Below are positions 1 through 24,639 of a stretch of 24,639 bases of DNA, in pieces. The DNA is from a virus. Lineage: Duplodnaviria > Caudoviricetes. Each line of letters starts with the position of its first letter. The stretch's first letter is position 1. The position numbers and the translations under genes were made by a program. Where the stretch lies: positions 1 through 24,639 of IMG/VR virus record IMGVR_UViG_3300022178_003533; one strand, given 5' to 3'. The notes beneath the pieces were generated by a model. That model saw only the letters and a program-made list of their open reading frames with translations, was not told the DNA's origin and searched no databases.

Positions 1-8
1 GTTATAAT

Positions 9-36
9 TTGATATATCTAAAAATATGGTTATAGT
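9..36 (+). promoter_or_regulatory. Possible sigma70-type promoter
   Basis: TTGATA (9-14), 16-nt spacer, TATAGT (31-36), followed by AAGGA (55-59) and the TTG start at 67. The context is AT-rich, so a chance match is possible. Confidence 0.4.
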
Positions 37-66
37 AGTTACGTTTAATATAGAAAGGATAAAGAA

Positions 67-876
67 TTGGAAAACAAAACAGATTTAAGAGTATTATCAC
101 TAGGAGCAGGTGTTCAGAGTAGCACGGTCGCTTTAATGATTGAGTATGGTGAATTACCCATGGTCGATTGTGCAATATTCGCTGACACTCAGAATGAACC
201 TAAATACGTGTACGATTGGTTACAATATTTAAAAAACAGGGTTTCTTATCCTGTGCATATTGTATCTAAGGGTAATTTAAAAGAAGATATGTTATCTAGT
301 AAATACAAATTTCTAGCGATACCTACATACACGATTAATAACAAAACTGGCAAGAAAGGGTTTACCATGCGCCAGTGTACCAATGATTATAAGATACAAC
401 CTATTTATCAAAAGATAAGAAGATTGTTAGGATTAAAAAAATATCAAAGAGTACCAAAAGGTACTAATATAGAAATGGTTATTGGTATTTCGAGAGATGA
501 GATGGTACGGTGTAAGGAGAGCAGGTTACCTTATATAAAGAATGACTATCCGTTAGTATTTGATAAAAAATTTAACAGAGGCGATTGCATGGAATGGTTA
601 AAGGGTCACAACCATCCGTTACCTAAAAAATCTGCTTGTACTTTTTGCCCTTATCATTCTAACGAGTTTTGGTTAGACATAAAAAATAATGATAAAGAAA
701 TGTGGAAGGAAGTAGTGGACCTGGATAATAAATTAAGGAACGCTACGAGAAAACCAGAGGACGAAGTATTTTTACACAAGTCTTATGTACCGTTGGAGGA
801 GGCAGATTTAGATCCATTCAAAGACCAGTTAGATATGTTTAATGATATTTGTGATGAAGGAATGTGTGGCGTATAG
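67..876 (+). CDS. PP-loop adenine nucleotide alpha-hydrolase, PAPS-reductase/DndC-like, probably Fe-S binding
   Basis: N-terminal VLSLGAGVQSS (variant of SxGxDS PP-loop), IFADTQNE, RQCTxxYKIxPI, IGISxDE, KSACTFCPY and C-terminal CDEGMCGV. TTG start with AAGGA upstream. Confidence 0.75.
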   Translation: MENKTDLRVLSLGAGVQSSTVALMIEYGELPMVDCAIFADTQNEPKYVYDWLQYLKNRVSYPVHIVSKGNLKEDMLSSKYKFLAIPTYTINNKTGKKGFTMRQCTNDYKIQPIYQKIRRLLGLKKYQRVPKGTNIEMVIGISRDEMVRCKESRLPYIKNDYPLVFDKKFNRGDCMEWLKGHNHPLPKKSACTFCPYHSNEFWLDIKNNDKEMWKEVVDLDNKLRNATRKPEDEVFLHKSYVPLEEADLDPFKDQLDMFNDICDEGMCGV

Positions 877-1077
877 ATGAAGAAAGATTTTTTACAAAGT
901 CTTATTGATGTTGGAAGTGGTTTTATATTAGCGATACTTATTCAAATAACGGTGTTTCCTTTATTTGGGTTACACCCTAGTTTTTCAGAGAACATAGGTA
1001 TAGCATTGATTTTTACAGTGGTATCGATTATAAGATCTTCTATATGGAGATGGATTTTTAGAAATGCAAAACTATAA
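877..1077 (+). CDS. Small two-TM phage membrane protein
   Basis: Two hydrophobic segments around QITVFPLFG and a basic C-terminus. The ATG directly follows the upstream stop, and the 3' end overlaps the terL start. Confidence 0.7.
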   Translation: MKKDFLQSLIDVGSGFILAILIQITVFPLFGLHPSFSENIGIALIFTVVSIIRSSIWRWIFRNAKL

Positions 1078-2530
1078 TGTTTCAGAGGACGTGCTCCGAG
1101 AAATTTTAGCTTTAGAAGAAGCAAAGAGAAAACTTGGAGTTAGAGAACAAACCGAAAAAAGTTTTATGAAGTTTGTTAAACATTGTTACGAAGGGTTTAT
1201 CGAAGGTTCTCATCATAAGAAAGTGGCAGAGAAATTTGAACAACTGGCCAAGAACCCTGGTTCACGGATCATTATCAATATGCCCCCTAGACATACGAAG
1301 TCTGAATTTGCAAGTTACTTATTACCTGCATGGTTAATTGGCAAGAAGCCAGATTTAAAAATTATTCAAACGACACACACCGCAGAGCTTGCGGTACGAT
1401 TTGGACGTAAGGTAAGAAACCTTATGGAGTTAGAGGTGTACAGAGAAGTATTTCCAGATGTAGAGTTACGTTCAGATTCAAAAGCAGCAGGTCGATGGGA
1501 AACAGGTCAAGGTGGTGAATATTATGCAGCGGGAGTTGGAGGAGCGATCACGGGTCGTGGTGCAGATTTATTGATTATTGATGATCCGCACTCGGAACAA
1601 GATGCACTTTCAGAAACGGCACTTGAAAATGCGTACGAGTGGTACACTTCTGGTCCAAGACAGAGATTACAACCAGGTGGATCTATAGTGATTGTTATGA
1701 CACGATGGTCATTAAAAGATTTGACTGGCAAACTGATAAAGGCGCAAGCCGCAGACCCCATGTCCGATAAATGGGACGTCATTGAATTTCCTGCTATCTT
1801 GCCGAGTGATAATATTTTGTGGCCAGAATTTTGGAAAAAAGATGAGTTGTTAAAGGTCAAGGCATCATTGTCTTTGAGCAAATGGAATGCGCAGTGGCAA
1901 CAAAATCCTGTGGCAGCAGAAGGAGCGATTATAAAAAAAGACTGGTGGAACGTATGGGAGAAAGAAGATATTCCTCCTGTTAGTTATATTATGCAAAGTT
2001 ATGATACGGCGTTTAGTAAAAAAGAGACGGCGGACTATAGTGCTATTACGACATGGGGTGTATTTAAACCAGATGAAGGTGGTTCAGATCATTTGATATT
2101 ATTAGATGCACAACGTGGACGATGGGATTTTCCTGAATTAAAAAGTAAAGCAAAAGAAGAGTATTCTTATTGGGAGCCTGATATGGTTTTAATTGAAGCA
2201 AAAGCTACAGGTACACCGCTCACGGACGAGTTGAGAAATATAGGAATACCTGTGGTAAATTATACACCTAGTAAAGGAAAAGATAAACATACCCGTATGC
2301 ATATGGTGGCACCGTTATTTGAGTCAGGTAAAGTGTGGGCTCCAATGAAAAGTTTTGCTGAGGAAGTGGTAGATGAAGTGGCGGCATTTCCAAATGGGGA
2401 CTATGATGATTACGTGGATAGTATGACCATGGCACTTATAAGATATCGTAAAGGGGGATTCATAATACTTGACAATGACGAGCAGGAAGAAGAAGGTATG
2501 ATAAGTATTAGTCCTCGTCAATTTTATTAG
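1064..2530 (+). CDS. terL: Terminase large subunit
   Basis: Walker A-like NMPPRHTKS, GVGGAITGRGAD, Walker B LLIIDDP, coupling motif VMTRW, RNase H-like nuclease residues SYDTAF..ADYSA and DDYVDS. Confidence 0.95.
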   Translation: MQNYNVSEDVLREILALEEAKRKLGVREQTEKSFMKFVKHCYEGFIEGSHHKKVAEKFEQLAKNPGSRIIINMPPRHTKSEFASYLLPAWLIGKKPDLKIIQTTHTAELAVRFGRKVRNLMELEVYREVFPDVELRSDSKAAGRWETGQGGEYYAAGVGGAITGRGADLLIIDDPHSEQDALSETALENAYEWYTSGPRQRLQPGGSIVIVMTRWSLKDLTGKLIKAQAADPMSDKWDVIEFPAILPSDNILWPEFWKKDELLKVKASLSLSKWNAQWQQNPVAAEGAIIKKDWWNVWEKEDIPPVSYIMQSYDTAFSKKETADYSAITTWGVFKPDEGGSDHLILLDAQRGRWDFPELKSKAKEEYSYWEPDMVLIEAKATGTPLTDELRNIGIPVVNYTPSKGKDKHTRMHMVAPLFESGKVWAPMKSFAEEVVDEVAAFPNGDYDDYVDSMTMALIRYRKGGFIILDNDEQEEEGMISISPRQFY

Positions 2531-2539
2531 GAGGGATGT

Positions 2540-2998
2540 ATGGCGTTACCATTATTAGGTTCTGCGTTAGGTCTTGTAGGAGACTTAGCAGGGTCATGGA
2601 TTAAAGGTAAAGTAGACAAACAAAAAGCAGAGACCGAAGCCAAAGTTGCACAAGCTAAAGCAAAAGCAGTAGTGTATGAGAAACAAGCCACTGGCGAATT
2701 AGATATGGAAAAATCTCTAACGGAGCAAATGGGTGGTAGCTGGAAAGATGAGGCATGGACAATTTTTTTTATTGTGGTGTTGAGCTGTTGTTTTTTACCT
2801 TGGACACAAGGCTACGTTAAAGAAGGTTTTATTTTTCTTGATACTTCTACTCCCGACTGGTTCGCTAATTGTATATACATTTCCATCACTGCTAGTTTTG
2901 GTTATAGAATTGGTAAAGCAGGGGTAGGTATGATAAACTCAGTTAAAAAAAATCCAGGTTCACAAACTAAACAAAAAATTGTAAAAAAGAAAGGATAA
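2540..2998 (+). CDS. Holin-like membrane protein (3TM/GTA-holin-like)
   Basis: N-terminal hydrophobic helix, coiled segment, SWKDEAW then two TM helices ending SFGYR, basic tail. Strong RBS AGGAGG at 2528-2533. Confidence 0.6.
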   Translation: MALPLLGSALGLVGDLAGSWIKGKVDKQKAETEAKVAQAKAKAVVYEKQATGELDMEKSLTEQMGGSWKDEAWTIFFIVVLSCCFLPWTQGYVKEGFIFLDTSTPDWFANCIYISITASFGYRIGKAGVGMINSVKKNPGSQTKQKIVKKKG

Positions 2999-3001
2999 CG
3001 T

Positions 3002-5398
3002 ATGGCAGATAAAATAGACCCATCACAAATTGACAAATCAATGCCTGCAATGGGCGAAGAACTTATGGTCGAAGGAGAAGATCAAGAGATAGAAGAAGAT
3101 GAGGAAGAGTCAGAAGGTGACATTGAAGTCATTGAAGAAGAGGAAGATGGTTCTGTAGTTGTAAATTTTGAAGGAGCTATTCAAAAAGGAATGGCAGAAG
3201 AGCATGATGCTAATTTAGCAGAAATGGTAGATGTAAGAGTTTTACAAGATATATCCAGTGATTTAATATCTGATTATGAAGGAGATAAAGAATCCAGAAG
3301 CGATTGGGAAAATGCTTACTCCGAAGGATTAGAATTATTAGGTATTAAATATGAAGAAAGAGAAGAACCTTTTAGAGGTTCATCAGGAGTTACACATCCA
3401 TTAATATCAGAAGCTGTTACACAATTTCAAGCACAGGCTTATAAAGAATTGTTACCATCTGCTGGTCCTGTAAGAACACAAGTTTTAGGAGCGAACACTC
3501 CAGAAGTAGAAAATCAAGCACAACGTGTTCAAGACTTTATGAATTATCAGATTGTACATGTAATGGAAGAGTACGATCCTGAATTAGATAGACTGTTATT
3601 TTATCTACCCTTATCAGGTAGTGCTTTTAAAAAAGTATATTTTGATGAAACATTAGATAGAGCCGTATCTCGTTTTGTACCTGCGGACGATTTAGTTGTT
3701 CCATACAATGCTACTGATTTATATTCTGCTACAAGAGTAACACATGTATTGCGTGTTTCTGGAAATGAGATAAGGATTAATCAATCGACAGGGTTTTACA
3801 GAGATGTAGAATTACAACCTTATGAAGAAGAAGATCAAGTTAAAGATAAAGAAAGAGAATTATCAGGAGTAGAAAAAAATTCTACTGATGAAGATTATAC
3901 ATTATTAGAAGTACATACTAATTTAGATCTAGAAGGGTTTGAACATGTTAGTCCATTAGATGGAGAGACTACAGGTATTAAACTTCCTTACATTGTTATA
4001 CTAGATTTAGAAAGTGGTGAGGTATTATCTATTCGTAGAAATTGGAAAGAAGGAGATGAGTTCTATAAAAAACTTCAGTATTTTTCTCATTATAAATTTT
4101 TACCAGGTTTAGGTTTTTACGGTTTTGGACTACTACACATGATTGGTGGACTTGGAAGATCTGCTACTTCTATATTAAGACAATTAATTGATGCGGGTAC
4201 TTTAGCAAACTTACCTGCTGGATTTAAAGCAAGAGGCATACGAATAAGAGATTCCGATGAACCTCTATCACCAGGAGAGTTTAGAGATATAGATGTGCCC
4301 GGAGGCGATTTAAAAAATAGTATTTTACCATTACCTTATAAAGAGCCAAGTGGCACATTAATGCAACTTTTAGGATTTGTAGTAGATGCAGGTCGTAGGT
4401 TTGCTTCTATTGCAGATATGCAAACAGGTGAGAATAAACAAAATGCAGCAGTTGGAACTACTCTTGCTTTATTAGAGCGTGGATCAAGAGTGATGTCTGC
4501 TATTCACAAAAGAATGCACTATGCACAAAAACAAGAATTTAGGATGTTAGCAAAAGTATTTGGAGAGTCTTTACCTCCTGCATATCCATATAATGTTTTT
4601 GGCGCAGAAGCAATGATCAAACAAATGGATTTTGATGACAGAGTAGATGTAATACCTGTATCAGACCCTAACATTTTTTCTATGTCGCAAAGATTATCCC
4701 TAGCGCAAACTCAATTACAACTAGCGCAATCCAATCCTCAATTACATAATCTTTATGAAGCGTATAGAAGAATGTACCAGGCTGTTGGAGTGCAAAATAT
4801 TGAGGCGATACTACCACCGCCTCAGCCTCCTCAGCCTAGTGATCCTGCAATAGAAAACGCAAGAGCGATTGCAGCGCAAAATTTACAAGCATTTCAAGAA
4901 CAAGATCACGATGCACATATGGCATCTCACATAAGTTTTATGAAAACAGCTGTAGTTGCTAGTAGTCCTCAGATTTTTGCCTTGCTTTTAGCACATATTT
5001 GTGAGCATATTGCTTTTAAAGCAAGAGGTGTTGCAATGATGGAAGCTATGACAATGGCACAACAAGCACAACAGGCTGGACAACCCGAACCTATGGTTGA
5101 TGGTGAAGCAAAAGTTGCCCAGTACATATCTCAATATACTGAGGAAGTACTGGCTCTTTTTGCTCCCCCTGAACAAGGGCCAGACCCACTTGTTGCATTA
5201 AGAGAGAAAGAGTTAAACATTCAAGCGATGGACATGCAGAGAAAGTCAATGGAGTTTGATGCTAAATTAGGTTTTGAAGCAGAAAAAGAAGAAGGCAGAC
5301 AAGACCTTACAAAAGAAAGAATACAGTCTTCAGAAGATATAGCTCAACTAAGAGCGCAAGTTAATCGTGAACGTTTTGAAAATAAAGGAGGCTCGTAA
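3002..5398 (+). CDS. Portal protein
   Basis: 798 aa just downstream of terL. Acidic N-terminus, HPLISEAVTQFQAQAYKELLP, LPLSGSAFKKVY, PGLGFYGFG, LIDAGTLANLPAGFK and a coiled-coil C-terminus, as in podovirus portals. Confidence 0.88.
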   Translation: MADKIDPSQIDKSMPAMGEELMVEGEDQEIEEDEEESEGDIEVIEEEEDGSVVVNFEGAIQKGMAEEHDANLAEMVDVRVLQDISSDLISDYEGDKESRSDWENAYSEGLELLGIKYEEREEPFRGSSGVTHPLISEAVTQFQAQAYKELLPSAGPVRTQVLGANTPEVENQAQRVQDFMNYQIVHVMEEYDPELDRLLFYLPLSGSAFKKVYFDETLDRAVSRFVPADDLVVPYNATDLYSATRVTHVLRVSGNEIRINQSTGFYRDVELQPYEEEDQVKDKERELSGVEKNSTDEDYTLLEVHTNLDLEGFEHVSPLDGETTGIKLPYIVILDLESGEVLSIRRNWKEGDEFYKKLQYFSHYKFLPGLGFYGFGLLHMIGGLGRSATSILRQLIDAGTLANLPAGFKARGIRIRDSDEPLSPGEFRDIDVPGGDLKNSILPLPYKEPSGTLMQLLGFVVDAGRRFASIADMQTGENKQNAAVGTTLALLERGSRVMSAIHKRMHYAQKQEFRMLAKVFGESLPPAYPYNVFGAEAMIKQMDFDDRVDVIPVSDPNIFSMSQRLSLAQTQLQLAQSNPQLHNLYEAYRRMYQAVGVQNIEAILPPPQPPQPSDPAIENARAIAAQNLQAFQEQDHDAHMASHISFMKTAVVASSPQIFALLLAHICEHIAFKARGVAMMEAMTMAQQAQQAGQPEPMVDGEAKVAQYISQYTEEVLALFAPPEQGPDPLVALREKELNIQAMDMQRKSMEFDAKLGFEAEKEEGRQDLTKERIQSSEDIAQLRAQVNRERFENKGGS

Positions 5399-6402
5399 TG
5401 GGTAATAAAACAAAAAAACAAAAGTTTGATCAAGGGGGTTCTAAAAAAAGTGGGTTATTTCCAGCAGCTTTTGGAAGTGACCCGATAGCACAAATAGACG
5501 CTCTTATTAAAGAAGCAAGGAGACTTAAAAAAAATCAAGATAAAGGAAAAAAATATAAAAACCCAAAAGTAGATAAATATAATCAAGGAGGAAGTAACAT
5601 GGGCAAAAAGAAAATGAAAAACGGTGGTGGTATAAAAGAAGCAATATCAAATTTTTTTGGTAGTGGTACAAAGCCAGTGCTTGAACCTGGTAAAGGTGCT
5701 CGTCCAAAAGGTTCACCTGAACCAACTGTGTTTAAAAGTAAAAAAAATAAAAAACCTGATGCAAATAAAAAAACAGATAATCCTTTTAAAGCAAAAAATA
5801 AAAGTAATGCAAAAGTAGGACAAAAATTTGGATTTGAAAAAGTAAAAACAAAAAACTCTACTACAAAAAATAAAGTTTTTCCTAATACAAAAGGAAAAGA
5901 TTATACAATAAAGAAAAATGATACTTTATCAGGTATAGCTAAATCACAAGGAACAACTGTTGCTGCTATTATGGCAGCTAATAAAGGTATTAAAAACCCA
6001 AATAATATTAGAGCAGGAGCAGGTTTAGTTATTCCTGGAGGTGGTAAAACTAAAGTTAAGAGTAATACTAAAACTAATAAAACTAATAAAAAAAGCAATG
6101 TTCCAACAATCTTTAAGAAAAAAAATGATAACAAAAGTCCTTTAAGTAAATTTACTAAACCAGTAGTAGTAAAATCTAGAAAATTTGGTGATGAAAGTAA
6201 AATTACAAAAAATACTGATATGAGTAAAACCAAAGTTATTAGTACGCAAAATAAAAAGAAAAATAATAAGATAAAAAATATTACAGTCACACCTAAAAAG
6301 AAAAAAAATGAGATTAGTGACGATACTTTTATTACCAATAGAAAAAAAGGTGGAGTTAAAGTAAAAATGAATAGAGGGGGAACCTTTAAAGGTATTTTTT
6401 AA
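5398..6402 (+). CDS. Lys-rich protein with a single LysM domain
   Basis: LysM at about 5902-6036 (YTIKKNDTLSGIAKSQGTTVAAIMAANKGIKNPNNIRAGAGLVIP) within a K/N-rich disordered sequence. TAATG coupling to the portal gene and AGGAGG RBS. Confidence 0.85.
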   Translation: MGNKTKKQKFDQGGSKKSGLFPAAFGSDPIAQIDALIKEARRLKKNQDKGKKYKNPKVDKYNQGGSNMGKKKMKNGGGIKEAISNFFGSGTKPVLEPGKGARPKGSPEPTVFKSKKNKKPDANKKTDNPFKAKNKSNAKVGQKFGFEKVKTKNSTTKNKVFPNTKGKDYTIKKNDTLSGIAKSQGTTVAAIMAANKGIKNPNNIRAGAGLVIPGGGKTKVKSNTKTNKTNKKSNVPTIFKKKNDNKSPLSKFTKPVVVKSRKFGDESKITKNTDMSKTKVISTQNKKKNNKIKNITVTPKKKKNEISDDTFITNRKKGGVKVKMNRGGTFKGIF

Positions 6403-6653
6403 TGGCAGTAAGTTACAGAGGAGAAAAATTTTCTGGTTATAACAAACCAAAAAGAACTCCGGGCAAAAAGAAAAAATTTGCTGTACTTGCTAAAGTAGGT
6501 GACAAAGTAAGGCTAATAAGATATGGTGACCCAAATATGAAGATAAAAGTTAACATACCTAAGAGAAGAAAAAGCTTTAGAGCGAGACATAAATGTGATA
6601 CCGCTCCTCCTGCTAAATTAACTGCAAGATATTGGAGTTGTAAAAAATGGTAA
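6402..6653 (+). CDS. Small basic conserved phage protein
   Basis: TAATG coupling. The pattern KKKFAV..IRYGDPNM..RRKSFRARHKC..ARYWSCKKW is recognisable from marine phage hypotheticals. Confidence 0.8.
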   Translation: MAVSYRGEKFSGYNKPKRTPGKKKKFAVLAKVGDKVRLIRYGDPNMKIKVNIPKRRKSFRARHKCDTAPPAKLTARYWSCKKW

Positions 6654-7045
6654 GAAAAGGTGGTATTAGATCTCAAATGTCTAAACAAATGGGTATGTCA
6701 AAAAGCAAAGCAGACGACCTTTTACAAAAAGGCAAACAAATGAACGATGCACAAGGTTTTAATAAAGGAGGAACTAGCATGGCTAAACAATTTCCAGACT
6801 TAACAGGAGACGGTCAAACAACCCAAGCAGATATTCTCAAAGGAAGAGGAGTTTTTGCTCATGGTGGTACTATGACTGTTATAATTGGAACAGATGTTTC
6901 ACGTGAAACATCTAATTATGTTGAAAAAATAACACCTGGTCCAAAAGATGTAAAAGTAAACATGAATAGTAAAGTGAGAAACCAAGAAATTAAAGGTACT
7001 CCATCTGTTCAAGTAAAAGGAAGAAGATTTTCTGGAGTTTATTAA
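6647..7045 (+). CDS. Hypothetical basic protein with EF-hand/dockerin-like loop; contains a parS site
   Basis: Overlaps the upstream gene and is coupled to the downstream one (TAATG). DLTGDGQTTQAD loop. Possible internal start at 6779. Confidence 0.75.
   Translation: MVRKGGIRSQMSKQMGMSKSKADDLLQKGKQMNDAQGFNKGGTSMAKQFPDLTGDGQTTQADILKGRGVFAHGGTMTVIIGTDVSRETSNYVEKITPGPKDVKVNMNSKVRNQEIKGTPSVQVKGRRFSGVY
6895..6910. promoter_or_regulatory. parS: parS-consensus ParB binding site
   Basis: Exact TGTTTCACGTGAAACA, the widely conserved chromosomal parS consensus. It lies inside the perfect 22-bp palindrome AGATGTTTCACGTGAAACATCT (6892-6913). Confidence 0.8.
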
Positions 7046-7242
7046 TGAGTTCTATAAATTTTGCTTATTCTTTTTTAAAAAGAATACAACAAAGAATAGA
7101 ATTAACAAAAGAAACTATTTTATCAGGTTCTTTTAAAACGATGGAAGATTACAAACACATAACTGGAGAGCTAAAAGGTCTTCAGTTTGCAGAAAGAGAA
7201 ATAAAGGAACAATTAGAAAGCAAGGAGAATGACGATGAGTAA
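7045..7242 (+). CDS. Small helical hypothetical protein preceding groES
   Basis: Coupled start (TAATG), amphipathic helices, SG..MEDYKHITGELKGL pattern, acidic tail. Confidence 0.8.
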   Translation: MSSINFAYSFLKRIQQRIELTKETILSGSFKTMEDYKHITGELKGLQFAEREIKEQLESKENDDE

Positions 7243-7705
7243 AACACTATATGTGCCAGAACATATTGCGAATAAAGATAAGAAAGAAAAAAAGGTTAAT
7301 GTAGAACCTTTATACAGACCAAAGGATACTAAAGTTCTTGATCCTGGTTTAATTAAGAAAAATTTAAAAGAAAGACTTCCTCAACCTACAGGTTGGAGAA
7401 TATTGGTAATGCCTTATATGGGTAAAGCCACTACAGACTCAGGTATTTACATTCCTGATACTGTCAGAGAGCGTGAGCAACTAGCAACAGTAGTAGCTTA
7501 TGTTTTAAGAGTTGGACCTTTAGCGTATAAAGATCCAAATAAGTTTGGGCCAGAATCTACTTCTTGGTGTCAAGAAGGTCAATGGGTTTGTATTGGTCGT
7601 TACGCAGGATCTCGTTTTAAAATAGACGGCGGTGAAGTTAGAATTATTAATGATGACGAAGTAATTGCTACTATATTAGAACCAGATGATATTAAACACG
7701 TTTAA
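7235..7705 (+). CDS. groES: GroES/Cpn10-like co-chaperonin
   Basis: PQPTGWRILV, TDSGIYIPD mobile-loop region, VLRVGPLAY, GQWVCIGRYAG, RIINDDEVIA. Start placed at 7235 because AAGGAG (7222-7227) is 7 nt from it but only 1 nt from 7229. Confidence 0.88.
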   Translation: MSKTLYVPEHIANKDKKEKKVNVEPLYRPKDTKVLDPGLIKKNLKERLPQPTGWRILVMPYMGKATTDSGIYIPDTVREREQLATVVAYVLRVGPLAYKDPNKFGPESTSWCQEGQWVCIGRYAGSRFKIDGGEVRIINDDEVIATILEPDDIKHV

Positions 7706-7743
7706 ACAGAAAGAATAAAGCAACTTCATGGAGATAAAGAGAC

Positions 7744-8634
7744 ATGCAACAAGAACAAAAATTAGAACAAGAAAATATTGAACAAGAAACGGTAGAAGTT
7801 GAATTAGAAGATAAAAAAAACGATACCGAAACACAAGAGCCTGAAGAAAAAGTAGAAACAAAAAGTAAAGATGAGTTAGAAGACTACAGTTCAGGTGTTA
7901 AAAATAGAATTGATAAACTTACTAGAAAAATGCGTGAAGAAGAGCGTCAAAAAGAAAGCGCTATTCAATTTGCCGAGAATGTTAAAAAAGAAAATGAAAC
8001 TTTAAAGACTAGATTAACTAATCTTGATAAAGGATATCAAGAAGAATTTGGTTCAAGAGTCGATTCTCAGTTACAAGCGGCAAAAAGATCTTTAAAAGAT
8101 GCACATGACTCAGGAGATACAGATAAAATAGTAGAAGCTCAAGAAAGTTTAGCTACTTTAACTGTTGAAAAGTCAAAATTAAAGAAACCAATTGTTAAAG
8201 AAGAGGCAGAAACACCGAATCAAGCACCAGTTTCTCCAATTCCTGCCCAACAACCTCAACAACCTGCTCAAAATGCACGTCCAGATCCAAAAGCAGAGGC
8301 TTGGGCTAACAAAAACGACTGGTTTGGGCAAGATGAAGTTATGACATATGCATCATTTGGCATTCATAGACGTTTAGTTGAGGATGAAGGGTTTGACCCC
8401 ACATCAGATGAGTACTATAGTGAACTCGATAAACGAATAGCTTCTGAGTTCCCTCATAAAGTAGGACAGAAGCAAACGGGAGGAAGTCAAAAGGTAGTTT
8501 CGGCTACTTCTTCTAAATCCCGCAACAAAGGGGGTAAAAAAACAGTGAGACTATCCGCCTCTCAAGTTGCAATGGCAAAACGATTAGGTGTTCCCGTAGA
8601 GGAATACGCAAAATATGTTAGACAGGAGGCTTAA
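7744..8634 (+). CDS. Putative capsid scaffolding protein
   Basis: Acidic coiled-coil N-terminus (YSSGVKNRIDKLT), P/Q linker, C-terminal LSASQVAMAKRLGVPVEEYAKY. Located upstream of the capsid gene. Confidence 0.7.
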   Translation: MQQEQKLEQENIEQETVEVELEDKKNDTETQEPEEKVETKSKDELEDYSSGVKNRIDKLTRKMREEERQKESAIQFAENVKKENETLKTRLTNLDKGYQEEFGSRVDSQLQAAKRSLKDAHDSGDTDKIVEAQESLATLTVEKSKLKKPIVKEEAETPNQAPVSPIPAQQPQQPAQNARPDPKAEAWANKNDWFGQDEVMTYASFGIHRRLVEDEGFDPTSDEYYSELDKRIASEFPHKVGQKQTGGSQKVVSATSSKSRNKGGKKTVRLSASQVAMAKRLGVPVEEYAKYVRQEA

Positions 8635-9114
8635 ATGAATAGTCAAACAAATAAAAACACAAGAACATCTAGGGAAGCACAATCTCGTGATAATAACGTA
8701 AGAAGAGCTCCTTGGAAGCCACCATCCATGTTGGATGCGCCTAAACCACCTGAAGGTTATGTACATAGGTGGATAAGAACTGAAGTTATGGGTTTTGATG
8801 ATCGAAAAAATGTTTCAGCTAAAGGAAGAGAAGGCTGGGAATTAGTTCGTAAAGATGAATACCCTGACTTCGAAGTACCTTCCATTGAAGATGGAAAGCA
8901 TGCTGGAATTATTGGTGTTGGAGGTTTACTTTTAGCACGTATACCAGTAGAAACCGTTGAAGAACGCTCAAGATACTTTCGAGATCAGTCTCGCAATCAG
9001 ATGCAAGCAGTTGATAATGATTTAGCTCGTGAAGAGCACCCTGCGATGCCTATACACAAGGCAGAAAGACAAAGTCGTGTAAGTTTTGGTGGTTCTCGCA
9101 AAAGTGAGAGCTAA
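8635..9114 (+). CDS. Conserved head-module protein of unknown function
   Basis: RBS AGGAGG. WKPPSMLDAP..GYVHRWIR..EGWELV..GGLLLARIP pattern. Lies between scaffold and capsid genes. Confidence 0.75.
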   Translation: MNSQTNKNTRTSREAQSRDNNVRRAPWKPPSMLDAPKPPEGYVHRWIRTEVMGFDDRKNVSAKGREGWELVRKDEYPDFEVPSIEDGKHAGIIGVGGLLLARIPVETVEERSRYFRDQSRNQMQAVDNDLAREEHPAMPIHKAERQSRVSFGGSRKSES

Positions 9115-9139
9115 ATTTTAATTATTTAGGAGATAAAGA

Positions 9140-9787
9140 ATGGCAAATTCTAATGGAGCGTTTGGATTAAGACCAATAAAAAAATTAGGTCAAAATACAA
9201 ACAGCACTGGTACAACAGAATATAGAATAGCCGCAGGAAACACTAATAAACTGTATCAAGGACAAGCAGTTATTCCTTTAGCTACAGGTTTTATCGATCA
9301 GTTGCAAGCAGCAGCAGGCGGTAATGTTCCTATGTTAGGTGTTTTTTATGGTTGTGAATATGTTTCAAGTACTAGTGGAGAAACTATTTTCTCAAACACT
9401 TGGCAAGGGGCAGGAGCGGATACTAATCATCCAGTAAAAGCTTTTGTATATGACGACCCAAGTCAACTTTTTGTTATCGCTGGTGATGCTGGTGGAACAA
9501 GTTTTGATACTGAAGCAGAAATAAGAGCAGGAGTATTTTCTAATGTTCAATTCGCTAGTGGTAATAGTGGAAGTGATACAACTGGTATGTCTTCTGCTGT
9601 TGCAGACTTGAGCACTATTGCTACTACTGCAACTTTTCCTTTGCGTATTTTGGGTATTCAGGATGATCCTGAAAACTCCGATTTTACTGTAGCAGGTATT
9701 CCTTTGATTGTGCGTATTAACGCTCACTTCAATGCACCTGTAAGTACTTTCGATTCGCAATCAAACGCTAACTCAGCTGGTATATAA
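9140..9787 (+). CDS. Putative capsid decoration/minor capsid protein
   Basis: RBS AGGAG. Beta-rich small-residue composition, MANxNGAFGLRP start, GVFYGCEY, VYDDP. Immediately upstream of the major capsid gene. Confidence 0.6.
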   Translation: MANSNGAFGLRPIKKLGQNTNSTGTTEYRIAAGNTNKLYQGQAVIPLATGFIDQLQAAAGGNVPMLGVFYGCEYVSSTSGETIFSNTWQGAGADTNHPVKAFVYDDPSQLFVIAGDAGGTSFDTEAEIRAGVFSNVQFASGNSGSDTTGMSSAVADLSTIATTATFPLRILGIQDDPENSDFTVAGIPLIVRINAHFNAPVSTFDSQSNANSAGI

Positions 9788-9799
9788 GGAGATTAAACT

Positions 9800-10708
9800 A
9801 TGGCGATATCTAGAGCCCAATTAGCTAAAGAGCTAGAACCTGGTCTTAATGCCTTATTTGGCCTTGAGTACCAAAGATACGAACAAGAGCACACTGAAAT
9901 ATTTGACAAAGAAAATTCTGAGAGAGCTTTCGAAGAAGAAGTAATGTTAAGTGGTTTTGGTTCTGCTCCTGTAAAAAGTGAAGGTGCAGCAGTTGCATTT
10001 GACGATGCAAATGAAGCTTATACTGCAAGGTATAACCATGAAACTATTGCTTTAGCTTTTTCAATAACTGAAGAAGCAATTGAAGATAATCTATATGATA
10101 GATTAGCTACAAGATACACTAAAGCATTAGCTAGAAGCATGGCTAATACTAAACAGGTTAAAGCAGCATCTGTTTTAAACAACGCATTTGACGCTACAAT
10201 AACAGGTGGTGACGGTGTTTCTTTATGTAATGGCTCACACCCATTAACAAACGGTAGCACTTTTAGAAACCAACCTACTACTGCAGCTGATTTAAATGAA
10301 ACAAGCTTAGAAAATGCCTTAATTGACATTTCTGGTTTTGTTGATGAGCGTGGTTTAAGAGTTTCTGTTCGTGGTTTAAAACTAATAATTCCATCAAATC
10401 TACAATTTATAGCTGATAGAATATTAGAGTCCACATTAAGACCAGGGACTGCTGACAATGACGTTAACGCAATGAAGAACATGGGAATGCTTCCTGAAGG
10501 TTATACTGTCAACCACTATTTATTAGACACTGATGCATTTTTTATTAAGACAGATGCACCAAGAGGTTTCGTTCAGTTTGAAAGAATGCCTATGTCTACT
10601 AAGATGGAAGGTGACTTTGACACAGGAAATATGAGATTTAAAGCAAGAGAGAGATACTCTTTTGGTTTCTCAGACCCAAGATGTGTTTACGGCTCACAAG
10701 GAGCTTAA
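9800..10708 (+). CDS. Major capsid protein (HK97 fold)
   Basis: RBS AAGGAG. MAISRAQLAKELEPGLNALFGLEY, HETIALAFSITEEAIEDNLY, GDFDTGNMRFKARERYSFG. Size and position fit. Confidence 0.9.
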   Translation: MAISRAQLAKELEPGLNALFGLEYQRYEQEHTEIFDKENSERAFEEEVMLSGFGSAPVKSEGAAVAFDDANEAYTARYNHETIALAFSITEEAIEDNLYDRLATRYTKALARSMANTKQVKAASVLNNAFDATITGGDGVSLCNGSHPLTNGSTFRNQPTTAADLNETSLENALIDISGFVDERGLRVSVRGLKLIIPSNLQFIADRILESTLRPGTADNDVNAMKNMGMLPEGYTVNHYLLDTDAFFIKTDAPRGFVQFERMPMSTKMEGDFDTGNMRFKARERYSFGFSDPRCVYGSQGA

Positions 10709-10721
10709 TCTAGGATTTAAC

Positions 10722-10768
10722 TTGCCCTATGGACTGACCTAGCAGACGCTTATACGACCATAGGGCAA
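10722..10768 (+). other. Intergenic stem-loop / candidate structured RNA
   Basis: Perfect 11-bp inverted repeat TTGCCCTATGG (10722-10732) / CCATAGGGCAA (10758-10768) enclosing 25 nt that can form two mini-hairpins. Confidence 0.65.
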
Positions 10769-10793
10769 AAAACTTTATAAGAGGTAAAAAATT

Positions 10794-11423
10794 ATGGCAA
10801 CAACAACTTTTAACGGTCCAGTCAGATCTGAAAACGGATTTGAAACTGTTTCAAAAAATGCAACTACTGGTGCAATAACTGTAACTAGTGGTAGTAAAAT
10901 GGCAAGTGAAGCTGCTGGAGGTGCTGGTATTGAAGGCACAGCAGCAGTGTATATTACGCAAGTAGAAAGACTTAAAAGCGATACAACTACTAATGTTAAT
11001 ATAGTAAAAACAACTATTATGATAGATTTAACAGGATTAAATTCTGGTGGAACTGCTGGTGACATTATCGGTAAAGATGGTTCAGGTGTAGCATATATAG
11101 GTCAAATAACAACAGCAAACCAAGGAACAGTTTTTGGTGTAACTATGGAATGTTTTGAAACACCTACTACTGGTGAAGATGACATTGATATATATGTTGC
11201 AACAGAAGCTACTGGTGTTGAAGACACAGCTATTGGTGACTTAACAGAAAATCAATTAGTAAATGGTGGTGCACAGGCAGTGGGGGGTAGAGCTACTAAC
11301 GTAACTACTTTACCGACAACCGCAGATCAATATTTATATTTAGTTGGTCAAGGAACAACAGCTGGCACTTATGATGCAGGTAAACTTTTAATTACAATAC
11401 TTGGTTACGATGTAGCTAGTTAA
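10794..11423 (+). CDS. Putative virion structural protein
   Basis: RBS GAGGT. N-terminal MATTTFNGPVRSENGF, T/G/A-rich beta composition. Follows the capsid gene. Confidence 0.7.
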   Translation: MATTTFNGPVRSENGFETVSKNATTGAITVTSGSKMASEAAGGAGIEGTAAVYITQVERLKSDTTTNVNIVKTTIMIDLTGLNSGGTAGDIIGKDGSGVAYIGQITTANQGTVFGVTMECFETPTTGEDDIDIYVATEATGVEDTAIGDLTENQLVNGGAQAVGGRATNVTTLPTTADQYLYLVGQGTTAGTYDAGKLLITILGYDVAS

Positions 11424-11435
11424 TAGGAGAATATA

Positions 11436-11846
11436 ATGGCCGATACAAATACTAATACCACTATTATAGATGGTGATAAAAAAGTTGTTCAGTCATTTGT
11501 TCATACTTATGTGGATACTGGTGAGGGCACTGCCGTCAAAAAAATTGATGTTAGTGCTCTTGCTACAAACACAAGAGGTCAAGCTTGTACAAATGTAAGA
11601 ATAACGAGAATATGGTTTTCAACTCACGGTTTAACTGTAAAAATATTAGGTAATGCTAGTACCAATGTTTTATTACTTGAGTTACCTACAAATTATCAAG
11701 GTGATTTAGACTTCACTAGTTTTGGTGGTATACCTAATACTGCTAAAGGAACTACTGGTGCAGATGGAGATATTTATTTTTCAACTCACGGTGAAGGATC
11801 TAATGATACATATACAGTTATTATTGAAGCTATAAAGGAGTACTAA
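11436..11846 (+). CDS. Putative virion structural protein
   Basis: RBS AGGAG. KKIDVSAL..C..VRITRIW..DFTSFGGIPN..GDIYF pattern. Coupled to the next gene. Confidence 0.7.
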   Translation: MADTNTNTTIIDGDKKVVQSFVHTYVDTGEGTAVKKIDVSALATNTRGQACTNVRITRIWFSTHGLTVKILGNASTNVLLLELPTNYQGDLDFTSFGGIPNTAKGTTGADGDIYFSTHGEGSNDTYTVIIEAIKEY

Positions 11847-12748
11847 TGACTACATCAGGAAGTTCAGATTTTAATCTGGATATGGCAGAAGTTGCAGAAG
11901 AGGCTTTTGAAAGATGTGGGTTAGAGTTAAGAACAGGTTATGACGCTAAAACTGCCCGGAGATCTTTAAATCTTTTATTTGCTGAATGGGCAAATAGAGG
12001 TTTAAATCTTTGGACGGTAGAAGAAATAACTCAAAGTTTAGCTTATTTATCTTCTAGTTCTTCTGTAGCTACCTATCCAATAGGAACTATAACTATGACT
12101 GTAGCGGCTTCTGCTAATTTTACAGTAGGAGAAACTATTACAGGAGGAACTTCAGGAGCTACTGCTAGTATTATAACAAAACCTACTGCTACCTCTATGA
12201 CTATTACTATTCCTGTAGGAACTTTTTCAGCTACTGAAACTTTAACTGGATCTAGTAGTGGAGCAACAACAACTCTTTCTTCTGCGGTATCTTTAGCAGA
12301 TGCGCAGTCAACAGTAGATGTTTTAGAAGTGGCAATTAGAAGAAGTGGTGCAGATACAGTTACTACTAGATTAAGTAGAGGAGATTATTTAGCTATATCA
12401 GATAAAGATTCTCAAGGAAGACCTACTCAATTTTATATAGATAGACAAATAACTCCTACTATGACTGTTTGGCCTTCTCCTGAAAATTCTACCGATCAAC
12501 TTATTTATTATAGAGTAAGAAGAATACAGGATGCAGATTCTTCAGTAGATACAGGAGATATTCCTTTTCGTTTTTTACCTTGTTTAGTAGCAGGATTATC
12601 TTATTATATAGCTGTAAAAAGAGCCCCTAATAGAATAGGTGTTTTAAAAGATATTTATGAAGAAGAGTTTCAAAGAGCCGCTTCCGAAGACGGAGAAAGA
12701 GCAGGTCTTAGATTAGTTCCTTCTTACTCATCATTAAGGGTAATTTAA
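11846..12748 (+). CDS. Putative head-tail adaptor / tail tubular A-like protein with internal beta insertion
   Basis: EEAFERCG..TARRSLNLLFAEWANRGLNLWT helix bundle, GRPTQFYIDR, VWPSP, PFRFLPCLVAGLSYY. Confidence 0.6.
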   Translation: MTTSGSSDFNLDMAEVAEEAFERCGLELRTGYDAKTARRSLNLLFAEWANRGLNLWTVEEITQSLAYLSSSSSVATYPIGTITMTVAASANFTVGETITGGTSGATASIITKPTATSMTITIPVGTFSATETLTGSSSGATTTLSSAVSLADAQSTVDVLEVAIRRSGADTVTTRLSRGDYLAISDKDSQGRPTQFYIDRQITPTMTVWPSPENSTDQLIYYRVRRIQDADSSVDTGDIPFRFLPCLVAGLSYYIAVKRAPNRIGVLKDIYEEEFQRAASEDGERAGLRLVPSYSSLRVI

Positions 12749-13297
12749 ATGGCTAGGTATGCATCAGGTAAATTTGCTTTAGGAATATCTGATAGATCAG
12801 GCAGATCTTATAAAGTTAAAAATATGATACAAGAATGGAATGGTCTTTTTGTAGGAAAAGATGAATATGAGCCTAAACAACCACAAATACAACCAAGAAA
12901 AGTAAAGCCTGATCCAGAAGCTCTACGTATTAGTAGAACAGACAGAAAAGAACCCCCATCTCAAGTTATTTTAAACCCTAATTCTTTTACATCAGGTGAT
13001 GCAGGGTCTAATATAATTACTGTTTTAGAACCTGGTCATAATAAAGTTACAGGAGATATTGTTCGTTTTAGAATATGTGATGCTTTCGATGGTTTTACTA
13101 AATCTATGTTAGAAACAAACACAGGATTTGCCGTTACTGTTATAGCTCCTACAGGTACATTAGTAACATCTAACTCATATACATTTGTAGCTACTGGTGG
13201 AGAAACTGCTACTATAGGAAGTATATCAGGTGGTGGAGTAAAAGCTACCGCAGGACCTGTTGACGATCCACATTTAACAAGTTATCCTATAGGTTAA
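12749..13297 (+). CDS. Conserved tail-module protein with C-terminal small beta domain
   Basis: N-terminal YASGKFALGISDRSG..EWNG..EYEPKQPQ. The C-terminal module resembles one in 18502-20778. Confidence 0.65.
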   Translation: MARYASGKFALGISDRSGRSYKVKNMIQEWNGLFVGKDEYEPKQPQIQPRKVKPDPEALRISRTDRKEPPSQVILNPNSFTSGDAGSNIITVLEPGHNKVTGDIVRFRICDAFDGFTKSMLETNTGFAVTVIAPTGTLVTSNSYTFVATGGETATIGSISGGGVKATAGPVDDPHLTSYPIG

Positions 13298-13301
13298 TAA
13301 A

Positions 13302-13949
13302 ATGGCATATACATTTACAACATTAAAAACAGCTATACAAGATTATACGCAAAATACAGAAACAACTTTTGTTTCCCAATTATCTAGATTTATTATTAAT
13401 GCAGAAGAAAGAATATTAAAAGAATGCGAATTACCTTTTTTCAGAAAGTATGTATCAGGACAAACAACTAATGGAAACAAATTTCTTAGTAAACCTCTTA
13501 ATGATTTTTTATCGCCTTTTTCATTAAGTGTAGTAAACGATTCAAAAAATGAATTTTTATTATATAAACATGTAACATTTTTACAAGATTACACTCCTAA
13601 TCCAGCTACAACTGGTGTTCCTTTGTATTACGCTAATTGGGACGAATCTAGTTTTATATTAGCTCCTACTCCTAGTGCTAGTTTTAATATGGAACTACAT
13701 TATTTTTATAGACCAACTTCAATTACTTCTACAACTGATGGAACATCTTGGTTAGGAACTAATGCTGAATTAGCTCTTTTATATGGTTCTTTAGTTGAAG
13801 CGTATACATTTATGAAAGGTGAAGCAGATATGTTACAGTTGTATAATGCAAGATATGCAGAAGCCTTAAAATGGTTAAAAAATCTTGGAGAAGGAAGAGA
13901 TACAAGAGATTCTTACAGATATGATAACCTTAGAAGGGATATAGCTTAA
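13302..13949 (+). CDS. Putative adaptor/connector protein (second adaptor-like gene)
   Basis: LKTAIQDY..FIINAEERI, GVPLYYA, LAPTP, LLYGSLVEAYTFMKG. Same helix-beta-helix layout as 11846-12748. Confidence 0.6.
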   Translation: MAYTFTTLKTAIQDYTQNTETTFVSQLSRFIINAEERILKECELPFFRKYVSGQTTNGNKFLSKPLNDFLSPFSLSVVNDSKNEFLLYKHVTFLQDYTPNPATTGVPLYYANWDESSFILAPTPSASFNMELHYFYRPTSITSTTDGTSWLGTNAELALLYGSLVEAYTFMKGEADMLQLYNARYAEALKWLKNLGEGRDTRDSYRYDNLRRDIA

Positions 13950-14239
13950 TGTTAGATAATAAAAGTTCTAGTGAATTAGGACCTGTAAATGTTTACACAT
14001 CTAATAATAGAGGTCATAGCCCTGAAGAAATAGCTGAAATGGCTTTAAATAAAATAATGATGGTTAGCGATAGTGCGCCTCCTGTCATACGAGATCAAGC
14101 TATTGCTCATAAAAATAGGTTGAAAGAAGTTCTTATTTTTTATATGAATAAGATGGCTCAAAGTGAAAGAACAACAATTTGGGCATTAATGAAGAAACAA
14201 GGTCAAGAAGACATGGCTGAAATTATAAGGAGGTTATAA
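13949..14239 (+). CDS. Small conserved hypothetical protein
   Basis: Coupled at both ends. V.TSNNRGHSPEEIAE..APPVIRDQA pattern. Confidence 0.75.
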   Translation: MLDNKSSSELGPVNVYTSNNRGHSPEEIAEMALNKIMMVSDSAPPVIRDQAIAHKNRLKEVLIFYMNKMAQSERTTIWALMKKQGQEDMAEIIRRL

Positions 14240-14749
14240 ATGGCTATTAATCAAGCAATGTGTGGAAGTTTTAAAAAAGAAATATTAGCAGGTGTTCATA
14301 GATGGACAACATCTTCTCGTGGAGATGGTTCTTCTATTTCAGCAGACAATTTTTATGTAGCAATGTTTACATCAAGTAGATCAGATGCTAATGAAGATTT
14401 AACAGGGTATACAAATACTAATGAAGTTAGTGGAACTAATTATACCGCAGGAGGTCAAGTTTTAGGAAGTGTAACTATTGGATTAACAGATAACTCATCT
14501 TCTGTTCCTACTGCTTTTTTAGATTTTGCAGACACTACTTTTTCATCATCTACTATTAGTAATGCAAGAGTTGCAGTTATATATAATCATTCACTAACAA
14601 ATGCAGGTACTGCTGGAACAGTTACTCATGCGGCTAAACCATCAGTTGCTGTTTTAGATTTTGGAAGTAATAAATCCTCTAGTTCTGGAGATTTTACTAT
14701 TCAATATCCTGCTAATGATGCAAATAACGCGGTTATTAGAATAGCTTAG
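14240..14749 (+). CDS. Putative tail structural protein
   Basis: RBS AGGAGG. MAINQAMCGSFKKEIL, NEVSGTNYTAGG, AFLDFAD, VAVLDFG, GDFTIQYP. Confidence 0.65.
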   Translation: MAINQAMCGSFKKEILAGVHRWTTSSRGDGSSISADNFYVAMFTSSRSDANEDLTGYTNTNEVSGTNYTAGGQVLGSVTIGLTDNSSSVPTAFLDFADTTFSSSTISNARVAVIYNHSLTNAGTAGTVTHAAKPSVAVLDFGSNKSSSSGDFTIQYPANDANNAVIRIA

Positions 14750-14750
14750 T

Positions 14751-15866
14751 ATGTCTCATTTTACTTACACCGTTACCGTTGTAAGTACAGGTGGCGGTAA
14801 TAAATACGCTATAAATGGTAATCAACAAGCTAGTTTAAACTTATTTGAGGGAGCAACTTATAAGTTTGATCAGTCTGATAACTCTAATAGTAGTCATCCA
14901 TTTAGGTTTTCAACTACTGATGATGGAACGCATAGTGGTGGATCTCAATACACTACTAATGTAACTACATCAGGAACTCCAGGAAATTCAGGTGCATATA
15001 CTCAAATAACAGTAGCTGCTTCAGCTCCCGATCTTTATTATTATTGTACGAATCACTCTGGTATGGGTGGTGTTGCTACAACAACAGGAACAATTTTATC
15101 TGGGTGGGGGCGATCTACATTTAATGCAGGTCCGTGGGGAGAAGGCACTTTTGCAGTAGCTGTATCTGAAACAGGCGTTGTTGCTGCTTCTACAATTAGT
15201 AGTGCAACTGTAACTGCTGTTCAATCTATTACAGTTAGTGCTACAGGAGTATCTGCTACAACAGATATTGGTAATCAAGGATGGGGTAGATCAACTTGGA
15301 GCAGTGGCGGATGGGGCTCACCTATTTTTGGAACTGTTGTTGAAGGTACTGGTATTACAGTTAGTGAGACAGGAGTGCAAGCCGCAAGCACCATATCTAA
15401 CGTTTCTATACAAGAAGGTGGTGGTATAACTGTTGGAATTAGTGCAGGAGTTCAAGCTTCAAGTGCTATTAATGATATTATAATACCTCAAGCTCTTATT
15501 TTTGCTACAGGAGTACAAGCATCAATAACACTTAGTGATATTGATGTAGGGTTAGGTTTTGGAGTGACAGGAGTACAAGCTTCAAGTACTATTGGTAGTG
15601 AAACAATAGTAGAAGGAACAGGCGTTACTGTTTCAGCAACAGGAGTAGTTACTGCAAGCACTATTGGTAGTGAAACAGTAGTAGAAGGAACAGGTATTAC
15701 TGTGACAGCAACTGGCGTATCCGTTACATCCCATATTGCAAGCGTAGGTTTTTCTGCTGTAATAATAGTAACAGGTGTTAGCGCAAATGGTTTAATAAGC
15801 ACTGTAACTGTGTGGCAGGAAATAGATACTTCACAATCACCTAATTGGGTAGAAATAGCAGCATAG
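14751..15866 (+). CDS. Tail fibre/spike-like repeat protein with N-terminal cupredoxin-like domain
   Basis: HPFRFS...YYYCTNHSGMG domain, two GWGRSTxxxGxWG repeats, and many approximately 24-aa T-G-V-x-A-x-S-x-I repeats. Confidence 0.65.
   Translation: MSHFTYTVTVVSTGGGNKYAINGNQQASLNLFEGATYKFDQSDNSNSSHPFRFSTTDDGTHSGGSQYTTNVTTSGTPGNSGAYTQITVAASAPDLYYYCTNHSGMGGVATTTGTILSGWGRSTFNAGPWGEGTFAVAVSETGVVAASTISSATVTAVQSITVSATGVSATTDIGNQGWGRSTWSSGGWGSPIFGTVVEGTGITVSETGVQAASTISNVSIQEGGGITVGISAGVQASSAINDIIIPQALIFATGVQASITLSDIDVGLGFGVTGVQASSTIGSETIVEGTGVTVSATGVVTASTIGSETVVEGTGITVTATGVSVTSHIASVGFSAVIIVTGVSANGLISTVTVWQEIDTSQSPNWVEIAA
15588..15694 (+). repeat. 72-nt-period coding direct repeat
   Basis: ACTATTGGTAGTGAAACA(A/G)TAGTAGAAGGAACAGG at 15588-15622 and 15660-15694, 34/35 identical. 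Confidence 0.9.
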
Positions 15867-15877
15867 GAGAATAAAAT

Positions 15878-17071
15878 ATGGCATCATCGTTTACAACAAG
15901 TTTTGGAATAGAAAAAATAACAACAGGTGAGCAGTCAGGCTCCTGGGGCACAACAACAAATTACAATATAGATATTCTAGATAGAATAGCTTCTTACAAA
16001 TCAGTAGCATTATCTGATGCATCTACAGCAACATTAACAGTTAGAGCAGGATCTCCAACTGATGGAGGAAATAATGTTCAAGATGGAATGTATAGAATAA
16101 TAAAGTTTACAGGAACTTTAAGTCAAAACTGTACAATAACTATAGCTCCTGCCACTACTACTTCTTATTTTGTTTTTCAAAATGCTACAAGTGGTGGATA
16201 CAGTATTATTATGAAACAAGGATCTGGAGCAGCTACAGTCACTATACCAACTACTAAATCAAACATGGTTTATTGTGATGGTAGTGATGAAGTTATATCT
16301 GTTTCTGCTTTATTTGAGTTTGGTTCTATGAGTTCATTTACATTAGCTGGTACTTCTGGAGCCAATCAAACAATATCTGATAGTAATACATTAACCATTG
16401 CTGCAGGAGAAGGTATTACAACAACTGGTGGCAGTACAGATACAGTAACAGTGGCAGGAGAAGATGCTACTACTTCTAATAAAGGCATAGCTTCTTTTAC
16501 TAGTTCAGATTTTAGTGTATCAAGTGGAGCAGTATCTTTAGCTAGTACAATTAAAAAAGCTGGTAAAGAAACTATATGGGTTCCAGCAGTTGCTATGTAT
16601 CCTAATACAACAAATGGTGCAGAAGCAGCTCAAGTAGAATTAAGTAATGGACCAGAGATAAAGGTCTTAGACTTTGATGCTAGTTCAGATGAAAATGCGC
16701 AATTTGCAGTAGCTTTTCCTAAATCATGGAATGAAGGCACTGTTACTTTTCAAGCATTTTTTACAGTTACAGGAACAAATACAGGTACAGTAGCTTGGGG
16801 TTTATCTGGTGTAGCAATTTCAGATAATGACTCTTGCAACACAGCATTTGGAACTAACGTAGTTGCAACTGCTAAAGCACATAGTGGAACATCAAATGAT
16901 TTAGATGTTGCCGCAGAAAGTGGAGCTGTAACTATAGCTGGTTCACCAGCAGCAAATGATCAAGTATTCTTTCAAGTAATGAGAGATGTTTCTGCTGATG
17001 ACCAATCAGGAGACGCTAGATTATTAGGAATTAAATTATTCTTTACAACTGATGCAGCAAATGACGCATAA
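15878..17071 (+). CDS. Putative tail fibre protein
   Basis: RBS AGGAG. N-terminal anchor-like TGEQSGSWGTTTN, S/T/G-rich shaft, distinct C-terminal beta-sandwich domain from about GKETIWVPA. Confidence 0.65.
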   Translation: MASSFTTSFGIEKITTGEQSGSWGTTTNYNIDILDRIASYKSVALSDASTATLTVRAGSPTDGGNNVQDGMYRIIKFTGTLSQNCTITIAPATTTSYFVFQNATSGGYSIIMKQGSGAATVTIPTTKSNMVYCDGSDEVISVSALFEFGSMSSFTLAGTSGANQTISDSNTLTIAAGEGITTTGGSTDTVTVAGEDATTSNKGIASFTSSDFSVSSGAVSLASTIKKAGKETIWVPAVAMYPNTTNGAEAAQVELSNGPEIKVLDFDASSDENAQFAVAFPKSWNEGTVTFQAFFTVTGTNTGTVAWGLSGVAISDNDSCNTAFGTNVVATAKAHSGTSNDLDVAAESGAVTIAGSPAANDQVFFQVMRDVSADDQSGDARLLGIKLFFTTDAANDA

Positions 17072-17079
17072 GGTTTAAT

Positions 17080-17988
17080 ATGACAAGTTTTGGATATAAT
17101 GTATTAGGTTTTGGCTCTGGTGGTGGAGGAGATGCAACAGGACCATATGATATTGAAACATTAGTTATTGCTGGTGGAGGTGGAGGTACTACATCTTCTG
17201 GTGGTAATGGTTGGGGTTCTGGTGGAGGAGGAGCAGGTGGTTTACTTGCAGCTACTGGTTTAGAAGTTTCTCCAACTACAGGATACACAGTTACAGTAGG
17301 TGCTGGAGCTTCACCTGCGTCTACTGGACAAAATGGTTCTAACTCAGTTTTATCAGGAGGTTCAATAACAACTCAAACTGCAATAGGTGGTGGTGGTGCT
17401 GGTGGTAAACAATCAGGTCATCAGTCTGGTAAAGATGGAGGTTCAGGAGGTGGAGGAAACCGAAATGGGTCTAATACTGGTGGTTCTGGAACTTCAGGAC
17501 AAGGAAATGATGGTGGTTCTCCTCAAAGAAGTTCTTATCAAGATAATGACAGAGGTTCAGGAGGAGGTGGTGCTGGTTCTGCTGGTGTAGATGCTAAAGA
17601 TGGGGGTCAAGGTGGTACAGGTAGTAATGCTTATTCAGCTTGGGCGACTGCAACATCTTCAGGAGATAATGGATATTATGCTTCAGGAGGTGGTGGAGGT
17701 AGAGGAGATGCTGTAGCTGGTGCTACTGCTTCTGATGGAGGTGGTGGTAATGGTGCTGGTACTAGTGGCACTTCAGGTAATACAGGTGCAGATGGTTCAG
17801 CAAATACTGGAGGTGGTGCTGGAGGTGGTGGTTCATCACCGGGTGCATCAGGAAATGGTGGGTCTGGTGGCTCTGGTATAGTTATTATTAGATATAGTGG
17901 AGTTCAAAGAGGAACAGGAGGAACAGTAGCTTCAAGTGGAGGTTACACTTATCATAAATTTACATCATCAGGGACATTTACAGCATAA
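17080..17988 (+). CDS. Glycine-rich tail-fibre-associated protein
   Basis: LVIAGGGGG..GGGGAGG..QGNDGG..ANTGGGAGG..GGSGIVIIRY..YTYHKFTSSGTF, a common phage glycine-rich domain. Confidence 0.8.
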   Translation: MTSFGYNVLGFGSGGGGDATGPYDIETLVIAGGGGGTTSSGGNGWGSGGGGAGGLLAATGLEVSPTTGYTVTVGAGASPASTGQNGSNSVLSGGSITTQTAIGGGGAGGKQSGHQSGKDGGSGGGGNRNGSNTGGSGTSGQGNDGGSPQRSSYQDNDRGSGGGGAGSAGVDAKDGGQGGTGSNAYSAWATATSSGDNGYYASGGGGGRGDAVAGATASDGGGGNGAGTSGTSGNTGADGSANTGGGAGGGGSSPGASGNGGSGGSGIVIIRYSGVQRGTGGTVASSGGYTYHKFTSSGTFTA

Positions 17989-18395
17989 TGGCACATTTCG
18001 CAAAATTAGATGAAAATAATATCGTTATAAGTGTTTTGGTAATAGCAGATAGTGATGCACCTACTGAAGCAGAAGGTGAAATATTTTGTAAAAATTTATT
18101 TAAGGTTACAAATACTTTTAAACAAACATCTTACAACACACATCAAGGAGTACATTTATTAGGTGGAACACCTTTTAGAAAAAACTTTGCTGGTGAAGGT
18201 TTTACATATGATTCTAGTAAAGATGCTTTCATACCTCCAAAACCTTTTAATAGCTGGACATTGAATGAAGATACTTGTCAATGGGAAGCACCAGTTGCAT
18301 ATCCAGATGACGGAAAAAGTTATGTATGGAAAGAAGATACCCAAACATGGATATTATTTTATGGAAAAGTATTATTTGATGCAAAAAGTACATGA
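17988..18395 (+). CDS. Conserved partner of the glycine-rich protein (possible fibre assembly protein)
   Basis: MAHFAKLDENNIV..KQTSYNT..FRKNFAG..DAFIPPKPFNSW.L.E.TC.WEAPV pattern. TAATG coupling. Confidence 0.75.
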   Translation: MAHFAKLDENNIVISVLVIADSDAPTEAEGEIFCKNLFKVTNTFKQTSYNTHQGVHLLGGTPFRKNFAGEGFTYDSSKDAFIPPKPFNSWTLNEDTCQWEAPVAYPDDGKSYVWKEDTQTWILFYGKVLFDAKST

Positions 18396-18499
18396 AAAAT
18401 AAAATAAAAAAAATTTATCAAAAAATTAAAGCAAGATTGTTTGGTAAACTATGTGAATGTAAGCCTAAAAAAAAGGGTAGACCAAAAAAAAGGGGATAA
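18392..18499 (+). CDS. 35-aa basic microprotein with AT-hook-like motif (not in ORF track)
   Basis: MKNKIKKIYQKIKARLFGKLCECKPKKKGRPKKRG*. ATGA overlap with the upstream stop, ends 2 nt before the next start, and fills the gap exactly. Confidence 0.65.
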   Translation: MKNKIKKIYQKIKARLFGKLCECKPKKKGRPKKRG

Positions 18500-18501
18500 A
18501 A

Positions 18502-20778
18502 GTGCCGTTAAAAAAAATACCTTTTAAACCTGGGGTAAATAAAGAAACAACATCATATGCTAATGAATTTGGATGGTTTGATTCCAATTTAATACGATTT
18601 AGAAAAGGACGTCCTGAAAAATTAGGAGGTTGGTCTAGATTAAGTAGTAATACTTATGATGGAATTGCTAGATCATTACATACTTGGGCAGCTTTAGATG
18701 GCTCAAAATTTATGGGTGTAGGAACTGAAGCTAAGTTTTATATAGAACAAGGTGGAGGTTATAACGATATTACTCCTATTCGATCTACTGTTACTTTAGG
18801 AGCTAATCCTTTTTATACTGGTGATACGGGAACAAGTAATTTAACTGTTACTCATTTAAGTCATGGTGCCGTTGTAAATGATTATGTTACTTACAGTGGA
18901 GCAACTGCTGTTGATGGAATTACCGCCGCACAAATTAATATAGAACATCAAATAATACAAATTATAGATTCAAATTCTTATGTAATAACTACAACAGGAA
19001 GTGCATCTTCTGGTTCTACCGCAGGTGGAGGATCTGCTGTTTTAGCTCAATATCAAATTAATACAGGTCTGGGAACTGTTGTTTCTGGAACAGGTTGGGG
19101 AGCAGGTTTTTGGAGTGGAGTTATATCAAGTTATTCTGCTACTACTTTATCTTCAGGTATAAACAACTCTGTTACTTCTATACCTTTAACTAGTGCAACT
19201 AATTTTGAAACTGCCTCTACAACCACAAACGGAGCATTAGATGTATATAGTACAAGTATAACTGTAGTTGATGCTTCTTCTTTACCAGACATAGGAACAG
19301 TAAAAATAAATAGTGAATATATTAGATACGGCACAAAAACAGGAAATGTTTTAGGAAGTTTAACAAGAGCTTCTGATGGGTCTACTATTGCAGCACATAC
19401 CAGTGGAGATTCTGTTACTTTTGTAGGTTTAATATTAATAAACGATGAGTTAATATTATATACAGGAAAATCTACAAATACTATTGATGCAGGTGTAGTA
19501 AGAGGAGTTAGAGGTACAACTGCTGTAGCACATAGCAGTGGAGATTCTGTAAAAGAAGCAAACAGTTTTGTTAGTTGGGGAGAAGGAGCTCTAACTACTG
19601 CGTCTACAGGACAAAATATTCGTTTATGGGAACAAGATAATTGGGGAGAAGATTTAATATTTAATGTGTTTGACGGAACTCCTTATTATTGGGACAAAAC
19701 ATTAGGTACTTCTTCTAGAGCTTCTAGTTTAGCAGCACAATCAGGTGCTTCTGACTGTCCTACTATTACCAGACAAGTAATGATATCAGGATCTGATAGA
19801 CATGTTATAGCTTTTGCATGTAATCCAAAAGGAGAAACAGAACAAGATTTATTACAAGTACGATGGTCTGATCAAGAAAACCCTGTAGACTGGACACCTA
19901 CTGCGACGAATACCGCAGGTGGACAAAGAATATCATCAGGATCAGAAATTATTACTGCTGAAAAAGGCAGGTCAGAAATATTAATTTTTACAGATACCAA
20001 TTTGCATTCTATGCGTTTTGTAGGCCCACCATTTACATTTAGTTTTACGCTATTAGCTAGTAACGTTTCTATTGTAGGCCCTAATGCAGTAACTTCTGTT
20101 GGAGATAGAATTTTTTGGATGGATAGAGAAAACTTCTATGTATATACAGGAAAGCTACAAGTTATTCCGTGTACGGTTTTACGATATGTTTTTGATGATT
20201 TAAACCTTAGTCAAAACTTTAAATTTTTTGCCGCATCAAATAAAATGTTTGATGAAGTTTTTTGGTTTTATGTATCTAGCGAATCAACAGAAATAGATAG
20301 ATATGTAAAATATAATTATACAGAAGGAACTTGGGATATAGGTAATATTTCAAGAACTGCTTGGGTAGATAGAGGCATTTACGATAACCCAAGAGGGTCT
20401 AGTACTGTAAACAATACACAGTTTATTTATGTACATGAAACAGGTAATAATGATGATGGTTCTCCTATGGATAGTTTTATAGAGTCTTCTGATTTTGATT
20501 TAGGAGATGGTAATGAATTTATGTTTGTTAATCGTTTAATACCTGATGTTTCTTTAAACAGTGCTACTTCTTCTATTCAATATATTTTTAAAACAAGAAA
20601 TTTTCCAGGTCAAGATTTAACGACAAACTCTACTAATACAGTTACACCTAGTACAGACCAATCTTTTTTAAGAGCACGTTCAAGACAAGCGGTAGTTAGA
20701 ATAGAGAGTAATACAGCAGATGTTGCTTGGACATTAGGTGATTTACGATTAGATATTAGAAAGGATGGTAGAAGGTAA
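18502..20778 (+). CDS. Tail nozzle / tail tubular B-like (P22 gp10-like) protein with inserted beta domains
   Basis: GTG start with AGGGG RBS. FKPGVNKE..WFDSNLIRFRKGRPEKLGGW, propeller-like core (DNWGEDL, VRWSDQEN..W.PTATNTAG, EVFWFY), C-terminal LGDLRLDIRKDGRR. Confidence 0.7.
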   Translation: MPLKKIPFKPGVNKETTSYANEFGWFDSNLIRFRKGRPEKLGGWSRLSSNTYDGIARSLHTWAALDGSKFMGVGTEAKFYIEQGGGYNDITPIRSTVTLGANPFYTGDTGTSNLTVTHLSHGAVVNDYVTYSGATAVDGITAAQINIEHQIIQIIDSNSYVITTTGSASSGSTAGGGSAVLAQYQINTGLGTVVSGTGWGAGFWSGVISSYSATTLSSGINNSVTSIPLTSATNFETASTTTNGALDVYSTSITVVDASSLPDIGTVKINSEYIRYGTKTGNVLGSLTRASDGSTIAAHTSGDSVTFVGLILINDELILYTGKSTNTIDAGVVRGVRGTTAVAHSSGDSVKEANSFVSWGEGALTTASTGQNIRLWEQDNWGEDLIFNVFDGTPYYWDKTLGTSSRASSLAAQSGASDCPTITRQVMISGSDRHVIAFACNPKGETEQDLLQVRWSDQENPVDWTPTATNTAGGQRISSGSEIITAEKGRSEILIFTDTNLHSMRFVGPPFTFSFTLLASNVSIVGPNAVTSVGDRIFWMDRENFYVYTGKLQVIPCTVLRYVFDDLNLSQNFKFFAASNKMFDEVFWFYVSSESTEIDRYVKYNYTEGTWDIGNISRTAWVDRGIYDNPRGSSTVNNTQFIYVHETGNNDDGSPMDSFIESSDFDLGDGNEFMFVNRLIPDVSLNSATSSIQYIFKTRNFPGQDLTTNSTNTVTPSTDQSFLRARSRQAVVRIESNTADVAWTLGDLRLDIRKDGRR

Positions 20779-20945
20779 TGGCTAGATTATTAGAACAAAG
20801 TTTTGCAGACGCTCCAGACGATTATGATGCAATAACTTTTCAAAGAATATTAAGAGATATTGAAATGGCTTTAAGTAAAAAAGACTTTCCACAAGAAATA
20901 GAAAGTTTAGATGGATCTAGAGCAATAACCTGGTTTATGAGTTAG
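20778..20945 (+). CDS. 55-aa hypothetical protein (not in ORF track)
   Basis: MARLLEQSFADAPDDYDAITFQRILRDIEMALSKKDFPQEIESLDGSRAITWFMS*. TAATG coupling, ends 2 nt before the next ATG. Confidence 0.8.
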   Translation: MARLLEQSFADAPDDYDAITFQRILRDIEMALSKKDFPQEIESLDGSRAITWFMS

Positions 20946-20947
20946 AT

Positions 20948-21268
20948 ATGGCAAATTCTTTTAAAAATGTAGCAATAATACCTAGTAGTACATCAGATAC
21001 CACAATATATACGTGTCCTACAGCAACACAAGCTATTGTAAAAAATGTAAATTTGTATAATAATCATAGTGGTAATGTAGATGTTATTGTAAGTATAAGA
21101 GATAGCTCTGCATCTACAACAGCCATCATAGATAAAACTACGATGTCTGCCGCTGGAGAAACGTCCCTCACTGCTCCGTTTGTTTTGGAAGAAAGTGATA
21201 CGCTCATATTAAATTGTGCAACAGCAGATGTTATTAACACATTTGTAAGTATTTTGGAGGTATCATAA
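20948..21268 (+). CDS. Small beta-rich virion protein
   Basis: MANSFKN..TIYTCP..AIVKN..VLEESDTL..VSILEVS. Coupled to the next gene. Confidence 0.75.
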   Translation: MANSFKNVAIIPSSTSDTTIYTCPTATQAIVKNVNLYNNHSGNVDVIVSIRDSSASTTAIIDKTTMSAAGETSLTAPFVLEESDTLILNCATADVINTFVSILEVS

Positions 21269-22737
21269 TGGATCAACAAGTAGCTAAGTATTCAGGAGAA
21301 CCTACCGTAGAGTCTCTTGCTTCTGGTTTAGCAACCTTAGGAAGATATGGAGATACTTACATGGTACACGCCGCTGAAGGTGAAACTGTTATACCAGCAG
21401 AAATACTTGAAGCTAATCCAGAATTAAAAAGTCAATTATTTAGTCAAATGAAAATGATGGGTATTAAAGACCCAGATAGATATGTTGTTGGTAATGGGTT
21501 AAACTCTATAAATCCTATTACAGGACAACCAGAATTTTTCTTTAAAAAAGCATTTAGATCTATTAAAAAAGTATTTAAAAAAGTAGCACCAGTTATTGTA
21601 CCAATAGTTGGTAATATGATTGCTCCGGGCATAGGTGGTCCGATAGCTTCTGCCTTAATGACTAAGATGCAAGGTGGTTCAATGTCCGATGCTTTTAGAA
21701 GCGCGGCTATGGCGTATGCAGGTCAAGCTGTAGCAGGGGGAGCATCAAAAGCTTTTTCACAAGGCTCATCAATGGGGTACGGTAAATCATTTTTAGAAGG
21801 TTTAAAAAGCGGTGCATTACAACCTATTGAAGCAGCAGGTAATTTATTTAGTGGTGGACCATCAAACCCATTAGCGCAAGGTATTTTTGGCCCAAGAGGT
21901 GCAAACTTGCTATTTAGAGAAAGCGCAAAAGAGCTAGGTAAAAATAAATTTGCAAGTATTGGCTCTGCATTGTTTCCTGCTTATCAAGGTTCCTCTGCTA
22001 ATTATGGAGTTAACACCGCAAACCAATCATATGGAGGTAAACCTGACCCTAGAGCTCAAGGTAATTATACTGAAACAGGTACAGGAAGTACGGTACAACA
22101 AGCTCCAGGAAGTTCGGCAGACATAGCGCAAGCAAACGCAAATCAAAAAGTATTAGATAATATTGGTTATACAGGAGATCCTAGTTTAACTAATGTTGGA
22201 CCAGCAGGATCAACAGGAGGAGCCGAAAGTGGTATTTTCTCAAGTGGCATAGGAAAAGTTGCTAAAGATGTAGCGACAAGTAATTTAGGAATAGCAGGTT
22301 TAACTGCCGCAGGTGTGTATTTGTTAACACCTGACGAAGAACTACCTGAAGAAGATTTAGGAAAACTAAGTGATCCTCAAAGAACAGCATACGATAAATA
22401 TTTAGGAATGAGTGATAAAAGCAGTCCAGAAGCGTTATCTTTAAGAAGACAAGCAGGTATCTTTTCTCCTTATCAAGATAGACCTCAAGATTTAGCTAAT
22501 ATATCAGGTATATCTTTAGATGAAGCTAAAAATTATTTATCTAAATTTGCAGGTGGTGGAGAAGTTATTGGACCAGGAACAGGCACCTCTGATGATATAA
22601 ACGCTAAACTATCTGATGGTGAATTTGTTATGACTGCTCAAGCAGTACGAAACGCAGGTGGTGGAAACAGAGATTTAGGAGCAGCAAGAATGTATGATTT
22701 AATGACAAGATTTGAAGGAGGCCCTGCGTATGGCTGA
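21268..22737 (+). CDS. Putative internal virion / DNA ejection protein
   Basis: RBS GGAGGT. GRYGDT..H..EGETVIP, INPITGQPEFF, G/A-rich hydrophobic helices, C-terminal GPGTGTSDDINAKLSDGEFV motif also seen in tape-measure C-termini. Confidence 0.65.
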   Translation: MDQQVAKYSGEPTVESLASGLATLGRYGDTYMVHAAEGETVIPAEILEANPELKSQLFSQMKMMGIKDPDRYVVGNGLNSINPITGQPEFFFKKAFRSIKKVFKKVAPVIVPIVGNMIAPGIGGPIASALMTKMQGGSMSDAFRSAAMAYAGQAVAGGASKAFSQGSSMGYGKSFLEGLKSGALQPIEAAGNLFSGGPSNPLAQGIFGPRGANLLFRESAKELGKNKFASIGSALFPAYQGSSANYGVNTANQSYGGKPDPRAQGNYTETGTGSTVQQAPGSSADIAQANANQKVLDNIGYTGDPSLTNVGPAGSTGGAESGIFSSGIGKVAKDVATSNLGIAGLTAAGVYLLTPDEELPEEDLGKLSDPQRTAYDKYLGMSDKSSPEALSLRRQAGIFSPYQDRPQDLANISGISLDEAKNYLSKFAGGGEVIGPGTGTSDDINAKLSDGEFVMTAQAVRNAGGGNRDLGAARMYDLMTRFEGGPAYG

Positions 22738-23749
22738 AGTAACTAAATCAGAGAGTATAGTAAGACAAGCCCCCTTTCTTGAGGATTATCAAAGAAAATT
22801 ATTAGACCAAGCAATGGCTAGAGGGGAAACAGCAATCGATGTTCCCGATATACAAGTAGCAGGTCAAGATCCTTTAACTGCCCAAGCTATACAAACTGGT
22901 TCAGGTATTGGTTCTTTTATGCCTTATTTTAATCAAGGCGCAGGAACAATTAATGAAGGATTAGCAACATTAAAATCTCAAGCAACAGGTGTTCCAGGAT
23001 TATTACAAGAAGCAGCAGCTACTGCAAGAGGAGCAGATCAATTACCAACACAAGAAAATATACAACCCTTAATGGACCCGTATCAAAATCTTGTTACACA
23101 AAATGCTACCGCTGAATTAGCTAGACAAGCGGATATAGAAAGAAATAAACTACTTGCTCAACAATCAGGTATAGGTGCTCTTGGTGGAGATAGAGGACAA
23201 TTGCAGTTAGCAGAGTTACAAAGAAACTTAACTGATATGCAAAGCAGACGTATTTATGAAGATATGTCTAAGAACTTTCAACAAGCACAAAATGCATTTC
23301 AGAACCAACAAGCAAGACAACAAAATGTTAGCCAATTGTTAACAGGTATTGGACAGACTACAGGTCAAGAAGCACAAAGACTTGGTCAAGGTATTGGTGC
23401 ATTTGGTGAAGCACAAAAATCATTAGCAGGCACAGGTCAAACATTAACACAACAACAAACACAGTTGTTATCTGGCCTTGGTAATTTAAATCAACAACAA
23501 GCACAAATGGAATTAGATGCAGCTAGACAGTCTGAGTTACAACAGGCTTATGAACCATATCAAAGAATTGGTTTTACAAGTGATATCTTTAAACCTCAAA
23601 TAGGTTCTGCTTCTTCTACTTTAGGATCAACTGTTGCTCCGTCACCTAGTCCATTATCACAGGCTATTGGTGCAGGAACCGTGGCCCTTGGTGCCTTAAA
23701 AACTTTTGGTAATCCGTTTGATTCTATATTTAAATCGAGTGCAGAATGA
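22730..23749 (+). CDS. Putative internal virion / DNA ejection protein (Gln-rich coiled coil)
   Basis: Start revised to ATG 22730, with AAGGAGG at 22715-22721. Q/A/G-rich, MDPYQ and LGGDRG motifs, hydrophobic C-terminal helix. Confidence 0.65.
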   Translation: MAEVTKSESIVRQAPFLEDYQRKLLDQAMARGETAIDVPDIQVAGQDPLTAQAIQTGSGIGSFMPYFNQGAGTINEGLATLKSQATGVPGLLQEAAATARGADQLPTQENIQPLMDPYQNLVTQNATAELARQADIERNKLLAQQSGIGALGGDRGQLQLAELQRNLTDMQSRRIYEDMSKNFQQAQNAFQNQQARQQNVSQLLTGIGQTTGQEAQRLGQGIGAFGEAQKSLAGTGQTLTQQQTQLLSGLGNLNQQQAQMELDAARQSELQQAYEPYQRIGFTSDIFKPQIGSASSTLGSTVAPSPSPLSQAIGAGTVALGALKTFGNPFDSIFKSSAE

Positions 23750-24639
23750 GAAAACCAGTACGTTCAGTAGTAGCAAATAGAAAATATTTCCAAGGTGGAG
23801 GTCTTACTAAAAACACTAACCCTATGGCTGTAAGTCAACCATCAGGTATTATGGCTTCTTCGCAACCACTAGTGGATATGGTAGCAAATAGTGCAAATAA
23901 CCCACAAGGTGGTATGTCTCCTTTGAATTATGCAGATGGTGGTTTAGCTAAGTTTGAACCAGGTGGTATGTTTGCAGACAGACCTAGAGTTCAAGGTCTT
24001 ATGAATACTTTAGGAAATGTAACACAGTTAATGCAACCTTCTAGACTTTTAGCAAAAATTAGTGAAAAAATTCCAGCAACAGGTATTGGACAATATATAA
24101 CTGCTAAAAAAGGAGATCCTATTTTAGATGAAAAGGTTGGAGCTATAGATGCTATTAAAATGTATGATTTAATTGATGTTATTGGAGATAGAACAGGTCA
24201 AAGAGAATTAGTAGATAGGATAGGTAAATCTATTATTGCTCAAAATCCACAAATAACTCCTAAAGATTTAGAAACTGAAATTATGCAAAAACTAGAAACT
24301 CCTTCTGAACAATTAGAAGGAGAATTATTATTACAAGAAACTCAACAAAGTAAAAATAAACTTCAACCTTTTTTAAGAGAAGGAAGTGGTAAAATAGAAA
24401 AACCAGATGGAAAAATAACCAAAGTAGATGATTTTTCAGAAGGTGATGGAATTAAACAATTAAAAAAAGAAGAAAAATTAGAATCAGATAAAATACCAGA
24501 AGAAGATTTAAAAAAGATTGAAGAAAAAAGTGGTGCATTAGCTCAAGGATTAGAAAAAAAAGAAATAACTAGACCTACAGAAAAAATAGTTAAAGACATA
24601 GTTGATCAAAATGAAGAAGTAAAAGAAGAAGCAGAAGTA
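23746..24639 (+). CDS. Putative internal virion protein, 3'-truncated by the window (not in ORF track)
   Basis: ATGA overlap with the upstream stop. Open for 298 codons to the window end (MRKPVRSVVANRKYFQGGG...YADGGLAKFEPGG...), E/K-rich. Confidence 0.8.
   Translation, partial: MRKPVRSVVANRKYFQGGGLTKNTNPMAVSQPSGIMASSQPLVDMVANSANNPQGGMSPLNYADGGLAKFEPGGMFADRPRVQGLMNTLGNVTQLMQPSRLLAKISEKIPATGIGQYITAKKGDPILDEKVGAIDAIKMYDLIDVIGDRTGQRELVDRIGKSIIAQNPQITPKDLETEIMQKLETPSEQLEGELLLQETQQSKNKLQPFLREGSGKIEKPDGKITKVDDFSEGDGIKQLKKEEKLESDKIPEEDLKKIEEKSGALAQGLEKKEITRPTEKIVKDIVDQNEEVKEEAEV

Follow-up and report, generated by a model that had tools for sequence, protein, structure and literature searches.

Why should a tailed phage carry, among its late genes, the centromere of a bacterial chromosome, and which protein would read it there? 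The question arises from a DNA stretch of 24,639 nucleotides (the window), in which a sequence-only reading had noticed a perfect copy of the chromosomal partition site parS and proposed that the phage may borrow the ParABS/SMC system of its host in cis. We asked what kind of phage this is, how strongly the word is conserved and in what form, whether partition genes accompany it, and which bacteria carry the same word.

The window, a partial genome that makes up the whole of its assembly, is a fragment of an HTVC023P-type phage, as judged by its capsid protein and gene order. All of its genes lie on the plus strand: terL comes first, followed by the portal gene, a series of short ORFs, and groES, and then by a probable scaffold gene and the genes for capsid and tail.

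1064..2530, plus strand: terminase large subunit (terL), from a protein family search; query for collecting relatives.
3002..5398, plus strand: portal gene (phrog_1216), the left landmark.
5398..7242, plus strand: variable array of short ORFs from portal to groES, the interval in which the clade retains the site (ORFs, relatives).
6647..7045, plus strand: basic ORF of 132 amino acids hosting the site in the window's subclade (ORF list), with no family in Pfam or PHROGs.
7229..7705, plus strand: phage groES (phrog_3188), the right landmark.
9800..10708, plus strand: major capsid protein, 70% identical to that of HTVC023P (protein comparison).

The capsid protein shares 72% identity with that of DSL-LC04 and 69.6% with that of pelagiphage HTVC023P, and TerL is 56.8% identical to its HTVC023P counterpart. 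The terL, portal, groES, scaffold, and capsid genes match HTVC023P in both homology and order. Clades of HTVC023P-type phages are defined by the phylogeny of DNA polymerase A (PMC9599517), whose gene falls outside the window and is present in the complete relatives. A preprint reports the group as the most abundant known among marine phages and describes it as purely lytic and integrase-free (bioRxiv 2019.12.14.876532).

In the array (5398-7242), the small basic ORFs have a repeated (F/Y/M)xxGG motif and often an aromatic last residue (GIF and GVY in the window, GTF and RVF in relatives). Late ejection-type ORFs (21268-22737 and 23746-24639) contain FxGGG as well, and the motif may serve as a signal for processing or targeting. 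Directly 3' of the portal gene lies a lysine-rich ORF of 334 amino acids (5398-6402), in which residues 169-213 form a LysM domain.

The site itself consists of two nested elements, neither assigned to a strand.

6892..6913: perfect palindrome of 22 bp, its outer bases not conserved (palindrome search, relatives).
6895..6910: consensus parS core, the conserved element (word search, relatives, consensus in PMC7383237).

The palindrome, AGATGTTTCACGTGAAACATCT, is the longest in the window, the runners-up being 12 bp in length. Its 16-bp core, TGTTTCACGTGAAACA, is an inverted repeat (TGTTTCAC-GTGAAACA) identical to the consensus chromosomal parS as written in PMC7383237, and positions 6893-6912 are identical to the 20-mer that was crystallized with Caulobacter ParB in the same work. 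The palindrome translates as D-V-S-R-E-T-S within ORF 6647-7045, and the window has no further copy of the core at up to two mismatches. This 16-mer is expected 8e-6 times in the window from base composition and 1.3e-6 times from an order-3 Markov model; the earlier rough figure was about 1e-5. Perfect palindromes of any sequence are expected 0.011 times per window at a length of at least 22 bp and 0.6 times at a length of at least 16 bp, and because of the latter figure it is the match to a specific word, not palindromy alone, that constitutes the signal. The sequence-only reading is thus borne out on the palindrome, its consensus core, its reading frame, and its single copy, as well as on the lack of parA and parB in the window, where 29 ORFs gave no match to a ParA or ParB family (PHROGs). 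The 22-bp length needs correction: conservation is confined to the 16-bp core, and among relatives the symmetric extension ranges from 0 to 3 bp.

Close relatives of ORF 6647-7045 were gathered with peptide seeds lacking VSRET, which yielded 16 loci at 60-100% identity. The exact 16-mer is present in 15 of these, and the sixteenth ends before the site. A stretch of 18 bp is invariant across 12 aligned sequences; the codon preceding the site varies among D, N, and Y, while its last base, which is the first base of the site, is fixed. Invariance at synonymous positions had been suggested as a check, and the codons of the site are indeed constant. This is weak evidence, however, since among sequences this close the codons are identical at 47 of the 72 invariant residues. 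In L149-L154, an unrelated segment takes the place of an EF-hand-like stretch of ORF 6647-7045, DLTGDGQTTQAD, with the adjoining parS unchanged.

Conservation across more distant relatives was examined in a pool of 202 sequences (the window, two cultured-phage stretches, and 199 loci), 84 of which span the whole portal-groES interval. Dereplication on groES left 72 rows, from which a quick IQ-TREE tree was built with SH-aLRT support only. Within the portal-groES interval, the site occurs at no more than one mismatch in 28 of the 32 rows of one clade (SH-aLRT 95) and in none of the 40 rows outside it; the four remaining rows of the clade have nothing at up to three mismatches in the partial DNA available. 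Relatives might have lacked the site, and the clade retains it. The clade consists of two subclades. In the window's subclade (GC 33-38%), all seven rows have the site in frame, as VSRET. In the sister subclade (GC 40-52%), 21 of 25 rows have it, and here it is intergenic, beginning 0-1 nt 3' of a stop codon in all 21. The gene 5' of the intergenic site differs among at least four genes (the portal gene itself or at least three others), and the 3' gene differs too. All 13 orthologues of ORF 6647 in the sister subclade lack VSRET while the site stays, which rules out protein constraint on this peptide.

Matches at no more than one mismatch number 46 in 1.49 Mb of redundant relative loci, as compared with a mean of 0.02 and a maximum of 2 for 144 control palindromes of the same composition made from shuffled halves; this set replaced an earlier control word that scored 33 because it lies within two mismatches of parS itself. 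Among 29 distinct flanked sites, variants are one or two bases off consensus, and neither a compensatory pair nor a conserved extension occurs. The element is real and strongly conserved, and it is conserved as DNA independent of reading frame. Clade-wide retention, intergenic copies in the sister subclade, orthologues without VSRET, and the lack of compensatory pairs and of a conserved extension argue, from comparison of these genomes, that it is selected as this DNA word and not as protein.

The site also occurs beyond this clade. Among 139 sampled IMG/VR loci with an exact match, 13 had a tblastn match to a window protein in their short flanks, nine of them at 45% identity or more. In distant lineages of the family, the site is found 37-143 bp upstream of terL (seven loci), within the scaffold linker, ahead of the portal gene, or between portal and groES, and in one locus (L293) it lies just 3' of the capsid gene. 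These varied positions suggest repeated gain or movement of the site. Another locus, L220, has three exact sites (3237, 8109, and 10989), one ahead of a holin-like gene, one within the array, and one in the linker of the scaffold gene.

Eight of ten named genomes searched have no site at up to two mismatches. Sequences lacking it at this threshold include HTVC023P, DSL-LC04, 023Pt_psg01, MinM2, CRP-901, CRP-902, RW, and the contig G242. None of five contigs collected by groES has the site, among them G242, which is 98% complete and falls outside the clade. Because HTVC023P, DSL-LC04, G242, and others do without it, the site is dispensable for the family; HTVC023P infects SAR11, yet lacks it. 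HTVC027P (MN698241.1, L205) has a one-mismatch parS. From the GenBank table this site appeared to be intergenic, an interpretation that was dropped because it lies inside an unannotated ORF of 123 amino acids (about 16216-16587) whose homologues do not keep the peptide, and as support from a cultured phage it is ambiguous. The 123-amino acid ORF is conserved across the family and is presumably resolvase-like, judging by a motif. QDWS535 has a palindrome with two mismatches.

In IMG/VR as a whole, the exact word is estimated to occur in about 5,700 stretches, as compared with 39 for one control palindrome of the same composition, an estimate extrapolated from 2 of 64 parts without dereplication and possibly including host or plasmid DNA. 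A 30-base query matched 437 phage records at E values up to 10, with relatives of phi29 among the best matches and the full word not necessarily in all. The query also matches phages of Listeria, Clostridium, Microbacterium, Arthrobacter, and Gordonia as well as Microviridae, some at many places; parS on single-stranded DNA phages would be odd.

P1 ParABS, N15 SopABC, and the parABS systems of mycobacteriophages each supply their own ParA and ParB along with a private parS, so that phage DNA is partitioned by a ParB-type clamp. A self-encoded cassette of the P1/N15 type, with parA and parB next to parS, was not found among the window ORFs or in the relatives searched. Each of five long contigs of the clade, three of which are 96% complete or more, has a single site. 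No ParB_N match was found in any of the five, in a search whose control matched in 10 of 14 named genomes, and no ParA match was found in the four long clade contigs searched or in HTVC027P, in a search run without a positive control. A Pfam scan of 104 of the 151 ORF calls of two of the long contigs, which covered nearly all of one (G003) and mainly the non-structural part of the other (G001), identified DNA polymerase A, primase, helicases, and an XRE-family helix-turn-helix (HTH) protein, and no integrase or partition family. The suggestion to look for phage ParA or ParB elsewhere in the genome can therefore be answered from complete relatives, the window's own genome being partial: none was found, and the window's phage is likely to be without partition genes.

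Contig labels do not identify the host, as the MAG and SAG labels of relatives are scattered over many phyla, and assignment from them was set aside. The GC content of the sister subclade does not fit SAR11, and hosts are left open for some clades in published descriptions of the group (PMC9599517; bioRxiv 2019.12.14.876532). Two marine alphaproteobacterial families were examined as candidate hosts. In the first (G006), 20 of 23 genomes have the site at no more than one mismatch, in most cases as two copies separated by about 1.9 kb; in all three regions examined, one copy is at the start of mnmG and the other at the start of rsmG. The second (G135) has genomes of 0.9-1.6 Mb, a GC content of 27-30% in the regions examined, and SAR11_0636 RNA in 29 of 31 genomes (seven over the cut-off); from these three properties we infer that it is SAR11-like. 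The site is present at no more than one mismatch in 41 of its 61 genomes, occurring once in 38 of these, and in all four regions examined it lies in the 5' part of rsmG within the order mnmE-mnmG-rsmG-parA-parB. Four of the 20 site-negative genomes of this family were checked, and all have parB and sites with two or three mismatches in rsmG. In such small SAR11-like genomes (L337-L340), parS is present only in degenerate form, located in rsmG at other positions and occurring twice in three of the four checked; this possibly reflects a shifted ParB specificity.

At the equivalents of R173 and G201, the four ParB proteins examined have arginine and glycine, and lysine is absent from both 179 and 184 (positions counted from the motif); by these residues they are classed as ParB-type and not Noc-type. 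Candidate-host parS is likewise found in coding DNA, being read as MFHVKH at the start of mnmG and as VSRET in rsmG, and the in-gene position of the phage site is therefore ordinary. The phage and host operons share only the word of 16-20 bp, which rules out capture of a host mnmG or rsmG fragment.

How might the phage use this word? ParB engages ParA and SMC. Binding of ParB to this DNA and its spreading with CTP are established for Caulobacter (PMC7383237; PMC8367383). Because the phage has one exact parS and its complete relatives have no partition genes, borrowing of host ParB is likely, and host ParB is quite probably the reader of the site. With moderate confidence, we propose that the site is a cis-only dock: on one exact host-type parS, in a phage likely to be devoid of partition genes, host ParB would load and thereby couple phage DNA to positioning by ParA and SMC. 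After entry and during replication, each phage copy would load clamps of host ParB, and the loaded DNA would be positioned on the nucleoid in the manner of an origin region. The copies would then disperse, and each daughter would receive some should a slow-growing host divide before lysis, an outcome that would be a non-sporulating analogue of spore entrapment by phi29. The idea of borrowing in cis put forward in the sequence-only reading thus gains support from the conservation of the DNA, from complete relatives devoid of Par proteins, and from the same word beside parAB in candidate hosts. That positioning or segregation is the main benefit is about an even call on these comparisons.

The same reader might serve a different purpose. 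Amplified phage genomes could titrate host ParB and stall segregation and division, so that the cell keeps making phage. Candidate hosts have one or two sites per chromosome, so that a few phage copies would outnumber them, and parS mimics of SGI1 displace the IncC plasmid in a replication-dependent manner (PMC10954446). A pure ParB sink would nevertheless favor many copies, whereas every long clade contig has a single site, and three are seen in L220 alone. We consider titration a plausible minority explanation.

It is unlikely that host ParB at the site acts as a copy-number-sensitive roadblock, damping the groES, scaffold, and capsid genes until ParB is diluted by replication. Within the clade, the site keeps its place 5' of groES, and the next ATG lies 2 nt past the site in 13 of the 21 site-bearing sister rows, both of which would suit such control. 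However, the site is in the middle of a gene in the window's subclade, and other lineages have it 5' of terL, inside the scaffold gene, or 3' of the capsid gene. The number of promoter-like sites in 5300-7800 (11) does not clearly exceed that in shuffled sequence (mean 7.3, sd 2.8).

Operators of XRE-family proteins are short palindromes, and the palindrome might be the operator of the clade's own XRE-family HTH protein, with the match to parS due to convergence or to origin only. The gene for this protein was located in two relatives.

L420:3200-3487 and L425:5131-5382: XRE-family HTH gene, downstream of the SNF2 helicase.

It is present in all five of the long site-bearing clade contigs and in none of six genomes outside the clade, although this co-occurrence is confounded with clade descent. 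Several observations make an operator quite improbable. There is a single site, separated from the XRE gene by about 20 kb, and similar words at up to four mismatches are few (seven in G003 and four in G001, the exact site included; control mean 2.9, sd about 2). No HTH_3 was found in two further site-bearing contigs, G247 and G248, both incomplete, and the site equals host parS letter for letter.

An RNA hairpin governing processing or translation, or a DNA cruciform, is very unlikely. The region does fold at -12.9 kcal/mol (z -2.65), and common variants keep or wobble the stem, but the flanked sites described above lack any compensatory change, and the extension of the stem is not conserved. 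Chance, constraint on VSRET, or an assembly artefact is hardly credible and already largely refuted: palindromes of 16 bp have an expectation of 0.6 per window whatever their sequence, but the specific word one of about 1e-5, and this word persists in independent assemblies, at intergenic positions, and alongside an orthologue that lacks VSRET.

A dock for host ParB has precedents, which the sequence-only reading did not name. The Bacillus phages phi29 and Nf have parS sites read by host Spo0J (PMC2731898, citing Meijer 2005). As in those phages, which are described as virulent (PMC2731898), a host-type parS is present in cis and reliance on host ParB is probable. However, phi29 has five sites, 0A boxes, and spore entrapment, as compared with one site and a presumably non-sporulating host here, and the marine HTVC023P-type phages are unrelated to it, with complete relatives of 56-58 kb that encode DNA polymerase A. 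Since the phage is unrelated, has one site, and presumably infects a non-sporulating host, the benefit must differ from that in phi29; Spo0A boxes and entrapment in spores would hardly be relevant to such a host. The parS-like elements of SGI1 hijack the ParABS system of an IncC plasmid (PMC10954446). Similarly, the phage site is a cis-only parS that probably borrows the ParB of another replicon, and its copy number rises with replication; SGI1, in contrast, is an integrative element that mimics a plasmid parS and adds the protein Sci, whereas the phage has a chromosomal word on a lytic-looking genome. The chromosomal ParABS systems of Caulobacter and Bacillus have the identical 16-bp consensus (PMC7383237), but here it is on a phage and lacks an adjoining parAB. 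The phage cassettes of P1, N15, and mycobacteriophages differ in that no ParA or ParB was found in the clade contigs searched here. In the literature covered, outside which lie subscription journals and bioRxiv supplements, we found no report of a host-type parS in marine or HTVC023P-type phages, and the pelagiphage literature searched does not mention parS. Host parS on a virulent phage (phi29 and Nf) and cis-only mimicry (SGI1) are known; what is new is the single site, the presumably non-sporulating host, and the very abundant phage group.

A broader possibility, which we put forward tentatively, is that a clade of the most abundant ocean phage group, and other lineages of the family separately, possess a centromere that acts only in cis and connects the DNA of a lytic phage to the ParABS/SMC cycle of the host. 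The phage might thereby ride through division in starved cells having one or two parS and then seize the segregation machinery upon amplification, amounting to an integrase-free and gene-free carrier state that may be widespread in phages of non-sporulating bacteria. The preprint on the HTVC023P-type group describes it as lytic and shows no carrier state (bioRxiv 2019.12.14.876532). What the clade retains is a conserved host centromere of 16 bp, an element invisible to gene annotation. It would provide a handle, through one site, on the persistence of lytic phages in slow-growing marine bacteria or on their takeover of the cell cycle. The collection-wide estimate suggests that the trick of phi29 is far more general than searchable papers describe.
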